Source: Polyangiales bacterium (GTDB taxonomy: Bacteria; Myxococcota_A; Polyangia; Polyangiales; Ga0077539). Taken from it: a DNA stretch of 64,000 bases. The stretch covers positions 157,525 through 221,524 of the forward strand of contig JBGARZ010000015.1 in the NCBI GenBank assembly GCA_044229975.1, read 5' to 3'. The position numbers and the translations under genes were made by a program. The stretch's first letter is position 1, and each line of letters starts with the position of its first letter. This document shows positions 1 to 64,000 of this stretch, one piece after another. Below the pieces are notes generated by a model, which did no database searches, had not been told where the DNA came from, and saw only the letters and a list, made by a program, of their open reading frames with translations.

Positions 1-2
1 CG

Positions 3-566
3 TTTCTCGACTACGCGCGGCCGTACCGGGGCAATCCGTCGCTGCTCGACGTCGTCAACGTCATCGAGCGAACGCTGCAACTGGTGAGAAATGACCTGCC
101 CCCGGAGGTGGTGTTGTCGCATGAGTCCAACGAGGTGCTGCCCGCCGTGCGCATGGACCCGGAGCATCTCCGCCAGGTGCTGCTCAACCTCATCCGCAAC
201 GCGATGGAGGCGATGAAGTCCAAAGGGACCATCGAGATTCGCACGCGACCGCGCGGCGCCTTCGTGGAGGTGCTGGTGAAGGACAGCGGGCCGGGCGTCG
301 ACCCGACGGTGCGGGCCAACCTCTTCATCCCCTTTTCCACCACGAAGACCCAGGGGACGGGCCTCGGCCTCGCCATCTCCCAACGCCTCATCGAGTCGGC
401 GGGCGGTCGCATCGAGCTCCGCGCGTCGGACTCGCGCGGGACCACCTTCGTGATCGTGTTGCCGGTCGCGGGCCCGGCGTCGCCGAGCATTCCGCCGCCG
501 CCGCCAGCCACAAAGAGTTCGAGGCCGGTCACCGCTCTGGATGACCGACCTCGAAGCAATACTTAG
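3..566 (+). CDS. Sensor histidine kinase, C-terminal HATPase domain (5'-truncated by window edge)
   Basis: Frame is open from position 3 (FLDYARP...); N box QVLLNLIRNAMEAM, G1 DSGPG, F box PFSTTK, G2 GTGLGL. Confidence 0.92.
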   Translation, partial: FLDYARPYRGNPSLLDVVNVIERTLQLVRNDLPPEVVLSHESNEVLPAVRMDPEHLRQVLLNLIRNAMEAMKSKGTIEIRTRPRGAFVEVLVKDSGPGVDPTVRANLFIPFSTTKTQGTGLGLAISQRLIESAGGRIELRASDSRGTTFVIVLPVAGPASPSIPPPPPATKSSRPVTALDDRPRSNT

Positions 567-695
567 CAGCGGTCACCGTTGGCGTTTGGGGGGAGAACGC
601 CGGCGCCGCCGCTCGATCCCATACATCGCAGGGTCCGTGCCAGGGGCCACATCGCGGCAATCATCGACGTCTCGCGCGGGCGTCGTCTCTCGTCG

Positions 696-709
696 TTGCA
701 ACGTTGCAA
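696..709. promoter_or_regulatory. Perfect 14-bp palindrome TTGCAACGTTGCAA, candidate LacI-family-like operator
   Basis: AT-rich perfect palindrome with central CG in the intergenic region ~70 bp upstream of rsgA. Confidence 0.35.
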
Positions 710-782
710 ACCGGGCCTTTCGTTCGTGCCCCGTCGTTGCCTCGGCTGAGTCCATCGTGCGAGCGTCGCCGCTGCCCGCGAC

Positions 783-1799
783 ATGAACTCCTCTCCTCCC
801 ATCGATCCGCTCGTCGCCTACGGGTGGACGCCCGATCTCGCCACCGTCGACGACGGCCTCCAGCCCGCACGCGTGGCTGCCGCCCATGGCATCGCGGTGC
901 AGCTCTGGACCCGCGAGGGCGTTCGCAACGGCCCGCTCCCGCACGCTCTGTCCGAGCCGCCCGCCGTCGGCGACTGGGTGCTCGCGCGCCCCACCGACAC
1001 CGACTGGCCCGTGGTGCGATTGCTCCCTCGTCGAACGCAGTTCGTCCGTCACGCGTCGGGCCTGGAGACGCGCCCGCAGGTCATCGCCGCCAACGTCGAC
1101 CTCGTCCTCGTGGCGACGGGTCTCGACGGCGACTTCAGCCTCCGTCGCCTGGAGCGCTACCTCCTCGCGCTCGCCACCAGCGGGGCGACGGCGGCCATCG
1201 TGCTGACCAAGGCCGACCAGTGCCCCGACGCCGAGTCGTATCGGGTGAAGGCCGCGGCGCTCGCGACGACGGCGGTGGTGAGCGCGCACACGGGCGAGGG
1301 CATGGCCGCGCTGCGGGCGATGGTCGCGCCGGGCGTGACGGCGGCGCTGGTGGGGTCGTCGGGCGTCGGCAAGAGCACGCTGGTCAACGCGCTGATGGGC
1401 GACGAGCGGATGACCACCGGCGCGGTGCGCGCCTTCGACAAGAAGGGCCGCCACACGACGACGCACCGGGAGATGTTCGTGGTCCCCGGTGGCGGCGTGG
1501 TCATCGACACGCCCGGGATGCGCGGCCTCGAACCGTGGGCCGACGAAGGAACGCTCGCTGCCCTCGATGCGATGTTCGCGGAGGTGAGCGCGGCGGCCGA
1601 CGGGTGCCGGTTCACCGACTGCGACCACGAGTCGACGCCGGACTGCGCGGTGCGCGCGGGAGCGACGAGCGGAGCGCTCTCGCCCGAGCGGGTGCGCTCG
1701 TGGACGACGCTGCGCGCCGAGCTCGCGAAGCAGGAGCTGATGCGGGCCGAACGCGCGGAGATCGACGCGCGCAAGGCGAAGAAGGGGAGACGGGGATGA
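783..1799 (+). CDS. rsgA: Ribosome small subunit-dependent GTPase A
   Basis: Circularly permuted GTPase motifs TKAD, GSSGVGKST, GRHTTT, DTPG; C-terminal Zn motif CRFTDCDHESTPDC. Confidence 0.95.
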   Translation: MNSSPPIDPLVAYGWTPDLATVDDGLQPARVAAAHGIAVQLWTREGVRNGPLPHALSEPPAVGDWVLARPTDTDWPVVRLLPRRTQFVRHASGLETRPQVIAANVDLVLVATGLDGDFSLRRLERYLLALATSGATAAIVLTKADQCPDAESYRVKAAALATTAVVSAHTGEGMAALRAMVAPGVTAALVGSSGVGKSTLVNALMGDERMTTGAVRAFDKKGRHTTTHREMFVVPGGGVVIDTPGMRGLEPWADEGTLAALDAMFAEVSAAADGCRFTDCDHESTPDCAVRAGATSGALSPERVRSWTTLRAELAKQELMRAERAEIDARKAKKGRRG

Positions 1800-2632
1800 G
1801 ATCACACGCGTACCTGCTGCTGGCGCTGGTTGGTTGCTCGCGGGTCGTGGAGCCCGCGCGCCCCGTCGGGCCGTTGGCCCATCGCGCACCCGGGGAGGTG
1901 CTCCTCGATGAGACCGCGCACGGGGAGGCGCTCGTCGCGGAGGTGGCACCCGCGCCCGAAGGCTCCGACGGTGACCGGGTGCTGCGACCGACGTGGCTGG
2001 CGCGCGACGGGCGTCACCCGTGGCGCGGTGGCGACGTGCTGGAGGCGCGGGTGATTCCAGGGACGACGGCGGTGCTGACGATCACCACCGAGCACGTGCT
2101 GACCCGCCGCGCGACGCCCGATGGTGCGGCCGTGGAGCTCGACCGCGACGTGTACGGGCCGCTCTCGATGGACGCCCACGGGACGGCGCTCGCGTACACA
2201 CGGGGCGATCCGCCGGCGCTGTCGCTGGTGCGCTACGACCTGCGCGCGGGGCGGGCGGCGGTGATGGCGGAGGCGTTGGTTCCGGCGTGGAGCCCGGCGC
2301 TCTCGGCGGACGGGAGCGAGGTGGTGGTGGTGGCGAGCCCCGAGGGGACGCCGTCGCTCTATCGGGTGCGCGAGGGCGAGGCGCCGCGGCCGTGGGTCTT
2401 GCCGCCAGGGAGTCCGCTGCCGACGGGGCCGGGCGCGCCGGTGGTGTTCGGCGACGCGCTGGTCTTCGAGGACGAGGCGGGGCTCCACGCGCTGGGCCTG
2501 GATGGCGTCGCGCGGCGCTCGTTGCCGGGCGTCCACGGGCCGGTGTTGTCGCGGGACGGCGTGACGCTCTTCGCACAGCGAGGAGCAACGCTGCTGCGTC
2601 TCGGCGTACGTGACCTGGAGGTGGCGCGATGA
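1796..2632 (+). CDS. Putative lipoprotein with TolB/PD40-like beta-propeller repeats
   Basis: ATG overlaps the rsgA stop (ATGA); lipobox LVGC; WSPALSADG PD40-like motif. Confidence 0.6.
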   Translation: MRSHAYLLLALVGCSRVVEPARPVGPLAHRAPGEVLLDETAHGEALVAEVAPAPEGSDGDRVLRPTWLARDGRHPWRGGDVLEARVIPGTTAVLTITTEHVLTRRATPDGAAVELDRDVYGPLSMDAHGTALAYTRGDPPALSLVRYDLRAGRAAVMAEALVPAWSPALSADGSEVVVVASPEGTPSLYRVREGEAPRPWVLPPGSPLPTGPGAPVVFGDALVFEDEAGLHALGLDGVARRSLPGVHGPVLSRDGVTLFAQRGATLLRLGVRDLEVAR

Positions 2633-3840
2633 GGAGCGCGTGGGTGCTGGGCGCTTGCCTCGTCGCGCTGTCGGCGACGGCGTCAGCGCAGGTGAGGCAT
2701 CGGCGACCGCTCTCGTCGGCCCCGGCGGTGCGCTACGGCTACGACAACAACGGCAGCGCGAGCGGCTGCCGCGACTACAACTGCGGGGCGCGCTGTTACA
2801 ACGGACACACCGGGACGGACTTCCCGGTCGCGTTGGGGACGACGGTGCTGGCGAGCGCGGACGGCGTGGTGTCGGCGACCAACAACGGCTGCGCCAACTA
2901 CGGCGGGCTCGGCAACACCTGCGGCGGGCGCTGCGGCAACTACGTTCAGCTCGATCACTCGGACGGGACGCGCACCATCTTCTGCCACATGCAGCTCAAC
3001 TCGCTGATGGTGTCGCGAGGGCAGCGCGTGCGGTGCGGTCAGGCCATTGGTCGCTCGGCGAGCTCGGGCAACTCCACGGGGCCGCACCTGCACTTCGGTT
3101 GGCGCCGCAGCGGCGTCTCGACGGACTCGTACCGTGGGCGCTGCACCGGATCACCCGGCGCGTGGACCGACCAGGGTTCGTACGGCGGCAGCCCCGGTGC
3201 GACGTGCCAGTGCGTGGCGAGCGCGGAGACGTGCAACAACCGCGACGACGACTGCGACGGCCGCGTCGACGACGGGCTGAGCCGCAGTTGCTACACCGGC
3301 CCGGCGGGGACGGCGGGCCGCGGCATCTGCCGCAACGGGACGCAGACCTGCGGGGCTGGGCGGTGGGCGGCGTGCGCGGGGCAGGTGGTTCCGCGGGCGG
3401 AGACGTGCAACCGGATGGACGATGACTGCGATGGCCGCATCGACGACGGCGTGTGCCCGGTGGACGCCGGAACGCGCCCCGACGTGAGGCCCGCGGTGGA
3501 CGTGGTCAGCGACGTGGCGAGTGACGTCCGGCGGGATGTCGCCAATGACACGCCCATCGATGTTGGCAGTGATATCGGCAATGACGTCGGTAGCGACGAC
3601 GAAGACGTCGGCGCGGCGGACGACGACGCCGGGGTGAGCGACGACGACGTCATCGAGTTCGACGACGTGGGACCGGAAGACCCGGACGCGGACGTCTCGC
3701 CGGACATCCCCGTCGACCCGGAGGAGTCGGGCTGCGGCTGTGGTGTGGTCGGGCGCGACGCGGGCGGTGGACGATGGGCGTGGCTGAGCGGCGTGGTGTT
3801 GTGGGCGGTGTCGCGTCGGCGACGCAGGTCGGTGGCGTGA
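2629..3840 (+). CDS. Secreted M23-family peptidase with Cys-rich (E-x-C-N-x-x-DDDCDG) repeats and MYXO-CTERM-like tail
   Basis: Signal peptide; HTGTD and HLH Zn motifs; ETCNNRDDDCDG and ETCNRMDDDCDG repeats; acidic linker; GCGC + TM + RRRRR C-terminus. Confidence 0.85.
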   Translation: MRSAWVLGACLVALSATASAQVRHRRPLSSAPAVRYGYDNNGSASGCRDYNCGARCYNGHTGTDFPVALGTTVLASADGVVSATNNGCANYGGLGNTCGGRCGNYVQLDHSDGTRTIFCHMQLNSLMVSRGQRVRCGQAIGRSASSGNSTGPHLHFGWRRSGVSTDSYRGRCTGSPGAWTDQGSYGGSPGATCQCVASAETCNNRDDDCDGRVDDGLSRSCYTGPAGTAGRGICRNGTQTCGAGRWAACAGQVVPRAETCNRMDDDCDGRIDDGVCPVDAGTRPDVRPAVDVVSDVASDVRRDVANDTPIDVGSDIGNDVGSDDEDVGAADDDAGVSDDDVIEFDDVGPEDPDADVSPDIPVDPEESGCGCGVVGRDAGGGRWAWLSGVVLWAVSRRRRRSVA

Positions 3841-3863
3841 GCCGTGCAAACCATCGGTCCTCC

Positions 3864-5063
3864 ATGAAAAGACCAACCCTCCGTACCTTCGCTGCGCTCT
3901 CTTCCCTCCTCTCGCTGGCGCCCGCCGTGGCCAACGCGCAGACACCTCCGGCGCCGACGGAAGCAGCCCCGCCGCCGCCTCCCGCGCCGACGTTGCAGTG
4001 CCCGGCGTGCGAGCCCGATGCGGCCGATCAGCGGGCCATCGACGAGGCCGGCGAGCTCATCGCGGCGGGGCGTGCCGCGGAGGCACAGCGGGTGTTGCAG
4101 GCGCGACTCGCCGGACAGAGCCCGTGGGGGCGCTCGTACTCGTCGCTCGCGGTGCTCGATCGACTGGCCACGCGGCTCGCCACTCGCCCGCCCGCCGCGG
4201 CGCCTGCACCCGCCACCGACGAGGGGCAGCAGGCGCGTGGGAGCGTCGAGGCCGTCTCGCTCTACACCTCGGCCATCCTCCTCGGCATCGGAACCGGCGT
4301 CTGGGCCGACGTGATGTTCGAGATCGAAGACATCCGCGGCGCCGTGGTCATGCCGCTCCTCTTCGGCGGCGCGGCCGCGGGCGCGATGTACCTGGCCGAG
4401 CGCGGGGGAGGTCCCATCCGTCGCGGTCGCGGCACGGCCATGAGCAACGGCTTCCTGCTCGGCGTCACGGGCGGTACCCTCCTCGGCGTCTACGGCGGCA
4501 ACGAGCTGCGCTGGGAGGGCCGGGGCGTGGCGTCGAGCATCTGGGGCGGCGCGGTGCTGGGCGCGGGCCTCGGCTACGGACTCGGCGCGCTCGCGGAGGT
4601 GCGCCCGGCGTCGGCCTCCTTCGTGGGTTCGGGCGGTCTGTGGGGCGCGTTGTTCGGGCTCACCGTGGCGGGCGTGGTCAACGCTGACGGCGATGACGTC
4701 CCCATCGCGGGCCTGGTCGGCGAGGTCGTCGGCGCGGGCACCGCGGCCGCCCTCGCGGGCGTGCTCCGTCCGTCCGAAGCGCAGGTCCGTTGGATGGACC
4801 TCGGCATCTTCTCGGGCGGCCTCGTGGGCCTCGGCCTGTCGGTGTTGCTCTTCGCCGACTCCTCGGAGCGCTCCCTCACGGCCCCGGCGCTCGTGCTCGA
4901 AGCAGGGATGATCGGCGGCGGCATTCTCGGGTACGTCCTGGGTCGTCCGTCGACCCCGGAGGCGAGGCGCTCGGCGTCGCTCAGTCGCTTCGCCACGACG
5001 CCCTCCATCGCCCCGGTGCCGGGTGGCGCGCAGGTGATGCTGTCGCTCCCCAACCTGCTCTGA
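3864..5063 (+). CDS. Hypothetical Gly-rich multi-pass membrane protein with signal peptide
   Basis: Signal peptide ending ANA-Q, Pro-rich linker, helical domain, then many GxxxG hydrophobic helices. Confidence 0.7.
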   Translation: MKRPTLRTFAALSSLLSLAPAVANAQTPPAPTEAAPPPPPAPTLQCPACEPDAADQRAIDEAGELIAAGRAAEAQRVLQARLAGQSPWGRSYSSLAVLDRLATRLATRPPAAAPAPATDEGQQARGSVEAVSLYTSAILLGIGTGVWADVMFEIEDIRGAVVMPLLFGGAAAGAMYLAERGGGPIRRGRGTAMSNGFLLGVTGGTLLGVYGGNELRWEGRGVASSIWGGAVLGAGLGYGLGALAEVRPASASFVGSGGLWGALFGLTVAGVVNADGDDVPIAGLVGEVVGAGTAAALAGVLRPSEAQVRWMDLGIFSGGLVGLGLSVLLFADSSERSLTAPALVLEAGMIGGGILGYVLGRPSTPEARRSASLSRFATTPSIAPVPGGAQVMLSLPNLL

Positions 5064-5132
5064 TTCATCGAGGATTCTAGCGGAAATCGCCTCTACGCCC
5101 GCGCGCGATGATCTGGTAGCGTGCGCGCCGCC

Positions 5133-6257
5133 ATGAGCGTGACGCTGGCCTCCGCGGACGACCCGATGTTCGGCCTCCTGCGCGTCCTCACCGACGACGG
5201 CGACCTGTCCGGCGACCCCGGCGTCGACGACGCCACGCTGCTGCGGATGTACCGCGAGCTGCGTCGCCTCCGCACGCTCGACGAGAAGATGCTCATCGTG
5301 CAGCGGCAGGGGCGCATCGGGTTCTACGGCGAGGTGAAGGGGCAGGAGGCGACGCCGGTCGCGACGGGCTTCGCGCTGCGCGCCGACGACTGGGTCTTTC
5401 CAGGGCTGCGCGAGGGCGCGGTGATGCTGGTGCGCGGCTTTCCGCTCGCGACGTACATCGCGCAGTGCTGGGGCAACGGGCTCGATGTGCAGAAGGGCCG
5501 GCAGATGCCGTCGCACTTCTCCGGCCGCGCCGTGAACCAGGTGTCGTGGAGTAGCTGCATCGGGCCGCAGATTCCGCAGGCCGTGGGCGCCGCGTGGGCG
5601 ATGAAGCGCGAGGGCAAGGGCTCGGTGGCGGTGGCGTTTTTCGGGGACGGCGCGACGTCGCAGCCCGACTTCCACAACGCCGTGAACATGGCCGGTGTGT
5701 GGAAGGCCCCCGTGGTCTTCATCTGCCAGAACAACCACTGGGCGATCTCCATCCCGTCGAGCCAGCAGTCGGCCGCGCCGACCTTCGCGAGCAAGGCCAT
5801 CGCGTACGGGCTGCCGGGCGTTCGGGTGGACGGCAACGACGTGCTCGCGGTGCATCGCGCGGTGAGCGACGCCGCAGCGCGCGCGAGGCGAGGCGAGGGG
5901 CCGACGCTCATCGAGAGCGTGACGTACCGGATGGGCGCGCACTCATCGAGCGATGACCCTTCGCGGTACCGCGATCAGGCCGAGGTCGAAGCGTGGGCGA
6001 AGAAGGACCCCGTGGATCGCTTCAAGCGATTCCTGGTGGCGTACGGGCTGCACGACGACGCGCGCGAAGAGGCGCTGCAGGCGGAGATCGACGCGGAGAT
6101 TCGCGCGGCGATCACCGAGGCCGAGGCGGCGCCGGCGGTGGAGCGCGGGACGCTCTTCGAGGACGTCTACGCCGACCGGCCGTGGCACCTGAAGGAGCAG
6201 ACCGAGGCGATGGAGCGCAGCCCGGTGGCGCCCGCCCACGGAGCGAGCGGGCACTAG
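5133..6257 (+). CDS. pdhA: 2-oxoacid (pyruvate/branched-chain) dehydrogenase E1 alpha subunit
   Basis: RQGRIGFY, TPP-binding GDGATSQ...NN, YRMGAHSSSDDPSRYR; pdhA versus bkdA cannot be resolved by eye. Confidence 0.88.
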   Translation: MSVTLASADDPMFGLLRVLTDDGDLSGDPGVDDATLLRMYRELRRLRTLDEKMLIVQRQGRIGFYGEVKGQEATPVATGFALRADDWVFPGLREGAVMLVRGFPLATYIAQCWGNGLDVQKGRQMPSHFSGRAVNQVSWSSCIGPQIPQAVGAAWAMKREGKGSVAVAFFGDGATSQPDFHNAVNMAGVWKAPVVFICQNNHWAISIPSSQQSAAPTFASKAIAYGLPGVRVDGNDVLAVHRAVSDAAARARRGEGPTLIESVTYRMGAHSSSDDPSRYRDQAEVEAWAKKDPVDRFKRFLVAYGLHDDAREEALQAEIDAEIRAAITEAEAAPAVERGTLFEDVYADRPWHLKEQTEAMERSPVAPAHGASGH

Positions 6258-6318
6258 GAAGTATTGACGCGAGGCCCATAGACCTCGACCGATTGACGGA
6301 GTGAGACAGAGGACATCA

Positions 6319-7749
6319 ATGAGCACTGCAAAGACCTACGACGCGATCGTGATTGGCGGGGGACCGGGCGGGTACGTGGCGGCGATTCGCTGCGCGCAGC
6401 TCAAGCTGAAGACCCTGGTCATCGAGAAGGAGTCCTGGGGCGGGGTGTGCCTCAACTGGGGATGCATCCCGTCGAAGGCGCTCATCGCCGCGGCGAACTT
6501 CGTCGAGCGCTCCAAGCACGCCGACACCATGGGCATCACCGTGTCGGGCGTCGCCGTCGACGCGGGCAAGATGCAGGACTGGAAGAACGGCATCGTCAAG
6601 AAGCTCACCTCCGGCGTGCAGAGCCTCGTGCGCGGCAACGGCGGCGAGCTGCTGAAGGGCACGGCGCGCTTCGTCGACGCGAAGACCCTGGAGGTCGAGA
6701 CGGCCGACGGGGTTCAGACCGTGACGGCGACGAAGGGGATCATCATCGCGACGGGTTCGCGGCCGGTGGAGATCCCGACGTTCAAGTACGACGGCAAGCA
6801 GATCATCTCGGCGAAGGAGGGCGTGAGCCTCAACCCGCTGCCGAAGCGTCTGGTGATCATCGGCGGCGGCATCATCGGGATGGAGCTCGGCGGCGTGTAC
6901 TCGAAGCTCGGCGTCGACACGACGGTGCTGGAGTTCATGCCGAAGGTGCTGGCCACGATGGACGACGACCTCGTCAACGTGGTGACCAAGGCGATGGGCA
7001 AGTCGGGCTGCAAGTTCATCACGAACGCCAAGGCCCAGGGGTACGAGAAGAACGCCGATGGTTCGCTCAAGGTGAGCATCGACGTGGGCGGCGCGGCGCA
7101 GACCATCGACGCCGACGTGGTGATGGTGGCCGTGGGCATGCGCCCCAACCACGAGGGCAACGGCTTCGAGAAGATCGGGCTCACGCAGGACAAGCGCGGC
7201 CACGTGGTGATCGGCGACAAGTGCGAGACCAACGTGCCGGGCGTGTACGCGATTGGTGACATCACGGGCGGGCCGTACCTGGCGCACCGCGCGAGCCGGC
7301 AGGGCGAGGTGGCCGCGGAGGTCATCGCGGGGATGAAGAGCGCGTGCGACTGGCGGGCGATTCCGGCGGCGACGTTTACGCACCCGGAGATCGCGTCGGT
7401 GGGCCTGTTCGAGCACGAGGCGAAGGCCAAGGGTCTTGAGTACAAGGTCGGGAAGTTCCCGTTCTCGGCGAGCGGTCGCGCGATGGCGGTGATGGAGACC
7501 GACGGCTTCGTGAAGGTCATCGCGGAGAAGACCGGACCGCACCACAGCGACTACAAGGTCATCGGCGTGCACATCGTCGGGCCCGAGGCGGCCGACCTCA
7601 TCAGCGAGGGCGCGCTCGCCATGGAGATGGACGCGTTCGTGGAGGACATCGGGCTGACGATCCATCCCCACCCGACGCTGGGCGAGAGCGTGATGGAGGC
7701 CGCGAAGGCCGCCATCGGCGAAGCCGTCCACATGCTCAATCGGGGCTAA
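6319..7749 (+). CDS. lpdA: Dihydrolipoyl dehydrogenase (E3)
   Basis: GGGPGGY FAD motif, GGVCLNWGCIPSK redox disulfide, GGGIIG NAD motif, HPHPTLGE. Confidence 0.96.
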   Translation: MSTAKTYDAIVIGGGPGGYVAAIRCAQLKLKTLVIEKESWGGVCLNWGCIPSKALIAAANFVERSKHADTMGITVSGVAVDAGKMQDWKNGIVKKLTSGVQSLVRGNGGELLKGTARFVDAKTLEVETADGVQTVTATKGIIIATGSRPVEIPTFKYDGKQIISAKEGVSLNPLPKRLVIIGGGIIGMELGGVYSKLGVDTTVLEFMPKVLATMDDDLVNVVTKAMGKSGCKFITNAKAQGYEKNADGSLKVSIDVGGAAQTIDADVVMVAVGMRPNHEGNGFEKIGLTQDKRGHVVIGDKCETNVPGVYAIGDITGGPYLAHRASRQGEVAAEVIAGMKSACDWRAIPAATFTHPEIASVGLFEHEAKAKGLEYKVGKFPFSASGRAMAVMETDGFVKVIAEKTGPHHSDYKVIGVHIVGPEAADLISEGALAMEMDAFVEDIGLTIHPHPTLGESVMEAAKAAIGEAVHMLNRG

Positions 7750-7752
7750 GGC

Positions 7753-8847
7753 TCACACCTCCACCCGCTCCTCGAAGACCCACCGTAGATCCCCCGGCAC
7801 CCGCTCCTTCGTCCCCTCGGGGACGTCGGGGCGCACGTCCGATAGCGTCTGCCACAACAGGATCGTCTTCTTCGCGTACGCCGGGTCGCGCGCCACCGCC
7901 CGCAGGCCCACCAGCGCCTTCGCGGAGTAGGTCACCTCGCCCGTCTTCCCGGTGAGGCGCTCGTACCATTGCATCGCTTCAACGGACTCCCTTGTCGGGT
8001 ATCCGTAGCCCGGCCCCAGCGCACCGCCGTACAACCGATATCGCCCGCGGCGCTTCCCTAGTGAGTGCCCGAACTCCGGTGCGCGCGCGGCGATCCAGCG
8101 GAAGGTGCGCTCGCGCACGAAGCCGACGGTGAGCGCGTTGCACACCGCGGCCAGCGTGATGCGAACGCCCACGATCTCGGTGTCCCAGCCGAGCCACGCC
8201 GTGGCGAGGCAGAGGGCGGCGAGCGTTCCCGATGAGCCGGTGGGTAGAACGATGACGTCGGGCCGCGGCATCTCTCCGCGCTCGACCTGTGCGGCGAGCT
8301 CCAGCACCGCATCGACGTAGCCGAGGTTGGCCCGCGGGGTCGCCGCACCCGGGCCGATGACGTAGGCGCCCGGCTTTCGTTGGAGCGCGCGGTACCGCCA
8401 CGCGCTGCGGAGGTATCCGCCGCCATGGACGAGCGTGGCGCCGGCGTCGACGCTGGTGAGGATCGCCTCGCGGGTGAAGCGGGTGACGGGTTGGTCGAAG
8501 AGCACCGCGTGGACGGGGATGCCGAGCGCCTGACCGAAGCGCGCGGTGGCCATCACCTGGGTGGAGGCGAGGCCGCCAAGGGTGACGATGCACGTCGCGT
8601 CGCGGGCCTTCGCGTCGGCAAGAACGAACTCATACCGGCGAACCTTGTTGCCGCCATAGACGGGAGAGATGCGGTCATCGCGCTTCATCCAGACGTCGTC
8701 GCGGCCGAGGTAGTCGGCGAGGGCGGTGCAGCGTTCGACGGCGGTGGGCGCCTCGGCGAGCGCGACGAAGGGCAGCGACGTGGCGAGCGAGGGGAGGGCG
8801 TCAAAGAGCGGCGGGCGGAGTCGGGGCGAGGCAGGGACGGTCGCCAT
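7753..8847 (-). CDS. PLP-dependent D-cysteine desulfhydrase / ACC deaminase family protein
   Basis: KRDD...YGGNKVR PLP-lysine motif, PTGSSGT, Y-S-A-K near the C-terminus. Confidence 0.85.
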   Translation of the reverse strand: MATVPASPRLRPPLFDALPSLATSLPFVALAEAPTAVERCTALADYLGRDDVWMKRDDRISPVYGGNKVRRYEFVLADAKARDATCIVTLGGLASTQVMATARFGQALGIPVHAVLFDQPVTRFTREAILTSVDAGATLVHGGGYLRSAWRYRALQRKPGAYVIGPGAATPRANLGYVDAVLELAAQVERGEMPRPDVIVLPTGSSGTLAALCLATAWLGWDTEIVGVRITLAAVCNALTVGFVRERTFRWIAARAPEFGHSLGKRRGRYRLYGGALGPGYGYPTRESVEAMQWYERLTGKTGEVTYSAKALVGLRAVARDPAYAKKTILLWQTLSDVRPDVPEGTKERVPGDLRWVFEERVEV

Positions 8848-8909
8848 GCGACCGACGGTACTCTACGGGGGTGGGCAACCAAAGGCGCGGCGCGGTAGCT
8901 TCGCTGGGC

Positions 8910-9134
8910 ATGAGGAAGCCGTCTGTCGCCAACAGCCTGCGTGAGGAACTCGTCGCTCGTGACGTGGTGCGCTCGCCGGAGGAGTGCGTGGCGGACGCCT
9001 GGGCACTTGGCCAGGAGGCGATCGTGGCGTACGCGGCGGCGCACGGGGTGGGCAGACGCCGGGCGCGGGCGTTCATCGAGGCGATGCGCGCGGCGGGGCG
9101 CAAGCCGTCGAGGGCGGCAGGGTCGCGACGATGA
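8910..9134 (+). CDS. Small hypothetical protein, putative antitoxin/partner of the downstream nucleotidyltransferase
   Basis: 74-aa ORF whose stop overlaps the next start (ATGA). Confidence 0.55.
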   Translation: MRKPSVANSLREELVARDVVRSPEECVADAWALGQEAIVAYAAAHGVGRRRARAFIEAMRAAGRKPSRAAGSRR

Positions 9135-9703
9135 CGAGGAGCGCGCTCGCCACGGCAGTGACCACGGCGCGAGCGATCAGGGTCGATGTGGTGGTCATTG
9201 GTGCCACCGCTCTCGCGACTCATGGACTGGTTCGCTCGACCGCCGACCTCGACTTGTTGGCCAACGACGAGATGATCATCACGGGCCGCGCATGGGAGGA
9301 GGCCCGCAAGGGGCCCATCGGCATCGACGTCCGCGCGGGCGACGCGATGGACCCGCTCCGCGGGGTTGTGCGCATCGGTCCGTCCGCACGCATGCCAGTC
9401 GACATCGTCGTGATCACGGCACCATGGGCACGCCGCATCGTCGCGAGGGCAGTCAGCGTCGACGGGTTGAGACGCGTGTTTGGAGGGATCGAACTGCCGG
9501 TGGCGCGCCTGTCCGACATCGCGTTGCTCAAGCTCTACGCGGCTGCGACCGACGACGTCGAGGACGCCGAACTCTTCCTCCGACACCCGTCGGCGAGCAC
9601 GGTCATCGCAGAAGTCTCCGAGGAGATCGAACGTCTGCCGCGCGACTGTCGCGAGCGCTGGGCGCGCCTGGAGCCTCGCTGGAGGGCGCGCCTGGCGGGT
9701 TAG
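9131..9703 (+). CDS. Nucleotidyltransferase (AbiEii/DUF6036-like)
   Basis: VIGATALATHGLVRSTADLDLL matches the G-G/A-x-A...R-x-T-x-D-x-D pattern; C-terminal LLK...DVEDA. Confidence 0.75.
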   Translation: MTRSALATAVTTARAIRVDVVVIGATALATHGLVRSTADLDLLANDEMIITGRAWEEARKGPIGIDVRAGDAMDPLRGVVRIGPSARMPVDIVVITAPWARRIVARAVSVDGLRRVFGGIELPVARLSDIALLKLYAAATDDVEDAELFLRHPSASTVIAEVSEEIERLPRDCRERWARLEPRWRARLAG

Positions 9704-9752
9704 CAGTGGTGGTGTCGTTGACGCTCGCGCGGGGGCGGTGTTTCTTCCGACG

Positions 9753-11894
9753 ATGCGCTTGCTGGGGGTCTGGTGCTTCGTGGGAGTCCTGGGGCTGGTG
9801 CGACCGGCTTGGGGTTTCAACTACCCCGAGCACCGCGAGATCACGGCGTCGTCCATCAGGACACTGCTCGCTGAAGAAGATTGTGAGGGGCCGCGACCCG
9901 ACCATCGCCTGTACGACATGCTCACCAGCCTCAGCGAAGTACTTCGCGACGGCCGAGAGGGGGCACTCCCGCTCTGTCGCGCCGAAAACTTCGCCGCGCC
10001 GCTCCAGGACGCGCCGCAGTGCTTCGATGCCGCCGACCTGCCCGCGCTCTCGGCCGACCACTCGTCGTCCCCGGCCGCGCTCATGCGCCGTTGGACCCGC
10101 TTTTCCGAGGAGACCTCCAGCGAGGTGGGCAACCTCTTCGTGGCGCTCCCGCGGCTCGACCGCGCCGATCGGTCCCCGTCGTATTGCAACGATGTCGAAG
10201 AGGTCTCCAATCCCGCCCTGCTCATCGAGGCGACGCGGGCCGCGCGCGTGGGGGCGCGCTACGCCGGGCCGGGCTCCATCGACGATCGCCTGGAGGTCGC
10301 TGACGCTGCGTACCTCTGCCTTGCGGAGTTCAGCCGCCCCCACTTCCGCCTCCCCGAGGTGCTGCCCATCGACGCCGCCCTCAGCGCTTCGGAAAACGCC
10401 GCGTCGGCCTACGCTCGGTACCACCTCGGCGCGCTCATCGTGGCCCAGTACGCCAACGAGGAAGCGTTCTCGAACCTCGATCGCACGCAGGTCGAGGGGC
10501 TCGCGCTCATGCTGGAGATGTATGCGCTCCACTTCCTGGAAGACAGCTTTGCGGCGGGGCACATCGTCACGCCGCGGCTGCACGTCGGCGACGCCGCCGC
10601 GCGCGCTTCGCACGACCGGACCAACCGAGAGGGCCTCTGGGTGCGGCTGCCCGACGCGCTCTGCCAGGAAGCGGACAACGACCACTCGGGAGACGCGGTT
10701 CCCGCCGGGTTGCGCGATCGACACGATCGCGATGACCCATGGTCGCTCCTCTGGGCATGCGACCGCGAGCACACGCCACTGGCTAGCGATCCGCTGGACC
10801 GCGGTCGGGGAATCGTGCTCATCCACGGCGATCACGCCTTCATGGGGACGCGCCGTTCGCAACCCGACCAGGTGTCGTTCAACCTGGCACGCCTCGCGGT
10901 GACGGCGTCGTTGCGGGATGTGCGGGCGGTGCTTCGCGGCACGGCCGACCTCCCCAAGGTGACGCGCCGCTGGTCGGGAGGGGACCAGCTCCCCGCGCTC
11001 CACGGGCTCCGAGGTACCGACCTCTTGTCGACCTGGGACAACCATCTGTCGCACGATGTCCCCGGGTGGTCTTCGGCGCGCCTGCTACACGAGGCGGTGC
11101 GGGAGACTCGCATCGACGATGAGGTTGACGAGACCGTGCGACCGCTGCGGGCGCTGCTCATGCTCCCGACCCAGGCCGAGCTTCGCCCCGAGGAGCAGGC
11201 GCTGAGCGGCCTGACGCTGCGCGCTCGCTCAGGCGTCCACGCCCTCTATCGGCCGACGGGCACGCAGGCCGACAGTTGGAACCTCCTCCCTGAACTCGGG
11301 TTCGGCTTCTCGTTGGTGACGCCGCCACCGACGGGGTCGATGTATTTCCAGTTCGGCCTCGACTTCACCCTGACGCTGCCCACGCGCCTCAGCGACGCGA
11401 GCGGGAGCGTCGTACCGGGCTTCCCCTTTCCCACGGTGATTCCGTACTTCGGTGTCCATTGGCGGCGGACGCACATCACGGTGGGGTGGCGCTTCTTCGA
11501 CCCGCTGCTGGTCTTCGACGGGGAGGGTGACCCCGTGCTCCACCCGCTCGGCATGGGCGCAGAGGTCTCCGTGGGCGTACGCGCCGCGACGTGGAACTTC
11601 AGCGCTCTCGATGTGGACTTCGGGTTCCGCGTGACGGGCGACCTGCTCACGGGTGACACACACCTGGGCCCCGGGCTGGTGTTGCGGTTCAGCACCATCG
11701 CGTCGCGCGTCGGCGTCACGTCAGGCCGGGTTCCCTCGACGGGCGGGGAGCGTGACGAAGAAGACGACGAGGAGGTGGGCCTGCCCGAGCGCTTCAACGA
11801 CACGACCCAAGGCGCGAGCGCACCAGCGCCCGTGCGAGCGCCGGTGCCCGTGCCAGCGCCGGTGCCATCGCGACGACTGCCTTCGAGTGATTGA
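9753..11894 (+). CDS. Secreted protein with Zn-dependent phospholipase C / S1-P1 nuclease-like domain and a beta-rich C-terminal domain
   Basis: Signal AWG|FNYPEH, ALSADH, ALHFLEDSFAAGH, SHD; alternating hydrophobic beta strands in the C-terminal third. Confidence 0.6.
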   Translation: MRLLGVWCFVGVLGLVRPAWGFNYPEHREITASSIRTLLAEEDCEGPRPDHRLYDMLTSLSEVLRDGREGALPLCRAENFAAPLQDAPQCFDAADLPALSADHSSSPAALMRRWTRFSEETSSEVGNLFVALPRLDRADRSPSYCNDVEEVSNPALLIEATRAARVGARYAGPGSIDDRLEVADAAYLCLAEFSRPHFRLPEVLPIDAALSASENAASAYARYHLGALIVAQYANEEAFSNLDRTQVEGLALMLEMYALHFLEDSFAAGHIVTPRLHVGDAAARASHDRTNREGLWVRLPDALCQEADNDHSGDAVPAGLRDRHDRDDPWSLLWACDREHTPLASDPLDRGRGIVLIHGDHAFMGTRRSQPDQVSFNLARLAVTASLRDVRAVLRGTADLPKVTRRWSGGDQLPALHGLRGTDLLSTWDNHLSHDVPGWSSARLLHEAVRETRIDDEVDETVRPLRALLMLPTQAELRPEEQALSGLTLRARSGVHALYRPTGTQADSWNLLPELGFGFSLVTPPPTGSMYFQFGLDFTLTLPTRLSDASGSVVPGFPFPTVIPYFGVHWRRTHITVGWRFFDPLLVFDGEGDPVLHPLGMGAEVSVGVRAATWNFSALDVDFGFRVTGDLLTGDTHLGPGLVLRFSTIASRVGVTSGRVPSTGGERDEEDDEEVGLPERFNDTTQGASAPAPVRAPVPVPAPVPSRRLPSSD

Positions 11895-11949
11895 ACAGCG
11901 CTCGGGCCGGTGGGCAACCCCGGCCCGCTCGTACTACAACGCCGCGCCT

Positions 11950-13059
11950 ATGGACGATTCGGACGACGGGGCGCGGGCGAAGCTGCCGGGGGTTGTTCCG
12001 CTGAAGAACCTCACGCGAGGCCACGTGTCGGTCGCGAAGGTGCTGCGCGGCTGGTACGTCGCGGCGCGCGCCGACGAGCTCACCGACAAGCCCCTCGCGG
12101 TGACCATCTGGGACATCCCGATGGTGCTCTTCCGCGGCGCGAGCGGGAAGCCCACGGCCCTGCTCGACCGCTGCCCCCACCGCAACGTTCCGCTCTCGCT
12201 GGGCCGCGTCGTCGACGCGCAGTTGGAGTGCGGCTATCACGGCTGGCGCTTCGGCGCGGACGGCGGTTGTCGCTTCGTCCCGTCGCGGGTGGGCGACGAT
12301 GCGACGGACGGGCGGGCGCGGAAGGTCCCGTGGTTTCCGACGCGCGAGCTCGACGGCTTCATCTGGGTGTACCCGACCCCCGAGGCGGCGCCCGACGAGG
12401 AGCCGTACCGCTTCGCGTACGTCGGCGCGAAGGGATACGACCACTCGTATTCGATGGTCACCGCGGAGAGCACCCTGCACGCCGCGATGGAGAACGCGCT
12501 CGACGTCCCGCACACGGCCTTCCTGCATAAGGGGCTGTTTCGGAGCGAGAGCCGCGGGGTGACCATCACCGCCGTCGTGCGCCGCGGGAAGGACCGCGTG
12601 GAGGCCGAGTACCTCGGAGAGACGCGACCGCCAGGATTGGTCGCGCGGCTGCTATCACCGTCGGGCGGTGAGGTGTCGCACTTCGATCGCTTCATCCTGC
12701 CGGGCATCGCCGAGGTCGAGTACCGGTTGGGCAATGAGAACCACCTGATGGTGGCCACCGCGATGACGCCGGTGTCGGACTTCGAGACGCGGTTGCATGC
12801 GGTGGTGAGCTTTCGGCTGAGGGTTCCGCACGCGGTGGTGAAGCGGGCGCTCAAGCCGCTGGCGATGCAGATCTTCAAGCAGGACTCGGTGATGCTGAAG
12901 GCGCAGACCGACGTGGTGCGGCGCTTCGGCGGTGAGCAGTTTGCGTCGACGGAGATCGACGTATTGGGTCGTCACATCTGGCGACTTTTGAAGGCGGCCG
13001 AGCGCGGCGAAGTGCTGAAGGACGAGACGACGGAGGAGCGGGTCGAGCTGGTGGTGTAG
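11950..13059 (+). CDS. Rieske [2Fe-2S] aromatic ring oxygenase / VanA-like alpha subunit
   Basis: CPHR...CGYHGW Rieske motif; ENALDVPHTAFLH mononuclear Fe site. Confidence 0.92.
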   Translation: MDDSDDGARAKLPGVVPLKNLTRGHVSVAKVLRGWYVAARADELTDKPLAVTIWDIPMVLFRGASGKPTALLDRCPHRNVPLSLGRVVDAQLECGYHGWRFGADGGCRFVPSRVGDDATDGRARKVPWFPTRELDGFIWVYPTPEAAPDEEPYRFAYVGAKGYDHSYSMVTAESTLHAAMENALDVPHTAFLHKGLFRSESRGVTITAVVRRGKDRVEAEYLGETRPPGLVARLLSPSGGEVSHFDRFILPGIAEVEYRLGNENHLMVATAMTPVSDFETRLHAVVSFRLRVPHAVVKRALKPLAMQIFKQDSVMLKAQTDVVRRFGGEQFASTEIDVLGRHIWRLLKAAERGEVLKDETTEERVELVV

Positions 13060-13074
13060 GTCGGACCACCCGCC

Positions 13075-13557
13075 ATGCGCATCACGGACACACTCGCGCT
13101 CGCCTCGCTCTGCGCCGCGTGCGCGTCGACCGCTGCGCCCGTCGCGGTCGGTCCGTCGTCCGTCGCGCCTGCCCCGCCTGTGCCGCCATCGCGCTCAGCG
13201 GCGCCCGCACCACCGCCTCCGCCGACGCGCGATCACACCCTGGAGGTCGACGAGCTCCCACCCGCCTTCGCGCAGCTCTCTCCGCGCGATCGCGAGCGCT
13301 GGCACGCCTGCCACATCTTCTTCCTCGTCGACCGCCGCACCGGCGCGCCCACCGAGCGCTACGCCCCGACGCCGGGGAGCGTCTACCGCCCGCCCACGGA
13401 GCAGCACCTCGGCTTCAGCGTCACGGCCGCGCAATATGTCGCGGTCGCGGAGCCCGATCGCCGCGGCTTTCTCATCGGACACGGTTGCCCGGAGAGCCTC
13501 GTCGACCTCGCCGACGGGACGCATCTCGACATCGTCGAGTCCGCTCCGCAGCCGTAG
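13075..13557 (+). CDS. Hypothetical lipoprotein
   Basis: Lipobox-like LCAAC, Pro-rich linker, coding-like codon usage. Confidence 0.6.
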   Translation: MRITDTLALASLCAACASTAAPVAVGPSSVAPAPPVPPSRSAAPAPPPPPTRDHTLEVDELPPAFAQLSPRDRERWHACHIFFLVDRRTGAPTERYAPTPGSVYRPPTEQHLGFSVTAAQYVAVAEPDRRGFLIGHGCPESLVDLADGTHLDIVESAPQP

Positions 13558-13565
13558 CGCAGTGC

Positions 13566-13718
13566 CGTCGCGCCCGTCTGCCGCGGGTTGAAAACCCACG
13601 GCAGCCAAGGGAAAGCCCGCGTGGCGGGCTGCCCATGTGCGAGGGCATTGACCAACCCGCTGTGCGGGTTTTCCCTTGGCTGCCGTGGGTTTTCAACCCG
13701 CGGCAGACGGGCGCGACG
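13566..13718. repeat. REP/REPIN-like inverted-repeat doublet, family A copy 1
   Basis: 55-bp arms (13566-13620 and 13664-13718) with one mismatch; each arm holds the short hairpin CCGCGGGTTGAAAACCCACGG; lies between convergent genes. Confidence 0.85.
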
Positions 13719-13744
13719 ACTTCAATGCGAGTGGCCTCAAGCCC

Positions 13745-14857
<1,113 letters not shown>

Positions 14858-14966
14858 GGTGACCCCGGGCGTTAGCAGAGGGTGACGCGGGGAGGGAAGA
14901 TTCTCGCGGCCTGGTAGGGGCGTAGGTGACGACCGATCAGCTCCTGACGCATGATGGCCCCGCCTC

Positions 14967-15644
14967 ATGGTGGACCCCCCTCCTCGTCGACGATCGCTGC
15001 TCGGCTCGCCGAGCACGCCCACCATGCTCGCGCTCAATGGCCTCGGCATCACCGTCGCCGCAGCGCTCGCCCTCCACCGCGGCGGCGTCTCGCTTCCGCG
15101 CGCGGCCCTCTTCGCCCTCCTGGGCGCCAACCTCTGGACGCTCGTCGAGTACGTCGTGCATCGCGCGCTGCTCCACGGCGCCATGGCCCGCTCCCACGCG
15201 CGCCATCATCGCGAGCCGGCCAACGTCCGCTTCCTCCACGGTCCGCTCTCCGCGTGGGCCGTCACCTACGCCGTGTCCCTCGTCGGCCTCACCCTTTCGT
15301 TTGGCCTCGCTCGCGGGCTCTGGGCCTTCGTCGGGCTCAACGCCGCCTACGTGGTCTTCGAGCTCACCCACGCCGCCGTCCACGCCGACTTCAAGGCCCG
15401 TTGGTTTCGCCCCGCGCGGGTCTTCCACGCCTCCCACCACTACGGTCGCGTCACGCGCGCCTATGGCTTCTGCACGCCGTTCTGGGACTGGGTCTTCGGC
15501 ACCCTCGGGCCCGCCCATCGCTTCCCGCGGCTCGCCCTCTGGCTCGTCCCGCTGCCCATCCCGATGGTGCACTTCGTCCTCGCCGCGGCCCTCGCCCCGA
15601 TGCCCGATGCCGACGTCGTCGCCGACCCCGAAACCTCGGCCTGA
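14967..15644 (+). CDS. Sterol desaturase / fatty acid hydroxylase family protein
   Basis: His boxes EYVVHRALLH, HARHH, HAAVH, HASHH; YGFCTPFWDWVFGT; start could be 15024. Confidence 0.85.
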   Translation: MVDPPPRRRSLLGSPSTPTMLALNGLGITVAAALALHRGGVSLPRAALFALLGANLWTLVEYVVHRALLHGAMARSHARHHREPANVRFLHGPLSAWAVTYAVSLVGLTLSFGLARGLWAFVGLNAAYVVFELTHAAVHADFKARWFRPARVFHASHHYGRVTRAYGFCTPFWDWVFGTLGPAHRFPRLALWLVPLPIPMVHFVLAAALAPMPDADVVADPETSA

Positions 15645-15739
15645 CCCGGCCCACGCCTTGCTCAAACGCCTCGCAGTACCCTTCGCCACCGCGGACTTGA
15701 GCCACGTTGGCACAATCCGGTTAGGCTCTCGCGACCGCC

Positions 15740-17038
15740 ATGACAGACCTCGGCCCACGCCCGCGCTCGCTCCCCATCGCCCCGACCGCGGCGCCCGCCC
15801 GGCGCAACCTCCCGCTGGCCAACGAGACCCGCGCCATCGATCAGCGCTGGCGGCCCATCTACGCCGTCTGGGAGATCACGCTGCGGTGTGACCTCTCGTG
15901 CCGCCACTGCGGCTCGCGCGCGGGTCGTACGCGACCCGACGAGCTCACCACCGAGGAGTGTCTCGACCTCGTGAAGCAGATGGCCGAGCTCGGCACCAAG
16001 GAGGTCACCCTCATCGGCGGCGAGGCGTACCTCCGCGACGACTGGACCGACATCGCCCGTGCCGTTCGCGCCCACGGCATGGACTGCACGATGACCACCG
16101 GCGGCCGCGGCCTCACCTACGAGCGCGTCGTCGCCGCGAAGGAAGCGGGCATCCGCAGCGTGAGCGTCAGCGTCGACGGGCTCGAAGAGACCCACGACGC
16201 GCTGCGCGGCGTGAAGGGGAGCTTCCGCTCGGCCTTCGAGGCGATGGGTCACCTGAAGCGGGCGGGCATTCCGTTCTCGGCCAACTCGCAGTTCGGCCGC
16301 AAGAGCATCAAGGAGATGCCGGCGGTGTTCGATCGTCTCGTCGAGGCGGGCATCCACTCGTGGCAGACGCAGATCACCGTCGCCATGGGGCGCGCCGTCG
16401 ACGAGCCCGAGCTGTTGCTGGAGCCCTACCAGATGCTCGAAGTGCTCGCGATGCTGGCGCGGCTCAAGCCCGTCGCCGACGCCAACCGCGTGCGCATCTG
16501 GCCGGGCAACAACATCGGGTACTTCGGCCCCTACGAGACGCTCCTTCGCGGAACGCTCCCGCGCGGCCACATGGCCTCCTGCGGCGCCGGGCGTTCGACG
16601 CTCGGCATCGAGGCCGATGGGTCCATCAAGGGGTGCCCGTCGCTGCCGACGCTGGAGTACACGGGCGGCAACATCCGCGACACGTCACTGAAGGACATCT
16701 GGGAGCGATCGGCCCCGCTGCGCTTCACGCGCGACCGCACCGTCGAAGACCTCTGGGGTCACTGCCGTGACTGCTACTACAACGACACCTGCCGCGCGGG
16801 CTGCTCGTGGACCACGCACGTTCTCCTGGGCAGACCGGGCAACAACCCGTTCTGCCATCACCGCGCGCTGGAGCTGCTGCGCAAGGGCCGTCGTGAGCGG
16901 GTGGTTCGCGTGCAGGCCGCGCCGGGTGAGCCCTTCGATCACGGGCTCTTCGACATCGTCGAAGAGGACTGGCCCGCCGACGAACTCGAGAGAGCCCAAC
17001 GACTCGCGGAGACCGGCGAAGGCTGGCTCACGGACTGA
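15740..17038 (+). CDS. Radical SAM/SPASM peptide maturase (splicease-like), paralog 1
   Basis: VWEITLRCDLSCRHCGSRAG (CxxxCxxC), IGGEAYLR, SPASM CGAG...KGCPSL and CRDCYYNDTCRAGC...NPFC. Confidence 0.93.
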   Translation: MTDLGPRPRSLPIAPTAAPARRNLPLANETRAIDQRWRPIYAVWEITLRCDLSCRHCGSRAGRTRPDELTTEECLDLVKQMAELGTKEVTLIGGEAYLRDDWTDIARAVRAHGMDCTMTTGGRGLTYERVVAAKEAGIRSVSVSVDGLEETHDALRGVKGSFRSAFEAMGHLKRAGIPFSANSQFGRKSIKEMPAVFDRLVEAGIHSWQTQITVAMGRAVDEPELLLEPYQMLEVLAMLARLKPVADANRVRIWPGNNIGYFGPYETLLRGTLPRGHMASCGAGRSTLGIEADGSIKGCPSLPTLEYTGGNIRDTSLKDIWERSAPLRFTRDRTVEDLWGHCRDCYYNDTCRAGCSWTTHVLLGRPGNNPFCHHRALELLRKGRRERVVRVQAAPGEPFDHGLFDIVEEDWPADELERAQRLAETGEGWLTD

Positions 17039-17056
17039 AAGAGGAGACCCACGTCG

Positions 17057-17617
17057 ATGTATCAACCGCTCGCCCCCTGTCCCGGATGCGCCCGCCACGT
17101 GAGGGTCGCCGACCGGAGCTGTCCCTTCTGCGGGACCTCCTTCGCGTCGGCCCTGATCCCGCAGCCCGGCGTCGACGCGCGCCGTCGGCTCTCGCGCGCG
17201 GCGCTCGTGACCTTCGCCGCCACGCTGGGCGCGGCGGGCTGCGGTGCCACCGTGACCAACACCGACGCGGGCGGCACCCTCGACGTCGGTGCGGCGGTCG
17301 ATCGACCCGTCGCGGTCGACAACGGCGCGCGCGACGCGGGCACACCCGACACTGGCTTCGTGACCCGCGACTCGGGCGCGCCGGACGACCACGGCGGCCC
17401 CGTGGCGGCGTACGGCGGGCCCTTTCCGACCGACGCAGGACCGCCCGACGACGAGGGCAACAGCAGCGCGGACTACGGCTCGCCGCCGCCGCGCGACGCG
17501 GGCAACGGACCCGACGACGACGGCGGCAGCGCGGCGGAGTACGGCGCGCCGCCCGGTGACAGCGGCTTCTTCCCGCTGTACGGCTCGCCCCCGCGACCCG
17601 ACGACGCAGGACTTTGA
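17057..17617 (+). CDS. Putative multi-core RiPP precursor lipoprotein 1 (Zn ribbon + lipobox + 4 YG motifs)
   Basis: RBS GAGGAG; CPGC-x10-CPFC; RRRLSRAALVTFAATLGAAGC signal; AAYGGP, ADYGSPP, AEYGAPP, PLYGSPP. Confidence 0.8.
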   Translation: MYQPLAPCPGCARHVRVADRSCPFCGTSFASALIPQPGVDARRRLSRAALVTFAATLGAAGCGATVTNTDAGGTLDVGAAVDRPVAVDNGARDAGTPDTGFVTRDSGAPDDHGGPVAAYGGPFPTDAGPPDDEGNSSADYGSPPPRDAGNGPDDDGGSAAEYGAPPGDSGFFPLYGSPPRPDDAGL

Positions 17618-17677
17618 CAGGGCGGGTGCGCCCGTACTTTCTTCCCACACCCACTAACGCTTGAAAGGAGACTCTTC

Positions 17678-18211
17678 ATGGCAGCTTCACTGGTTCCTTG
17701 TCCCTCGTGCGCGCGGCACGTTCGTTCGACGGAGGGCGCTTGTCCCTTCTGTCGCACGGCGCTGTCGTCCAACCTCGCCGCCCGCGCGGTGCCCGGCACC
17801 ACCCAGCGCCTGAGCCGCGCCGCCGCGTTCACCTTCGCGGCCTCCCTCGCCGCCACCGGTTGCGCGAGCGACCCGGTTCCGAGCGACGCCGCGACCACCA
17901 CCGACGTCGGAACCGACTCCGGCACCGTCACCGACCGCGGCAACCCCACCGACACGCAGACCCCGGCCGACGTGCAGACCCCGGCCGATGTGCAGACGGT
18001 CACCGACAGCGGCCCGCAGGACAGCGGCGGCGGGATGGCCCTCTACGGCGGCCCTCCGGTGGACAGCGGAACGCAGACCGACGGCGGCACCGATCCCGAG
18101 GACGGCGGCGGCGTGGCTCCGCTCTACGGCCTGCCCCCGCCCGACGCGGGTCAGGACGGCAGCATCGGTGTTCGCTACGGTTCTCCGCCCCGGCCCGACG
18201 CCGGGGTCTGA
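17678..18211 (+). CDS. Putative multi-core RiPP precursor lipoprotein 2 (Zn ribbon + lipobox + 3 YG motifs)
   Basis: RBS AAGGAG; CPSC-x10-CPFC; QRLSRAAAFTFAASLAATGC signal; ALYGGPP, PLYGLPP, VRYGSPP. Confidence 0.8.
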   Translation: MAASLVPCPSCARHVRSTEGACPFCRTALSSNLAARAVPGTTQRLSRAAAFTFAASLAATGCASDPVPSDAATTTDVGTDSGTVTDRGNPTDTQTPADVQTPADVQTVTDSGPQDSGGGMALYGGPPVDSGTQTDGGTDPEDGGGVAPLYGLPPPDAGQDGSIGVRYGSPPRPDAGV

Positions 18212-18213
18212 TC

Positions 18214-19527
18214 GTGCCCGAGCTCCCGCCCCGCCCCCGTTCTCTCCCCATCGCCCCGAAGGCCGAACCCGCGCGCCGCCGCCTGCCCCTCGCGGGCGAG
18301 GTGCGCGAGGTCGACCGCGTGTTTCGCCCCATCATCGCGGTGTGGGAGCTGACGTTGCAGTGCGACCTCGCGTGTCGTCACTGCGGGTCGCGGGCGGGGC
18401 GCAGCCGACCCGATGAGCTCACCACCGACGAGGCGCTCGACCTCGTTCATCAGCTCGCGGCGATCGGCTGCAAGGAGGTGACGGTCATCGGCGGCGAGGC
18501 GTACCTGCGCGAGGACTGGGTGCGCATCGGGCAGGAGGTTCGCGCGTGCGGCATGGAGCTCACCATGACCACCGGCGGCCGCGGAATGACCCCCGAGCGG
18601 GCGCGCGAGGCGAAGCTGGCGGGCGTCGAGAGTGCGTCGGTGTCCGTCGACGCGCTGGAGCCGATGCACGACTCGCTGCGCGGAGTGCAAGGAAGCTGGC
18701 GCGCGGCGATGGCGGCCATCGGCAACCTGAAGGCGGCGGGCATCCCGGTGTCGTGCAACACGCAGATCGCGCGGCCTGCGCTGCGTGACATCGAGCCGTT
18801 GCTGGAGCACCTCGTCGCGGCGGGGATGCACTCCTGGCAGGTGTCGATGACCGTTCCGATGGGCAGAGCGGCCGACGAGCCCGGATTGATCCTGGAGCCG
18901 TACCAGGTGCTGGAGGTGATGCCGCTCATCGCCCGCGCGGCGCGTCGGTTGAAGCGCGACAAGATCCGGCTGTGGCCGGGCAATGACATCGGGTACTTCG
19001 GCCCGTACGAGACCGAGCTGCGGGGTCGGATGCCGCGCGGGCACATGGCGGCGTGCGGGGCGGGGCGGCTGTCGCTGGGCATCGAGGCCGACGGGTCGAT
19101 CAAGGGGTGCCCGTCGCTGCCGACGAAGGACTATGTGGGCGGCAACGTCCGCGACGAGAAGCTGTTGGACATCTGGGAGCGCGCCGGGGCGCTGCGCTTC
19201 ACCCGCGACCGCACGCGCGATGACCTCTGGGGCTACTGCGCGGACTGCTACTACGGCGACGATTGCCTGGGCGGGTGTTCGTGGACGGCGCACGTGGTGT
19301 TCGGTCGAACGGGGAACAACCCCTTCTGTCACCACCGGGCGCTGGAGCTGTTGCGGGAAGGAAAGCGCGAGCGGCTGGTGCTGGAGACCCCGGCGGAGGG
19401 CAAGCCGTTCGACCATGGGATCTTCTCGCTGGTGACCGAGGCGTGGCCGGAGGACGAGCTCGCCCGCGCGCAGGAGGTGGCCGCGACGGGCGAGGGGTGG
19501 CTGCTCTCGACGGAGCGGGCGGGTTAG
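18214..19527 (+). CDS. Radical SAM/SPASM peptide maturase (splicease-like), paralog 2
   Basis: GTG start 2 nt after the precursor-2 stop; N-terminus PRPRSLPIAP shared with paralog 1; CDLACRHC; SPASM CGAG...KGCPSL, CADCYYGDDCLGGC...NPFC. Confidence 0.93.
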   Translation: MPELPPRPRSLPIAPKAEPARRRLPLAGEVREVDRVFRPIIAVWELTLQCDLACRHCGSRAGRSRPDELTTDEALDLVHQLAAIGCKEVTVIGGEAYLREDWVRIGQEVRACGMELTMTTGGRGMTPERAREAKLAGVESASVSVDALEPMHDSLRGVQGSWRAAMAAIGNLKAAGIPVSCNTQIARPALRDIEPLLEHLVAAGMHSWQVSMTVPMGRAADEPGLILEPYQVLEVMPLIARAARRLKRDKIRLWPGNDIGYFGPYETELRGRMPRGHMAACGAGRLSLGIEADGSIKGCPSLPTKDYVGGNVRDEKLLDIWERAGALRFTRDRTRDDLWGYCADCYYGDDCLGGCSWTAHVVFGRTGNNPFCHHRALELLREGKRERLVLETPAEGKPFDHGIFSLVTEAWPEDELARAQEVAATGEGWLLSTERAG

Positions 19528-20873
19528 CGGCAGGATTGGCGGGGGCCGCAGCCGGACTCGGTGCCGGGCGCGGTCTGGGCGCAGCCGGCGAGGTCTTCGA
19601 AGGAGTTGTTGCTCGACATGAAGTCGGGCGACGCGGCGCCGCGCCAGCCGCGGAAGATGCCGTGGCCGAGGCCGTGCGCGATGCGGGTGTTCTGCACGAA
19701 GGCCGTTGCGGGAGGCTGCGAGAAGATGATGGTCGAGTCGTGGCTCGCGACGTCGCTGCACGTCAGCAGCACGCACCCGCAGTCGCCGCCCGCGTACTCG
19801 ATGTTCGCGTGTTCGAGGCGGTTGTCGGCCGAGGGAATGCCGCCGTACCAGAGGCCCGACCAGTCGCCCGCGTGCTGCGTCGGCGCGGCGCTCGTCATGG
19901 TGATGGGGCGGGCCGCGGTGCCCACCGCGCGGAGCACACCCGAGGCCGCGAAGTCGCCGGTGTAGTGCTCGATCTCGAAGCGCGTTCCGGGGTGGAAGCG
20001 CATCGTCACGCCGGGCTCGATGGTGAGCGTGGTGCGCCGCGTGGCCTCACGACCGCCCATGCCGATGACGAAGCGGTCGACCGCCGAGTTGCCGATGCGA
20101 TACGGGACGCCCCGGTCGCGCAGGGTGGCGTCCGCCTGGAGTCCGCCGCGACCGTCACCGCCCTCGGGGTCGACGAGGATCTCGTTGGTGCGGTTGCCCG
20201 TGTACGTGCCGACCGGAACCGCGTCGATGGCGTGCTCGCCGATCACCATCGGAAAGGGGATCGCCTCGCTCCCGGTGCGGGTGATCACGAGGTCGGTGGA
20301 GCCGGGGGCGAAGGTTCCGGCGCGCTCGACGACGAGGCCGGGGCCGAAGGAGTCCTCGATGGTGACGTGGTCGAGGAGCGCGACCGGCTTGGCGGGCAGC
20401 ATCAGGTCGCCGCGCAGCACGAGCGAGGCGTTGTTGTGGAAGCGGTCGCCGCCGCCGTCGGCGAAGTTCACATAGCGCAGCACCGCGCGGCCGGTGCCCT
20501 CGACGGTGACCTGACCCCAGCGGGCGCCCGCGAGGCCCTCGAAGGTGATGGGGCGCTCGGCGGTTCCTTCGGCGACGAGGCGGGTGTTGGGGCGCATCAC
20601 CGTGAGCGAGGCGTCGGCGCGAAACACCACCTGCGCGCAAGGCTCGATGGTGAGCGTGGTGCCCGCCGCGAGGCGCGTGTCGCCCTGCACCACGTGGGGG
20701 CTGGTGGCCGCGGTCCAGGTCTCGCTCTGCTCGATGCTGAGCGGGTGCGTGGTGGGCGTGGTGTTGGTGATGACGGGACACCCCTGGGCCGACGGCGTCC
20801 CTTCGGGCGTGGGGCCGCAGGCGGCGGCGAGCGAGGCGAGGGCGACGGTCGAGAAGATGGCGGCGGTGCGCAT
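19524..20873 (-). CDS. Lipoprotein with repeated TLTIEPG...GTA.RPIT..W beta-helix-like modules
   Basis: Lipobox LAAAC; two internal repeats of TLTIEP...GTA(E/A)RPIT...W. Confidence 0.7.
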   Translation of the reverse strand: MRTAAIFSTVALASLAAACGPTPEGTPSAQGCPVITNTTPTTHPLSIEQSETWTAATSPHVVQGDTRLAAGTTLTIEPCAQVVFRADASLTVMRPNTRLVAEGTAERPITFEGLAGARWGQVTVEGTGRAVLRYVNFADGGGDRFHNNASLVLRGDLMLPAKPVALLDHVTIEDSFGPGLVVERAGTFAPGSTDLVITRTGSEAIPFPMVIGEHAIDAVPVGTYTGNRTNEILVDPEGGDGRGGLQADATLRDRGVPYRIGNSAVDRFVIGMGGREATRRTTLTIEPGVTMRFHPGTRFEIEHYTGDFAASGVLRAVGTAARPITMTSAAPTQHAGDWSGLWYGGIPSADNRLEHANIEYAGGDCGCVLLTCSDVASHDSTIIFSQPPATAFVQNTRIAHGLGHGIFRGWRGAASPDFMSSNNSFEDLAGCAQTAPGTESGCGPRQSCR

Positions 20874-21137
20874 GGTGGAGGCTCTTTCTGGCGCCCCGCG
20901 ACGATGGTCGGCGGTGCGCTCCGTTGTGGTGTGCATCGACCCTTGAGCACCCCGCGTGCCGTGCGGAATCTGCTGATAAATATGGGGATTTCGATGCTTC
21001 GCGCTTGAGCGGCGGCGACGTGCACGACGGGCCGACGAAGCGCGGATTGAGCAGACGTGGCGCAACCTCTCCCGCTCGGCGTGCGTTCGCCGTTGGAAGC
21101 GTCGGAGAGCTGTGGTCGGATCGCCGTCCCCCCCCTA

Positions 21138-24100
21138 ATGGTGCTTCCACCCGGCGCCCGCGTCGCAGGACGCTTCGAGATCGAGGACCTCGCCGGCGTC
21201 GGTGGCATGGGCAAGGTGTATCGGGCGCGCGACCTGCACACCGGCGAGCGCGTGGCGCTCAAGCTGCTGCGACACGACACACAACATCGCGAGAGGTTCT
21301 TGCGCGAGGCGCGGCTGCTGGCCGCGATGCAGCACCCGAGCATCGTCCGGTACGTCGACAGCGGCGAGGTCGAGGACGGCGCGCCGTTTCTCGCCATGGA
21401 GTGGCTGGAGGGCGAGACCCTCGACGCCCGCTTCGAGCGGGGAGGGCTCAGCCTCGCCGAGAGCATCGCGCTCATTCGAAGCATCGCCGAGGCCCTCGGC
21501 GCCGCCCACGCGCGCGGCGTCGTTCACCGCGACGTGAAGCCCGGCAACGTCTTCCTGGTGGGGCAGCGGGCCGACCGCGCGCGGCTGCTGGACTTTGGCA
21601 TCGCCCGCGAGCTCGACGGGCTCGCTTCGCTCACCGGCACCGGCGCCGTGCTCGGGTCGCTCGGGTACATGTCCCCCGAGCAGATCCGCGGCGAGCGCGT
21701 CCACGACACCCGCTCCGACGTGTTCTCTCTCGGTCTGCTGCTCTACCGCTGCGTCGCGGGTCAGCCTGCGTACTCCGCCGACCATCCGCTGGCCCTGCTC
21801 GCGAAGGTGGTCTTCCACGAGCCGACGCCGCTCCTCACGCGCCGCCCCGACGTGTCGCCCGCCCTCGATGACCTCGTGCGACGGATGCTCTCGCGCCGCA
21901 AGGAAGAGCGGCCCGCCGACGGCAACGAGGTCGCCCGCGCGCTCGGCGAGCTCGACGTGGGCGCGGTCGAGGCGCCGTCGGTACGACCGTCCGTGCTCAC
22001 CGCCCGCGAGCGACGACTGGTGGCCGTGGTGCTCGTGCGCCTCGCGGCCGGAGCGCGCGACCGCGACGCCACGTTGCCGCTGTTCGGCGGCGTCGCCCGC
22101 CCGGCGCTCATCGGGGGGTTGCGCCTCGACAGCGCGGAGTACGCCTGGCTGGCCGACGAGACGCTCGTCGTGGTGCTCACCGCCGCGGGCGCCGCGACGG
22201 ACCTCGCCACGCGGGCCGCACGGGCCGCCCGCTCGCTGCGCGCCGAGCACCCGGGCGCCGCGCTCGTGGTCGCCATGGGCGGCGCCGAGGTGGGCGACGC
22301 GCTCCCGTCGGGCGAAGTCCTCGAACGCGCCGCCGCCATGCTCGCCGCCTCTCCGCTGCTGGCGCCGCCGGGCGAGGCCATCGCGCTCGATCCGCTCACG
22401 GCCGACCTCCTGCGCGCCCGCTACGACGTGCGCGCGACGCCGCGCGGCGCCGTGCTCGCGGGCGAGGCGCCGCCCGAGTCCGTGGCCGGGGCGGTGCTGC
22501 CCTTCGTCGGGCGCGACCGCGAGCTCGCGCAGCTCGTGGCGCTGTACGAAGCGAGCGCGGCCGAGCCCATCGCGCAGGTCGTGCTGGTGACGGCGCCCGC
22601 GGGCGTGGGCAAGACGCGCCTCGCCGCCGAGATGCTCGCGCGGCTGCGATCGGTCGATCAGCCGCCGGAGGTGTGGTCGGCGTACGGTGATCCGTTGAGC
22701 GGCGCGTCGCCGCTGGCGCTGGTGGCGGCGTGCGTGCGGCGGGTCGCGGGCATCCTCGACGGCGAGGCGCTCGCCACGCGGCAGGAGAAGCTGCGCGCCG
22801 CGGTGGAGCAGCGGGTTCCGGCGCATGCGCGCGAGCGGGTGACGGACTTCCTCGGCGAGCTGGTGCGCGCGCCCTTCTCCGACGAGGGGCGGCCGACGCT
22901 CCAGCAGGCGAGGCAGCACGGCCCGCTGCTCTCCGATGAGATTCGCCGCGCCTTCGAAGAGCTCGTCGAGGGGACGTGCGCGCGCGGTCCGCTGGTCATC
23001 GTGGCGGAGGACGTGCACTGGGCCGACGCCCCCTCGCTCGCGTACCTCGACGGGGTGCTGCGTCGCCTCGCGCACGCCCCCTTCTTCCTCGTGGCGCTGG
23101 CGCGGCCGGAGGTGCACGACCTCGCCCCGCAGCTCTGGGCCGAGCGTCACGTGCTGGAGCTGCGGCTCCGCGGGCTGCGCGCCAACGCCTCCGCGGTGCT
23201 GGTGCGCTCCGCCCTCGGAACCGACGCGCGCGACAGCGTGGTGGGGCGCCTGGTGGAGCAGGCCGAGGGCAACGCGTTCTATCTGGAGGAGATGGCGCGG
23301 GCGGTGGCCGAGGGCCTGACGGCGGCTCCGCCCGACACGGTGATCGCGACGGTGCAGGTGCGGCTGGGCGCGCTGCCGTCGCCCGCGCGGGCGGTGCTGC
23401 GGGCGGCGAGCGTGTTCGGCGAGGTGTTCTGGCAGGGGAGCGTCGAGGCGCTGCTCGGAGGTGAGGCGGGCGACGTCCCGACGTGGCTCGCGCACCTCGT
23501 CGCGCGCGAGGTGCTGGTGGCGCGCGACGCGGCGCGCTTCCCGGGAGAGCGGGAGTACGCCTTCCGTCACGCGCTGCTGCGCGAGGGCGCCGACGCGCTG
23601 CTCACCGACGACGACCGCGCGATGGGTCACCGGCTCGCGGCGGCGTGGCTGGAGTCCGCGGGCGAGTCCGACGCGGCGGTGCTCGCGGGTCACTACGCGC
23701 TCGGACGCGAGCCCGCGACGGCGGCGCGGTGGTGGCTCGCGGCGGCGGAACAGGCGTTTGAGCGCGACGACCTCGACGCGGCCCTCGACCTGGCCCACCG
23801 CGCGGCCTCGCTCGACCCGGCGTCGCTGCGACGGGTGGAGTCGGCGGTCGCGGCCCGCCGCGCGGAGCTCGCGTCCGGGGCGGCGCCCATGCCCACGGTG
23901 GTGCCCGCGTCGGGCTACCGCTTCGCCATCGTCCCCGACACGCAGATCTTCGTGGAGGTGTGCGCGGGCTGCTGGAGCCGGGAGTTCACCGAGCGCTACG
24001 TGGCGGACTTCAAGGCCGCGCTCGCGCCGCTGCTGGGTCGGCCGTGGGCGAAGCTGTGCGACCTCGACGCGTGGCTGCCGACGGCGCCCGACGCCGCGGA

Positions 24101-24290
24101 GACCATCATCGACTTCCTGAAGTGGTCCATCGCCGAGCGCATGGTCGCGGTGGCGTACGTCATCGGCAACCCCGACGCGCGCTTGCAGGCGCGGCGCATC
24201 ATCGAAGCGTCGCTCGTCGGTGTGCGATGCGGGTTCTTCGTGAGCGAGGCAGAGGGGATCGAGTGGCTGCGCCGCGGGGGCCTGGGCTGA
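21138..24290 (+). CDS. Ser/Thr protein kinase + AAA ATPase domain + short helical repeats + STAS/SEC14-like C-terminal domain
   Basis: GVGGMGKV, VALK, HRDVKPGN, DFG, YMSPE; FVGRDREL, APAGVGKTRL Walker A, EDVHWAD, GNAFYLEE. Confidence 0.9.
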   Translation: MVLPPGARVAGRFEIEDLAGVGGMGKVYRARDLHTGERVALKLLRHDTQHRERFLREARLLAAMQHPSIVRYVDSGEVEDGAPFLAMEWLEGETLDARFERGGLSLAESIALIRSIAEALGAAHARGVVHRDVKPGNVFLVGQRADRARLLDFGIARELDGLASLTGTGAVLGSLGYMSPEQIRGERVHDTRSDVFSLGLLLYRCVAGQPAYSADHPLALLAKVVFHEPTPLLTRRPDVSPALDDLVRRMLSRRKEERPADGNEVARALGELDVGAVEAPSVRPSVLTARERRLVAVVLVRLAAGARDRDATLPLFGGVARPALIGGLRLDSAEYAWLADETLVVVLTAAGAATDLATRAARAARSLRAEHPGAALVVAMGGAEVGDALPSGEVLERAAAMLAASPLLAPPGEAIALDPLTADLLRARYDVRATPRGAVLAGEAPPESVAGAVLPFVGRDRELAQLVALYEASAAEPIAQVVLVTAPAGVGKTRLAAEMLARLRSVDQPPEVWSAYGDPLSGASPLALVAACVRRVAGILDGEALATRQEKLRAAVEQRVPAHARERVTDFLGELVRAPFSDEGRPTLQQARQHGPLLSDEIRRAFEELVEGTCARGPLVIVAEDVHWADAPSLAYLDGVLRRLAHAPFFLVALARPEVHDLAPQLWAERHVLELRLRGLRANASAVLVRSALGTDARDSVVGRLVEQAEGNAFYLEEMARAVAEGLTAAPPDTVIATVQVRLGALPSPARAVLRAASVFGEVFWQGSVEALLGGEAGDVPTWLAHLVAREVLVARDAARFPGEREYAFRHALLREGADALLTDDDRAMGHRLAAAWLESAGESDAAVLAGHYALGREPATAARWWLAAAEQAFERDDLDAALDLAHRAASLDPASLRRVESAVAARRAELASGAAPMPTVVPASGYRFAIVPDTQIFVEVCAGCWSREFTERYVADFKAALAPLLGRPWAKLCDLDAWLPTAPDAAETIIDFLKWSIAERMVAVAYVIGNPDARLQARRIIEASLVGVRCGFFVSEAEGIEWLRRGGLG

Positions 24291-24297
24291 GAGGGAT

Positions 24298-25221
24298 CTA
24301 CGGGGCGAAGCTCTCGCTCAGCGCCGCGAGCAGCGCCGTGACCGCGGAGTTGAGCGGGGTCGCGATGCCGTGCCGCGCTCCCGCCCGCACCACCGCGCCG
24401 TTGCGGGCGTCGTACTCCAGCGGGCGTCGGGCGACGGCGTCGCGCACCAGCGAAGGACGCGCGTCGGGCCGACCGGACGCGATGGAGGCGACGACGAGCT
24501 CCGCGAGCCCTTCGTCGAGCCGGGCGCCCTCCGCGCGTCCGACCCGCACCGCTTCGGCGACGAGCCCGCGCGCGAGCTCGGCCACGTCGGGACGGCGCAC
24601 GACGCCCATGGGCGAGCCCGTCAGCGCGCCCACGGCGGCCGTCACGTTGAGGCAGAGCTTCGACCACGCCGCCGTCGTGAAGTCGGCGGCGCACTCCACC
24701 GTCGCGTCGGCGCCCTCGAAGAGCGCGCAAAACGCCCGCCCCTGCGCGTCGTCAGGCACGACGAGCGACAGCGGGCCTCCGCGCCGCGCCCGTCCTGGCG
24801 CGAGGCGTTCGGCGGGGCACTGCACCACCACGGGCACCACCTCCGCGTCGCCGACGTAGGGTCTCACGCGCGACTCGTGCTCGACGCCGTTCTGCGCGAC
24901 CGCGACGCGTACGCCCCGCCCGACCAGCGCGCGCAGCCAGGGCGCCGCTCCCTCCGTCTGGTGGGCCTTCGTCGCGAGCAGCACCCATTCCACGTCGCCG
25001 GCGTCGTCGGGGGTGGTCACCACCCGCGGTCGCCCGGCGAAGACGCCCGACGCGCTCTCGACGACGAGCTCATCGAAGGGCGCGCGGGCGCAGAGCGTGA
25101 CCCGGGTCTGGCCGGTCTCCATGAGCGCGCCGGCGATGGACAGTCCGATCGCACCGGGTCCGACGACGGCGACGCGCGGAGGCGAGGTGGGCGGTTCGGT
25201 GGCTTGCATCGTGGGCTTCAT
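24298..25221 (-). CDS. panE: 2-dehydropantoate 2-reductase (ketopantoate reductase) family
   Basis: VVGPGAIG, LLATKA, AQNGV, WSKLCLN, PSLVRD...LEYDARNG. Confidence 0.85.
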   Translation of the reverse strand: MKPTMQATEPPTSPPRVAVVGPGAIGLSIAGALMETGQTRVTLCARAPFDELVVESASGVFAGRPRVVTTPDDAGDVEWVLLATKAHQTEGAAPWLRALVGRGVRVAVAQNGVEHESRVRPYVGDAEVVPVVVQCPAERLAPGRARRGGPLSLVVPDDAQGRAFCALFEGADATVECAADFTTAAWSKLCLNVTAAVGALTGSPMGVVRRPDVAELARGLVAEAVRVGRAEGARLDEGLAELVVASIASGRPDARPSLVRDAVARRPLEYDARNGAVVRAGARHGIATPLNSAVTALLAALSESFAP

Positions 25222-25305
25222 CGGCCGTGCTTCTTCCCGCGCTGCTCGCCCCATTCGTCGTCCGGGCAGACGCGCAGGTCGCGATGTATACCGTCGCCGA
25301 CCCCG

Positions 25306-26013
25306 ATGCCCGAACCGCAACCCTCCCTCAAATGCCCGAAGTGCGCCGCCACCCACGAGCCCGGCGCCCTCGTCTGCGGCTACTGCGGCGCGGTGCTCGC
25401 GAGCACCGAGAGCCTCGGCGGCGGTGCGCGCTCCCTCGACGCGCGCTTCGACGAGCTCGCCGCCAACGCTGCCGCGCTCCTCGCCGCGCAGCAGCTCCCG
25501 CCCGTCACGCTCAAGACCGTCCACGTCGCCTTCGCCGCGATGGGCGCCAACGTCGCCCGGATGCGCGCCGTGCTCGAAGCGAGCGCCCGCGCCATCCCGC
25601 GCCCCGCGTCGCCGCAGGAGTGTCTCGTCTGGCTGCGCCGCGCGCCCGCGCTCGTGTGGGTGTCGTACGAGGCGCTCGCGCACACCCGCAACTTCGCCGT
25701 CGCGTATCTCTACGAGGTGCTCGCCGAGCTCTACCGCGAGCGCGCCACCTGGGAGCAGCGCGACAAGGGACTCCGCGCCGCCTTCACGCAGTCCGAGTCC
25801 GTGGTGCGGGCCGCGGCGCCCACCGTCGTTCTCGGCGCCCGTCGCTTCGCGCGCAGCAACCCGCTGCTGACGCTCATCGTGGTGCTGCTCGCCGTCGCGA
25901 CGCTGTGGTCCTTCGCGGCGCCGTCGCCGTCGCGCAGTCACCGCTCGCGACGCACCCGCCACCACGCAGCGCTCACGTGGCCAGCAGCGCCTCGTAGTCA
26001 TCGAGCATCCTGA
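25306..26013 (+). CDS. Zinc-ribbon domain membrane protein, hypothetical
   Basis: CPKC-x10-CGYC N-terminus; C-terminal TM helix; 3' end overlaps the convergent glycosyltransferase by 41 bp. Confidence 0.6.
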   Translation: MPEPQPSLKCPKCAATHEPGALVCGYCGAVLASTESLGGGARSLDARFDELAANAAALLAAQQLPPVTLKTVHVAFAAMGANVARMRAVLEASARAIPRPASPQECLVWLRRAPALVWVSYEALAHTRNFAVAYLYEVLAELYRERATWEQRDKGLRAAFTQSESVVRAAAPTVVLGARRFARSNPLLTLIVVLLAVATLWSFAAPSPSRSHRSRRTRHHAALTWPAAPRSHRAS

Positions 26014-28663
26014 CGAGCGAAAACCGCTCCTCCGCGCGCTGCCTCGACGCGCGCCCGAAGGCCCGTCGTCGCGCCCCGTCGCTCGCCAGCTCGATCAACG
26101 CATCGCCCAGGGCCCGCGCATCACCGCGCTGCGTGACGAGCCCGTTGAGCCCGTGCTCGACCTGCTCGCGCGCCCCGCCCGCGTCGGTCACCACCAGCGG
26201 GAGCCCCATGGCCATCGCTTCGAGCGACGCGTTGGGGCAACCCTCGGGCTCCGACACCATCGCGAACACGTCGAGCCCATCGAGAAACGCGCCCACGTCC
26301 GAACGCTCGCCCACCCACTCCACGCGCAGCCCCGCGGACCGCGCCCGCAGCGCCTCGGCGTACGCGTCGCTCCCCGTCTCCACGCCACCCGCGATGCGCA
26401 GCACGTGCGGCGGCAATCGCGGCGCCGCATACGCGAGCGCGTCGACGAGCTCCTCCAGCTTCTTCTGTGGCGAGATGCGCGCCGTCGTCCCGATGACCAG
26501 CAGCCCGCCACCCGAGCCGCGCGCGGTGGCCTCCGGCAGCACGACCCCATTGGGAATCACCCGCACCGGCGCGCCGAGCTGCCCGGCCCGCGGCGCCTCG
26601 GCGGCGTACTTCACCACCAAGGCCGCGAGGTGACGGCCGTAGTCGAGCGGCGAGCACACCGGCAGATCAGCGCCCGCACGCCGCCCCGCGAAGTACCGCT
26701 CCAGCGACGCATAGAACATCTCCCCAGGGCTCACATCCACCACGCGCACCCCGACGAGCGCGTCGGCGAGGCGGAGCTTGTGTTCGGCGAGGGTGTTCCA
26801 GAAGAGCACGGCGGCGGGTGGTTGCTCGTCCATGGCGGCGAGCAGTTGCTCCACCGCGGCCGCCGGGGACATCGCGTGCGGCGGCGGTATCGCCAACACC
26901 GGAATGCCTGCCTCCACCAGCGCGCGTCGACCCGCCGTCGGCCGCTCGGGCTCCTCCTGCAAGGTCGCGGCGCGCACCGTCACGCCTCGCGCCGCCAGAC
27001 CCGTGAGCAGTCGCCGCGCGGACGACTGCGCCCCGCCCATGGAGAAGTTGTTGGTGACCAGCCACACGGTGCGCGCGTCACCCGTCGGTCGCAGCGCGTG
27101 GCGGTACAGGCGCGCGTGGCGATGGGCCATCGCGGACGTGTCGTAGCGCGAGCGCAGCGCGTCGTCGGTCGCACGCGGACGAGCCGCGGCCATCACCGCC
27201 GCGGCGAAGACCTCCGGCGTCGCGTCTTCGGCCACGAGGCGGACCGATGCGCTCACGTCGGCGATCTCCCGCGCGCCGCCCACGTCGGTGGTGACCACGG
27301 GGAGCCCCGCCGCGAGGGCTTCGAGCTGCGCGAGGCTCAAGCCCTCGTAGGCGCTCGTCGAGACGAAGACGTCGGCCGCTGCGAGGTACGTCGGAACGTC
27401 CGTCGTCGAGTCGACGCGGTGCACCCGCGACGCGACGCCGGCTTCGTCGATGGCGCGGGAGAGCGCTTCTTCCGCGACCCGGGCCGGCGCGCTGCGGCCG
27501 TGGCGGTCGCCGACGATGACGAGGTGGGCGGGTCGGTCGCTCACGGCGTCGAGCGCGGTGAGCACCGCGGGCAGTCGGTCGAGGCGCTTCTGCGGGCGCG
27601 GGTTGGCGACGGCGACGAGCACCAGCGCGCCATCGAGTCTGAGCGCGCGGCGGGTCTCGGCGACGGGCGCGAGCGACGCGCGGCGGGTGGTGTCGTCGAA
27701 GGCGATGCCGTTCCAGGCGGTGCGGATGCGAGCGCGGGGGAGGTCGGCGGCGACGAGGTCGGCCTCGACGGCGAGCGAGCAGGCGACCAGCAGGCGGGCG
27801 TCGTCGGCCGCGAGCGCATCGAGCGCGGTGGGCCATCCGGGGCGCGCGTTGTGAACCGTCACCAAGGGTGCCATCCCGAGCGCCGCGAGGGCGCGCACGG
27901 TGGGCGTCGCGATGAGGTGGGCGTGGATGAGGTCGGCGCCGAAGGCGGTGGCTTCGATCACGAGGGCGCGGGCGACGGCCTCGGGGTGGTGGCGCGCGGC
28001 CGACAGGTCGACGACGCCGGGCGGAAGCGCGAAGGGCGTGCGCGCCGGGCGGTCGACGGTGCACAGGCGCATCGCGAACCCGCGGCGGGTGAGGGCGACG
28101 TGCAGGTCGAGGGCGATGCGTTCGGCGCCGCCCTGCTGGAGGCTGGTGATGGCCTGCACCACGCGCACGTCCGCGTCGAAGGAGGCATCGAGCAGCGGGA
28201 CGCGCACCTTGCGCACCGCGCGCAACGAGCCGAGGGCGGAGCCGAGCGGGCGACCGTCACCGAGCGCGTCACCGAGCGCGCGCGCGGCGGCCGCATCGAG
28301 CCACGCGCTCACGATGGGGAGCGAATCCCAGGCGGCTGCGGAGAGGGCGGAGAGGTCGCCGCCGGTCGAGGCGATCGCGGTGCGCCACGGGTCGCTCGCG
28401 ACGCCGGGGGAGGTCAGGGAGGCGCCGAGCGCGCAGACGGGACGTCCGGTCTGGCTCGCGGGGAGGGTGAGCGCGGTGCGGGTGAATCCGAAGGCGCCCG
28501 CGCGCACGAGGTAGACGGGCGAGACCGCGGTGCGGAGCGCGGCGGCGAGCGACGCAGGGCCATGGACGACGGCGTCGGCCGCGAGGGCGCGGAGGGTGCG
28601 CGGCGCGAGGTGGGCCCCGCCGCGATCGGCGAAGACCAGGACGTCGGGGCGTCGGGTCGACAT
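25973..28663 (-). CDS. Tandem double GT4 (GT-B) glycosyltransferase
   Basis: Two GT4 units: QGGAER...SAYEGLSLAQLEALAAGLPVV and MGGAQ...SEPEGCPNASLEAMAMGLPLV. Confidence 0.88.
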   Translation of the reverse strand: MSTRRPDVLVFADRGGAHLAPRTLRALAADAVVHGPASLAAALRTAVSPVYLVRAGAFGFTRTALTLPASQTGRPVCALGASLTSPGVASDPWRTAIASTGGDLSALSAAAWDSLPIVSAWLDAAAARALGDALGDGRPLGSALGSLRAVRKVRVPLLDASFDADVRVVQAITSLQQGGAERIALDLHVALTRRGFAMRLCTVDRPARTPFALPPGVVDLSAARHHPEAVARALVIEATAFGADLIHAHLIATPTVRALAALGMAPLVTVHNARPGWPTALDALAADDARLLVACSLAVEADLVAADLPRARIRTAWNGIAFDDTTRRASLAPVAETRRALRLDGALVLVAVANPRPQKRLDRLPAVLTALDAVSDRPAHLVIVGDRHGRSAPARVAEEALSRAIDEAGVASRVHRVDSTTDVPTYLAAADVFVSTSAYEGLSLAQLEALAAGLPVVTTDVGGAREIADVSASVRLVAEDATPEVFAAAVMAAARPRATDDALRSRYDTSAMAHRHARLYRHALRPTGDARTVWLVTNNFSMGGAQSSARRLLTGLAARGVTVRAATLQEEPERPTAGRRALVEAGIPVLAIPPPHAMSPAAAVEQLLAAMDEQPPAAVLFWNTLAEHKLRLADALVGVRVVDVSPGEMFYASLERYFAGRRAGADLPVCSPLDYGRHLAALVVKYAAEAPRAGQLGAPVRVIPNGVVLPEATARGSGGGLLVIGTTARISPQKKLEELVDALAYAAPRLPPHVLRIAGGVETGSDAYAEALRARSAGLRVEWVGERSDVGAFLDGLDVFAMVSEPEGCPNASLEAMAMGLPLVVTDAGGAREQVEHGLNGLVTQRGDARALGDALIELASDGARRRAFGRASRQRAEERFSLVRMLDDYEALLAT

Positions 28664-28682
28664 CGGGCGACGTGGGGATCGC

Positions 28683-30140
28683 TCAGTACGCGGGCGGGTC
28701 GTACCCGGACCACGCAGGCACCGACGGGACTTCGTGGTGCGTGGTGTGGTGATCGTGCGCGGAGTGCGCGGAGTGTTGGTGGTGATGCGAGGGTTGGAAA
28801 TCGTGTTGCTGGTGCGACGCGTGGTGGTCGTGCTGGTGGTGGACGTGAACCACCGGACGCGGCGGGATCACGCCGACGACGGTGAGCGTGGTGGGCGTCG
28901 CGCCGGTGTAGACGAAGTGCCCCACGGCGCTGTGTTCGTAGGCGATCTGGTCGTCGTGCAAGCGGTTGCGGGCGCGGTAGGAGTAGCGGATCAGCGAGCC
29001 ATTGAAGGACGCCGGCGCATGGATGCGAAACCCGTCCGACTGCGGGACGAGCTTCACGTCACGGGCAGACTTCCGGTTGCGGATGGACCACACCACCATG
29101 CCGAGCCCGGCGAGGAGCACCACGACGTAGCCGAGGCCGACGCCCGTGTTGTCATCCACGTTGGACGGCGCGACCGAGGGCGGCGGTGGCTCCTGATAGA
29201 CGGGCGGCTGTGGCTGCGGTGGCGGTGGTGCCTGAACGACCGGCGCGGGTGGAGCCTCCGCGTCGACGACCACGCGCAGGCCCATGTCGGCGTTGCGGCT
29301 CCCGGGCGTGCTGCGTGATCGCGCGGCGCAGCGCCCGCTGTCGAGCGAGCGCAACCACGATCCACCGCGCAGCACCCGGCGCGCGGGCTCACCCGGCGGC
29401 GATCCTGCCGTCGTTTGCTGCGGGTCGGTCACGCTGCCGGCGGGGTAGGGGGCGTACCAGTCGGCGGTCCACTGCTGGACGTGGCCCACCATGTCTTGCA
29501 AGCCCAGCGGGTTGGCCGCCCGGCCTCGCGGGTCGCGGGTTCCGTTGCCGCTCCCGTCGCGAAACCACCCCGCCGCGCGGCCTGCGTTGTCGCCCTCGCC
29601 GTTGTAGTAGGCGGTGGTGGTCCCGGCGCGGCAGGCGAGCTCCCACTCGGCCTCCGTGGGCAATCGCACCCGGCGTCCGGTCTGCGTCGAGGCCCACGCC
29701 GTGAAGCGCGTCGCGTCGCCGAAGGTGAGCAGCACGGCCGGGTGCTCGTCGGTCTGTGGGAAGCCCGGCGTTCGCCAATGGAAGTCGGGGCGCTGAACGA
29801 GGGCACGCCCGTCGAAGCCGTAGCCTCCCGAGCGCCCGGTCTCGGACTCGGTGCGGTACCCGGTGGCGTCGACGAAGCGCGCGAACTGCCCGCGCAGCAC
29901 GGGCACCTCGGCCATGTAGAAGTCGCGGGTGATGGTGACGTCATGCGGGGTCTCGTCGGCGCCTCGGCCCCGCTCATTGGCGGGGGAGCCCTGGCGGAAG
30001 GTCGCCGCGTGGACGAGAACGAGCGTGAGGTGGTGCCCGCCGCCGAGGTCGAGTTCGAGTCGCTCGGGCCAGGCCGCGGCCGCGCGACTGGCGAGCAGGA
30101 GAGCGACGGTCGCGAGGGCGGTGCGTGCGGGGCGCGTCAT
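28683..30140 (-). CDS. FGE-sulfatase (SUMF1) domain protein with TM helix and His-rich tail
   Basis: Signal peptide; RLPTEAEWELACRAG, GLQDMVGHV, RVLRGGSW, GLRVV; Pro linker, TM, His-rich C-terminus. Confidence 0.85.
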   Translation of the reverse strand: MTRPARTALATVALLLASRAAAAWPERLELDLGGGHHLTLVLVHAATFRQGSPANERGRGADETPHDVTITRDFYMAEVPVLRGQFARFVDATGYRTESETGRSGGYGFDGRALVQRPDFHWRTPGFPQTDEHPAVLLTFGDATRFTAWASTQTGRRVRLPTEAEWELACRAGTTTAYYNGEGDNAGRAAGWFRDGSGNGTRDPRGRAANPLGLQDMVGHVQQWTADWYAPYPAGSVTDPQQTTAGSPPGEPARRVLRGGSWLRSLDSGRCAARSRSTPGSRNADMGLRVVVDAEAPPAPVVQAPPPPQPQPPVYQEPPPPSVAPSNVDDNTGVGLGYVVVLLAGLGMVVWSIRNRKSARDVKLVPQSDGFRIHAPASFNGSLIRYSYRARNRLHDDQIAYEHSAVGHFVYTGATPTTLTVVGVIPPRPVVHVHHQHDHHASHQQHDFQPSHHHQHSAHSAHDHHTTHHEVPSVPAWSGYDPPAY

Positions 30141-30192
30141 CGGGTTGCGACGGTACCGCAGTGCTGCCGCGGTCGTGTACCTCGCGACCCGG

Positions 30193-31092
30193 TCAGCGCG
30201 CCCGGCGGAGAAAGCTCACGACCTCGGCGTTCATCACGCGGTGAAACGCGGGGCGGTCGAAGCCCGGCGGGTCTTGCGACGGTGCAAACGACGGGTCGCA
30301 CATCGCCGCGGGAAACGGGCTGAGAAACGCGTAGTGCCCGCCGCCCTCGACGACGCGGTGCTCGACCCGCCGCGGGTCGCGAACGCCTCGCAGCACGACC
30401 TCTGAGTTGAGCCCCAGCGCGAGCTCATCGTCCCCTCCCGTGAAGAGCAGCACCGGCACGTCGACGTCGCTCAGCGCGTCGTCCTCCGCGCAGAACCACA
30501 CCAGCGCCGGCGCGAGGAGCACCAGCGCCCGCACCCGCGCATCGGCCACGACATCGACCCGGCGGGCGACTTCATCCGCCGACTCGTGCGGCATCGACGT
30601 CGGGCGACCGCCCGCGACGGCGAGCGCGGTGTACCCGCCCATGGAGTGCCCGATGAGCGCGACGCCGTCCGTGGAGAGGTGAGGGCCCACTGCGGCATCT
30701 GCGAAGGCAGCATCGAGGCACAGGCGAACGTGGCGCGGTCGGTTGGCGAGGTTGGCCGCCGTCCCGGCGAGGCGATCGTCGCGGCGGTTGTTGCCGGGGT
30801 GCTCGATGAGCGCAACCACGAAGCCCGAGCGGGCGAGGTGCGCCGCGAGGTCGCGGTAGACCCACGGGGAGCCACCCGTGCCGTGCGAGATGACCACGAG
30901 CGGGAGGCGGTCTCCCGCGACGGGCGCGTCGGTGGCTACGTCGAGCGGGTACGGTCCGAAGCGCCGCGTCTGGGCGGGGGACAGCGTCGGATAGAGAAAC
31001 CACAGCGGCACATTGGTGCCCTGGACGTCATCGGTCGCGTTCGCGTTGCGGCAACCGACGTTCAGTTCGTGGTGGGCGTCGTCGTGAGTCAC
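30193..31092 (-). CDS. Alpha/beta hydrolase (predicted dienelactone hydrolase-like)
   Basis: PLVVISHGTGG, GHSMGG nucleophile elbow, GGHYAF; GTG start estimated. Confidence 0.85.
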   Translation of the reverse strand: MTHDDAHHELNVGCRNANATDDVQGTNVPLWFLYPTLSPAQTRRFGPYPLDVATDAPVAGDRLPLVVISHGTGGSPWVYRDLAAHLARSGFVVALIEHPGNNRRDDRLAGTAANLANRPRHVRLCLDAAFADAAVGPHLSTDGVALIGHSMGGYTALAVAGGRPTSMPHESADEVARRVDVVADARVRALVLLAPALVWFCAEDDALSDVDVPVLLFTGGDDELALGLNSEVVLRGVRDPRRVEHRVVEGGGHYAFLSPFPAAMCDPSFAPSQDPPGFDRPAFHRVMNAEVVSFLRRAR

Positions 31093-31165
31093 GACGCGAC
31101 GATGCCATGGGTCGAGGCGGGCGTGACCGCTGCGCGCCGCGCCAACGCTGCGGCGTGGGCCACGG

Positions 31166-33355
31166 CTACTCCCGCGCCGCCACGGTGTGCAGCCCCGCGC
31201 GAACGCCTTCGTACACCGCGCGCATCCGCGCCAGGTCGGCCGGGTGCGTCGCGGCCAGGTTGGTGCGCTCGCCCGGGTCTTCGGTGAGGTGGTACAGCTC
31301 GAAGCGACCGACGCCGCGCTCCAGCAGCTTCCACCCGCCGTCGATGACCCCGCGGCGCAGGCTGTTGTACGGGCCCTCGGGCAGCTCCAGGTAGATCGGC
31401 CGCGCGGGCGCCTCTTCCCCGCGCAGGTCCCCGGAGAGGCTCTCTCCCGACATCGCATCGGGCGTGCCCTCTGCTGGTCGCGGCAGCCCCAACAGACTCA
31501 ACAGCGTCGGCGCGAGGTCGATCTGGCTGCGCGGCGTCGTCACTCTCCGCGGCGCCACCCCCGGCGCGTAGATGATCCACGGGACGCGCACCAGCTCCTC
31601 CCACAGCTCCACCCCGTGCCACGACATGCCGTGCTCGGCGAAGGCCTCTCCGTGGTCGGCCGTCACCACCACGGCGGTGCGCCGCGCGACGTCGCCCGGC
31701 AACGCCTCCAACGCGTCGAGCACCCGCCCCACCTGCACGTCCGTGAACATCACCTCGCGGAAGTACTTCGCCCGCTCGCCGCGCCCGAAGAGCGGCAGCT
31801 CGGGGTGGTCGACGTACTGCTTGTGCGGGTCGAAGAAGTGCGCCCACACCATGAAGCGACCCGGCGTGCGCGCCGCCTCCTGCAACTGCGCGATGGCGCG
31901 ATCGGCCACGCGGTTGTCGGCCGCGCGGGTCTCCTGCTCGCCCGACGGCTGCGCGCTCATGTCCCAGGTGTCGATGCCCTGCGTGAGACCGAAGCGCGGC
32001 TCGAAGTAGAAGTGCGAGGCGGCGCCCGCCGTGCGAAACCCGGCCTCCCGCAAACGCTCGGCGAGGAAGACGTTGCTCGCGAGGTAGCGGGTGAAGTGCT
32101 GCGCGTCGCGCGGACACTCCGTGGGGTAGCGCCCCGTGAGCATCGGACCGATCGCCCGCCCCGTGTACGAGCTGATGGCGTAGGCGTGATCGAAGACCAC
32201 CGAGCGCGCCGCGAGCGCGTCGAGCCGCGGGGAGATGGGGTTGGGGTTGCCCGCGTAGTGGAGGTCCCAGCGCAGCGTGTCCACAGTGATGAACACCAGG
32301 TTGTCGATGCGCGGCAGCGCCGGGGCCGTCGCCGACGGAGCGCTCTCCACGGGGCGCACCCGACGGGGAGGCGCCACGGCGTCGCGACCCGAACAGTCCT
32401 CGTCGACGCCGTTGCCGGGGAGGTCGGTGGCGCCGGGGTTGATGGTCGCGTCGCGGTCGTTGCAGTCGCCGCCGCCGAAGCGGCGCGCGAAGCCGTCGTG
32501 GTCGCCGTCGGTTCGCTTGCGGAGGAGACGAAGCACCGCGCGAGGGAGGGTCGGTCGCGCGTCGATGTCCACTGCGACAGGGCTCGCGCCGAAGCGCGTG
32601 GCATCGAAGGCGAGCGCTCCACCTGCGAGCACCGTCACCGCGGCGAAGGCGGGGAGCGCGCGACGGCGGAGTGCGACGGCGAGCACCAGGGCGAGAGCGC
32701 CGATGCCCAGGAGCTGGAGCACGGGGGTCAGGTCGAGCTCGGGCTTCTTCAAGACGCCGAAGCCCGAGAGGAGGAGGGCGGCGCGGGTGAAGGTTCCGTC
32801 GGGGTTGCCCCAGTAGACGCCGTGGGCGGCGGTCGCGACGGCCAGCGCGAATCCGATGGCGGCAGTGCCCGCGAGCAGCGTCGTGACGGGATGTCGCGCG
32901 GGCAGCCGGGGCGCGACGAGGCGGATGATTGCCGCAAGGGTCGCAAGGGTCGCAAGGGTCAGAAACAAGAGGGCGAAGGACTGCGCGAAGGAGGCGAGAC
33001 CGACGTGGTGATAGGCGGTGAGGAAGTGCCGTCCCGCGAGGGAGACGAGGCCCATCCAGAGCACAGCGGCTGTTGGTGCGACGAGGAGCGAAGCGCCGAC
33101 GGTTGCGGCGCGTGGATCGGCCCACGCGCGCAGTCGCTCCAGGCGCGCGGGTGTCGCGAGGAGCGCGAAGGGGACGAGTGCCGCGCCGACCACCGCACCT
33201 GGGACGACGAGCAGCCCGGCGAGGCGGAGCGCGAGGTCGAGGTGCTGGCCCGACGGGGCGCGCGCCGCGGAGAGGGTGCCGACGAGGAGACCGGCGAGCG
33301 GTCCAGCGGCGAGGGGGAGGAGGGCGCGCTCGATGGCGCGGGACGGTCGGCTCAC
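31166..33355 (-). CDS. Membrane-anchored sulfatase/alkaline-phosphatase superfamily protein with a DCND...PG...NGVDEDC metal-binding repeat
   Basis: N-terminal TM helices; ITVDTLR, FFDPH, TADHGE, HG...VPWI, QIDLAPT, DPGE..NLA. Confidence 0.85.
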   Translation of the reverse strand: MSRPSRAIERALLPLAAGPLAGLLVGTLSAARAPSGQHLDLALRLAGLLVVPGAVVGAALVPFALLATPARLERLRAWADPRAATVGASLLVAPTAAVLWMGLVSLAGRHFLTAYHHVGLASFAQSFALLFLTLATLATLAAIIRLVAPRLPARHPVTTLLAGTAAIGFALAVATAAHGVYWGNPDGTFTRAALLLSGFGVLKKPELDLTPVLQLLGIGALALVLAVALRRRALPAFAAVTVLAGGALAFDATRFGASPVAVDIDARPTLPRAVLRLLRKRTDGDHDGFARRFGGGDCNDRDATINPGATDLPGNGVDEDCSGRDAVAPPRRVRPVESAPSATAPALPRIDNLVFITVDTLRWDLHYAGNPNPISPRLDALAARSVVFDHAYAISSYTGRAIGPMLTGRYPTECPRDAQHFTRYLASNVFLAERLREAGFRTAGAASHFYFEPRFGLTQGIDTWDMSAQPSGEQETRAADNRVADRAIAQLQEAARTPGRFMVWAHFFDPHKQYVDHPELPLFGRGERAKYFREVMFTDVQVGRVLDALEALPGDVARRTAVVVTADHGEAFAEHGMSWHGVELWEELVRVPWIIYAPGVAPRRVTTPRSQIDLAPTLLSLLGLPRPAEGTPDAMSGESLSGDLRGEEAPARPIYLELPEGPYNSLRRGVIDGGWKLLERGVGRFELYHLTEDPGERTNLAATHPADLARMRAVYEGVRAGLHTVAARE

Positions 33356-33371
33356 GGGATGGCGGGTGTGT

Positions 33372-34151
33372 TCAGGTGCCCTTGAACGCGGGCGGTCGCT
33401 TCTGGAAGAACGCCGTGATGCCTTCGATGCAGTCGTCCGAGCGAAGGCACTCGGTCTGCGCGGCGCCCTCGTCGCGGAAGGCCGCGTCGAAGGTCTTGGA
33501 GAGGCCGCTCCGCACGAGGCGCTTGATGTGCGCGATGGCGATGGGCGGGCCGTTGACCAGCTTGTCGGCGACGGCGGTGACGGCGGCGTCGAGCTCCTCG
33601 GGGGCGACCACCTTCGCGACGAGGCCGAAGTGCAGCGCGGCCGCGGCGTCGAGCTTCTCGCCGAGCAGCGTCAGCTCCAGGGCCTTGGAGAGGCCGACGA
33701 GGTGGGGGAGCATCCAGGTTCCGCCGCCGTCGGGGATGAGGCCGATGCGAACGAAGCCCTCCTGGAAGTACGCGCGCGACGAGGCCACGCGCAGGTCGCA
33801 TGCGAGCGCGAGGTCGCAGCCGAAGCCGTAGGCCACGCCGTCCACCGCCGCGATGGTGGGGAGCGGCGACGAGACGATGGCGCGCACGAGGTCTTGAAAG
33901 TGTCCGAGGTGCGACTCGACCTCGTTGCGCAGGTCGGGCCCCGCCGCGACCGCGTAGCGCAGGTCGGCCCCCGAGCAGAAAGCCCCGCTGCGCCCGACGA
34001 TGATGATGGCGCGCGCCTTCGCCTCGACGGCGCCGTCGACGCCGGCCTTGAGGGCGGCGAGCACGTCGGGGTCGAGGGCGTTGCGGCAGTCGGGGCGGTC
34101 GAGGGTGATCCAGCGGGCGCCGGCGCGGTCGTCAACGGATACGGCGGCCAT
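33372..34151 (-). CDS. Enoyl-CoA hydratase/isomerase family protein
   Basis: LDRPDCRNAL, FCSGADL, AYGFGCDLALACD, GLIPDGG, EGITAFFQKRPPAF. Confidence 0.92.
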   Translation of the reverse strand: MAAVSVDDRAGARWITLDRPDCRNALDPDVLAALKAGVDGAVEAKARAIIIVGRSGAFCSGADLRYAVAAGPDLRNEVESHLGHFQDLVRAIVSSPLPTIAAVDGVAYGFGCDLALACDLRVASSRAYFQEGFVRIGLIPDGGGTWMLPHLVGLSKALELTLLGEKLDAAAALHFGLVAKVVAPEELDAAVTAVADKLVNGPPIAIAHIKRLVRSGLSKTFDAAFRDEGAAQTECLRSDDCIEGITAFFQKRPPAFKGT

Positions 34152-34153
34152 GA

Positions 34154-35557
34154 TCAGAGGTCTCCTTTGGGTTTGGGGTCGTCGGGCGTCCCGTCCGCGA
34201 AGGTCGAGCGCGAGAGGGGGTTGATGTCGGGCATGACCACGCGAGGCACCCTCGGTGGCGGCGGAACCGGGTCCTCCGCGAGGTCGAGCTGCGCGATCTC
34301 GACGGTGTGCATCGGGCCGTCGGTCGCGGGCATGGCCGTGTAGAAGCGGGTGGAGCGGTAGTAGTCGACGGCCTCGCCGACGAGCACGCGCAGCACCGAC
34401 GCGACGGGGATGGCTGCTAGCAGGCCGACGAAGCCCATGAGCTTGCCGCCCGCGAGCAGCGCGAGGATGACCCACACCGGCGAGAGCCCGATGGAGCCGC
34501 CGAGGATGCGCGGCGTGACGAAGGTGATGTCGACGATGTGGACGAAGACCATGTAGCCGACGACGGCGAGGCACGCGGCGCTGCCACCGTCGAGCGCGGC
34601 GAGCAGCGCGGCGAGCCCGAGCGCGATGAAGAACCCGATGTACGGGACCACCGAGAGCAGGCCCGCGAGGATGCCGAGGCCGACGCCCGCGGGCACCTTG
34701 AGCGCCCAGAGGCCCAGGGAGAAGAGGCTGCCCAGGATGAGCATGGCGAGGGCCTGGCCGCGCACGTAGCGACCGAGGGCCGTGTTGACGTTGGCGGCGA
34801 TGCGGGAGAACTCGTGCTCGGCGCGTCGCGGCACGAGGACGAGCACGCCATCGAGGAGGCGGTGGTAGTCGAGCAGGAGATAGAAGGCCATCGCGCTGAC
34901 GATGACCGTCTCGACGACCTTCTCGATGATCGAGATGGAGAAGCCCGCGGCCGACTGGACCATCTCCAGGCTGCGGCGGGCGATCTGGTCGGTGCGCACG
35001 CCCGCCTGGTTGAGCCATGCGTCGGCGGTGGCCGGGATGCGCAGGTGGTAGCGCTGGCGGAGCGACGCGAGCAGGCGGTTGGAGTTGGGGATCCACTGGT
35101 CGCGCAGCTTGCGGGGCAGCGACGTGAGCAGGTCGGTCATCTGCCGCACGATGTCCGGCACCACGAACCAGATGAGCACCGTGAACACCACCGCGATGAG
35201 CAGCAGCACGATGACGATGGCGAGGGGGCGCGGGACGCGCAGGCGTTCGAGGCGCGAGACCAGCGGGTCGAGCAGGTAGGCCACCGCGAAGGCCGCCCCG
35301 GCGAGGCCGAGCAGGTCGCGGAAGTAGTAGGCGATGGAGAGGGCGAGGGCGACGCCGATCCACGGCAGCAGCGCGCGGCGCGGGGCCGTCGGGGCCACGA
35401 GGCGCAGCGGCCGGGCGGAGCGGGGAGCGGGGTCGGTCACGGGAGGGCGCGCACTCTCGCACAACCGCTCTGCCGTGAGGGAGGGGGGCTTGCGGACGGC
35501 AACGTGGCTGTGCGAGTGTTCAGTGGTCGGATGAACACGATCCGCGAGAGCGGACAC
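34154..35557 (-). CDS. AI-2E family transporter (PerM-like)
   Basis: AYLLDPLV, YVRGQ, VPYIG, PRILGGSIGLSP, GFVGLLAAIP; the true start may be further downstream. Confidence 0.88.
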   Translation of the reverse strand: MSALADRVHPTTEHSHSHVAVRKPPSLTAERLCESARPPVTDPAPRSARPLRLVAPTAPRRALLPWIGVALALSIAYYFRDLLGLAGAAFAVAYLLDPLVSRLERLRVPRPLAIVIVLLLIAVVFTVLIWFVVPDIVRQMTDLLTSLPRKLRDQWIPNSNRLLASLRQRYHLRIPATADAWLNQAGVRTDQIARRSLEMVQSAAGFSISIIEKVVETVIVSAMAFYLLLDYHRLLDGVLVLVPRRAEHEFSRIAANVNTALGRYVRGQALAMLILGSLFSLGLWALKVPAGVGLGILAGLLSVVPYIGFFIALGLAALLAALDGGSAACLAVVGYMVFVHIVDITFVTPRILGGSIGLSPVWVILALLAGGKLMGFVGLLAAIPVASVLRVLVGEAVDYYRSTRFYTAMPATDGPMHTVEIAQLDLAEDPVPPPPRVPRVVMPDINPLSRSTFADGTPDDPKPKGDL

Positions 35558-35568
35558 GGAGGTGCGTG

Positions 35569-35859
35569 ATGGGTGCTGAGACGACGGTGGTGACGCGGCA
35601 GCTCGACGGCGTGCTCATGGTGTTTTCCCGCTACGAGGGGATGTGGATGATCGACTGCGAGACCGAGCCGGCCAACGACGACGGCGAGTGGCGCGAGGGG
35701 TCGACGGCCGTGGCGCGCGCGGATGTGGCGGTGCTCGACGTCGAGGCGCGGCGGTCGTTTCACGCGCGGCAGTTGCGCAAGCTGGGCCTTGCGTCGCGGG
35801 GGTCGGGCGCGCGGGTGCTGTGGTCGATGATCGAGGATTTCGACGCCTTCGCGCCGTAG
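35569..35859 (+). CDS. Hypothetical protein
   Basis: RBS GGAGG upstream; high GC3 coding-like ORF. Confidence 0.5.
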   Translation: MGAETTVVTRQLDGVLMVFSRYEGMWMIDCETEPANDDGEWREGSTAVARADVAVLDVEARRSFHARQLRKLGLASRGSGARVLWSMIEDFDAFAP

Positions 35860-35948
35860 TCGGCGGTTGCCATCGGGGGCCGTGACGGAGTAGAGCGGCG
35901 CCTTCAAGACGGGCGTGCACGACGACGTCCGTGGAGGGAGTGCCCGCT

Positions 35949-36236
35949 ATGTCGATGAAGCGCACGAAGAAGGCCTCAGGGTCCACCCGCGGTGGAGCCG
36001 ACAGTGGTGGGCTCGGGTTCAACCCGCCGAGCACCGAAGTACCGACGTGGGAGACCGCGGTCGGGGCGGTGGCGGACAGCGCGTTCACGGCCTATGTGCC
36101 GGCGCTGACGTTCAAGCGCGACGCGATGCTCGAACACCCGAAGTTCGGTCGCGGCAAGGTGCTCGCGGTCGACGGCGGGCGCATCGAGGTGCTCTTCAAC
36201 GACGGCGTGAAGAAGCTGGCGCACGGACTGGCTTGA
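35949..36236 (+). CDS. Small protein with SH3/Tudor-like domain resembling the PcrA/UvrD C-terminus
   Basis: HPKFGRGKVLAVDGGRIEVLF..GVKKL; RBS GGAGGG upstream. Confidence 0.65.
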   Translation: MSMKRTKKASGSTRGGADSGGLGFNPPSTEVPTWETAVGAVADSAFTAYVPALTFKRDAMLEHPKFGRGKVLAVDGGRIEVLFNDGVKKLAHGLA

Positions 36237-36292
36237 GTCTTTCAAAAGAGTTGTGCTAGACGGCACATCCCGCTCGGGACAAACGAGCGGTT

Positions 36293-36379
36293 GGAGGCGT
36301 GGCCGAGTGGCCGATGGCAGCGGCTTGCTAAGCCGTCGATGGGGAAACTCATCCGTAGGTTCGAATCCTACCGCCTCCG
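36293..36379 (+). tRNA. tRNA-Ser(GCT)
   Basis: Acceptor GGAGGCG/CGCCTCC, D arm GCCGAGTGG, anticodon stem GCGGC/GCCGT with loop TTGCTAA, long variable arm GATGGG-GAAA-CTCATC, T arm GTAGG-TTCGAAT-CCTAC, discriminator G, no encoded CCA. Confidence 0.95.
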
Positions 36380-36406
36380 CAATCTCAATCAGCGAGAGTC
36401 CCTCGC

Positions 36407-36790
36407 GTGCCCTACCGAGAACATCAGTCCGCCACTTCGGGTAATCGTTGGCGGGGATGGCCCATCGTCGCGGGCGTCGCGACGCTGCTGCTCGCGCTGT
36501 GGTTTGCGTCGTCGTCGGCGCTCATCCAGTACTGGCGCGCGACCAACGGCGTCAACGTCTCGCGCATCCCGTTGGACGTGTGGTCCTACGTGCAGGCCCT
36601 GCTCTTCGGCATCGTGGGCGTCGGGGCGCTACGGCGCCGCCCGCGCGCGCAGCCCTGGGTGATGGGCGGCGGCGTCCTCACGATGCTGATGTCGGGTGCC
36701 GCGATGCGCACCAACCGCTACGACGCGGTCGGGGTCGGCCTCGGCCTCGCGATGGTCATCGCGGGCTGGCGCTGGAAGGTCGACGAGTAG
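36407..36790 (+). CDS. Hypothetical small membrane protein
   Basis: About four hydrophobic segments; start uncertain. Confidence 0.55.
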   Translation: MPYREHQSATSGNRWRGWPIVAGVATLLLALWFASSSALIQYWRATNGVNVSRIPLDVWSYVQALLFGIVGVGALRRRPRAQPWVMGGGVLTMLMSGAAMRTNRYDAVGVGLGLAMVIAGWRWKVDE

Positions 36791-36815
36791 GGCGCGCGGC
36801 TTCGTCGAGCCGCTG

Positions 36816-36967
36816 GGCCCCCTCACCGCGCTGCCGCGCGCCCTCACCCCCGCGGAGCGGGGGCAAGGGCTCGGCTCGCCGACAGGTTCGCGCTTGCATG
36901 GCAGGTGTCGAAGCCCTTGCCCCCGCTCCGCGGGGGTGAGGGCGCGCGGCAGCGCGGTGAGGGGGCC
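36816..36967. repeat. Long perfect inverted repeat (family B), REPIN/MITE-like
   Basis: Arms 36816-36871 and 36912-36967 are a perfect 56-bp inverted repeat with a 40-bp spacer; lies between convergent genes. Confidence 0.85.
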
Positions 36968-36982
36968 TTCAGGCCGCGGGAA

Positions 36983-39700
36983 TCACCGCTGACCAAACCC
37001 CCCGCGGAGCTCGAAGCGCTGGCGGGCGCTGCCGAGCGACGGCGTGCGGATGCCCAGCTCGGCGCCCACCGGGAGTCCGTAGCTGCCGAGCGAGCTCGGG
37101 ATGGTAAACGCCGGGATCGGGATCGCCGGCAGCGCGTCGTTGAGCGAGCGCTCGACGTACTGTTGCACGAGCCCGCGCAGACCGGCGGTGAGGCCGTCGC
37201 GCTCGCTCATCGGAATCGACTCGCTCGTGATGGAGACCTTGATCTCGTCGAGTGTCACGCCACCGAAGCGCAGCGAGTTGCCCGAGAGCGTGATGGCCCC
37301 CGACGCGCGCGCCCCGGCGGAGATACGAAACGGCGGGCCCGCGCCGGGGATGGTGAACGCCACCTCCAACGCCCCGAGGTCGAGGTTGATGCGGCCGTCC
37401 GTTCGCAGGAAGGCCACCGGCGGCAGGAGCGCCGTCACCGCGAAGGTCGCGCTCGCGGGCAGCGCCGTGGTGAAGCGCGAGGCGGGCAGCGTCACGTCGA
37501 GCCAGCCGCCGCGCCAGAGCGAGTGCATCGCCTGGTTGAGCACCGCGACGTGCACGGCCACCGTGGCGGGCGTCGAGACCGTGGGCTCGCCCGTGTCGCC
37601 GGGCGGCAGCGCGATGCCGCGGGTGGCGCGCGCGTGGGCGGGCATCGCCGTCGAGAGCAGCGTGCCGAGGCCGAAGCGCAGGCGCGACGCGGTGGCCGAC
37701 ACCGTGGACACGTTGACGCCGAAGCGCAGCGCCGTGGAGCCGGAGCCGTCGAGGCGCGGGACGTTGAAGCTCGCGCCGAGGCTCGACACGTCGAGGCCCG
37801 ACAGCACGCCGTCGAGCACGCGCGAGAAGTTGGTGCTCACGTAGTCGCGCAACGCGTTGGAGACGACGTTGCGCACCGTGCCGTTGGCGAGACTCACCAC
37901 GACGTCGACGATGAAGCCGGTGATGCCCGAGAAGTCCGTCGAGATGCGGCCCACGCTGGTGGTCACCGAGCCCGGGCGAACCACGGCGCGCGGACGGCCC
38001 CCGGAGCTGGAGAGGTCGAAGATCACGCCCACGTCGAGCGAGGCCACGTCGACCCAGCCGGAGGTGCTGAGCGTTCCGCCGACGCGCAGGCGCACGCGGA
38101 TGTTCTCGAAGTGGACGTTGGCCCGCAGGCCGCCCGTCACGAGCGTGAGCGCCGTGGTGTTGGGGCCGTTGAGCTCGCTGCGCTCGTAGTTCACCTCGGA
38201 GCGAAACACGCAGACCCCGAGCACCGTCTGGTCGCACGAGTTGCGCTTCAGGGGGTTGGCCGCGAGCAGCGAACTGTGAAGCTGGTCGCGCAGCCCCTGG
38301 CTGTTGACCACGCGCTGGAGCACGTCGTCGATGGACGTGATGGGCGCCGTGGGGTTGCCGTCGTCGACCGCGTCCTGTCGCAACAACAACTGAACGCCGT
38401 CCGCGAGGTTGGTGGCCTCGGGGTTCCAGCGGTCGCTGAGGAGGAAGGTGCAGGTGCGGGAGTTCTCGCGGCCGCTGGTGTCCGTGGCCGTCACGTCGAC
38501 GAAGTTGATGCCCCAGCGCGCCGTCACGGACGTGCTCACGGTGCCGTTGCCCGCCACCGTCGCGGCGCGGCCGTTGATGGTCACACCGCGGATGCCGGTG
38601 GTGTCCGCGAGGCGCGCCTGGAAGGTCACCGTCGACCCCGGCGTGCCCGTCACCATCGCGCCGTGCGCGGGCCCCACGCACTCGATGGCCGGGCCGCTGG
38701 AGTCGACCACGAAGGACGTGTCCTGCGAGAGCGCGACGCCCCCTTCGGTCATCCCGGTGACGCGCACCGTGACCGTGTAGCGGCCCTCGCGGTCGTAGGT
38801 GAGCAGCGGGCCGGCGACGGCCGTGGCCGCGGGGGCGCTCGTGTACGTGAGCGGCGCGTCGGGGATGCGGTTGCCGTAGCGGTCGGACACCGTCGCCTGA
38901 ATCTCGACGGACGCACCACGCGCGTACGTGGGCATGTCGGGCGAGCGCGAGATCACGAGCGACGCCGGGAGGTTGGGGTTGACCGTGAGCGGGACGCCGG
39001 TGCCGGTGGTTCCGGGGACCACGCAGGTCGCGGTGTACATGCCCGCGCGCTCGACGGTGGCGCGCAGCCCGGCGACGGTGGCGCCCATGCCCGACGGGTC
39101 GACGCGCAGCGTCGCGGTGGTCTCGCCCGCGATGGTGTTGCCGAAGGCGTCGGTGACCGCGCAGGTGGCGTTGGCCGACTCGCCCGCGGCGATGGTGGAG
39201 CGGTCGAGCATGGTGACGACCCGCGCGGGCGCGCCCGGCGTGATGCGGAAGCGCGCGGGGGAGCCGTCGCGGAGAGACAGCGTCGGGAAGGCGCAGGCCA
39301 CGGTGACGTCGCCCGCGCGCAGGGCGGTGGCGCGGCCAGACTCCACGCGCACGGCGTCGGCGGGGACGAAGAAGAAGGTCGGCTCCAGCCCCGTGGGCGT
39401 AGGCACCTCGGTGCCGAACTGGTCGCGCAGCACGCAGGTGACGGCGATGGTGTCGCCCGCGGGCACCGTCGCAGCGGTGGACGTGTCGACGTTTGCTGGT
39501 GGGCCGAACACCGGCACATCGACCGGCGGCTGTACATCGACGGTGCCGACGTCGGCGGTGAAGCCCGCGTCGTGGTCGGCGTCCACGGTGCCAGCGTCCT
39601 CACCGGGCGTCGCCGTGGTGCTCGTGTCCGTGTTGGCGCACGCGTAGAGAAACACCGGCAGCGCGCAGAGGCGCAGGAGATGAAACAGTCGTTGGCCCAT
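36983..39700 (-). CDS. Large lipoprotein with several Ig-like domains and a beta-rich C-terminal domain
   Basis: Lipobox LYAC; repeated (D)xFGN/DRYGN Ig-like motifs; WGINFVDVTATD. Confidence 0.75.
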   Translation of the reverse strand: MGQRLFHLLRLCALPVFLYACANTDTSTTATPGEDAGTVDADHDAGFTADVGTVDVQPPVDVPVFGPPANVDTSTAATVPAGDTIAVTCVLRDQFGTEVPTPTGLEPTFFFVPADAVRVESGRATALRAGDVTVACAFPTLSLRDGSPARFRITPGAPARVVTMLDRSTIAAGESANATCAVTDAFGNTIAGETTATLRVDPSGMGATVAGLRATVERAGMYTATCVVPGTTGTGVPLTVNPNLPASLVISRSPDMPTYARGASVEIQATVSDRYGNRIPDAPLTYTSAPAATAVAGPLLTYDREGRYTVTVRVTGMTEGGVALSQDTSFVVDSSGPAIECVGPAHGAMVTGTPGSTVTFQARLADTTGIRGVTINGRAATVAGNGTVSTSVTARWGINFVDVTATDTSGRENSRTCTFLLSDRWNPEATNLADGVQLLLRQDAVDDGNPTAPITSIDDVLQRVVNSQGLRDQLHSSLLAANPLKRNSCDQTVLGVCVFRSEVNYERSELNGPNTTALTLVTGGLRANVHFENIRVRLRVGGTLSTSGWVDVASLDVGVIFDLSSSGGRPRAVVRPGSVTTSVGRISTDFSGITGFIVDVVVSLANGTVRNVVSNALRDYVSTNFSRVLDGVLSGLDVSSLGASFNVPRLDGSGSTALRFGVNVSTVSATASRLRFGLGTLLSTAMPAHARATRGIALPPGDTGEPTVSTPATVAVHVAVLNQAMHSLWRGGWLDVTLPASRFTTALPASATFAVTALLPPVAFLRTDGRINLDLGALEVAFTIPGAGPPFRISAGARASGAITLSGNSLRFGGVTLDEIKVSITSESIPMSERDGLTAGLRGLVQQYVERSLNDALPAIPIPAFTIPSSLGSYGLPVGAELGIRTPSLGSARQRFELRGGFGQR

Positions 39701-39802
39701 GGCAGCGGGGACCATGCAACAGAACGCCGCCCGCGGCCAAGGGACGCCCGGGCGCTCGGTCAGCGCTTGCCGCCGCGCCGCGGGGTCGTGCTAGGCAGCC
39801 GC

Positions 39803-40954
39803 GTGCTCGGCCGCGCTCGTCGACTCCTGCCGCTCCCCTGTGCGTTGGCGCTCGTCGCGGGGTGTGGGCCCGATCGTTCGCTCGCGCCGCTTCCCCCGCT
39901 GACCTTTCCGCGGCCGACGGTGACCTGGGTGCGCGGCGACGACCCCCGCCTGCGCGTCGAGGGCCGCTGGGTCGCCTCGGCCAACGGCCCGCGCTTCGCC
40001 TGGCCGGCGTCGACGGTGCACCTGCGGTTTCGCGGTCGAACCCTCGACGTGCGCCTGCGCGACACCCTCACCGACGACCTCGTCCGCGACCACGACGCCG
40101 TCGGCGTCTTCATCGACGGGGCCTTCGCGCGCCGCCTCACGCTGCGCGAGGGCTCGGCCGAGTATCGCGTCGCGATGCGCCTGCCGCTGCGCGAGCACAC
40201 CGTCGCACTGGTGAAGCTCACCGAAGCCGAAGCCGGAACCGTCACCCTCGAAGGCGTCGCCACCGACGGCCCGCTGGAGAGCGCTCCGCCGCCGCACCCG
40301 CATCGGCTGCTCGTGATCGGCGACTCCATCATGGCGGGCTACGGCGTCGACGGGCCCGCCGGGTGTCACTACGACGCGACCTTCGCCAACGCCGCGCGCT
40401 CGTGCGCCTCGCTCGCCGCCCGGGGTCTCGGCGCCGAGCTGCACCTCGTCGCGTGGTCGGGCCGCGGCGTCGTGCTCAACAACAACGTCCTCTCCGACGC
40501 GACCATGCCCGAGCTCATGGGACGCACGCTCCCGGCCGATCGCACGTCGGTCTTCGATCCGCGCTCCTACGTCCCCGACGCCGTCGTCGTGAACCTCGGA
40601 ACCAACGACCTCACGCGCCCCGAGCACGACCCGGTGGTGTTCGCGGCGGCGTACCGTCGACTGCTCGATCGGCTGCGCGCCGACTACCCTCGGGCGCGCC
40701 TCGTGGTGGCGCTGGGCCCGCTCATCACCGACGACGACCCGACGCCGGGGACGGGGCGCCTCAGGGCCATGCGCGCGCTGCTCCAGGGCATCATCGACGA
40801 GCGCCACCAGCACGGCGACGCCAACGTCCGACTGCTGGAGATGTCATCGGGCGATCTCGCGGCGGAGGGCTGCGGCTGCGATCAGCACCCGAGCGCGCTC
40901 ACCCACGCGCGCCTCGCCGGCGTGCTGGAGCAGTCACTGTCCGACGCCTGGTAG
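39803..40954 (+). CDS. SGNH/GDSL hydrolase lipoprotein (CE2 acetylesterase-like)
   Basis: Lipobox VAGC; KLTEA, IGDSIMAGYG, AWSGRG, NLGTND, DQHPS. Confidence 0.85.
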   Translation: MLGRARRLLPLPCALALVAGCGPDRSLAPLPPLTFPRPTVTWVRGDDPRLRVEGRWVASANGPRFAWPASTVHLRFRGRTLDVRLRDTLTDDLVRDHDAVGVFIDGAFARRLTLREGSAEYRVAMRLPLREHTVALVKLTEAEAGTVTLEGVATDGPLESAPPPHPHRLLVIGDSIMAGYGVDGPAGCHYDATFANAARSCASLAARGLGAELHLVAWSGRGVVLNNNVLSDATMPELMGRTLPADRTSVFDPRSYVPDAVVVNLGTNDLTRPEHDPVVFAAAYRRLLDRLRADYPRARLVVALGPLITDDDPTPGTGRLRAMRALLQGIIDERHQHGDANVRLLEMSSGDLAAEGCGCDQHPSALTHARLAGVLEQSLSDAW

Positions 40955-43366
40955 CGCCCGCGGCGGGACGACCATCCGCCCGTCGTTGTCGCGGTCGATG
41001 TAGCGCGGGCTCGTGAAGCCGATGGCTCGCGCGTTCGGGTACGGCAGCACGTCGGGCAGCGGCGCAGCGGCCTCGGCCCACGCCATGAGCACCGCGTCCG
41101 CCGCCAGCGGAACCGTCGTCGTCGCCTCGAAGCGCACGCCGTCCGTCGCGGGCGCGGTCACCGTCCAGCGCTGCACCACCACGTCGTCGCGCCACAGCTC
41201 CACGCGCTCGACCGGGACCCACGCGGGCGCCGTCACGCGCACCCGCACCTCGGCCTCGTCGCGGCGCACCCGGCCGATGGTCTCCAGCGTCACGAAGGGC
41301 CCCGAGCTCAGCGTCGTGTCGCCGCGCCGCAGCGCCTCCATCACCCGCGTCGTCAGCGTCTCCGCCGGGCCCTCGCCAACGTGCACCCACGTCCGCGGAT
41401 AGCCCGCCTCTTCGTACACGAGACGATGCGAGTCGCTGTTGCCGGTGGCCGTCACGCGCATCCCGCGGCGCGCGAGACCGACGAGGTCCATCGCCCCTTC
41501 GCGCACCTTCGCGGGCGTCTCCAGCCAGATGCCGTTGAAGGCCTCCACGGCATCGAAGCCCTCCGCGAAGGACCCATCGGCGCGACCCGTCGCCGCGTCG
41601 AAGTGCGTGAGGTCGAAGTACCCGATGTTGGGCGGCATGCGGGGGTGGTTCACCTGGAGGATGGTCGCGCCCGCCGCGCGCGCCGCCGCGAAGAGGTGCT
41701 GCGGGTCGACCCCGTAGTACGCAGGCGCTGCGTCTTCGGGCGCGGTGGTTCCGGTGACCGTCGGCAGCGGGAAGGCGTTGAAGTGCCCCCACAGCGGAGT
41801 GCCCGCGCTGGTGACCTCGTCGCCGACGACGGTGGTGAGCACGGCGTCGAGACCCTGGCGGTGCACCGCGGCGGTGTAGTCGGTGATGCGGTTGTGGTCG
41901 GTGGCCACCGCGAAGCGCACGCCGTTGCAGGCGAGGGAGGCCACGCGCTCGTCGAGGGTCACCCGCGAGTCGGGCGACGGGGTGGCGTGGAGGTGGAAGT
42001 CCGCGGCGATCCAACCGGCCTCGACCACGGGGCGCAGCGTCGCGCGCACGTCCTTCGCTTCGCCCGCGGCGAAGGTCACGGTGCTCTCGTGCAGCGTCCA
42101 GCCGGGGCCGCGCGAGGCGGTGATGCGGTACGTCCCAGGCGCGAGGCGCACCTCTCCTTCGCCGCTGAGCAGGTACACCGAACGCCCCGACGCATGGCCC
42201 CGCGCGGGCGCTCGCAGCACGGGCCGCGGCTCGTCGCCGCCCACCGCCGCGAACATCACATGCACCGGCACGCCTGCGCCCAGCGCGTCGGAGAAGGCGA
42301 AGCGCACCGTCGCTCGCGGTCCCTCGGCCACGGTCACCTCGCGCGCCCCCATCGTCGGCTGCGCCCCCAGCGGAACCACCGCCCCCACGATGCCATCACC
42401 ATCCCGCAGCCGCAGCGCAGCACCGAGCCCGGTCGGCAGTACCAGATGCGTTCGCTGGGGGAGGGGACCGAGCACCACCGCGCCCGCTTCGTCGACGAGC
42501 TCGATGGTCGCGTTGTCGGGTGCGTGGAGGTCGATGGTCTGCGCGCGCTCGGCGGGCGTCACCCGTTGCAGCGCGTCGAGGAGGTTGCCGTCGAGCACGG
42601 TGAGTTGCCGCTCGCTCGTCGCCCCCGACGCGAGCCACGTCACCGCCGCCGGGAAGGTCTCGCCCGCGATGTGAACGAGCGGTCGCCGTGCATCGCTCGT
42701 TTCGGCCGACTCGAAGAGCAGCACTGTTCCGTGCTCGGCGAGCGCCACCCAGCGCGACGAGGTGGTGCCTTCCCAGCCTTCGCCGCGGCCCTCGACGAGC
42801 ACCGACGCGCTGCCCGGGTTGATGTCGTCGCCGAGCGTCGCACCCGCGGGGAGGTTCGTCGCCGTGGTGCTCACCCGGTAGCGCCCGCGACCCAGCGCGC
42901 ACAGCCGGCTGCGGAGCGTGACGCCGTCGACGTTGGCCTCGCGCATGAGCCCGAGCGAGCGGTCGGGGCAGCGGGTCTCGCTCACCGTGGCGCCGACGAG
43001 CGGGTGCGATCGCTGCTCGCTGTCGACCCACACGGGGCGCCACCAGAGCAGCGGGTCGGGGCGGTCGTCGGTGGTGCGGCGCACGTCGAGAACGGCGCCC
43101 TGGAGCGGCCGATGACCCGCCCCATCGGGGACGGTGGCGAAGGTGAGGCGCAGGCCGTCGGCGGTGACGAGCTCGCGGTCGCCCGTTCGGCCGAAGGCGT
43201 GGTCGGCGCGGCGGTGCGCGGAGAGCGTCTCGATGCGCGTCCACGTCGGCGCGCGACCGTGGTGGGCGCGGCGTCGTCGGTGGCAGCCCGTGACACTGCC
43301 GAGTGAGGCGAGCGAGAGCGCGGCCAGGAGAACCGTGGAGAGTCGGCGGGGTCGCGGTGCGCGCAT
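40934..43366 (-). CDS. CehA/McbA-family (PHP-like) metallohydrolase lipoprotein
   Basis: ADFHLHA, ATDHN, GHFNAFP, VNHPR, GNSDSH; lipobox VTGC. Confidence 0.82.
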   Translation of the reverse strand: MRAPRPRRLSTVLLAALSLASLGSVTGCHRRRRAHHGRAPTWTRIETLSAHRRADHAFGRTGDRELVTADGLRLTFATVPDGAGHRPLQGAVLDVRRTTDDRPDPLLWWRPVWVDSEQRSHPLVGATVSETRCPDRSLGLMREANVDGVTLRSRLCALGRGRYRVSTTATNLPAGATLGDDINPGSASVLVEGRGEGWEGTTSSRWVALAEHGTVLLFESAETSDARRPLVHIAGETFPAAVTWLASGATSERQLTVLDGNLLDALQRVTPAERAQTIDLHAPDNATIELVDEAGAVVLGPLPQRTHLVLPTGLGAALRLRDGDGIVGAVVPLGAQPTMGAREVTVAEGPRATVRFAFSDALGAGVPVHVMFAAVGGDEPRPVLRAPARGHASGRSVYLLSGEGEVRLAPGTYRITASRGPGWTLHESTVTFAAGEAKDVRATLRPVVEAGWIAADFHLHATPSPDSRVTLDERVASLACNGVRFAVATDHNRITDYTAAVHRQGLDAVLTTVVGDEVTSAGTPLWGHFNAFPLPTVTGTTAPEDAAPAYYGVDPQHLFAAARAAGATILQVNHPRMPPNIGYFDLTHFDAATGRADGSFAEGFDAVEAFNGIWLETPAKVREGAMDLVGLARRGMRVTATGNSDSHRLVYEEAGYPRTWVHVGEGPAETLTTRVMEALRRGDTTLSSGPFVTLETIGRVRRDEAEVRVRVTAPAWVPVERVELWRDDVVVQRWTVTAPATDGVRFEATTTVPLAADAVLMAWAEAAAPLPDVLPYPNARAIGFTSPRYIDRDNDGRMVVPPRALPGVGQ

Positions 43367-43456
43367 GGGTGACCGGGTGCCTACCAGAGTACGGGACCGC
43401 CCCGGAAGGGTCGTTGGACTCTCCCGCGCGATCGTTGTACTCGCCCGAGCACCCTC

Positions 43457-44545
43457 ATGGCGGACCGTCCCTCGCTGTCGCTCTGCGCGCTGCTCGCGGC
43501 CCTCGGCTGCGCGCCCGAGCTCAAGCCGGGCACCGACCGCGCGGACGCCATGGTCGTCGCAGACACCCCGGTGGCGGACGTCGTTCGTGACGTGGTCGTC
43601 GACCTGCCGCGCGACGCAGGGACGGTCGCCGACGTGGCGGTGGACGTGCCCGTCGCCTCGACGACCCAGACCTCGTGCCCGACGCCGAGCGAGCTCGGGT
43701 GCGGCATGGTGGAGATCGCGGGCGGCACCTTCACGATGGGGGCAGTGGCCTCACCGCGCACGACGTTGGGCTCGCCCGAGCAGCCGCTCATCTCCGTCGA
43801 TGCCTTTGCCCTCGACGCCTACGAGGTGACCGTCGCGCGCTTCCGTCGCTACTGGACCCTCGCCCCGCACGGCGCCGCGGTGGGAACCATCCGTTATCCC
43901 GGCGCGATGGTGCGCGTGGTCGACCCGCCGCGCGAGCCCGACGTCGAGGTCACCGGCGAGCCCTGCAACTGGACCGCCGCGACGGGCACGCGCGAGCTGC
44001 ACCCGATCAACTGCGTCGACTGGGCGACGGCGCAGGCGTTCTGCGTGTGGGACGGCGGCCGGCTGCCGACCGAGGCGGAGTGGGAGTACGCCGCGCGCGG
44101 TCGGTCGATCGGCGGACTCGCCGCGGGGCGCACGTACCCGTGGGGCGAGGAAGACCCCACCACCTCCTGCGATCGCGCTCGCTGGAACCAGTTTCGTTGC
44201 GCGGGCGAGGACGGCGCGCAGACCCGCCGCGTGGGCCGCTTCACGCCGACGCCAGACCTCGCGGGGTCGCGCCTCTTCGACCTCGCGGGCAACGTCTACG
44301 AGTGGTCCGCGGACAACCTCGTCGACTACGCGATCACCAAGGGCGCCAACTGCTGGGGAGCCCTCGCGGCCGGGCGCCGCAACCCCGTCTGCGACGTCGA
44401 CCCGCGCGGCCCGCGCACCCTCCGCGGCGGGTCCTGGTACTACGACAACCGCGAGACGCTCGCGAGCGCGTCGCGGACGGGCGTCAACCCCGGCGGCACG
44501 CTGCGGCTCATCGGCGCGGGCCTGCGCTGCGCGCGGAGCCGGTGA
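43457..44545 (+). CDS. FGE-sulfatase domain lipoprotein
   Basis: Lipobox LGC; GGTFTMG, HPINCV, RLPTEAEWEYAARG, DLAGNVYEW, RGGSW, GLRCAR. Confidence 0.88.
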   Translation: MADRPSLSLCALLAALGCAPELKPGTDRADAMVVADTPVADVVRDVVVDLPRDAGTVADVAVDVPVASTTQTSCPTPSELGCGMVEIAGGTFTMGAVASPRTTLGSPEQPLISVDAFALDAYEVTVARFRRYWTLAPHGAAVGTIRYPGAMVRVVDPPREPDVEVTGEPCNWTAATGTRELHPINCVDWATAQAFCVWDGGRLPTEAEWEYAARGRSIGGLAAGRTYPWGEEDPTTSCDRARWNQFRCAGEDGAQTRRVGRFTPTPDLAGSRLFDLAGNVYEWSADNLVDYAITKGANCWGALAAGRRNPVCDVDPRGPRTLRGGSWYYDNRETLASASRTGVNPGGTLRLIGAGLRCARSR

Positions 44546-44591
44546 CGTCGTGCGACCCGATGCCCCTCGTGTAGACTCCGCGGCGCTCCCG

Positions 44592-45941
<1,350 letters not shown>

Positions 45942-45958
45942 AGGGCTCACGGTTCAAG

Positions 45959-46116
45959 GCTGTTGCGCCCGGCCGCCGCGGGTTGGAAACCCACGGCAGC
46001 CAAGGTGAAGTCCGCCAGGCGGACTGCCCAATGTCCACGCACAGTGCCCAGCCCGCGACGCGGGCTTTCCCTTGGCTGCCGTGGGTTTCCAACCCGCGGC
46101 GGCCGGGCGCAGCGGC
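45959..46116. repeat. REP/REPIN-like inverted-repeat doublet, family A copy 2
   Basis: Arms GCGCCCGGCCGCCGCGGGTTGGAAACCCACGGCAGCCAAGG and its reverse complement; homologous to 13566-13718. Confidence 0.85.
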
Positions 46117-46134
46117 GCTGTGAGAACGGTGTCG

Positions 46135-47145
46135 ATGAAGCACACGCTCTCGTGGGCGCTGGCGGGGCTGCTGCTCGCGTCGTCGGTGAGCGCGCAGACG
46201 CGCAACGACCGCGCGCTCATCGAGCAGGGCCGAACGCTCCGCCGGGCAGGTCGCAACGCCGCCGCGCTGGAGGTGTTTCGCGAGGCGTACGCGATGAACC
46301 CGACGCCCGAGGCCGCGGGGCAGATTGGCTTCGCGGAGCACGCGCTGGAGCACTGGGGACCGGCGTCGAGGTTTCTGCGCGCGGCGCTCGGGACGCCGGC
46401 TGATCCGTGGGTGGTGGCGCAGCGGCGGGCGTTGGAGTTCTCGTTGTCGGAGGTCGACCATCACCTGGGCTCGCTGCGCGTGGAGAGCGGGACACCGGGC
46501 GCGACGATCACGCTCGACGGCGAGCCCGCGGGCGCGCTGCCGATGGCGGCGGCGATGCGCGTGGCAGCGGGTCCGGTGGTGCTGGAGACGCGCGCGGCGG
46601 GCTACGTGACCGATCGCCGCGAGGTGACCATCGCCGCGGGGGAGACGGTGCGCGTGGTGGTGCAGCTCGCGCCCGCGACGACGGCGCCGACCGTGACGCC
46701 GACCGTGACGCCGACCGTGACGCCGACCGTGACGCCGACGGTGGTCGAGCCGCGGGTGGTGGTGGTGCCCGTAGCGACGCCCGCACCAGTGGCCGCCGCG
46801 GGGACCAACGTGACGCGGGTGCTGGGCTGGGTGTCGCTGGGCTTCGCGGTGGCGGCGGCGGGCGGTGGCGTGGCGGCGATGGTGGTGCGCGACGGCGCAG
46901 GCGAGCGATGGAACGACGACGCGCGCTGCCTCACGGGTGGCCGCACGCGCGAGCAGAACTGCGGCGACGACCGGGCGCTGGTGTCGACGGCGCACGACCT
47001 GATGGTGGGGGCCTACGTGGCGGGCGGAGTGCTCGCGGTGGGGGCGGCGGTGTTGTTCATCGCGGCGCCGTCGTCGCGTGAGAGCGCGCCGCGGGTGAGC
47101 GTCGGCATCGGGCCGGGCGGCGTGTCGGTGAGCGGTCGGTTCTGA
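46135..47145 (+). CDS. TPR + PEGA domain protein with C-terminal TM hairpin
   Basis: Signal peptide, TPR-like helices, PGATITLDG PEGA motif, (PTVT)n linker, C-terminal SVSGRF. Confidence 0.85.
   Translation: MKHTLSWALAGLLLASSVSAQTRNDRALIEQGRTLRRAGRNAAALEVFREAYAMNPTPEAAGQIGFAEHALEHWGPASRFLRAALGTPADPWVVAQRRALEFSLSEVDHHLGSLRVESGTPGATITLDGEPAGALPMAAAMRVAAGPVVLETRAAGYVTDRREVTIAAGETVRVVVQLAPATTAPTVTPTVTPTVTPTVTPTVVEPRVVVVPVATPAPVAAAGTNVTRVLGWVSLGFAVAAAGGGVAAMVVRDGAGERWNDDARCLTGGRTREQNCGDDRALVSTAHDLMVGAYVAGGVLAVGAAVLFIAAPSSRESAPRVSVGIGPGGVSVSGRF
46687..46743 (+). repeat. 12-bp tandem repeat CCGACCGTGACG (x4 plus partial) encoding PTVT
   Basis: Directly visible in the sequence. Confidence 0.9.
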
Positions 47146-49105
47146 TCGGGTTGCGGGCGCCCGCTCGGGTCGCCCAACGCGCCTCACCGTGGCGCAGCGA
47201 CGGGGCGATGGTGACGTCCGCGGTCGTCGACCGCCACCGTCTGGCCCGCCGCCATGGCGGCCGCCACCCGCCGCCACCCTGCGAGGGATGGGAATGCCTG
47301 TAGCGATAGCGGATTCGCGACGGCACGGACGTCGCTCATGCGGTCGGCCTTCGGATGGCCGATGGCGGTGGACATGCTCACGTCGGCTCGCGCGACCCCG
47401 TTCGCGATGGGGTGGTCTACGGGCTCGCGCGTGATCACTTCGCTGTCTTCGCCGAGCGGATGTCAGAGGGCGGTCGCCCGCTGCCGCGGTATGTGACGGA
47501 GGAGTTCGAGGCGCTGCTGCGCTGCGGTGTGCTGGCGTGCGGGTTCATGCGGGCGCGCTGCGCGGGTTGCGGCCACGACCGGCTGGTGGCGTTTTCGTGC
47601 AAGCGCCGCGGGGTGTGTTCGAGCTGCGGGGGGCGACGGATGAGCGAGACAGCGGCGACGCAGTGCGACCGGGTGCTGCCTGCCGTGCCGTGGCGACAGT
47701 GGGTGCTCTCGTTGCCGTGGGCGCTGCGGTTGCCGGTGGCGCGCGACCCGTCGCTGCTCAACGCCGTGTCGCGGGTGTTCTTCGAGGAGGTGCGGGCGTG
47801 GCTGCGAGCGACGGTGGGGCCGGTGCCGGGCGCGCGGGTCGAGGTGGCCGCCGTGACGTACGTGCAGAGATTCGGTGGGAGTCTCAACCTCAACCCGCAC
47901 CTGCACATGCTGGTGGCCGACGGGGTGTTCGCGTGCCGGGAGGATGGGAGCTCGCCGGATTTCATGGCGGTACTCGCGCCGACGCGGGATGACCTACGCA
48001 GGGTCATCGCGCGGGTGATCGAGCGGCTCGAAACGATCGCGCTGCGGCGGGAGCGTCGCGCGGGTGACGGGAGCGGCACTGCAGACGAGGGCATGGAGGG
48101 GCTGCGGCAGGCAGCGGGCGGCCGCGGGACCTTCGCGCGCGTCGACGAGCGGGGGCGACGCGGGGGCGACGACGACGAGGAAGCAAGCGCACCCTCGCGG
48201 CAGGCGTCGAGTGGGCTGGTGGCGGAGGTCGACGGGTTCAACCTGCACGCGGGGGTGCGCGTGGTGGCGGACGATCGCGATGCGCTGGAGCGGCTGTGCC
48301 GGTACATGGCGCGCCCAGCGGTGGCGAGCGGCCGGGTGAGCGTGCTGCCCGATGGCAACGTGGCCTACCGGGTGAAGTCGCCGCGGAGCGCCAGGGCGAC
48401 GCACCGGGTGATGACGCCGATGGAGTTCATGGCGCGGCTGAGCGCGCTGGTGCCGCCGCCGCGGACGCCGTTGGTGCGCTACCACGGTGTGCTGGCGCCG
48501 AACTCTCCCTGGCGCGTCGCGGTGGTGCCGTTGCCGCCCCTGGTGCAGGGGTGCCCTCGTGTAGTGGCAGCGGCGCCGCCGCCGGGGCCGGTGCTAGGAG
48601 AAGCGAAGGCCGGGACGCCCGGGGGAGAGCTGCCGAACGACCGCGTCGGGGGACGAGATGGCGAGAGCCTGCGGAGCGCGCGCATCGAGTGGGCGCGGCT
48701 GCTGTGGCGCGTGTGGGGCGTCGACGCGCTGGCGTGCCCTGGGTGCGGCGGGCGGATGAAGATGATCGCCGCGCTCACCGAGCGGGCGGGGATCGTACGC
48801 GTGCTGGAGCACCTCGGCGTCTCCACCGAAGTGCCGAGGATGAGACGCTCGCGCGACGGGCCGTAGGCGGGCGCGGCGAGGAGGGGGAGCCGTTGACCGC
48901 CACGGGCGGGACGAGGAAGGCCGCGGTGCGCCCCGGTGACGGGCGGTGGTGGCGGTGGGATGTTGGATTCGCTCAGCGAGCTCTCCAACGAGCGCGCGTA
49001 GAGCTCCCGCTGCACGTCACGGAGAGGGGTACTTCGCGGTCTGGGCATTCGGTCAACCCGAGCGAATCCGTGCCGATGATGGTGCCCCGTTGGTTCGCCT
49101 ATCGG
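47146..49105 (+). mobile_element. IS91/ISCR-like rolling-circle element (boundaries approximate)
   Basis: Contains the HUH transposase; downstream end CCCGTTGGTTCGCCTATC resembles ISCR oriIS ends; no terminal IRs or target-site duplication seen. Confidence 0.65.
47355..48866 (+). CDS. IS91-family transposase
   Basis: Zn-binding CAGC...SCKRRGVCSSC, RQWVLSLP, QRFGGSLNLNPHLH (HUH), GFNLHA, RLCRYMARP, RYHGVLAP, CPGCGGRM; start uncertain. Confidence 0.92.
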   Translation: MADGGGHAHVGSRDPVRDGVVYGLARDHFAVFAERMSEGGRPLPRYVTEEFEALLRCGVLACGFMRARCAGCGHDRLVAFSCKRRGVCSSCGGRRMSETAATQCDRVLPAVPWRQWVLSLPWALRLPVARDPSLLNAVSRVFFEEVRAWLRATVGPVPGARVEVAAVTYVQRFGGSLNLNPHLHMLVADGVFACREDGSSPDFMAVLAPTRDDLRRVIARVIERLETIALRRERRAGDGSGTADEGMEGLRQAAGGRGTFARVDERGRRGGDDDEEASAPSRQASSGLVAEVDGFNLHAGVRVVADDRDALERLCRYMARPAVASGRVSVLPDGNVAYRVKSPRSARATHRVMTPMEFMARLSALVPPPRTPLVRYHGVLAPNSPWRVAVVPLPPLVQGCPRVVAAAPPPGPVLGEAKAGTPGGELPNDRVGGRDGESLRSARIEWARLLWRVWGVDALACPGCGGRMKMIAALTERAGIVRVLEHLGVSTEVPRMRRSRDGP

Positions 49106-49137
49106 CCCGTTGGTGCGCGCGACGGGTGCAGTGGTGG

Positions 49138-49562
49138 CGACGCCGACGGTTGTGCCGACCGCGATCGAGCCGCGGGTGGTCGTGGTGCCGCCGGTGGTGG
49201 CGCCAACGCCGGCAGCGGGGACCAACGTGACGCGTGTGCTGGGCTGGGTGTCGCTGGGCTTCGCGGTGGCCGCAGCGGGTGGTGGCGTGGCGGCGATGGT
49301 GGTGCGCGACGGCGCGGGCGAGCGGTGAAACGACGACGCGCGCAGCCTCACGGGCGGACGAACGCGCGAGCAGAACTGCGGCGACGACCGGGCGCTGGTG
49401 TCGACGGCGCACGACCTGATGGTGGGAGCCTACGTGGCGGGCGGGGTGCTCGCGGTGGGGGCGGCGGTGTTGTTCATCGCGGCGCCGTCGTCGCGTGAGA
49501 GCGCGCAGCGGGTGAGCGTCGGCATCGGGCCGGGCGGCGTGTCGGTGAGCGGTCGGTTCTGA
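49138..49562 (+). pseudogene. Degenerate duplicate of the 3' part of the PEGA gene (about 46730-47145)
   Basis: Near-identical sequence (GTNVTRVLGWVSLG...SVSGRF) with TGG>TGA nonsense at 49326-49328. Confidence 0.85.
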
Positions 49563-49597
49563 TCGGGTTGCGGGTGCCCGCTCGGGTCGCCCAACGC

Positions 49598-49714
49598 GCT
49601 CACGTCGGCTCGCGCGACCCCGTTCGCGATGAGGTGCTCAACGCACTCGTATGCGATCACGTTGCGGCCTTCGCCGAGCGCATGTCGGAGGGTGGTCGGT
49701 CGCTGCCGCGGTAG
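49598..49714 (+). pseudogene. Diverged remnant of the IS91 transposase 5' end
   Basis: Colinear with 47376-47492 (GCTCACGTCGGCTCGCGCGACCCCGTTCGCGATG...), ending in TAT>TAG. Confidence 0.75.
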
Positions 49715-49852
49715 GTAAGGACGCTGATGGCGTTGATGGCGCGGCTCTCCGGGGGGGGCTGAGCTTGTTCTTGTCGGAGCCGGGGTGAGGGTCACCGGCG
49801 TCGGGCCCAGTGCAGTGACCCGGTCACGCCGTGTGATAGGTTCCCCAGGCTC

Positions 49853-50656
49853 ATGGCCCTCCCGTTGACCAAAGCCCAGCAGATCTGGAACGAGGCCGCG
49901 TCCCGTTTGACCGACGACGGGGAGGCCATCGACCCGTTCACGCTCCGTCGGTGGTTGAGGGACGCCAACCTCGCGCTCCCGAATGCTCCGAACGATGCGG
50001 AGCAGGGTGTCCTGTGGTGGATCATCGGGCAGACGCATCAACGGTTCGCATTTGCGCTGCGCGACCCCTCTCATCTTGTTCTGGCCCGCGACGCGCTGCT
50101 TCGTACCGTCGCCCTCCGGCCCGACGATGCAGACGCGCTCGTGACCCTCGGCTCAGTCCTCGGGTTCTTGAAAGACCTGCCGAACGCGCTCGCTTGCTTC
50201 AGGAAGGCAGAGATCCAGTTCCCGGAGGGGTCAACGGGACGCGCGATCGCCGTACTCAACCAGGCGGCCGCACATTGGGAGCTCGGGGAGCCCGGCCCTG
50301 CCAACGCCCTCCTGCGTCGCGCGGCGGGCTTCGTTCGCAGCGATGATGCGCACGCGCTTCTTCGTTTGGCGCACGTCACCGCGCTCGTGGGGCACGAAGA
50401 CGATGCGGTGGAGGTGTTGGCGCAATACGTGGCCGCGCGGCTCGGGTTTGATCGCGGTGATGACGAGGCGTTGGAAGTGATCGCCCGTGCACCGGAAGCC
50501 GTCGAGCACCCGCTCCGTAGCGAGTCCCTCAGTCGCGCGCTGCACAACGTGATCAAGCGCTACGAGGAGCCCGTCCCGGACGACATGGCGACCCCGGCCC
50601 TGCGAACGCTTTCTTCGCAGGGCTGGGAGGCGTTCATGAAGTTGGTGGAGGCGTAG
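49853..50656 (+). CDS. TPR-repeat protein with DUF1778/TacA-like C-terminal peptide
   Basis: TPR motifs (ALRPDDADALVTLGSVL, NALACFRKA); ends LRTLSSQGWEAFMKLVEA. Confidence 0.7.
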   Translation: MALPLTKAQQIWNEAASRLTDDGEAIDPFTLRRWLRDANLALPNAPNDAEQGVLWWIIGQTHQRFAFALRDPSHLVLARDALLRTVALRPDDADALVTLGSVLGFLKDLPNALACFRKAEIQFPEGSTGRAIAVLNQAAAHWELGEPGPANALLRRAAGFVRSDDAHALLRLAHVTALVGHEDDAVEVLAQYVAARLGFDRGDDEALEVIARAPEAVEHPLRSESLSRALHNVIKRYEEPVPDDMATPALRTLSSQGWEAFMKLVEA

Positions 50657-50657
50657 G

Positions 50658-51188
50658 GTGGCCATCGAGGTTCGTCGGCTGACTCATCGTGACTCCATCG
50701 GCGACTTCGGCTGCGGGACACCGAAGCTCGACGCTTTTCTCAAGCAGGTCGCACGCACCAATGTGAAGCGCGAGTGGAGCGTCACCTGGTTGGCAGTGGA
50801 CGAGGGGCGGGTCGCGGGCTTCGTCACCATCGTTCCTGGTGGCCTCCAGGTGGCAGACCCCAAGGTCTTCGACCCGCGTCTCCCGGACCACTACCCGGTC
50901 CCCGTGCTCGTCCTTGCGCGGCTGGGCACCGACGAGAGGTTCAAGCTCCAGGGGGTGGGGGCGCGCCTGATGCTGCAGGTTTTCCGTGCGGCCGATACCC
51001 TGGCGGGGCTGGCCGGCTGCGTGGGTGTGTTCACTGACGCGAAGCCCGGCTCGGTAGTCTTCTACGAGAAGTTCAAGTTCAAGACCGTGGACGCGCCGAA
51101 GAGTGAGGGCGATACCGCCGCGATGTTCCTGCCGTTGGCGGAGGTGCGGAAGCAGCTCGCAGTCCTCGACGCGAAGTCATGGGCGTAG
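50658..51188 (+). CDS. GNAT N-acetyltransferase, TacT/AtaT-like toxin
   Basis: DFGCGTPKLDAFLK, YPVPVLVLARLGTD, QGVGARL, DAK...FYEKFKF; starts 1 nt after the upstream stop. Confidence 0.82.
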   Translation: MAIEVRRLTHRDSIGDFGCGTPKLDAFLKQVARTNVKREWSVTWLAVDEGRVAGFVTIVPGGLQVADPKVFDPRLPDHYPVPVLVLARLGTDERFKLQGVGARLMLQVFRAADTLAGLAGCVGVFTDAKPGSVVFYEKFKFKTVDAPKSEGDTAAMFLPLAEVRKQLAVLDAKSWA

Positions 51189-51410
51189 CCCCGAGGCTGC
51201 GCGTTCTCAGCATCAGTCGCCGCCGCGCCCCCTCGCTACGTCAATCCCGTCTCGCCATTGGGAGGCGTTGACCGACGACGAGTGGCGCTGGCCGACGCGC
51301 TCGACCTCACCGAACTCGACTTCGACGCGATCGATGACCGCCTCGTGGCCGACGTGCTTGCGACGCCCGGCGTCGAAGCACTGGACGTCTCGTCGGCCCC
51401 TGGTGGGTGA

Positions 51411-53201
51411 TCAGGTCTGGATGACGAAGTAGAAGCCGGCGTCGAGGTCGCTGCGGCCGTTGCCGGTGTGCGTGAAGATCTGCGTCGAGCCGGTCTCCGG
51501 GTCGAAGTCGTTGTCGGTCGCGTCGTTGCCACCCGCGTCGGGCGACGAGAGGATGTAGCTGAACGGCGGGATCACCTCGATGTAGTAGTCGCCCGCCGGG
51601 ACGTTGCTGAACCAGTACTGCCCCGAGCTGGCGCTGACGGCCACGCTGACGAGGGCGCCGCTCGACGTGCGGAGGATGAACGTGGCGCCGCCCAGGCCGG
51701 CCTCGCCCGGGTCCTGGATGCCGTCGCGGTCACGGTCGTTCCAGGCGCGGTCGCCGATGCAGCCCTCGTCGACGAGCCCGTCGCAGTCGTTGTCGAGGCC
51801 GTCGCCACATGCCTCGGCGCTCGGCACCACCGAGCCCACGCACGCGCCGTAGCCCGTCCCGCTGGCGTTGCACGTCTGGGAGCCCGCCCGGCAGACGCCC
51901 ACGCCCGCGGTGCCGGGCGCCCCGGTGTAGCAGGAGGAGGTCGCCGCAGGCGCGCACACGCAGCCCTCGTCGGCGACCGCGTCGCAGTCGTTGTCGAGCC
52001 CGTCGCCGCAGACCTCCACCCCGGGCAGCACCTCGCCCGCGCACTGGCCGTAGCCCGAGCCGTCGGCGAGGCACACGCGCGAGCCCGAGCGGCACGTGCC
52101 GATGTCCTCCGTGCTCGGCGGTCCCGAGTAGCACCCCGAGGTCGAGCCCGGCAGGCAGACGCAGTTCTCGTCGGCCGCGCCGTCGCAGTCGTTGTCGAGC
52201 GTGTCGCCGCAGACCTCCGCCGACGGGGTCACCGCGCCCACGCACGCGCCGTACGCGGTGCCGGTCGCGTTGCAGAGCCGGGTGCCCGCCGCGCAGACGC
52301 CCACGCCGTCGGTCCCGGCGGGGCCCTCGTAGCAGGACGCCGCAGCGTCGGGCGCGCACACGCAGCCGTCGTCGACGACGCCGTCGCAGTCGTCGTCGAC
52401 CGCGTTGCCGCACACCTCCGCGGTCGGCGTCACCGCCCCCGCGCACGCGCCGTAGCCCCTGCCGTCGGCGTCGCACGTCTGGATCCCGGCGCGGCACGCC
52501 CCGACCCCTCCGGTGCCGCTCGGCCCGTCGTAGCAGGACGTCGTCGAGCCGCCGACGCACACGCAGCCCTCGTCGACCTGGCCGTCGCAGTCGGTGTCGA
52601 GCCCGTCGCCGCAGACCTCCGCCGCCGGGGTGACCGCGCCCGCGCAGGCGCCGTACGAGGTGCCGTCGGCCGCGCAGGTCCTCGTGCCGGCGACGCAGGT
52701 GCCGACGCCGTCGGTGCCCGTGGGGCCGTCGTAGCAGGACGCCGTCGAGCCGCCGACGCACACGCAACCCTCGTCGACCGCGCCGTCACAGTCGTCGTCG
52801 ACCGCGTTGCCGCAGACCTCGGCCGACGGCGCCACGGCGCCAGAGCACGCGCCGTAGCCCGTGCCCCAGGCGTTGCACGTCTGGCTCCCGGCCCGGCACG
52901 CGCCGACCCCTTGCGTACCCGCGGGCCCGGCGTAGCACGGCACCACGGCGCTCGGCGCGCACACCACCGGGGCGCACTCCCCGCGGTAGTCGCCGTGCCC
53001 GAGGTGCGCGCTCTCGGCCGACGCGTTCACCTCGATGGTGTGCGCGTTGGACGGGTTGCCCGGCGGCACGTGACAGATCCGGACCTTGGCCCCGGACGCG
53101 GCCTGCACGGCGGTGAGCACCGCCTCTTCGGGGCCATCTCCCCCACAGCCCGAGCACGCGACGAGCGCGGACCAACCCACGACGAGAATCGACTTGCGCA
53201 T
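51411..53201 (-). CDS. Secreted Cys-rich repeat protein with C-terminal SdrD B-like domain
   Basis: Signal/lipobox; KVRICHVPPGNPSN..HLGHGD..G.C module; six ~67-aa repeats CYxGPxGT.GVG.C..G...C...YG.C.G...EVCG...D.DCDG..DE.C; IGDRAWNDRDRDGIQDPGE...DLDAGF. Confidence 0.88.
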   Translation of the reverse strand: MRKSILVVGWSALVACSGCGGDGPEEAVLTAVQAASGAKVRICHVPPGNPSNAHTIEVNASAESAHLGHGDYRGECAPVVCAPSAVVPCYAGPAGTQGVGACRAGSQTCNAWGTGYGACSGAVAPSAEVCGNAVDDDCDGAVDEGCVCVGGSTASCYDGPTGTDGVGTCVAGTRTCAADGTSYGACAGAVTPAAEVCGDGLDTDCDGQVDEGCVCVGGSTTSCYDGPSGTGGVGACRAGIQTCDADGRGYGACAGAVTPTAEVCGNAVDDDCDGVVDDGCVCAPDAAASCYEGPAGTDGVGVCAAGTRLCNATGTAYGACVGAVTPSAEVCGDTLDNDCDGAADENCVCLPGSTSGCYSGPPSTEDIGTCRSGSRVCLADGSGYGQCAGEVLPGVEVCGDGLDNDCDAVADEGCVCAPAATSSCYTGAPGTAGVGVCRAGSQTCNASGTGYGACVGSVVPSAEACGDGLDNDCDGLVDEGCIGDRAWNDRDRDGIQDPGEAGLGGATFILRTSSGALVSVAVSASSGQYWFSNVPAGDYYIEVIPPFSYILSSPDAGGNDATDNDFDPETGSTQIFTHTGNGRSDLDAGFYFVIQT

Positions 53202-53450
53202 CGAGACACCACCCTCTCCGACGGCCGCATGACGCGACCGCACTCGACGATCCAGTGCGCCGTGTACGACGGCCTTCCGCGGCGTGTCGAGGGCGCACGA
53301 GCGCTTCTCCGCAGCGTCGTCGGTGTCACTGCTCGGGCATGGAAATACGTCCAACAACGGCGGTCACACGTCGCGGGAATGAGTCGTCGTCGGGGCGCGG
53401 CGGCGCGAGCTCACGGTGGCTCGCGTGACCCCGCGGGCGGCCTGCGGCCA

Positions 53451-53597
53451 TCACGCACCGCGCGGATCGACGACGCGGCCCATGAAGAGCACCGCGCCCG
53501 TGGTGAGGTCGCGAATCACGAAGAGGAAGGGGTGGTCGACGACGAAGCGCGTCGGCTGGCGGTCGTCGATTCCGCGCGTGACGTGCAGAGCATCCAC
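53451..53597 (-). pseudogene. Orphan serpin C-terminal fragment
   Basis: FVVDHPFLFVIRDLTTGAVLFMGRVVDP matches the serpin C-terminal signature; no serpin body upstream. Confidence 0.75.
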
Positions 53598-53626
53598 GCG
53601 ACGCGCTCTCGACCGTGATGCGCTCT

Positions 53627-54313
53627 CTACGGCGCGGCGCTGCAGCGATTCGTGCCGAGTGTCTCGCACTGCACGACGTCGCTGCCGCACGCCGTCCCGA
53701 GTCCGGGGATGAGGCTGCAGCTCGCGCTCTCGGTGCAGTACGACTCGATGCCGGAGATGAGGGAGACCCCGCCCATCGTCGTGTCGCCCGAGGTCATGAG
53801 CCCCGACCACGACACGATCGGCATGGGCACCGAGCACTGGTAGCGACGGGCGCCGCCCTCGGTCTCCATCATCACGTCGAGCTGGCAGTTGCGACCGCTG
53901 CGCCCGCGTACGCGGATGGTGCCGGACCCTTGGCCCCAGTAGTAGCCGCCCGCGACGTTGTCGCAGCGAAGCACGCCCTCGACGAAGCGACGAGCTTCGG
54001 GGTGCATGGGGTCGCAGACGCAGGGGTGGTCGAAGCAGCCGATGCGCGTCGTCGACGCCAACGAGTAGGTCGCGTCGTCGAAGCCCACCGGTTCGAGGCG
54101 GGACTGCGCCGGGTCGCAGCGCGAGATGAGGGTGGTCGCGTCGCTCGTCGGGACATCGCCGTCGGGGTGTGTCGCGGCGTCTGGCACACCGCTGTCGGTC
54201 GGGACCGTCGCGTCCTGGGGCGCTGGGTTCACCGCCGGCGTGTCGGCGCAGCCGATGGCGAAGGAGGTCGAGACGAGGAGAAGGAAGGAAGCCCGCGGGA
54301 GAAGGTGTTTCAT
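53627..54313 (-). CDS. Cys-rich hypothetical lipoprotein
   Basis: Lipobox FAIGC; D/A/T-rich linker; multiple Cys. Confidence 0.65.
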   Translation of the reverse strand: MKHLLPRASFLLLVSTSFAIGCADTPAVNPAPQDATVPTDSGVPDAATHPDGDVPTSDATTLISRCDPAQSRLEPVGFDDATYSLASTTRIGCFDHPCVCDPMHPEARRFVEGVLRCDNVAGGYYWGQGSGTIRVRGRSGRNCQLDVMMETEGGARRYQCSVPMPIVSWSGLMTSGDTTMGGVSLISGIESYCTESASCSLIPGLGTACGSDVVQCETLGTNRCSAAP

Positions 54314-54441
54314 GACGACGGTCCATCGCAGCCCGTGTGCCAGGGGCGCGAGCCCGGCGCGGCGCACATGGCGTCGATCACGTCGGCGAGGCCGTGGTGG
54401 AGTCCGGACCAACATCGATCAACCGCCGGTCGTTGACCGGA

Positions 54442-54549
54442 GCCTGACCGTTGCGCGCCGCGCTGGCGCCGCGGCGTGGGCCCCGGCAACTGCGGGCCTG
54501 ACCGTTGCGCGCCTTGCCGACGCTGCGGTGCGGCCCACGGTGACTGCGG
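54442..54549. repeat. Degenerate 54-bp tandem repeat (2 copies) in a divergent intergenic region
   Basis: GCCTGACCGTTGCGCGCC at 54442 and 54496; both units end ACTGCGG. Confidence 0.6.
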
Positions 54550-54638
54550 GCGTGGTGGCCCCGCGTCGCCGCTCCGAACGTCAGGGGTCGACGGAGTCCC
54601 GTTGCGCCCCGCGGCGCGTGCTGTTACCCGATCCGTTG

Positions 54639-55367
54639 ATGGCAACCTCATGGACGCTCGTGGTCGCAGCTCCGCTCGCTCGCGTGGCCGCCTCGGTCGA
54701 ACCCCTCGCCACGAAGCCAGCGCTCTCCGCGCTCGGCGACGCCGGCACCGTGGCCCGCTTCGAGTCCGACGCGGCCTCCACGGGCGCGCTCGCGTTCGAG
54801 CTGCGCGGGCTGCTCGGCCCGATCGTCGACGAGGTGGGCCCCGAGGGCCTGCGCGTCGTCGACTCGGCCGACGGCATCGCCGACCTCGACGCCGCCCGCA
54901 CGGCGCCCGGGAGCTGGATCGTTCCTCCGGCCGTCGCCTCCTTCGCCGCCGCGGCCGCGATGTTCGGCGCCGCGCGTCACGAGGGCGCGCCCCTGAAGGA
55001 CGCCGACGATCTCGCCGCGAAGGTCACCGCGGCCATCGACGCCCGCGATGACGAGACCCATCTCGAAAACAAGCTCCGCGCCTCGCGCGGTATGTCCGAG
55101 TGGGAGGCCGCCTTCGGCGTGAAGCCCTCGCCCGACGCGGGCGGCGCCGTCGACTTCGGCCCGCGCGTCGGCAACGGCGCCTCGACGAAGGAGCGCGACG
55201 CGATGCGCGACGCCCTGCGCGCCGAGCAACCCGCGAAGCCTGCCGAGCCCGCTCCGTTGGAGAAGAGCGCGAAGCGCAAGGAGCTCGAAGACCTCGTGCG
55301 CCGCGGATCGTCCGACCCCGACGACGGCGGGTCAGCGCCCCCTGAAGGGAACGTCGGGCAGTCGTAG
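54639..55367 (+). CDS. Hypothetical protein
   Basis: High GC3 ORF; overlaps the convergent protease 3' end. Confidence 0.6.
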   Translation: MATSWTLVVAAPLARVAASVEPLATKPALSALGDAGTVARFESDAASTGALAFELRGLLGPIVDEVGPEGLRVVDSADGIADLDAARTAPGSWIVPPAVASFAAAAAMFGAARHEGAPLKDADDLAAKVTAAIDARDDETHLENKLRASRGMSEWEAAFGVKPSPDAGGAVDFGPRVGNGASTKERDAMRDALRAEQPAKPAEPAPLEKSAKRKELEDLVRRGSSDPDDGGSAPPEGNVGQS

Positions 55368-56453
55368 CGCCGGCCCCCACTCCGACTGCGCCGCACTCTG
55401 CGGTGACTGCGGCTGCGACGGTGAGGCGGGCGCGCCGTGGCCGAGAGCTTCGTAGCAGAGCGCCGTCCAGCGGGGCACCCACGCGAGGGCCGCGGCGCGC
55501 ACCTGGTCGAGCGCGAAGAACACCTGCGCCGGGTCGAGCTGATCGGTCGACCGCCGCGCGATGATCTGGAGCTGACCGTCGCGCAGCCCCAGCGTGGCGC
55601 CGCGCAGCTCGCCGCTCCCGTTGGCCTCCAGCAGCCGCCGCAACAGCGACGCGCTCGCGGCCTCTGACGGGCCCATCCCGCCGACGGCGCAGCTCACGGT
55701 GAGCGCGGCGTCGCTCCACTGCACACGCACGGTGCCGCCGTCGGTGCGCAGCGAGAGGTCGGCGGGTTTGGTCGCGTCTTCGCGCACGGTGCCGAGGCCG
55801 CGCACCACGAAGGTGTCGATGCCGCCGTGCACGCGGTCGTCGACGGAGCCCGTCCCTTCGGCGGGGAGCAGGTCGCGCGCCGGGCGGATCACCCCGCGCC
55901 GCAACAGTCGTCGCACGTTGCGAACGTAGTCCGCCGCCGCGTAGGAGGGCACCGCGAAGCCGAGGCCCTGCGAGTGCGAGAGCATGGCGCTGACCACCCC
56001 GACGAGGCGGCCGCTCGCGTCGAGCAGGGGACCGCCGCTGTTGCCGGGGTTGATGCCCGCGTCGGTCTGCACGAACACGTCACGGTCGACGGTCTGGTGG
56101 GGGTTGGAGACGATGCCGCGGGCGACGGAGTTGCGGCAGCCGCGCGGGTGCCCGAGGGCCCACACCTCGGTGCCGACGCCGTAGTCGTCGGTGACGTCGC
56201 GGTCGAGGTCGAAGTGCTCGGGCGAGTCGGCCGCCACGCTCACGACGGCGAGGTCGTGGTGGGGCGACTGGTGCAGCCCCACGCCGCGGAGGTTGCGCCC
56301 CCCGGCCAGCACCACGCGAAACGGACCCGCCGACGGGGCGACGTGCCGGTTGGTCAGGATGAGCCCGTCGGGCCCCACGAAGAAGCCGGTGCCGAGGCCC
56401 TGCTCGTCCTCGATCAGCACCACCTGCGCGCCGCGCGCGAGCACCTGATCCAT
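55332..56453 (-). CDS. Trypsin-like (S1) serine protease with C-terminal YbjN/type-III-chaperone-like domain
   Basis: GTGFFV, LTNRHV, DLAVV, QTDAGINPGNSGGPL; C-terminal LLRRLLEANG...GL.DG. Confidence 0.85.
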   Translation of the reverse strand: MDQVLARGAQVVLIEDEQGLGTGFFVGPDGLILTNRHVAPSAGPFRVVLAGGRNLRGVGLHQSPHHDLAVVSVAADSPEHFDLDRDVTDDYGVGTEVWALGHPRGCRNSVARGIVSNPHQTVDRDVFVQTDAGINPGNSGGPLLDASGRLVGVVSAMLSHSQGLGFAVPSYAAADYVRNVRRLLRRGVIRPARDLLPAEGTGSVDDRVHGGIDTFVVRGLGTVREDATKPADLSLRTDGGTVRVQWSDAALTVSCAVGGMGPSEAASASLLRRLLEANGSGELRGATLGLRDGQLQIIARRSTDQLDPAQVFFALDQVRAAALAWVPRWTALCYEALGHGAPASPSQPQSPQSAAQSEWGPALRLPDVPFRGR

Positions 56454-56539
56454 GCGCTTGTGATCTCCTCCCTTCGTCGCATACCATCTTTCCGACGACC
56501 CGCGCTCCGCTCGCGAAGGTCGTGGAGGAAAGGGATTCC

Positions 56540-56950
56540 ATGGGCCTCTTCGACGGATACTCTGGCGCGCAGGTGCACCTCACCCCCAAGGCGGCGCTCG
56601 TCGCCACGATGCTCTACCTGAGCTCGGCCGACGGTCAGCTCGACGACAGCGAGATCGGCGACCTGCTGAAGATCGTCCCCGACCGCAGCGCGCTCGACAC
56701 GGCGTTTCAGTACACGAAGCGCGCGGGGTTCGCGCAGTTTCTCGACGAGAGCAACCGGCTGCTCTCGCCGCAGCAGAAGATGTGCGCGGTGCTCAACGCG
56801 GCCGACCTCGCGATGGGCGACGGCTACCTCGCGCCCTCCGAGCAGCAGATGCTCAACCAGCTCGTGCACGCGTGGCAGATCCCCGAGCAGTACCTCGGGC
56901 CGTACGTGCAGGCGCTCATGGTGAAGAACAACATCGGCGTCTTCGGCTGA
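56540..56950 (+). CDS. TerB-family (tellurite resistance-like) protein
   Basis: Two ADG..D..E / DLAMGDG...SE metal-binding motifs; LMVKN at the C-terminus. Confidence 0.8.
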   Translation: MGLFDGYSGAQVHLTPKAALVATMLYLSSADGQLDDSEIGDLLKIVPDRSALDTAFQYTKRAGFAQFLDESNRLLSPQQKMCAVLNAADLAMGDGYLAPSEQQMLNQLVHAWQIPEQYLGPYVQALMVKNNIGVFG

Positions 56951-57016
56951 CCGTCGCCCCCCGTACCGCTCCGTCACCTTCGTCGAACACCACTGCGCCC
57001 GCTCAGGCCCGCGCGC

Positions 57017-57616
57017 TCAATCCATGCCTGCGTCCCGCGGTGTTCCGCCGTCGCCCGCTGTCCCGAGCGGTTGTCGCGTCGTCGGGTAGCTGCACATGCG
57101 CGGGAGGTCCGTCAGCACGCCCGTCGCGGAGCTTTCCGGGTGAACGCACACAAGGCCAGGGGCGCACTGATCGTTGCGTTCGCAGTCGCGGAAGACGCAG
57201 ACGCCGAGGTGGTCTCCCGCCGCCGTGCGCGGCTCGAACCCAGCACCGTCGGGGCACCTCTCGGTGGCCGTGCGAACGTCGATCAACGACCCGCACAGAC
57301 CCTCGGTCGGGCGCACGGGGTTGATCGGGAAGCAGATGCCCCGGCACGGGTTGACCCTCGTCCGCTCGACGTCCGCAGGGTCGCAGGGGAAGCCGTCCGC
57401 TCGGAGCGCCGGGTCGAAGGGCGTGCTCGTGCAGCGGCGGCCGGCGATCACTGCGGTGCGCGAGGCGTCGCCGCGGTCGCCGCGGTCGCCGGTGTCGCGG
57501 AGGACCCCCGCGTCGCTGCGCCAGACGTCCGGCACGTCGACGCGGTCGGCGTCCTGGGCGACGCACTGGCCGTCGGTCCCGCAGGTGGTGCCCCAGGGGC
57601 AGGACCCGCAGCTCAC
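57017..57616 (-). CDS. Cys-rich hypothetical protein, possibly 5'-truncated
   Basis: CGSCPWGTTCG...C and C....CAPGLVC motifs typical of secreted myxobacterial proteins, but no signal peptide and an in-frame stop just upstream. Confidence 0.5.
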   Translation of the reverse strand: MSCGSCPWGTTCGTDGQCVAQDADRVDVPDVWRSDAGVLRDTGDRGDRGDASRTAVIAGRRCTSTPFDPALRADGFPCDPADVERTRVNPCRGICFPINPVRPTEGLCGSLIDVRTATERCPDGAGFEPRTAAGDHLGVCVFRDCERNDQCAPGLVCVHPESSATGVLTDLPRMCSYPTTRQPLGTAGDGGTPRDAGMD

Positions 57617-57808
57617 GCGGCAGACACCATCCCCCTCCCGCGCGGGTCGCGAGGTAGCCGTTCCCGCCGGTCGTCATGGTCGGGCATCGCATCACCGGGC
57701 CGAGCAGCGGTCAACGCCGCGCTCTCCCCGGCCATGACGGGCGACCCGTTCGCCGTGACGCCCACCGAGCCCCGCGCGGGGGAGCATCCGCTGGCAGGGC
57801 CAATCCCT

Positions 57809-58258
57809 CTACGTGCAGAGCGGCGAACGCTCGATGGCGGTCGCGAGGGCGAATGCGACGAGCAGCGTCGGCGCGCTGGGAACAGTGAAGGGAGCGATCG
57901 GTCCCAACCGACGCCGCAACACGAGGGCCAGCAGCGCGGTCAAGAGGACGGCCCACACCAGCAGGGTCGTGCGCGTTCCGACCATCCACCCAAGGGCCGC
58001 GAACCACTTCGCGCCGCCGCCCCCGATGTGGCCCGAACGGAACGCCTGGAAGCCCGGGACGAACGCGATGAGGAGACCGAGGGCGTGCGTGCCGATCGCT
58101 CCGTCCTGCACGACGAGAAGCGCGCCGGTGGCGAGCCCGAGCGCGACCATGGATGTCGGGATGCGCCCGGTGCGCAGCTCCCACAGCGCGACGATCAGCG
58201 TCAGGGCGGCGGCCGTGAGATGCGACGTCCAGAAGGGGTCGTGCAACACGTCATGCAT
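57809..58258 (-). CDS. A24 prepilin peptidase (TadV/CpaA)-like membrane protein with substituted catalytic residues
   Basis: ALWELRTGRIP and GHIGGGGAKWFAALG align to A24 motifs A..D.R.RRIP and GGGD.K. Confidence 0.65.
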   Translation of the reverse strand: MHDVLHDPFWTSHLTAAALTLIVALWELRTGRIPTSMVALGLATGALLVVQDGAIGTHALGLLIAFVPGFQAFRSGHIGGGGAKWFAALGWMVGTRTTLLVWAVLLTALLALVLRRRLGPIAPFTVPSAPTLLVAFALATAIERSPLCT

Positions 58259-58388
58259 CCGCTGCTGCCTTCGTCGACCGTACACCGAAGTCGATCGTGC
58301 CCGTCGCCCGCTCACCCGCTCCGAATCCCAGCGAGTTACCCCCGAGCTTGACCCGCCGTCGCCCGCAGGCGTCTCATCGGCCCTGTCG

Positions 58389-58892
58389 ATGAGGGCCCAG
58401 GCGACAGTGTCTTCAGGCGTGTGGCGAGCCTGTCGGGTCGGCGTTGCGACGCTCCTCGTCGCATGTGCCCCGACGGCGGGCGGCGCCGATCTCGCGACGG
58501 ACGGCGGCACGACGACCACGGTGCGCCGCTGCGTCGACGTGTCCGGCGCGAGCGTGGCGTGCCCGATCACCGTGACCCCCACCGGGTGCCCCAACACCTC
58601 GGCCGCGGGGTGCACCGCGGTCACCGTGGAGGAGGTGCGCGTGGGCGCCGACGCGGGCGGTGCCTGCCTGCACCTCGTCGTCGCCAATCGGTGCGGTCGC
58701 ACCGTGTACTCCGACACCTGCATCGAGCACCTCGGGCCCGGCGGCCCGCAGTGGCAGTGCTGGCGCTCGACCACGTCCGCCGGCGGGACCATCGACGTCG
58801 GGCAGTGCGATGCGACGGGGCGCTACCACCGCTACTCGTCGCTCAACCGCGGCGAGGTCGACATCCTCCAGGTGCAGTGCGCGCACCCCTGA
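58389..58892 (+). CDS. Cys-rich hypothetical lipoprotein
   Basis: Lipobox LVAC; about 10 Cys in the mature part; start uncertain. Confidence 0.6.
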   Translation: MRAQATVSSGVWRACRVGVATLLVACAPTAGGADLATDGGTTTTVRRCVDVSGASVACPITVTPTGCPNTSAAGCTAVTVEEVRVGADAGGACLHLVVANRCGRTVYSDTCIEHLGPGGPQWQCWRSTTSAGGTIDVGQCDATGRYHRYSSLNRGEVDILQVQCAHP

Positions 58893-58973
58893 GGTTCGCG
58901 CGAGTCGCTGCCAGTCGCCCACGTCCCAGCCCGTCGCTTGCCTTTGAACGTGGATCGCAGACTCTCCCGATTC

Positions 58974-61900
58974 ATGGGTGAGGCGAGCCAGGTCGAGTTC
59001 GTGGAGAAGGTCTTTCCGGCCGAGCTGAAGGACATCAACGCGCGGCGCGCGCGGGTGCGGGGAGAGGCCCTCCCCCGGTACGACGGGGCGCCGACCGAGC
59101 ATCCCGCGGAGATCGCCGTCGGTGAGGGCACCGCGCCATCGATCAAGCACGGCCTCGTCGGGCTGGCGCTGTCGGGCGGCGGCATCCGGTCGGCGGCGTT
59201 CTCGCTCGGTGTTCTTCAGGCGCTGCACGCGGAAGGGATCTTCCCCTCCATCGACTACCTCTCGACGGTGTCGGGCGGCGGCTGGATCGGGTCGTGTCTC
59301 AGCGCCCTCATGCGCTCACCCGAAGGTTCGTTCCCCTTCGTCCCGCCCGCCAATCCCAGCGCGAAGGGCGCGGCGGACGACACGCCCGCGCCGCCCAAGA
59401 ACCGCGTGCTCGAGTACCTCCGCGACCGCACCTCGGCGCTCGTCCCGTCGGGCTTCTCGGGTGGCTCCGGGATGCTCGCCCGCGTGGTGCGTGGAGCGCT
59501 CATCACCGTCGCGATGCTCATGGCCACGCTCATCGCGCCCGCGCTGCTGCTGTCCATGCTGGTGCGGTACTACCTCGCCCTTCTTTCCCTCACCGTGCAG
59601 CGCGGCGCGGTCGGCGAGCTCCCGTGGTCGTCGTTCGTCGTGATCACCCCGAGGCTGCTCGGCGGGAGCCTGCTTCTGCTGCTGCTCATGCCGGTGATCC
59701 GCACCCTGCTGCCCGGGCCGCGGCGCCTCGTCAGCGTCGACCGCCTGTTCGTCGGCCTCTTCACCCTCTGCCTCGCCGCGCTCGCGTTCGAGACCCACGC
59801 GTTCGTGACCTGGTGGGCGGCGCGGCGCATCGACTCGGTGCACCTGGACTTCGGCGCCTTCCTCTCGGTGCTGTTCCACCGGCTCTGGCCCACGACCCCG
59901 CCCGGTCCGGTGACGCTGGCGATCGCCGGTGCGTGCTTCGCGCTGCTGCTCGTCTTCCGCGCCGCGCTCGCCCGGCTCCTTCCTCTCCTGCGCATCGCCG
60001 CGCTGGGTCTGGTGGCCGTCGGGAGCCTCGCGCCGCTCTACCTCTTCGTACTGTACATCAGCGTCTTCGAGGGGAGCGCCGGCTACGCAGGCGCGACCGG
60101 CCTCGTGCTCAACCCCCGCTCCGGAACGGTCATCGTCTCCTTGCTGGGGCTGGCGTTCATCGTGCTCATGGACACCAACGAGGCCTCGCTCCACAGCCTC
60201 TTCCGCGCGCAGATCGCGAAGCTCTTCATCATCCGCCGCAGCGGCGCCGAGCTCACCCCCGACCAGCGCATCCCCCTCAGCGCGCTCTCGCAGCCAGGGT
60301 CGGCGGCGCCCTACCACCTGCTCAACGCGGCGCTCAATCTCCAGGGCAGCGGCGACACGTCGCTCCGCGGGCGCAACAGCGACTTCTTCGTCTTCAGCAA
60401 GCACTTCATCGGCGGTCCTCGCACGGGCTACTGCCCCACCGCGGACTTCGAGCGCGTCGCGCCCGACCTCGACCTCGCCACCGCCATGGCGACGTCGGCG
60501 GCGGCCGCCGCGCCCAACATGGGGACGTACACCCTGCGGCCCGTCGTGCTGCTGATGGCCTTCCTCAACCTCCGCCTCGGGTACTGGCTGCTCAACCCGC
60601 GCAAGGTGGCGCGCGGCGCATCGGGGACGCCGGGTCTGTGGGAGCGCTTCAGGGCCTTCCCCGCGGGCTGGTGCTACTTCCGCGAGCTCGCGAGCGCCCT
60701 CCACGAACACGGTCGGCACGTGTACCTCTCCGACGGCGGGCACCTCGAGAACACCGGCGCCTACGAGCTCCTGCGCCGACGCTGCCGGTACATCATCGTG
60801 TGCGACGCCGAGGAGGACCCGACGATGGGCTTCGGCGGCCTCGCGGCGCTCATCCGCTTCGCGCGGCTCGACCTCGGCGTGGAGATCGACATCTCCCTCG
60901 ACGACCTCGCGCCCGACGAGCGCGGGGCGAGCCGGAGGCACGCGGTCCTGGGCAGCATCCGCTACCCCGAGCGGGATGGGATGTTCCAGGAGGTCGGGCA
61001 GCTCGTGTACATCAAGAGCTCGCGCACGGGAGACGAGCACCCCGTGATCGGGCAGTACCGCGCCGCGAACCCGCTCTTCCCGCACGAGTCGACCGCGAAC
61101 CAGGCCTTCGGCGAGGCGCAGTTCGAGGCGTACCGCGCACTGGGTGAGCACATCACGCGCGGCCTCGCCGGGCGGTCGTTCCTGTCCTTCCCGGGCCAGG
61201 ATCCGGTGGTGCGGTGGTTCCTCGCCATGGAGGCGCGCGCCCTCCCGCCGCTCCGCTATGACGGCGTCTTCCCGGGGCTGCGCGATGAGCTGGAGGAGAT
61301 CGAAGCGCTGCTGCGCGCGCCCGAGGCGGCGGGGTATTTCGCCGAACTCTACCCGGAGCTCGCGTCCGGTCACGCGCGCGCCGAGGTCGCGCCTGCCGTG
61401 CTGCACGAGGTGGCGATGCGGCAGATCCACCTGATCGCGTCGACGTACACGCAGCTCCACCTCGACGAAGAAAGCGCCATCGATCACCCATGGAACCGCG
61501 GGTGGCTCCAGATCTTCAGGCGCTGGATGGCCTCACCATCCTTCCAGCGCGTGTGGCTCATCGGCGCGCAGTCGTACGGGCCGTGGTTCCGGCAGTTCTG
61601 TGAGGAGGCGCTCGTCTGCATGATGTTCATCAACTGGCAGACCGCGACACGCGAAGAGCTCGCGCAGCACGGCTTCGCGCTCCCGCCAACCGCCGACCCG
61701 ACGCGGGCACTGCTGCTCGTGCGCTGCTCCCTCTCCACGTCGGCGGCGGAGATCGCCTACGCGGGTGCGAAGGTCCTCGCGGTGACGCTCGTCGACGGGC
61801 GCGCGTCGCTCACCGTGCATGCCTTCGATGTGCGTCCCGGTCTGCGCGACCTGATGTGCTCCGACGAGTGCCGCGACGCGCTCGACGAGATGCTCGTCGG

Positions 61901-62006
61901 CCTGGGGCTCCCTCGTGTGGGTGCCCCGGCGGGGCCGGCGCTCGGCCCCGAGGCGCTGGCCTCCCTCAACGCGATGACGGTGTTCGCCACCGCCGCCACG
62001 GGCTGA
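58974..62006 (+). CDS. Membrane-embedded patatin/cPLA2-like phospholipase
   Basis: LSGGGIRSA oxyanion motif, YLSTVSGG nucleophile, several TM helices, LSDGGHLEN, FPHEST.NQ.F.E.QFEAYR.LG. Confidence 0.85.
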   Translation: MGEASQVEFVEKVFPAELKDINARRARVRGEALPRYDGAPTEHPAEIAVGEGTAPSIKHGLVGLALSGGGIRSAAFSLGVLQALHAEGIFPSIDYLSTVSGGGWIGSCLSALMRSPEGSFPFVPPANPSAKGAADDTPAPPKNRVLEYLRDRTSALVPSGFSGGSGMLARVVRGALITVAMLMATLIAPALLLSMLVRYYLALLSLTVQRGAVGELPWSSFVVITPRLLGGSLLLLLLMPVIRTLLPGPRRLVSVDRLFVGLFTLCLAALAFETHAFVTWWAARRIDSVHLDFGAFLSVLFHRLWPTTPPGPVTLAIAGACFALLLVFRAALARLLPLLRIAALGLVAVGSLAPLYLFVLYISVFEGSAGYAGATGLVLNPRSGTVIVSLLGLAFIVLMDTNEASLHSLFRAQIAKLFIIRRSGAELTPDQRIPLSALSQPGSAAPYHLLNAALNLQGSGDTSLRGRNSDFFVFSKHFIGGPRTGYCPTADFERVAPDLDLATAMATSAAAAAPNMGTYTLRPVVLLMAFLNLRLGYWLLNPRKVARGASGTPGLWERFRAFPAGWCYFRELASALHEHGRHVYLSDGGHLENTGAYELLRRRCRYIIVCDAEEDPTMGFGGLAALIRFARLDLGVEIDISLDDLAPDERGASRRHAVLGSIRYPERDGMFQEVGQLVYIKSSRTGDEHPVIGQYRAANPLFPHESTANQAFGEAQFEAYRALGEHITRGLAGRSFLSFPGQDPVVRWFLAMEARALPPLRYDGVFPGLRDELEEIEALLRAPEAAGYFAELYPELASGHARAEVAPAVLHEVAMRQIHLIASTYTQLHLDEESAIDHPWNRGWLQIFRRWMASPSFQRVWLIGAQSYGPWFRQFCEEALVCMMFINWQTATREELAQHGFALPPTADPTRALLLVRCSLSTSAAEIAYAGAKVLAVTLVDGRASLTVHAFDVRPGLRDLMCSDECRDALDEMLVGLGLPRVGAPAGPALGPEALASLNAMTVFATAATG

Positions 62007-62412
62007 CGGCGCGTCCGCACGAGCGGCGCAACACCACTCAGAGCAGGCGTCGGCGACCTGGGCCGGGACGGCCATGTCGTCGCTCCCCACAACGGACCGG
62101 CGTTCGTGAGAACGCCGGAATCCCTAGCGACGGAGCGCTCTGCGGGACGACGACGAGCGTCTCGCGTCGCCACGACGCCGACTGCGAATCCCCGCGCGGC
62201 CACCACCGCGTGCCCGCGTTCACTCGGTGACGTGATCGAACGCGTTGCCGTACCAGTCGACGCACGAAGCGACGCCGCGGTCGTCGCTCCCGGCGGCGGA
62301 TCGCCGTCGACGACCTCGCGCAGGAGACGAGCGCCTGGACGGTGCCTGAGGCCTCCGCGGCCGCTGAGCCCTGGGGTACGGCGCGCTCATCCGTCGCGCT
62401 ATCGTCGCGCGC

Positions 62413-62889
62413 ATGGCAAAGCACCTGGCGACGATCGAGTGGACGTGTGGCGCGACGAGCGCCGAGTTCGTGAAGGGCCGCTACTCCCGCGAGCACGCGT
62501 GGAGCTTCGACGGTGGCGTCACGGTGCCGGCGTCACCGTCGCCGTCGGTGGTCCCGTCGCCGTGGTCCAACCCTGCGGGCGTCGACCCTGAGGAGGCCTT
62601 CGTCGCGGCGATCGCGAGCTGCCACATGCTGACGTTCTTGTGGGTCGCGTCGCGCGAGGGCATTGCGGTCGCGCGCTACCGCGACGAAGCGGTGGGAGAG
62701 ATGACGAAGAACGAGCACGGCGTGCCGTGGGTGAGCCGCGTGACCCTGTCGCCGACCATCGTGTACGCGGGCGACAAGCGACCCACCGACGACGACCTCG
62801 CGCGGCTGCATCACGCGGCGCACGAGGGCTGCTTCATCGCCAACTCGGTCCGGACCGAGATCGTGGTCGCGCCGCATCGGGCGGGGTGA
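62413..62889 (+). CDS. OsmC/Ohr-family protein
   Basis: YSREH, DPEEAFVAAIASCHMLTFL, AHEGCFIANSV. Confidence 0.9.
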   Translation: MAKHLATIEWTCGATSAEFVKGRYSREHAWSFDGGVTVPASPSPSVVPSPWSNPAGVDPEEAFVAAIASCHMLTFLWVASREGIAVARYRDEAVGEMTKNEHGVPWVSRVTLSPTIVYAGDKRPTDDDLARLHHAAHEGCFIANSVRTEIVVAPHRAG

Positions 62890-62904
62890 GGTCGCAGTCC
62901 CAGG

Positions 62905-63753
62905 TCAGCGGTCCAGCGTCGGCGCCGTCGAGAGGTCCACCGGGCCCGCGGCAAAGACCGCGTTGATCCGCGCCGCGACGTCCGCGCCCGGAGGCAGCGG
63001 GAGCGCGACGACGCGTCGCTCGCGGCAGTCGTTCTCGCGGAGCCACCAGGAGACCTCGAACACCAGCCGCTCCGGGCTCCGACCGCTCGGGTTCGGCAGG
63101 AGCGCCAGCGGCCTCGCGCACCCCGAGCCAGTGGCGGTCTCGCAGACGCCCGCTGGCCGTTGCCCCGCGAAGCGCGTGTGCAGTTCGGCGACGGGTGCGG
63201 GCAGCGGCGCGGGCGCGGTCGCGGGCGCCTGACGTTGGCGCAGGTGCGGGTCCACCATTCCCGCGGAGAGCACCAGCGCCACTGCGTCGAGGAGCACGCC
63301 CGGCGTGTCCCCGGTGCCTGGCCGGGTGCTCCCGGTCACCATCCAGTACGCGAGACCTTCACCGACGTCGCCCGTGAGCAGCGAGCTCGTCTGGCGGGCG
63401 ACGGCGCGACCTTCGAGCGTCTCCAACACCGGCATGGACACCGTCCCGAAGATGGCCGGCGTGCCGGGTGGTGCGGCCGGGTGCTCCACGACCAGCGTCG
63501 CAAGACGCCCGTTGGCGAGCACGTCGCCAGGCCCTGACGGCACCTGCACGCGCACGCGCAGCGGGGCGAGTCGCCGAACCTCCGCAGCGACGTCCGCGCG
63601 GTCACGGTCGGTGCCGAAGAACGCCGTCCGACAGGCATCGGTTAGCCGCCCGGCGCGGAGGAGCCCGGAGGTGTTCATCGCGCTCGTCGTGGATGCGCAG
63701 CCGGTCCCGGTCAGCGCCGCGATCGCGACGACGAGACAGGACCACCAGGGCAT
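62905..63753 (-). CDS. Hypothetical lipoprotein
   Basis: Hydrophobic signal ending GTGC; coding-like codon usage. Confidence 0.6.
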   Translation of the reverse strand: MPWWSCLVVAIAALTGTGCASTTSAMNTSGLLRAGRLTDACRTAFFGTDRDRADVAAEVRRLAPLRVRVQVPSGPGDVLANGRLATLVVEHPAAPPGTPAIFGTVSMPVLETLEGRAVARQTSSLLTGDVGEGLAYWMVTGSTRPGTGDTPGVLLDAVALVLSAGMVDPHLRQRQAPATAPAPLPAPVAELHTRFAGQRPAGVCETATGSGCARPLALLPNPSGRSPERLVFEVSWWLRENDCRERRVVALPLPPGADVAARINAVFAAGPVDLSTAPTLDR

Positions 63754-64000
63754 GGCCGACGGTGTGGATCGTGTCGTTCGATGGGCCGATGGGAGCATCG
63801 GCAGCAGGGTCGCACGAGAGGGGAAGGTTCACCTGGTGCCATGAGCTGACGTCGCGTCGGAGATTGGAGCTGATCGAGGGCGCAGGTCGGAAGGAGGGAG
63901 GGAGCGGCCGTCGCGTCACCCGACGGGCGCGGGCTCGACGGGCGCGGCGGGCTTCGCCGACCCGTCGCGGACCGCGAGGTGCGGAACCGTCGTGGTCAGC

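Follow-up and report, generated by a model that had tools for sequence, protein, structure and literature searches.

Within the window, by which we mean the whole 64,000-nucleotide stretch analyzed, four genes lie on one strand in the order X1-P1-P2-X2, separated by gaps of 18, 60 and 2 nt, an array proposed in an earlier note and recovered here as open reading frames. The genes and their features are as follows.

15740..17038, +, X1, 432 aa, splicease-lineage radical SAM/SPASM enzyme with the family-typical Q211 and N258
16511..16513, +, codon of X1 Asn258 in the motif G-N-N-I-G-Y, adjoining residues that the model puts in the substrate pocket
17057..17617, +, P1, 186 aa, a predicted lipoprotein substrate that has a zinc ribbon, a signal, Cys62 and an acidic low-complexity tail
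17078..17131, +, P1 zinc ribbon (C8-x2-C11, R13-H14, C22-P-F-C25), predicted tag by which P1 docks onto the enzyme
17180..17242, +, P1 basic and then hydrophobic stretch, closing at Cys62 with a lipobox-like sequence (Cys62 codon 17240-17242)
17411..17590, +, four Y-G-x-P sites of P1, X = A, D, E and L (Tyr codons 17411, 17474, 17540 and 17579)
17678..18211, +, P2, 177 aa, predicted to be a lipoprotein substrate, with a P1-type leader and three YGxP sites, X = L, L and R
17699..17752, +, P2 zinc ribbon, C8 to C25
17861-17863, +, P2 Cys62, in the same leader as that of P1
18173..18187, +, terminal Arg166-Tyr167-Gly-Ser-Pro site of P2, predicted target of X2
18214..19527, +, X2, radical SAM/SPASM enzyme paralogous to X1, 437 aa, GTG start, with Q211S and N258D
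18844-18846, +, X2 Ser211 codon (sequence)
18985..18987, +, X2 Asp258 codon in G-N-D-I-G-Y; this residue is proposed to determine the use of basic X residues

Every tyrosine after the signal region of P1 (Y119, 140, 162 and 175) and P2 (Y123, 150 and 167) lies in Y-G-x-P, as the earlier note had observed. The longer repeat it described around these sites, D-x-G...Y-G-x-P-P...D-[AS]-G, is matched exactly by four of the seven and not by the other three, and we rejected it as the recognition unit. Its D-x-G part is not system-specific, because 191 of the 407 other lipoprotein-like ORFs of the genome carry at least two such motifs in their first 110 residues; YGxP occurs in 7 of those 407. No NCBIfam model matched P1 or P2 at E 0.01, Rfam gave no noncoding RNA match across 12000-24000, and scans found no promoter-like site at the locus and two overlapping terminator-like hairpins after P1 against 1.3 expected, which is not significant. 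One soil metatranscriptome contained 7% of words; its contigs were relatives at 80 to 95% identity and cannot show transcription, so it was left out as expression evidence.

The combination of zinc ribbon, hydrophobic signal-like stretch and YGxP is common to 15 genes on nine contigs (YGxP in 15/15), 13 of them away from X1 and X2. In this family, 26 of the 34 tyrosines after residue 50 fall in YGxP, compared with 165 of 30,665 in a background of 3,391 long ORFs (binomial P ~2e-52, or 7e-40 with the family's own composition). The association extends to other genomes: among 147 flagged complete ORFs, 333 of 364 tyrosines after residue 35 are YG, and YG is present in complete tagged ORFs of genomes G215 (24/24), G223 (12/13), G225 (7/7) and G212 (5/5). 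The leader and the enzyme also travel together, 34 of the 35 leader-positive genomes falling within the 71 enzyme-positive genomes of 201; in a set of 31 relatives, 24 have both and 7 have neither. The sites share the consensus [PIVA]-[AVGM]-[AP]-[LAM]-Y-G, which resembles the characterized PlpA3/PcpA cores printed in the supplement of PMC11414181. The zinc ribbon, the lipobox and the reason for two enzymes were absent from the earlier note.

By pattern count, the family looks exported. The lipobox Cys is present in 145 of 149 members, with G, A or S at -1 in 140, an uncharged stretch of 10 residues before the Cys in 139, and a basic residue upstream in 145. The -3 position is Ala in P1, P2 and 47/145 family members; the textbook residue there is Leu, Val or Ile. 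Three of the 15 tagged genes lack the Cys and resemble signal peptidase I substrates. Lgt and LspA genes are present in the genome, and Tat export was rejected, since a twin-arginine S/T-R-R-x-F/L motif occurs in only 3 of 149. We predict from these patterns that the substrates are exported proteins, mostly lipid-anchored. The 40-residue folded extension that precedes the signal peptide is unusual.

The array is real, but to read it as a RiPP cluster confined to this locus is too restrictive, because the lipoprotein-like substrates are dispersed and the neighborhood lacks a conserved peptidase or transporter. Across the neighborhoods of 79 enzyme loci we found no conserved peptidase or ABC exporter/transporter, and the largest real neighbor clusters comprised seven loci. 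A classical spliceotide pathway, in which the lipoprotein form just carries the repeats, from which host proteases release small diffusible ketoamide peptides, is unlikely. Characterized spliceotide cores are short protease-inhibitory peptides (PMC11626197, PMC9811515) and P1/P2-type tails are low in complexity and repeat-like, yet this pathway fits poorly with near-universal retention of the lipobox Cys, with the composition of the neighborhoods, and with certain tagged proteins in which a lone YG site precedes an apparently folded domain. We favor the reading in which P1 and P2 belong to a genome-wide set of exported substrates.

X1 and X2 are clear paralogs, as had been claimed, with 66% identity over 430 aa. 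Both contain the radical SAM core, with C50/54/57 forming CxxxCxxC, and a SPASM domain with seven cysteines (C281, 299, 342, 345, 351, 355 and 372), and both score above the TIGR04085 cut-off. They are the only close splicease homologs found in the assembly; its completeness is 93%, which leaves room for a third enzyme that was not assembled, and three are present in several genomes of the same genus. Scores of 512 and 474 bits for X1 and X2 on TIGR04103 (the PlpX family), and of 494 and 425 on TIGR03913, place them in the splicease lineage at about three times their scores on any other model (173 and 169 for the next family). These scores are below the curated cut-offs of 725 and 592, respectively, and the TIGR03913 match stops at about position 390 of 477 in the profile. 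A Nostoc TIGR04103 member, which scores 853 and served as a stand-in for characterized splicease sequences, is 48 to 54% identical to X1 and X2 over ~380 aa and clusters with them at a support of 0.974 (FastTree); in a smaller IQ-TREE tree, support is weak for the deep branches that connect the Nostoc enzyme with the myxobacterial clades. The earlier note would have counted against its own reading a grouping with non-peptide families such as heme/Ahb/NirJ, or homologs without YG-rich neighbors. Neither was seen: a heme, Ahb, NirJ or PQQ function was rejected, those models scoring no more than roughly one third of what the splicease-lineage models score, and homologs consistently have YG-rich neighbors.

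Taken on sequence grounds, X1 and X2 are likely tyramine spliceases that act at Tyr-Gly and leave keto-amide groups. It is improbable that both enzymes, or X2 alone, carry out a different chemistry, such as a Tyr cross-link, backbone cleavage, or a reaction halted at an intermediate. Both fall short of the equivalog cut-offs, X2 has changed near-invariant pocket positions, and the closest solved folds are those of the cross-linking enzymes SkfB, PqqE and SuiB (16 to 24% identity; a search of the PDB by sequence and by fold found no splicease structure), but such a departure is hard to square with the identity to the Nostoc TIGR04103 member, with an X-Y-G motif and upstream context that match known splice sites, and with changes in X2 that covary with the X residue next to an unvarying Tyr-Gly. 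The P1 sites include a D-YG and an E-YG; a D-Y-G site stayed unmodified in a characterized system (PMC11626197). Up to seven spliced sites, as proposed in the earlier note, is a putative figure.

The closest described systems compare with this locus as follows. Type I spliceotides (PlpX/PlpY/PlpA and PcpXYA) likewise combine a radical SAM/SPASM enzyme with X-Y-G in a similar upstream context and several sites per precursor. They have a Y/RRE gene, whereas the array here has none and its gaps leave no room for one (the PqqD matches of the genome are on other contigs, C31/C32), and their Nif11/NHLP leader is replaced here by a zinc ribbon plus export signal, P1 and P2 having no such Pfam or NCBIfam match. 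Also unlike type I, the substrates here are dispersed through the genome and served by two specialized paralogs. We take IPR026482 to be TIGR04103. IPR026482 is linked to PlpX in InterPro (PMC11002830). The binary type II spliceotides of Rheinheimera (RhaXA, RcsXA and RasXA) lack a separate Y protein, as here, and their leader element can work from the substrate or, as engineered fusions showed (PMC11414181), when attached to the enzyme; that element is a PlpY-like helix, whereas here it is a Cys4 zinc ribbon that the model places on the GYFGPYE loop. A TIGR03913 "GDL motif peptide-associated" radical SAM/SPASM enzyme, a putative splicease 46 to 53% identical to X1 and X2, pairs with DUF1843 proteins and shares both YG in the partners and a zinc ribbon. 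Its partners are small helical proteins without a visible signal, unlike P1 and P2, which have no PF08898 match; a DUF1843 search of the genome was silent, as it was in every control genome. The TIGR04133/TIGR04134 system of Bacteroidota also joins a radical SAM/SPASM enzyme to a putative lipoprotein. X1 and X2 reach only 173 and 169 bits there against a cut-off of 425. Scott et al. 2022 reportedly confirmed 27 splicease pairs and described types I-V; that work lay outside our literature search and may list this clade, and the search itself returned nothing relevant on myxobacterial, ribbon-bearing or lipoprotein splicease substrates or on RYG splicing. In the ESM Atlas, the only matches were Myxococcota clusters without names, and the recognition value barely cleared its threshold.

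The zinc ribbon is the element that varies in position between systems. It is fused to the C-terminus of the enzyme in 119 of 120 TIGR03913-type homologs and in 0 of 120 myxobacterial-type enzymes, where it is carried by each substrate instead, and a ribbon profile scored 19 to 38 bits on the enzyme-borne ribbons compared with at most 13.3 for unrelated double-CxxC ORFs. Complex prediction of X1 with P1(1-62) and Zn gave a score of 0.86, compared with 0.00 for the best of three controls; in the calibration, which was run without small molecules and with other alignments, 116 of 157 solved pairs and 2 of 215 mismatched pairs attained the score mark. The runs share at least 50% of contacts, the partner has a pLDDT of 66 to 68, and the predicted interface includes the conserved R13/H14. 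Most of the modelled contact residues R275, H277, Y346, Y347 and D349 are retained across the two groups that use a ribbon, and the single ribbon-less Nostoc enzyme departs from them. In an AlphaFold2 model of the enzyme at locus L078, the C-terminal ribbon and helix (pLDDT 92 to 96) follow a disordered linker and make no contacts, giving no sign of docking in cis. We predict from the modelling that the ribbon docks onto the enzyme and tags Tyr-Gly substrates genome-wide. A ribbon that is just a generic zinc-binding or membrane-topology element, with the enzyme reading the YGxP context alone, is quite improbable: PlpX modifies leaderless tags (PMC11414181), an L7/L12-like protein of the genome has an invariant Y-G-x-P-P (6/6) with no ribbon, and the precursor at locus L273 also lacks one, but a generic element would not explain the placement on either enzyme or substrate in the two sets examined, the conserved interface pair, or the pattern of contact-residue conservation.

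With the ribbon as the preferred recruitment tag, the presence of two enzymes can be considered in terms of the X residue. In X2, two pocket positions that are otherwise nearly invariant are altered (Q211S and N258D), and the enzyme belongs to a well-supported clade that is represented in 29 of the 30 family genomes. R-YG accounts for 28 of 140 sites in twin-type loci and 0 of 200 elsewhere; counted by metagenome locus, the comparison is 13 of 13 versus 1 of 48. Many of the counted loci are close kin, and K-YG makes up 4 of 131 sites beside Asn enzymes. Lone X2-clade enzymes in another family adjoin only R-YG sites (11/11). Asp258 has also arisen at L256, next to L-YG and R-YG sites, and at L273, next to six R/K-YG sites; topologies that join one or the other to X2 were rejected (p-AU 5e-4 and 1e-5). 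At a fourth origin, L333, the neighbor is a P-YG precursor, so that Arg-Tyr-Gly tracks Asp258 in three of four separate origins; the Asp enzymes L345 and L346 have no adjacent precursor. Genome G212 (Asp enzyme, 0/12 R sites) was discarded as a counterexample, a contig-edge ORF directly upstream having two R-YG, and L110 and L121 were discarded as twin loci, each being a single frameshifted gene. X2 likely handles Arg-Tyr-Gly sites, and X1 sites of the non-basic X-Tyr-Gly type. That the two are redundant, supplying dosage for a large substrate load, with the pairing of Arg sites and Asp258 due to shared ancestry, is very improbable: twin loci all come from one family, many substrates often occur in genomes with two or more enzymes, and L333 has Asp258 without a basic site, yet redundancy would not account for the X2 clade and its lone members, for the origins at L256 and L273, or for G223, where 15 tagged genes and two Asn-type enzymes go with 0/25 R-YG sites.

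The reading we prefer, at a probability of roughly 58%, is that X1 and X2 splice exported proteins recruited genome-wide by the ribbon, X1 at non-basic sites and X2 at Arg-Tyr-Gly. In the cytoplasm, the ribbon would bind the G-Y-F-G-P-Y-E loop and adjacent SPASM surface of the enzyme, and, by homology, SAM-radical chemistry would remove C8H9NO (135.07 Da) at each accepted site and leave an alpha-keto-beta-amino amide. After export of the protein, Cys62 would be acylated and signal peptidase II would cut, discarding the ribbon. In the envelope, the disordered tail may present between one and five ketoamide groups that reversibly inhibit Ser/Cys proteases, to which an X2-made Arg ketoamide would add trypsin-type specificity. 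The wider proposal, somewhat short of even odds, is one of genome-wide myxobacterial backbone splicing, with a portable ribbon tag, up to ~26 exported proteins per genome, envelope ketoamides and an Asn258Asp switch evolved at least three times. Because that switch would set the Arg/Lys warhead, the same tentative proposal makes the twin locus a kit against both hydrophobic-P1 and trypsin-type proteases.

Final spliceotide products from native hosts were still elusive as of a 2022 review (PMC9811515), and substrate recognition in two-component spliceases has been called an open need (PMC11414181). The locus predicts a lipid-anchored, full-length product in membranes; it offers a candidate docking tag of ~25 residues that nature has placed on enzyme or substrate, and a single pocket residue that would predict Arg-Tyr-Gly acceptance. 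If this is true, backbone splicing would rank among the general protein modifications of a major phylum of soils and fresh waters, and X2 would be at hand as an enzyme for making arginine ketoamides that are genetically encoded. One ribbon leader heads a cytochrome-like protein with three CxxCH motifs.

X1 and X2, the paralogous radical SAM/SPASM enzymes that flank P1 and P2, very probably function like a splicease, as the earlier note had proposed; we put the probability at about 85%. Both score below the cut-offs of the curated models (512 and 474 bits against 725 for TIGR04103; 494 and 425 bits against 592 for TIGR03913), and the next-best family gives 173 and 169 bits. A Nostoc enzyme above the TIGR04103 cut-off (853 bits), used as the stand-in for characterized spliceases such as PlpX, PcpX, and RhaX, is 54% identical to X1 and 48% to X2; identity of the pair to DUF1843-associated enzymes is 46 to 53%. 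X1 and X2 share a clade with the Nostoc enzyme in a FastTree phylogeny of 125 sequences (support 0.974, with long-branched outgroups), and the deep branches of an IQ-TREE phylogeny of 24 sequences are without resolution. From these scores, identities, and trees we conclude that X1 and X2 branch off on their own within the splicease lineage and belong to neither TIGR04103 nor TIGR03913. AlphaFold2 models X1 with confidence as an rSAM/SPASM fold (pLDDT 91.8); a search of the PDB for a splicease structure turned up none.

The substrates of these enzymes appear to extend well beyond the array. The N-terminus of P1 and P2 reads C-x2-C-x-R-H-x7-C-P-F-C, followed in turn by a basic segment, a hydrophobic segment, and Cys62, after which the tail is acidic and of low complexity. 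A search with a profile of only the leader yields 15 genes on nine contigs of the same genome (E <= 3e-15; next match 1e-4), all 15 with YGxP downstream of the leader, and 13 of them sit away from the enzymes in unrelated neighborhoods. By tblastn, the close enzyme homologues in that genome are X1 and X2 only, the next match being 27% identical. Four other genomes gave 26 (G215), 15 (G223, on 15 contigs), 9 (G225, 8 of them recovered by our profile), and 6 (G212) leader matches, with YG in 24/24, 12/13, 7/7, and 5/5 complete ORFs, respectively; the sole enzyme match in G225 is distant (42%). Among 201 genomes of the phylum, the enzyme is matched in 71 and the leader in 35, 34 of which are also enzyme-positive, and among 31 relatives both occur in the same 24, counts that include kin genomes and are hence non-independent. 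The one leader-positive, enzyme-negative genome has a marginal match with an internal stop. At greater distances the leader profile loses sensitivity, and inspection found ribbon genes beside the enzyme in several enzyme-positive, profile-negative genomes. Across 108 enzyme loci, 93 have a flagged ribbon ORF, and YG is present in 138 of the 147 complete ones; the nine others comprise six apparent false positives of the pattern (Arg-rich frames), two apparent frameshifts, and one Y-A-G. Apparent frameshifts also split enzyme or precursor genes in MAG contigs at five loci (L051:5036-6804, L110, L121, L054:4927-5736, and L106:3198-4385), which may be assembly errors.

The leader also resembles a lipoprotein export signal. 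In a set of 149 distinct proteins of the family (YG-containing, complete, and starting with Met, from loci L015-L122 and the array's genome), the lipobox Cys is present in 145, with G, A, or S at -1 in 140 of these; the 10 positions before the Cys are charge-free in 139, position -3 holds Ala 47 times, Leu 38 times, and Val 15 times, and a twin-arginine motif occurs in only three. Three of the four Cys-less proteins come from the array's genome and contain A-x-A stretches that look like signal peptidase I sites. We infer lipoprotein processing from this pattern under general lipobox rules, and genes for Lgt and LspA are found in the genome. Three further observations concern unusual leaders or sites:

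L114:4250-7228, ribbon-lipobox leader heading a long protein (at least 992 aa) that contains three CxxCH motifs and a single, non-consensus YG, adjoining a splicease homologue; in the close relative L097 this place is taken by a YG precursor of the usual kind (132 aa).
G000:C32:725900-726184 and C36:34482-34754 (array's genome), and relatives, YG immediately after the lipobox Cys (C-Y-G).
G000:C32:714786-715187 (L347:2287-2688, - strand), ribosomal L7/L12-like paralogue (PF00542) without ribbon or signal, occurring in 6 of 31 relatives, with hinge Y-G-x-P-P invariant in 6/6 aligned homologues.

The leader on the large CxxCH protein fits a working export signal. In the C-Y-G members the site adjoins the lipobox Cys, and splicing would therefore alter the lipidated residue or block processing. 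The L7/L12-like paralogue is possibly a cytoplasmic substrate without a tag.

The ribbon itself is a candidate docking module. In TIGR03913-type enzymes, a C-terminal extension holds the same ribbon that the substrates carry here. A profile built from 149 substrate ribbons scores 38.4, 26.8, and 19.1 bits on enzyme C-termini from Pyrinomonadaceae (L078), Azospirillum, and Aureibacter and 32.4 bits at the N-terminal end of an enzyme from Tropicibacter, and its top score on 560 non-family double-CxxC ORFs of the array's genome is 13.3 bits. Of the top 120 homologues of the L078 enzyme, 119 carry the ribbon and the remaining one is truncated; of the top 120 homologues of X1, none carries it; the L078 partner is an 80-aa protein without a ribbon and with one YG site. 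When X1 was modeled together with residues 1-62 of P1 and Zn, the predicted complex scored 0.86 (best control, 0.00). In the calibration, 116 of 157 solved complexes attained this mark, as did 2 of 215 mismatched pairs, rates that apply only roughly here. At least 50% of contacts agree between runs, with a partner pLDDT of 66 to 68. The surest contacts link leader residues 11-14, 5, 7, and 23 to X1 262-268, 275-277, 346-350, and 374; the modeled interface further includes leader 56-60 and X1 43, 211, 256-257, and 301, which in our reading places the end of the leader in the pocket. The prediction supports ribbon-enzyme binding without proving it. According to PMC11414181, a helix from PlpY or from the RhaA leader is activating when fused to either substrate or enzyme, and the predicted ribbon docking would parallel this finding. 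On a Tropicibacter oceani plasmid (L126:2195-3817), a splicease homologue that nests among Myxococcota enzymes in the tree carries a myxococcotal-type ribbon leader fused N-terminally, possibly a fusion of leader and enzyme that arose in nature following gene transfer; the next genes encode trypsin-like and M23 peptidases, and no YG precursor was seen. Our literature search returned no ribbon-tagged or lipoprotein substrates and neither dispersed splicease substrates nor an Asn/Asp switch; the survey of Scott et al. 2022, described in later papers as covering 939 predicted systems in 189 genera with 27 confirmed pairs (PMC10849128, PMC10533398), may already list myxobacterial pairs.

The presence of two enzymes raises the question of how they divide the sites. 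The X1-precursors-X2 layout occurs at 16 of 108 loci (two frameshift artifacts removed), and the X2 clade is recovered with 24 tips at 0.998, with 55 tips at 0.976, and at 100/98 in IQ-TREE. The X1 and X2 clades show seven consistent differences, two of them at positions that otherwise hardly vary: Q211S (Q in 70/71 others) and N258D (N in 71/71 others); Q211 is on the modeled interface list and N258 adjoins N257. In a 401-genome sample of the order, the G-N-D pattern was confined to two families, with 29/30 genomes of the array's own and 13/191 of a second one. Of 14 Asp enzymes fetched from the latter, 13 belong to the X2 clade and have no second enzyme within the fetched stretch; 10 of these 13 have adjacent precursors, 2 are cut by contig ends, and 1 has none. 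Asp258 occurs outside the clade in three more cases (L256, L273, and L333), and AU tests with the trait column masked, whose groups were named after the first trees had been seen, rejected placing either L256 or L273 with X2 (p 5e-4 and 1e-5, respectively).

A basic residue X before Tyr-Gly accompanies Asp258 in three of its four separate origins. R-YG makes up 28/140 sites in 19 twin-type loci versus 0/200 in 71 other loci. In a metagenome set of 79 loci, 61 with readable precursor sites, R-YG occurs in 13/13 with an Asp enzyme, several of them near-identical copies, versus 1/48 without; the exception has an X1-like enzyme and twin-type precursors. All 11 precursors beside second-family X2-clade enzymes have one site each, R-YG. 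G215, which has X2, has R at 15 of 49 sites, and G223 and G225, in which no Asp enzyme was seen, at 0/25 and 0/19. Beyond the clade, L256 pairs a partial Asp258 enzyme with L-YG and R-YG sites. At L273:3036-4868, an Asp258 enzyme sister to the Nostoc TIGR04103 member has directly upstream of it a basic protein of 181 aa that lacks the ribbon, matches no Pfam model, and repeats V-V-A-[RK]-Y-G-x-P-P six times (R-YG in four copies, K-YG in two), a different type of system from the ribbon-tagged one. Contrary to the rule, L333 combines an Asp258 enzyme with a P-YG precursor. On the simplest reading of these sequences, the partner of Asp258 is a basic side chain at X. X2 would therefore serve the R-YG sites of its own genome (4 of 27), namely the terminal site of P2 and three dispersed ones.

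We propose, as the least supported part of our interpretation, that the products would act as envelope-displayed protease inhibitors, with X2 giving trypsin-type cover. The warhead of cyclotheonamide A is arginine-derived. The proposal is made because spliceotide ketoamides inhibit Ser and Cys proteases and unspliced controls do not (PMC11626197), and cyclotheonamide A reacts with trypsin to form a hemiketal (PMC8154582). Alternatively, the reactive keto group may have another use, such as surface cross-linking.

Checked against the sequence, the first description holds for the four ORFs of the array, for their spacing, for the cysteines of the enzymes, and for all seven Y-G-x-P sites. The long repeat proposed around those sites fits four of the seven and fails at the other three, and the D-x-G portion is of general occurrence, with at least two copies in 191 of 407 lipoprotein-like ORFs of the genome. 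The array's contig (C14) belongs to a 10.0 Mb assembly that is 93% complete; its closest public relatives, at up to 95% identity, are labeled as Myxococcales, Polyangiales, Myxococcaceae, or Deltaproteobacteria MAGs, which places the window in Myxococcota. Three minor features lie in or beside the array:

Window 17620-17645, GC hairpin with T-rich tail in the P1-P2 gap, not above shuffle expectation.
Window 14967-15644 (+), flanking fatty-acid-hydroxylase-family gene (PF04116), kept in close relatives only.
Window 19524-20945 (-), flanking convergent lipoprotein-like ORF without a Pfam match, likewise kept in close relatives only.

Follow-up and report, generated by a model that had tools for sequence, protein, structure and literature searches.

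Spliceases excise tyramine from XYG motifs, which gives rise to alpha-keto-beta-amides (PMC11414181). Two kinds of characterised systems are closest to the locus described here. The type I systems PlpX/PlpY/PlpA and PcpXYA of Pleurocapsa employ an enzyme about 50% identical to ours, an XYG target and a small recruiting or activating element (PMC11414181). The binary type II systems RhaX/RhaA, RcsX and RasX of Rheinheimera consist of enzyme and precursor only and have no Y gene, the activating part being the N-terminus of the precursor (PMC11414181, PMC11626197). Both PlpY and the RhaA leader are described as activators, and PlpXY and RhaX as able to act without a substrate leader (PMC11414181). 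The survey of Scott et al. 2022, as quoted in PMC10849128 and PMC10533398, covered 189 genera, with 27 tested and 939 predicted systems. The supplement of PMC11414181, in the part available, names alignments for spliceotide types II, III and V and none for type IV, and the native form and role of spliceotides were still regarded as open in a 2022 review (PMC9811515).

Two other systems offer partial parallels. In loci of Azospirillum and Aureibacter, a GDL-motif peptide (DUF1843) is paired with a TIGR03913 maturase, a related enzyme that has Tyr346-Tyr347 and a similar CxxC-x10-CPxC ribbon. Bufferins are modified ribosomal precursors exported by the general pathway, with a signal peptidase replacing the leader peptidase, as is proposed below, and about 16% of Buf2 members are predicted lipoproteins (PMC11626156, PMC12452194). 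They thus provide a precedent for modified precursors exported by Sec and for predicted lipoprotein members, but their enzyme class and chemistry differ, their plain signal peptide is dispensable for modification, and they have no ribbon.

Organization of the locus and family of the enzymes

The stretch of DNA analysed, hereafter the window, comprises 64,000 nucleotides of contig JBGARZ010000015.1 from a Polyangiales bacterium. It contains a tight run of four genes on the forward strand in the order R1-P1-P2-R2, in which two precursor genes, P1 (17057..17617, 186 aa) and P2 (17678..18211, 177 aa), are flanked by two splicease-like radical SAM/SPASM genes, R1 (15740..17038, 432 aa) and R2 (18214..19527, 437 aa, GTG start). 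A purine-rich, ribosome-binding-like site lies upstream of both P1 and P2. Before P2, a putative promoter-like element (17614..17639, forward strand) places TTGACA over the P1 stop and GTA 14 nt later; neither part changes in any of the 7 same-genus loci aligned, the spacer being variable, and the element could serve P2 and R2 as an internal promoter. A terminator-like hairpin 3' of P1 was rejected, as it is not kept in six same-genus relatives.

R1, which is of the standard type, matches PF04055 and PF13186 and scored 511.6 bits against TIGR04103 (cut-off 725) and 494.5 bits against TIGR03913 (cut-off 591.75), the next family reaching 172.6 bits. R2 scored 474.3 and 424.6 bits, again under both cut-offs. 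These two splicease-type families are the best NCBIfam matches of both enzymes, by a wide margin over the next (about 170 bits), TIGR04103 being taken as the PlpX/PcpX family from its name and a Nostoc locus. The two enzymes are 66% identical to each other, and the genome of 10 Mb holds no other close pair. A Nostoc nif11-class maturase 3 shares 53% identity, and all three Cys motifs occur in 116 of 120 enzyme relatives. The identity of about 50% to the type I family suggests that splicing chemistry would take place at the YG sites of P1 and P2.

The locus has the general features of a spliceotide system, namely a PlpX-homologous radical SAM/SPASM enzyme with intact Cys motifs and a linked precursor with conserved XYG. 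It falls outside type I, since the scores of R1 and R2 lie below 725 bits and neither a Y protein gene nor a Nif11/NHLP leader was found at the locus; a Nostoc Y-like query returned nothing in the genome, a weak negative run with no positive control. Unlike type I, the substrates carry a four-Cys ribbon and a lipoprotein signal instead of a Nif11 leader, the enzymes have Tyr346 instead of Glu or Lys, and there are two enzymes and 15 scattered substrates. The GDL type does not apply either: P1 and P2 gave no DUF1843 match, both enzymes score below the TIGR03913 cut-off, and the ribbon, which is there the C-terminal tail of the enzyme acting on a substrate of 56-64 aa without a signal, is absent from R1 and R2. 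In comparison with RhaX/RhaA, RcsX and RasX, whose N-terminal element is described as an alpha-helix, the precursors here carry a ribbon, after which come an export signal and a lipobox. The system would work like a binary spliceotide system, and it fails membership of TIGR04103 and TIGR03913.

The first-pass annotation had noted that no ABC exporter or PqqD gene lies nearby, and Pfam scans of 39 likely genes of the window and of the nearer genes agreed: the sole ABC_tran match falls on an RsgA GTPase, and the three PqqD matches of the genome sit on other contigs. The nearest peptidase-like genes encode an M23 peptidase (2629-3840), an alpha/beta hydrolase (30196-31458) and a trypsin-like protein (55335-56453). 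Clustering of ORFs from 79 related loci revealed no recurring accessory gene beyond near-kin synteny. Just upstream of R1 are a Rieske oxygenase gene (11950-13059) and a fatty-acid hydroxylase-type gene (14967-15644), which are kept in near kin only and give no sign of belonging to the system. Other neighbours in the window include a D-Ala-D-Ala ligase gene and a gene without a family match. At 47355-51188, an IS91-type transposase-like gene is followed by a gene without an assigned function and a GNAT acetyltransferase gene, a pair that might, as a guess, be a toxin-antitoxin system. In addition, a 1552-base contig from a soil metatranscriptome, about 90% alike, spans R1 into the P1 ribbon; it derives from a relative, makes up a small share, and was not counted as evidence of expression, as contigs do not show transcription.

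Precursors, their relatives and the export signal

Every motif named in the first-pass annotation (ribbon, RLSRAA, lipobox-like Cys, acidic chain and YG cores) is present in both ORFs. The ribbon, CPxCARHVR-x5-CPFC (a CxxC-x10-CPFC ribbon), has its Cys at residues 8, 11, 22 and 25 (17078..17131 in P1 and 17699..17752 in P2, forward strand), all four invariant in 122 aligned leaders. The RLSRAA motif occupies residues 44-49 and is followed by a hydrophobic stretch, predicted as a helix in P2, and by AGC or TGC with the lipobox-like Cys62 (17186..17242 and 17807..17863, forward strand). Beyond Cys62, which is the last Cys of both proteins, the sequence is an acidic Pro/Gly chain of 124 residues in P1 (20 Asp, 24 Gly, 18 Pro) and 115 in P2 (17 Asp, 21 Gly, 16 Pro). 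P1 contains four YG sites (AYG, DYG, EYG and LYG; Tyr codons at 17411, 17474, 17540 and 17579, forward strand) and P2 three (LYG, LYG and RYG; 18044, 18125 and 18176, forward strand). Not every one of these need be spliced, given that RcsX left a DYG site unmodified (PMC11626197). The PLYGLP of P2 is also the core of a PlpXY tag sequence in Table 1 of PMC10533398, in a row reported as not modified in FtsZ.

The model of the leader has a pLDDT of 81-93 over residues 1-30 and places two CxxC knuckles on beta-hairpins, as expected of a zinc ribbon. Zinc would be the metal, with iron or another metal also possible. Pfam ribbon matches of the precursors fall under the cut-off, a sequence comparison of the leader with solved structures returned only generic RING and ribbon matches, and a fold search with the model gave no match at E 0.001 or better. 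NZF/RanBP2-type zinc fingers, which share the Cys spacing, are among the nearest folds (rmsd about 1.1-1.4 A over about 26 residues), all of these matches being non-significant (best E 0.094) and thus a likeness of fold only.

A leader profile search identified 15 leader-bearing genes in the genome, with a clean gap to the background, and YG is found in all 15. Thirteen of them lie away from the enzymes and would therefore be served in trans. Tyr is followed by Gly in 27 of the 39 Tyr of these paralogues, compared with 9.5% in long ORFs (p 3e-19, the paralogues not being independent). The wider precursor set comprises 180 distinct sequences (among them one enzyme tail and a few rows with frameshifts), of which 177 are long enough past the ribbon, 172 have the Cys and 163 are complete. 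Among the complete homologues, 160 contain YG, Tyr is followed by Gly at 388 of 454 positions, and Pro stands two places after YG at 329 of the 388 sites. Co-occurrence of ribbon precursors and the enzyme, which the first-pass annotation had proposed to search for, was seen in every leader-bearing genome: among 301 genomes of the phylum, 89 carry the enzyme and 36 the leader, and all 36 belong to the 89, with none among the other 212, although related genomes are not independent. The remaining 53 enzyme-bearing genomes gave no leader match; the search is insensitive to distant members, and some of these genomes use other leaders. A weak protein search with the leader profile retrieved 25 unnamed or hypothetical proteins of at least 148 residues among 7994 scored and no enzyme fusions, and Atlas matches of the leader were only unnamed Myxococcota clusters.

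Several relatives depart from the common plan. In two paralogues (L006:3001-3285 and L011:3001-3273) and in 4 of the 163 homologues, YG directly follows the lipobox Cys, where splicing would alter the lipid-bearing residue itself. Three others from the same genome (L008, L012 and L013) have a single YG followed by a longer, ordinary-looking C-terminal domain, and two of them lack the lipobox Cys. One ribbon and YG protein (L046:2684-3076) has no export signal and lies beside a normal one, and another ORF of lipoprotein type, ribbon-led and with a single YG (L131:4689-8438), greatly exceeds the others in length at about 1060 aa. Other leaders were also observed on YG lipoprotein precursors (L145:2039-2539, L147:3591-4616, L158:3782-4609 and L159:3808-4290); these leaders are either probably helical or marked by a short two-Cys motif, and the adjoining enzymes are without Tyr346.

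With regard to export, P1 and P2 have the sequence features of bacterial lipoproteins, namely a basic region, a hydrophobic region and a lipobox with a conserved Cys, preceded by about 25-45 extra residues. Conservation of the lipobox Cys in homologues, on which the first-pass proposal of lipidation depended, was examined by pattern: a Cys follows the hydrophobic stretch in 172 of 177 homologues (median position 61), in a lipobox-like context in 164 of 177 and in a strict lipobox in 61 of 172. Genes for Lgt, LspA and TatC are all present in the genome. Together with the lack of a conserved accessory gene in the 79 loci, the conserved Cys and the presence of Lgt and LspA favour the earlier suggestion that signal peptidase II takes the place of a leader peptidase, and they point to lipidation at Cys62. 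An envelope-tethered product, also suggested at first, remains the likeliest reading, with later release of peptides possible too; it does not hold generally, as 3 of the 15 paralogues lack the lipobox Cys.

Ribbon docking and the duplicated enzyme

The ribbon is likely to be the recognition element of the enzyme, as the first-pass annotation had supposed when it suggested modelling the two together. A complex of R1 with residues 1-65 of P2 and zinc was predicted with a score of 0.81, against 0.00 for the best of three controls; of the reference pairs, 116 of 157 solved and 2 of 215 mismatched ones pass the same mark, counts that are only approximate here, with own alignments and zinc included. 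At least 28% of the contacts recur between runs, with a partner pLDDT of at least 58 and only 20-27 confident contacts. In the prediction, ribbon residues 2-14 and 23, including the near-invariant Arg13, His14 and Pro23, meet R1 residues 262-268, 275, 277, 346-347 and 349-350. Residues 262-268 (16523..16543, forward strand) constitute a predicted docking loop on the basis of this interface and of conservation, and Tyr346-Tyr347 (16775..16780, forward strand) form the other named contact. No solved splicease structure was found by sequence search, which lowers the chance that the score reflects a structure the predictor had already seen.

Comparative evidence leads in the same direction. A ribbon of this kind forms the C-terminal tail of the enzyme in 119 of 120 GDL-type relatives and stands at the N-terminus of the enzyme in a Tropicibacter protein and in P0272. 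Scored on the precursor profile, enzyme-borne ribbons have a median of 23.1 bits (20 bits or more in 78 of 120, less in 42 of 120), and the best of 99 unrelated ribbon windows of the same spacing in the genome scores 18.0 bits; four-Cys ribbons resemble each other generically, which counts against the recognition role. Tyr346 tracks the use of the ribbon: it is found in 116 of 116 myxobacterial-type and 120 of 120 GDL-type enzymes and in none of 120 ribbon-less type I enzymes. Among 150 broad enzyme representatives, 71 had no readable motif; in the other 79, a fused ribbon occurs in 14 of 36 enzymes with Tyr346 versus 1 of 43 without. A three-row clade nested among the ribbon users has lost Tyr346, and a ribbon-less YG lipoprotein adjoins the enzyme in two of its three loci. 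The link to Tyr346 is based on few independent events in a FastTree tree. The ribbon may recruit the substrate, activate the enzyme, or do both.

The two modules can also be joined in one protein. Natural enzyme-lipoprotein fusions have neither a ribbon nor Tyr346: a ribbon-less enzyme with a lipobox signal and an acidic tail was found in 6 of 20 weaker-match loci, five of them with YG, and, by eye, in 8 distant representatives. In several such proteins (L150, L151, L152, L153, L155 and L156; P0325, P0346, P0370 and P0334), the acidic tail bears up to 12 YG sites, and in some fusions the YG sites are interleaved with Cys-rich repeats. The Tropicibacter enzyme with the N-terminal ribbon (L143:2695-4317) is encoded on a plasmid and groups with a myxobacterial clade; its operon also holds trypsin-like and M23 peptidase genes.

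The tandem arrangement R1-precursors-R2 occurs in 15 of the 79 loci and throughout the genus and family of the host. R2 belongs to a 19-row clade with 98% local support (FastTree; no clade test was applied to the enzyme trees, and the type I label of row P0268 is unsupported). The Cys motifs and docking residues are retained in R2. In this clade, Ser replaces Gln211 in 17 of 18 sequences and Asp replaces Asn258 in 18 of 18, as in R2 itself (Ser211 and Asp258), whereas none of 240 GDL and type I enzymes departs from Gln211 or Asn258. Residues 211 and 258, judged by their position on conserved strands, would line the enzyme pocket. The two-enzyme lineage also differs in its substrates: 33 of the 169 sites in its loci are RYG, versus 0 of 211 elsewhere (and RYG is seen in 0 of 77 single-enzyme-lineage loci), an association that reflects one evolutionary origin and is to be taken as a lead, not a statistic. 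Of the 36 RYG sites, 34 are the last of their chain, and Asp or Glu sites are commoner in the two-enzyme lineage as well (29 of 169 vs 12 of 211). R2 is likely to widen the range of accepted X residues, probably to Arg.

Readings of the system and their significance

Considering these data jointly, it appears reasonably probable that P1 and P2 are substrates of the flanking splicease-like R1 and R2, which have no signal peptide and would thus be cytoplasmic and act before export. The N-terminal ribbon would dock on the enzyme in the cytoplasm, taking the place that PlpY or the RhaA leader helix has in the characterised systems, and would allow two enzymes to serve 15 scattered substrates in trans. 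The enzyme would excise tyramine (a loss of 135.07 Da) from each X-Tyr-Gly to give an alpha-keto-beta-amide. Export of the modified chain would follow, with lipid attachment at Cys62 and cleavage by signal peptidase II, and the product would be an acidic chain that is anchored in the envelope and bears several keto-amides. The weakest step concerns its use, most likely as tethered inhibitors or decoys for serine or cysteine proteases. The warhead of cyclotheonamide is an arginine-type keto-amide. Keto-amides are known to inhibit serine and cysteine proteases, cyclotheonamide being a thrombin inhibitor (PMC9811515). A more specific proposal, which is at present doubtful, holds that a mobile zinc-ribbon module, placed on the substrate or at either end of the enzyme or dropped in fusions, switches spliceases on or brings them their substrate, and that the duplicated R2 (Ser211/Asp258) has specialised for Arg-Tyr-Gly at the outer tip of the chain, so that a ribosomal alpha-keto-beta-arginine would be displayed on the envelope as a trap for trypsin-type proteases.

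Other readings share part of this scheme. The lipoprotein could be a tethered pro-form from which envelope proteases release short diffusible keto-amide peptides, after the same ribbon docking by the same enzyme. The cores are indeed repeated 1-6 times with variable spacers, as in multi-core precursors, the three paralogues without the lipobox Cys look like signal peptidase I substrates, and one homologue has no signal at all; on the other hand, no conserved protease lies beside the enzyme in the 79 loci, and most homologues, like the enzyme fusions, retain Cys62 (a count of genes, not of products), so we regard release as unlikely. It is quite unlikely that R1 and R2 act on the YG sites by another chemistry, such as cross-linking or cleavage. 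Both enzymes score under the curated cut-offs, R2 is changed at two otherwise near-invariant residues, and no characterised myxobacterial member was found in the literature searched, in the portions available, but 120 positions are conserved across the myxobacterial, GDL and type I enzyme groups, and the substrates share the XYG motif of the known systems, in most cases with x-Pro after it.

The remaining doubts concern the leader and the export route. If the ribbon served to sense metal or redox state, or to hold back export, the enzyme would recognise the cores or the RLSRAA helix instead. An RLSRAA-type motif (R-L/M-S/G/T-R-A) is present in 100 of 170 precursors versus 0 of 230 control signals, and leader-independent splicing by PlpXY, with a helix as activator, has been published (PMC11414181). 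This alternative seems very unlikely, because the confident contacts include the ribbon and not the helix (a residue that is not named being only uncertain), GDL-type enzymes carry the ribbon as part of their own chain, and RLSRAA is missing from several ribbon precursors and from the enzyme fusions. The first-pass annotation had further compared SRAA with a degenerate Tat motif, correctly observing that P1 has RRR (residues 42-44) and P2 does not. As a variant of the export step only, Tat could draw on the presence of TatC, on SRAA sitting where SRRx would, and on a mean hydrophobicity slightly below that of control signals (1.66 vs 1.9). That comparison is not supported: none of 172 signals matches the S/T-R-R-x-F-L-type consensus (2 of 232 control signals of the genome do), the basic region ends in RR in 3 of 172, and Ala follows the Arg, at the second Arg position, in 115 of 172. 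The signal length (median 14) equals that of 230 ordinary lipoprotein-like control signals, and the cargo is of low complexity and has no need of folded export, which makes Tat most improbable and points to Sec.

No description of ribbon-led lipoprotein substrates was found in the titles and beginnings of abstracts consulted. The survey of Scott et al. 2022 may cover them and probably lists such loci, because it mined YG-rich neighbours. What the present analysis adds is the predicted docking patch with its co-variation, together with the link between R2 and RYG, and the Tyr346 patch and this link make the system open to point-mutant tests. A membrane-tethered product would also be easier to find by proteomics. 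If the ribbon does serve as proposed, its 25 residues would represent a recognition element of a new kind, one with no relation to those of PqqD type, and could become a portable tag for installing keto-amides on proteins, to which an Arg-accepting splicease would add a trypsin-directed warhead. If the reading as a whole is right, backbone splicing would be more than a way of making small peptides: it would routinely modify lipoproteins of the envelope across Myxococcota, one genome having about 15 substrates.

What the first reader, a model, noticed from the sequence alone, without database searches (positions are those of the whole stretch)
49853..51188. GNAT toxin paired with a TPR protein ending in a TacA/DUF1778-like helix: non-canonical toxin-antitoxin or sensor-gated defence module
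Seen: a two-gene unit (1-nt gap) in a visibly less GC-rich patch next to the IS91 element. The GNAT has the F-x-C-G...L-D-x-F-L-K, P-V-P...L-A-R-L and D-A-K...F-Y features of tRNA-acetylating TacT/AtaT-type toxins. Established: their antitoxins are normally ~90-aa RHH proteins (DUF1778) with a C-terminal toxin-binding segment of the L-S-x-x-x-W/F-x-x-F type. Here the upstream gene is a 267-aa TPR protein ending RTLSSQGWEAFMKLVEA. Inference: the DNA-binding RHH is replaced by a TPR domain that could sense a phage or stress protein and release the toxin.
Basis: partly seen in the sequence, partly recalled or inferred. Interest (0 to 1): 0.72.

Follow-up and report, generated by a model that had tools for sequence, protein, structure and literature searches.

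The report
TPR antitoxins with swappable neutralising tails
A helical-repeat (TPR) protein ending in an antitoxin-derived tail sits directly before an acetyltransferase of the tRNA-poisoning toxin family and is predicted to bind and block it; relatives of the same TPR protein carry different tails and precede three other toxin families, so this is likely an undescribed plug-in antitoxin platform that possibly releases its toxin on sensing a phage.

Summary
The GNAT's solved relatives are TacT/AtaT/KacT toxins.

The pairing is conserved. Of 21 other loci of this TPR protein, 11 have the GNAT directly downstream, 6 a MazF-like gene (4 firm, 2 tentative), 1 a PIN gene, 1 a RelE/ParE gene and 2 nothing. 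The tail changes with the toxin.

The window's tail alone misses Pfam TacA1. Longer-tailed relatives hit it (8 of 51 at E≤0.05, one above the cut-off). The window keeps the TacA strand and helix but lacks the last helix.

A complex model supports binding (0.68, best control 0.00). The tail docks as in KacA, and the TPR scaffold covers the toxin's likely tRNA/dimer face.

Of 13 extended contexts, 3 are phage tail regions and 2 are defence islands; the window is neither. Toxicity, rescue, sensing and defence are untested. The closest concept is the multidomain PanA antitoxins. Nine literature searches and four look-ups in this scan's notes found no TPR version.

Verdict: new variant of a known kind.

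The parts
49853..50656 (+). TPR-scaffold antitoxin candidate, 267 aa (P0001)
   Evidence: ORF; weak Pfam TPR hits; AF2 helical solenoid, pLDDT 95.9; family of full-length homologues
49853..50302 (+). N-terminal TPR part (residues 1-150); none of its residues is listed in the predicted toxin interface; candidate sensor surface (inferred)
   Evidence: interface list starts at residue 151 (an unlisted residue is uncertain, not excluded); family-specific N-terminal segment
50303..50566 (+). C-terminal scaffold helices (residues 151-238) with the family motif D-A-V-E-x-x-A-R and R-G-D; predicted to contact the GNAT
   Evidence: residues 151-190, 203-206 and 236-237 listed in the interface; E187 and R191 kept in 24 of 26 rows across toxin types
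50567..50653 (+). TacA-derived tail (residues 239-267): linker, strand L250-L253, helix with W258/F261/L264/V265; lacks the PPxP-alphaD end
   Evidence: in-register alignment to canonical TacA; long-tailed relatives hit PF08681; closest predicted contacts
50647..50651 (+). GGAGG ribosome-binding-site-like sequence, 6 nt before the GNAT start, inside the end of the TPR gene
   Evidence: sequence; function inferred
50658..51188 (+). TacT/AtaT/KacT-like GNAT acetyltransferase, 176 aa; toxin candidate
   Evidence: Pfam GNAT above cut-off; PDB matches; G101 and Y136 invariant in 25 of 25 aligned relatives
49834..49842 (+). TG-A-TAGGTT, extended -10-like sequence 10 nt before the ATG (weak, inferred)
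   Evidence: TANNNT at -30..-6 in 9 of 20 family loci against 8 of 43 other window genes; the consensus scan found no promoter

Best explanation
The two genes likely form a type II toxin-antitoxin pair in which the TPR protein is predicted to bind and silence a likely tRNA-acetylating GNAT toxin, and the TPR scaffold, which recurs with other tails before three other toxin families, likely serves as a trigger-sensing platform that would free the toxin, possibly during phage infection.

Steps:
(1) Shown: the genes are coupled, the pairing is conserved, the tail is TacA-derived, and tail type follows toxin type.
(2) Predicted: tail strand 250-253 pairs with GNAT 61-64. W258/F261/L264/V265 pack on GNAT 63, 65, 122, 142, 157 and 159, as KacA betaB-alphaC does on KacT. 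Scaffold helices 151-206 add contacts, and GNAT helix alpha1 (23-41) and residues 80-88 are buried.
(3) Inferred: this keeps the GNAT monomeric and off tRNA. The scaffold would do the job of the extra RHH protomers and make up for the lost alphaD helix.
(4) Inferred, untested: a ligand binding the free N-terminal TPR groove releases the GNAT, which dimerises, acetylates aminoacyl-tRNA and halts translation.

My odds: working TA pair 0.85; trigger-gated through the TPR 0.5-0.55; phage as the trigger 0.4.
For: Pairing: 19 of 21 other family loci have a toxin-family ORF directly downstream (GNAT 11; MazF-like 6; PIN 1; RelE/ParE 1). 0 of 39 generic-TPR loci carried a GNAT or MazF-like hit (best 3.2 and 4.3 bits).

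Reverse check: of 11 TacT-like GNATs in 31 genomes of this family, 7 follow the TPR gene and 4 follow a small RHH-type, TacA-like gene; none is an orphan.

Tail: L007 scores 22.6 bits on PF08681 (cut-off 21; model positions 34-77), and 8 of 51 members match at E<=0.05. The short-tail profile (30 rows) aligns in register with 22 canonical TacA proteins: hhalign score 19.1, reached by 0 of 200 column shuffles, best of 46 scaffold windows 12.2. W258/F261/L264/V265 have the spacing of KacA W61/V64/A67/I68 (PMC6698736).

Complex: score 0.68, best of 3 controls 0.00. The mark was reached by 116 of 157 solved and 2 of 215 mismatched pairs; the runs agree in at least 89% of contacts; partner pLDDT at least 88.

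One scaffold: a profile of residues 164-236 built from GNAT-type rows only scores L004 (PIN) 51, L032/L033/L099/L100 (MazF-like) 38-54 and L034 (RelE) 27 bits, against at most 17.3 for generic TPRs. On a scaffold-only tree, one clade of GNAT-type rows is rejected (p-AU 0.00025), which implies tail/toxin exchange.

Context: 3 of 13 extended loci lie in phage tail regions and 2 of 13 among defence genes.

Precedent: multidomain PanA, where an add-on domain neutralises and Panacea is proposed as sensor (PMC10440598); CapRel's antitoxin domain senses capsid protein (PMC9712102 abstract).
Against: No experiment shows toxicity, rescue, sensing or defence.

The window's tail alone gives no Pfam hit and only 4.1 bits on a local TacA profile. 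The hhalign probability is only 36%. Tail-profile scores on canonical TacA (at most 15.4 bits) do not exceed the best unrelated ORF end in this genome (16.6 bits among 66,190).

The tail lacks alphaD, whose R77 KacA needs for neutralisation. The complex pass may reflect likeness to solved TacA-TacT complexes, and my own alignments were used.

The window's neighbours give only generic kinase and protease hits in PADLOC, and 7 of 13 extended contexts are unremarkable; no background rate was computed. The conserved scaffold residues are mostly small structural ones, so no ligand site is identified.

Two MazF-type loci (L035, L072) fail the family-specific test (6.5 and 8.8 bits). The only PIN and RelE loci are broken: an in-frame stop in the L004 TPR gene, frameshifts in both L034 genes. 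L008's GNAT and L100's TPR gene are also frameshifted. Two loci (L012, L059) have no toxin. L010/L011/L013 come from one genus, at least two of them beside the same ccmF-sized gene, and are not independent.
Confidence: 0.52

Rival explanations
1. It is a plain addiction or maintenance TA module. The TPR only stabilises the short tail and sterically replaces the RHH tetramer; it senses nothing, and the toxin is released only when the antitoxin decays.
For: The scaffold itself is in the predicted interface. Conserved positions are structural. The family is patchy and sits in mobile settings: prophages, beside IS elements. The window has no defence neighbours. In one PanA, the isolated neutralising element worked only once a stabilising tag was fused to it (PMC10440598).
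Against: About 150 N-terminal residues are kept at constant length with a family-specific motif yet are not listed in the interface. A purely steric role tuned to GNAT does not explain reuse with MazF, PIN and RelE folds. A 270-residue stabiliser is costly beside the roughly 90-residue RHH antitoxins used by other GNATs in the same family.
Confidence: 0.3
2. The pair is a tamed derivative: the GNAT is no longer toxic or acetylates another substrate, the truncated tail is vestigial, and the TPR is a substrate adaptor.
For: alphaD is missing. TPR-paired GNATs group apart from the 18 canonical TacA-paired GNATs sampled (100/98). Bikmetov et al. note GNATs outside the 'true TA clade' that may have other functions (PMC9177977). 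Orphan TPR genes exist (L012, L059).
Against: The acetyl-CoA loop glycine G101 and the predicted catalytic Y136 are invariant in 25 rows. No TPR-clade GNAT was found without a partner gene. Short tails are the majority (30 of 40 rows) and L253 is kept in at least 90%. The alternative partners are all toxin families.
Confidence: 0.09
3. The TPR is a protease or chaperone adaptor: it neutralises by delivering the bound toxin for degradation (type VI, SocA-like), or holds the tail through a host chaperone (TAC-like).
For: TPR solenoids that bind chaperone peptides are among the structural matches (HOP, Sti1, CHIP; Z about 13.6-14). SocA works as a ClpX adaptor (PMC9177977 passage).
Against: These matches are generic and rank no higher than many other TPRs. 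The predicted interface is large and of the sequestering KacA type.
Confidence: 0.07
4. Chance adjacency of a generic TPR gene and a GNAT next to an IS element.
For: TPR and GNAT genes are common in such genomes (over 400 first-look TPR candidates in this genome).
Against: 11 other loci share the pair; 0 of 39 generic TPR loci do; TacA homology in relatives.
Confidence: 0.01

Closest known systems
TacAT / AtaRT / KacAT (DUF1778-RHH antitoxin + GNAT toxin)
   Same: Same toxin family, same gene order, homologous C-terminal strand and helix predicted to dock at the KacA betaB-alphaC site.
   Different: No RHH DNA-binding domain, so no conditional cooperativity is expected (inferred). A 238-residue TPR solenoid replaces it. 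The window's tail stops before PPxP-alphaD. The model is a 1:1 pair, not the 4:2 heterohexamer; other stoichiometries were not tested.
Multidomain PanA antitoxins (Panacea/DUF4065 + Phd-C, PAD1 or ZBD; NetFlax, PMC10440598)
   Same: One shared domain is combined with toxin-specific neutralising elements borrowed from classical antitoxins, and is proposed to be a sensor.
   Different: The shared domain here is a TPR solenoid; PF13274/DUF4065 (accession recalled) did not appear among the window protein's Pfam hits at E<=10. The PanA systems were tested in the laboratory; these were not. Seen only in a narrow clade of bacteria and their phages.
VcaAT (DUF4065-GNAT, PMC9177977)
   Same: A GNAT toxin whose DUF1778 antitoxin has been replaced.
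   Different: There the whole antitoxin gene is substituted; here the DUF1778 tail is retained and grafted onto a TPR.
CapRel SJ46 (PMC9712102)
   Same: An antitoxin domain that doubles as a phage sensor and gates a tRNA-modifying toxin (abstract); the template for the proposed trigger.
   Different: CapRel is a fused toxSAS with an unrelated fold and a proven trigger; here there are two genes and no trigger is known.
RRNPP peptide receptors (Rap, PlcR, NprR)
   Same: TPR solenoids gated by a bound peptide; among the structural matches (Rap 8rte Z 15.9, rmsd 8.9, 216 aligned; PlcR 2qfc Z 14.7, rmsd 3.5, 200 aligned).
   Different: The matches are no better than to other TPRs. No conserved peptide gene was looked for systematically, and none was noticed.

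Membership tests
TacT/AtaT/KacT GNAT toxin family | GNAT domain whose closest solved relatives are aminoacyl-tRNA-acetylating toxins | tested here: met
   Pfam above cut-off; the 25-row profile's 16 best PDB sequences include KacT 5zgn (E 1.7e-20) at E<=8e-18, against 1e-8 for the next GNAT. That the other entries are TacT/AtaT/ItaT is recalled from their codes.
TacT/AtaT/KacT GNAT toxin family | Acetyl-CoA loop (R/Q-x-x-G-x-G) and catalytic Tyr of the F-Y motif | tested here: met
   K96-L-Q-G99-V-G101 and F135-Y136; G101 and Y136 invariant in 25 rows. Equivalence to AtaT Y144 is inferred from the motif; K at the R/Q position is a deviation.
TacT/AtaT/KacT GNAT toxin family | Toxic; acetylates aminoacyl-tRNA; active as a dimer | not testable with these tools
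   Needs expression and LC/MS.
DUF1778/TacA antitoxin (PF08681) | N-terminal ribbon-helix-helix DNA-binding domain, about 90 aa protein | tested here: not met
   267 aa; no strand anywhere in the model; no RHH or PF08681 hit.
DUF1778/TacA antitoxin (PF08681) | C-terminal betaB-alphaC toxin-binding segment | tested here: met
   Met at family level and by predicted docking; the window's own tail is below any cut-off.
DUF1778/TacA antitoxin (PF08681) | PPxP linker and alphaD helix (KacA 71-86, with R77) | tested here: not met
   The window protein ends at the end of alphaC. 10 of 40 GNAT-type rows keep the extension, 30 do not.
Type II toxin-antitoxin system | Two adjacent coupled genes, antitoxin first, conserved as a pair | tested here: met
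   1-nt gap; 11 further GNAT loci.
Type II toxin-antitoxin system | Direct binding of antitoxin to toxin | tested here: inconclusive
   The model supports it: 0.68, best control 0.00; mark reached by 116 of 157 solved and 2 of 215 mismatched pairs. Not a measurement, and like complexes are solved.
Type II toxin-antitoxin system | Neutralisation of toxicity in cells | not testable with these tools
   Needs a rescue assay.
PanAT (Panacea/DUF4065) | Panacea domain in the antitoxin | tested here: not met
   Only TPR families among the 9 Pfam hits at E<=10; the fold is a TPR solenoid.
Described anti-phage system (PADLOC-DB 2.0.0) | Components match a curated defence model | tested here: not met
   Only a generic TPR model at E 0.005 for the TPR protein, none for the GNAT; the library dates from 2023.
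Sensor-gated anti-phage TA (CapRel-like) | The antitoxin binds a phage product and releases the toxin; protects against phage | not testable with these tools
   Only indirect context.

The most novel reading that the evidence does not exclude
This TPR family is a new hyperpromiscuous sensor-antitoxin platform. Its N-terminal groove recognises a phage protein or peptide, and tails captured from classical antitoxins let the same receptor fire a GNAT, MazF, PIN or RelE toxin: an innate-immune receptor built from exchangeable TA parts and carried by prophages and defence islands.
Probability: 0.35. Interest if true: 0.86.

Novelty: new variant of a known kind. Interest (0 to 1): 0.72.

Why it matters
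How type II TA systems are switched on is largely open. Here the DNA-binding domain is gone and a classic ligand-binding fold holds its place, in front of four unrelated toxin folds.

That gives a small two-gene test case. The sensor candidate (residues 1-150), the scaffold and the neutralising tail can be deleted or swapped separately, and natural long-tail and short-tail forms exist for comparison.

It would be a second case, after Panacea, of one domain recruiting toxin-specific tails. It also shows that DUF1778-based searches miss a clade of GNAT pairs: this genome has no PF08681 match.

Tried and rejected
Searches that found nothing or failed:
- PF08681 on the window's last 38 aa and on the whole genome: no hit.
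- A weak tblastn match of the tail on contig C20 was a histidine kinase; rejected.
- Genome-contig scan with the single protein: one partial match in a 650-aa unrelated TPR protein (L001). L021 was also spurious. Both dropped.
- tblastn of long-tailed P0100 against 72,556 plasmid and 50,697 phage records: no match.
- Long proteins (397-2000 aa) holding this GNAT, i.e. a TPR-GNAT fusion: none among 7,996 candidates; weak evidence.
- MazF-like profile: 0 of 201 class-level genomes (no positive control); 2 of 31 in the family, one at a contig edge with no upstream DNA; none in viral contigs.
- ESM Atlas gave no answer. Two viral scans with broad alignments could not run.
- Fold searches returned only generic TPRs and no ligand clue.
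- No sigma-70 consensus promoter; one terminator-like site, as in shuffles.

Readings considered and dropped:
- Hits that covered only about profile positions 35-230 with the central TPR repeats were treated as generic TPRs and not counted. 39 of their loci served as the negative control (some overlap).
- The PADLOC 'DrmD' hit in L060 is a DnaC-like gene beside a transposase, read as an IS21 pair (label recalled); not counted as defence.
- The pair as IS91 cargo: not supported, since it lies outside the flanking repeats.
- A special origin of the tail from the divergent RHH antitoxin of L137: similar by eye but only 3.0 bits; left open.
- One clade for the 11 TPR-paired GNATs alone is rejected (p-AU 0.0005) because 3 GNATs of unknown context lie inside; the 14 together have 98/94 support.

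Literature: nine searches showed no TPR-fused antitoxin. The library lacks most subscription papers, and no supplements were read; those of PMC9177977 and PMC10440598 could list such pairs. Four answered look-ups in this scan's notes found nothing on this module.
Full report
1. The observation. The window holds a 267-aa ORF (49853-50656) and a 176-aa ORF (50658-51188) on the + strand, one base apart, with GGAGG 6 nt before the second start. The pair is the lowest-GC 1336-bp stretch of 627 in the window (66.2% against 72.1%), and the first gene has the lowest GC3 of 46 genes called. The IS91-type transposase (47355-48866) lies between two 469-bp repeats, 91.7% alike, at 46719-47187 and 49139-49603; the pair starts 250 bp beyond the second. 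The genome has 10.0 Mb in 39 contigs of 66-73% GC. PEGA, Ser/Thr kinase and MopE-repeat genes suggest a myxobacterium; that is inference from recall and no call names the taxon.

2. The GNAT. It passes two Pfam GNAT cut-offs. Its 8 PDB matches are acetyltransferases led by 6g96. A 25-row profile ranks 16 sequences, KacT among them, at E<=8e-18, with the next GNAT at 1e-8. G101 of the acetyl-CoA loop and Y136 are invariant in the 25 rows; AtaT's catalytic residue is Y144 (PMC7595197, passages), and the equivalence is inferred. On a 43-row tree the 11 TPR-paired GNATs group with 3 of unknown context (98/94), beside 11 others of unknown context and apart from 18 GNATs that follow canonical TacA genes (100/98). 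One of the 3 (P0007) has the same longest-contig length, 9064, as the TPR homologue P0004, which hints at the same contig but was not checked.

3. The TPR protein. Pfam TPR hits are all below cut-off. AlphaFold2 with 48 rows gives a helical solenoid over 7-238, a linker, and a last helix at 255-264 (pLDDT 95.9). Structure searches give only generic TPRs. It is single-copy in its genome. A profile search of 1.84 billion representatives listed about 40 single-stretch family members among the best 150. Full-length members occur in 9 of 30 other genomes of the same family (a tenth hit was a generic TPR), 3 of 32 of a second family, 2 of 201 of a third, two more genomes from the order sample, and tentatively 1 further genome of 400 sampled across the phylum. 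The family is patchy and narrow in the genomes searched.

4. Besides the window I hold DNA for 21 distinct loci (L018 and L019 are identical over 10,804 bp and count once). Directly downstream, on the same strand: a TacT-like GNAT in 11 (L003, L005-L011, L013, L018, L020; frameshifted in L008); a MazF/PemK-like gene in 6 (L032, L033, L035, L072, L099, L100; PemK above cut-off in L099 only, below it in four, no hit in L100; the 6-row profile finds MazF7 at E 1.2e-4); a PIN gene in L004 (32.4 bits, cut-off 23.6); a RelE/ParE gene in L034 (second piece 23.3 bits, cut-off 23); nothing in L012 and L059. The tail after the scaffold differs by toxin class. A profile of residues 164-236 from GNAT-type rows only scores L004 51, L032 54, L033 43, L099 46, L100 38, L034 27, L012 53 and L059 25 bits. 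The best of 39 generic TPR loci scores 17.3, and L035 (6.5) and L072 (8.8) fail, so they are tentative. None of those 39 loci holds a GNAT or MazF-like hit; PIN and RelE were not tested in that control. On a tree of the scaffold alone (23 rows; L072, L012 and L059 left out as long branches) one clade of the 14 GNAT-type rows is rejected (p-AU 0.00025), and 3 of 4 PIN-tail rows sit beside the window's branch (91/84, not starred). Three of those 4 rows, and 3 of the 14 GNAT-type rows, are labelled by tail likeness only, with no DNA context. In reverse, 7 of 11 TacT-like GNATs in the family follow this TPR gene and 4 follow a small RHH-type gene with a TacA-like end.

5. The tail. Ten of 40 GNAT-type rows end in the full TacA pattern with PPxP and a last helix; 30, the window among them, stop after the first helix. 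L007 passes the PF08681 cut-off (22.6 against 21) over model positions 34-77; 8 of 51 rows match at E<=0.05. P0047 and P0100 carry the window's P-x-P-D-D-M linker and the full TacA end together, and so bridge the two forms. The short-tail profile aligns in register with 22 canonical TacA proteins (score 19.1, probability 36%; 0 of 200 shuffles reach it). Singly the signal is weak: 4.1 bits for the window, and tail-profile scores on canonical TacA do not beat the best unrelated ORF end in the genome. In KacA the C-terminal region is betaB (52-56), alphaC (57-70), PPAP and alphaD (75-86). betaB pairs with KacT beta3; W61, V64, A67 and I68 pack on the toxin; R77A in alphaD abolishes neutralisation; two further KacA chains cover the dimer face around helix alpha1 (PMC6698736, passages and section 16). 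The window has the first two elements, with W258/F261/L264/V265 in the same spacing, and lacks the rest.

6. Complex model. GNAT plus full-length TPR scored 0.68 (runs 0.70, 0.68, 0.63), best of 3 controls 0.00. The mark was reached by 116 of 157 solved complexes and 2 of 215 mismatched pairs; the runs agree in at least 89% of contacts; partner pLDDT is at least 88. The counts hold only roughly, since my alignments were used, and the tail part may pass by likeness to solved complexes. The tightest contacts are 250-253 with GNAT 61-64, and 258-265 with 63, 65, 122, 142, 157 and 159. The interface list also holds scaffold residues 151-190 and 203-206 and GNAT residues 10-41 and 80-88; that these two sets face each other is my reading, as only the top 25 pairs are printed. 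In AtaT, helix alpha1 and the loop before beta4 bind tRNA. No residue before 151 is listed.

7. Context. For 13 extended loci (L060-L071, L018): three lie in phage tail regions. L018 sits between two baseplate genes on IMG/VR contigs; L061 lies after terminase, portal, head, sheath and baseplate genes; L069, of MazF type, lies after portal, head protease, sheath, tape-measure and baseplate genes. Two lie among defence genes: L071 directly after ZacA-ZacB-ZacC ('Azaca' is recalled), and L067 near REase-like, PDC-S05, HNH and TIR genes. One is beside an IS pair (L060). Seven show nothing telling. The scans used 145 (PADLOC) and 97 plus 20 (PHROGs) proteins picked from rough gene calls, not every gene, and no background rate was computed. 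The window is neither a prophage nor a defence island in the genes scanned (13 neighbours, PADLOC only).

8. Mechanism. Shown: a conserved, coupled pair; a TacA-derived tail; no RHH; one scaffold with four toxin classes. Predicted: 1:1 binding through tail and scaffold. Inferred: the GNAT is held as a monomer away from tRNA, with the scaffold standing in for alphaD and the extra RHH chains; without a DNA-binding domain, control must act after transcription. Most likely, a ligand in the free N-terminal TPR groove releases the toxin, which acetylates aminoacyl-tRNA and stops translation; phage infection is the leading but unproven trigger. The main rival is a plain addiction module with an inert scaffold (0.3).

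9. Comparison and novelty. It works like TacAT but fails two defining features of DUF1778 antitoxins (RHH, alphaD), so it is not filed as a member. Its logic matches multidomain PanA (PMC10440598, passages and section 10; zero occurrences of 'TPR' in the main text), with a different shared domain. The GNAT-toxin survey PMC9177977 (passages) names DUF1778 and DUF4065 partners and has no 'TPR' in its main text. PMC9712102 was seen as abstract and outline. PMC10584680 and PMC7159879 (passages) were not relevant. Nine searches showed no TPR antitoxin of this kind; supplements were not read and subscription papers are mostly absent. This scan's notes hold no earlier report of it.

10. Verdict. A real, conserved module; a new variant of a known kind; interest 0.72. 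The boldest open reading, a TPR immune receptor with exchangeable toxin outputs, has probability 0.35 and interest 0.86.

Noticed in passing
window 46719-47187 and 49139-49603: The IS91/ISCR-like transposase (47355-48866) is flanked by 469-bp direct repeats, 91.7% identical, that duplicate the 3' end of the PEGA/TPR gene 46072-47145. A 116-bp stretch (47376-47491, 49598-49713, 84%) is repeated too. Unusual for a target-site duplication; possibly a trace of rolling-circle mis-termination or recombination.
   Followed up: partly
L138 1127-1468, L139, L141 (same family): TacT-like GNATs preceded by an antitoxin of about 114 aa: RHH (weak PF01402), an inserted segment, then a TacA-like end. It is missed by PF08681. 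L141 lies just after tRNA-like genes.
   Followed up: partly
L137 2018-2299 (-): A 94-aa RHH-type gene with a TacA-like tail and no Pfam hit, upstream of a GNAT resembling the P0009 clade; a candidate for the kind of donor that supplied the TPR tail.
   Followed up: partly
L020 72-1043; proteins P0040, P0069: Members with the C-terminal scaffold region duplicated (371-398 aa); L020 still ends in the short TacA tail before a GNAT.
   Followed up: no
L032, L033, L035, L072, L099, L100: The MazF-like proteins share an N-terminal extension before a P-G-A-V motif and form a divergent subfamily, mostly below the Pfam cut-off. Their cognate tails match no Pfam family (3 tested).
   Followed up: partly
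L004 1351-1530 (-); proteins P0039, P0062, P0094: PIN-type tail of about 60 aa with no Pfam match; a candidate new VapC-neutralising element.
   Followed up: partly
L012 1471-2262 (+), L059 982-1779 (-): Orphan TPR members with degenerate tails and no downstream toxin; L012 lies in a poorly coding stretch.
   Followed up: no
window 49834-49842 and upstream of family genes: TANNNT, often TG-n-TA, 6-30 nt before the start in 9 of 20 family loci against 8 of 43 other window genes; hints at an own promoter with a short leader.
   Followed up: partly
L063-L065 (G081, G074, G053): In this genus the pair follows a gene of about 920 aa (a ccmF-ccmH fusion in L063, the one scanned) and precedes a 114-aa gene (DUF6665 in L063); a fixed chromosomal site rather than a mobile one.
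   Followed up: no
window 51411-53357 (-): Convergent gene for a Cys-rich MopE-repeat protein with an SdrD_B domain; no link to the pair seen.
   Followed up: no
window ~45965-46110: A roughly 150-bp element with inverted ends recurs on many contigs of this genome, REP- or MITE-like.
   Followed up: no
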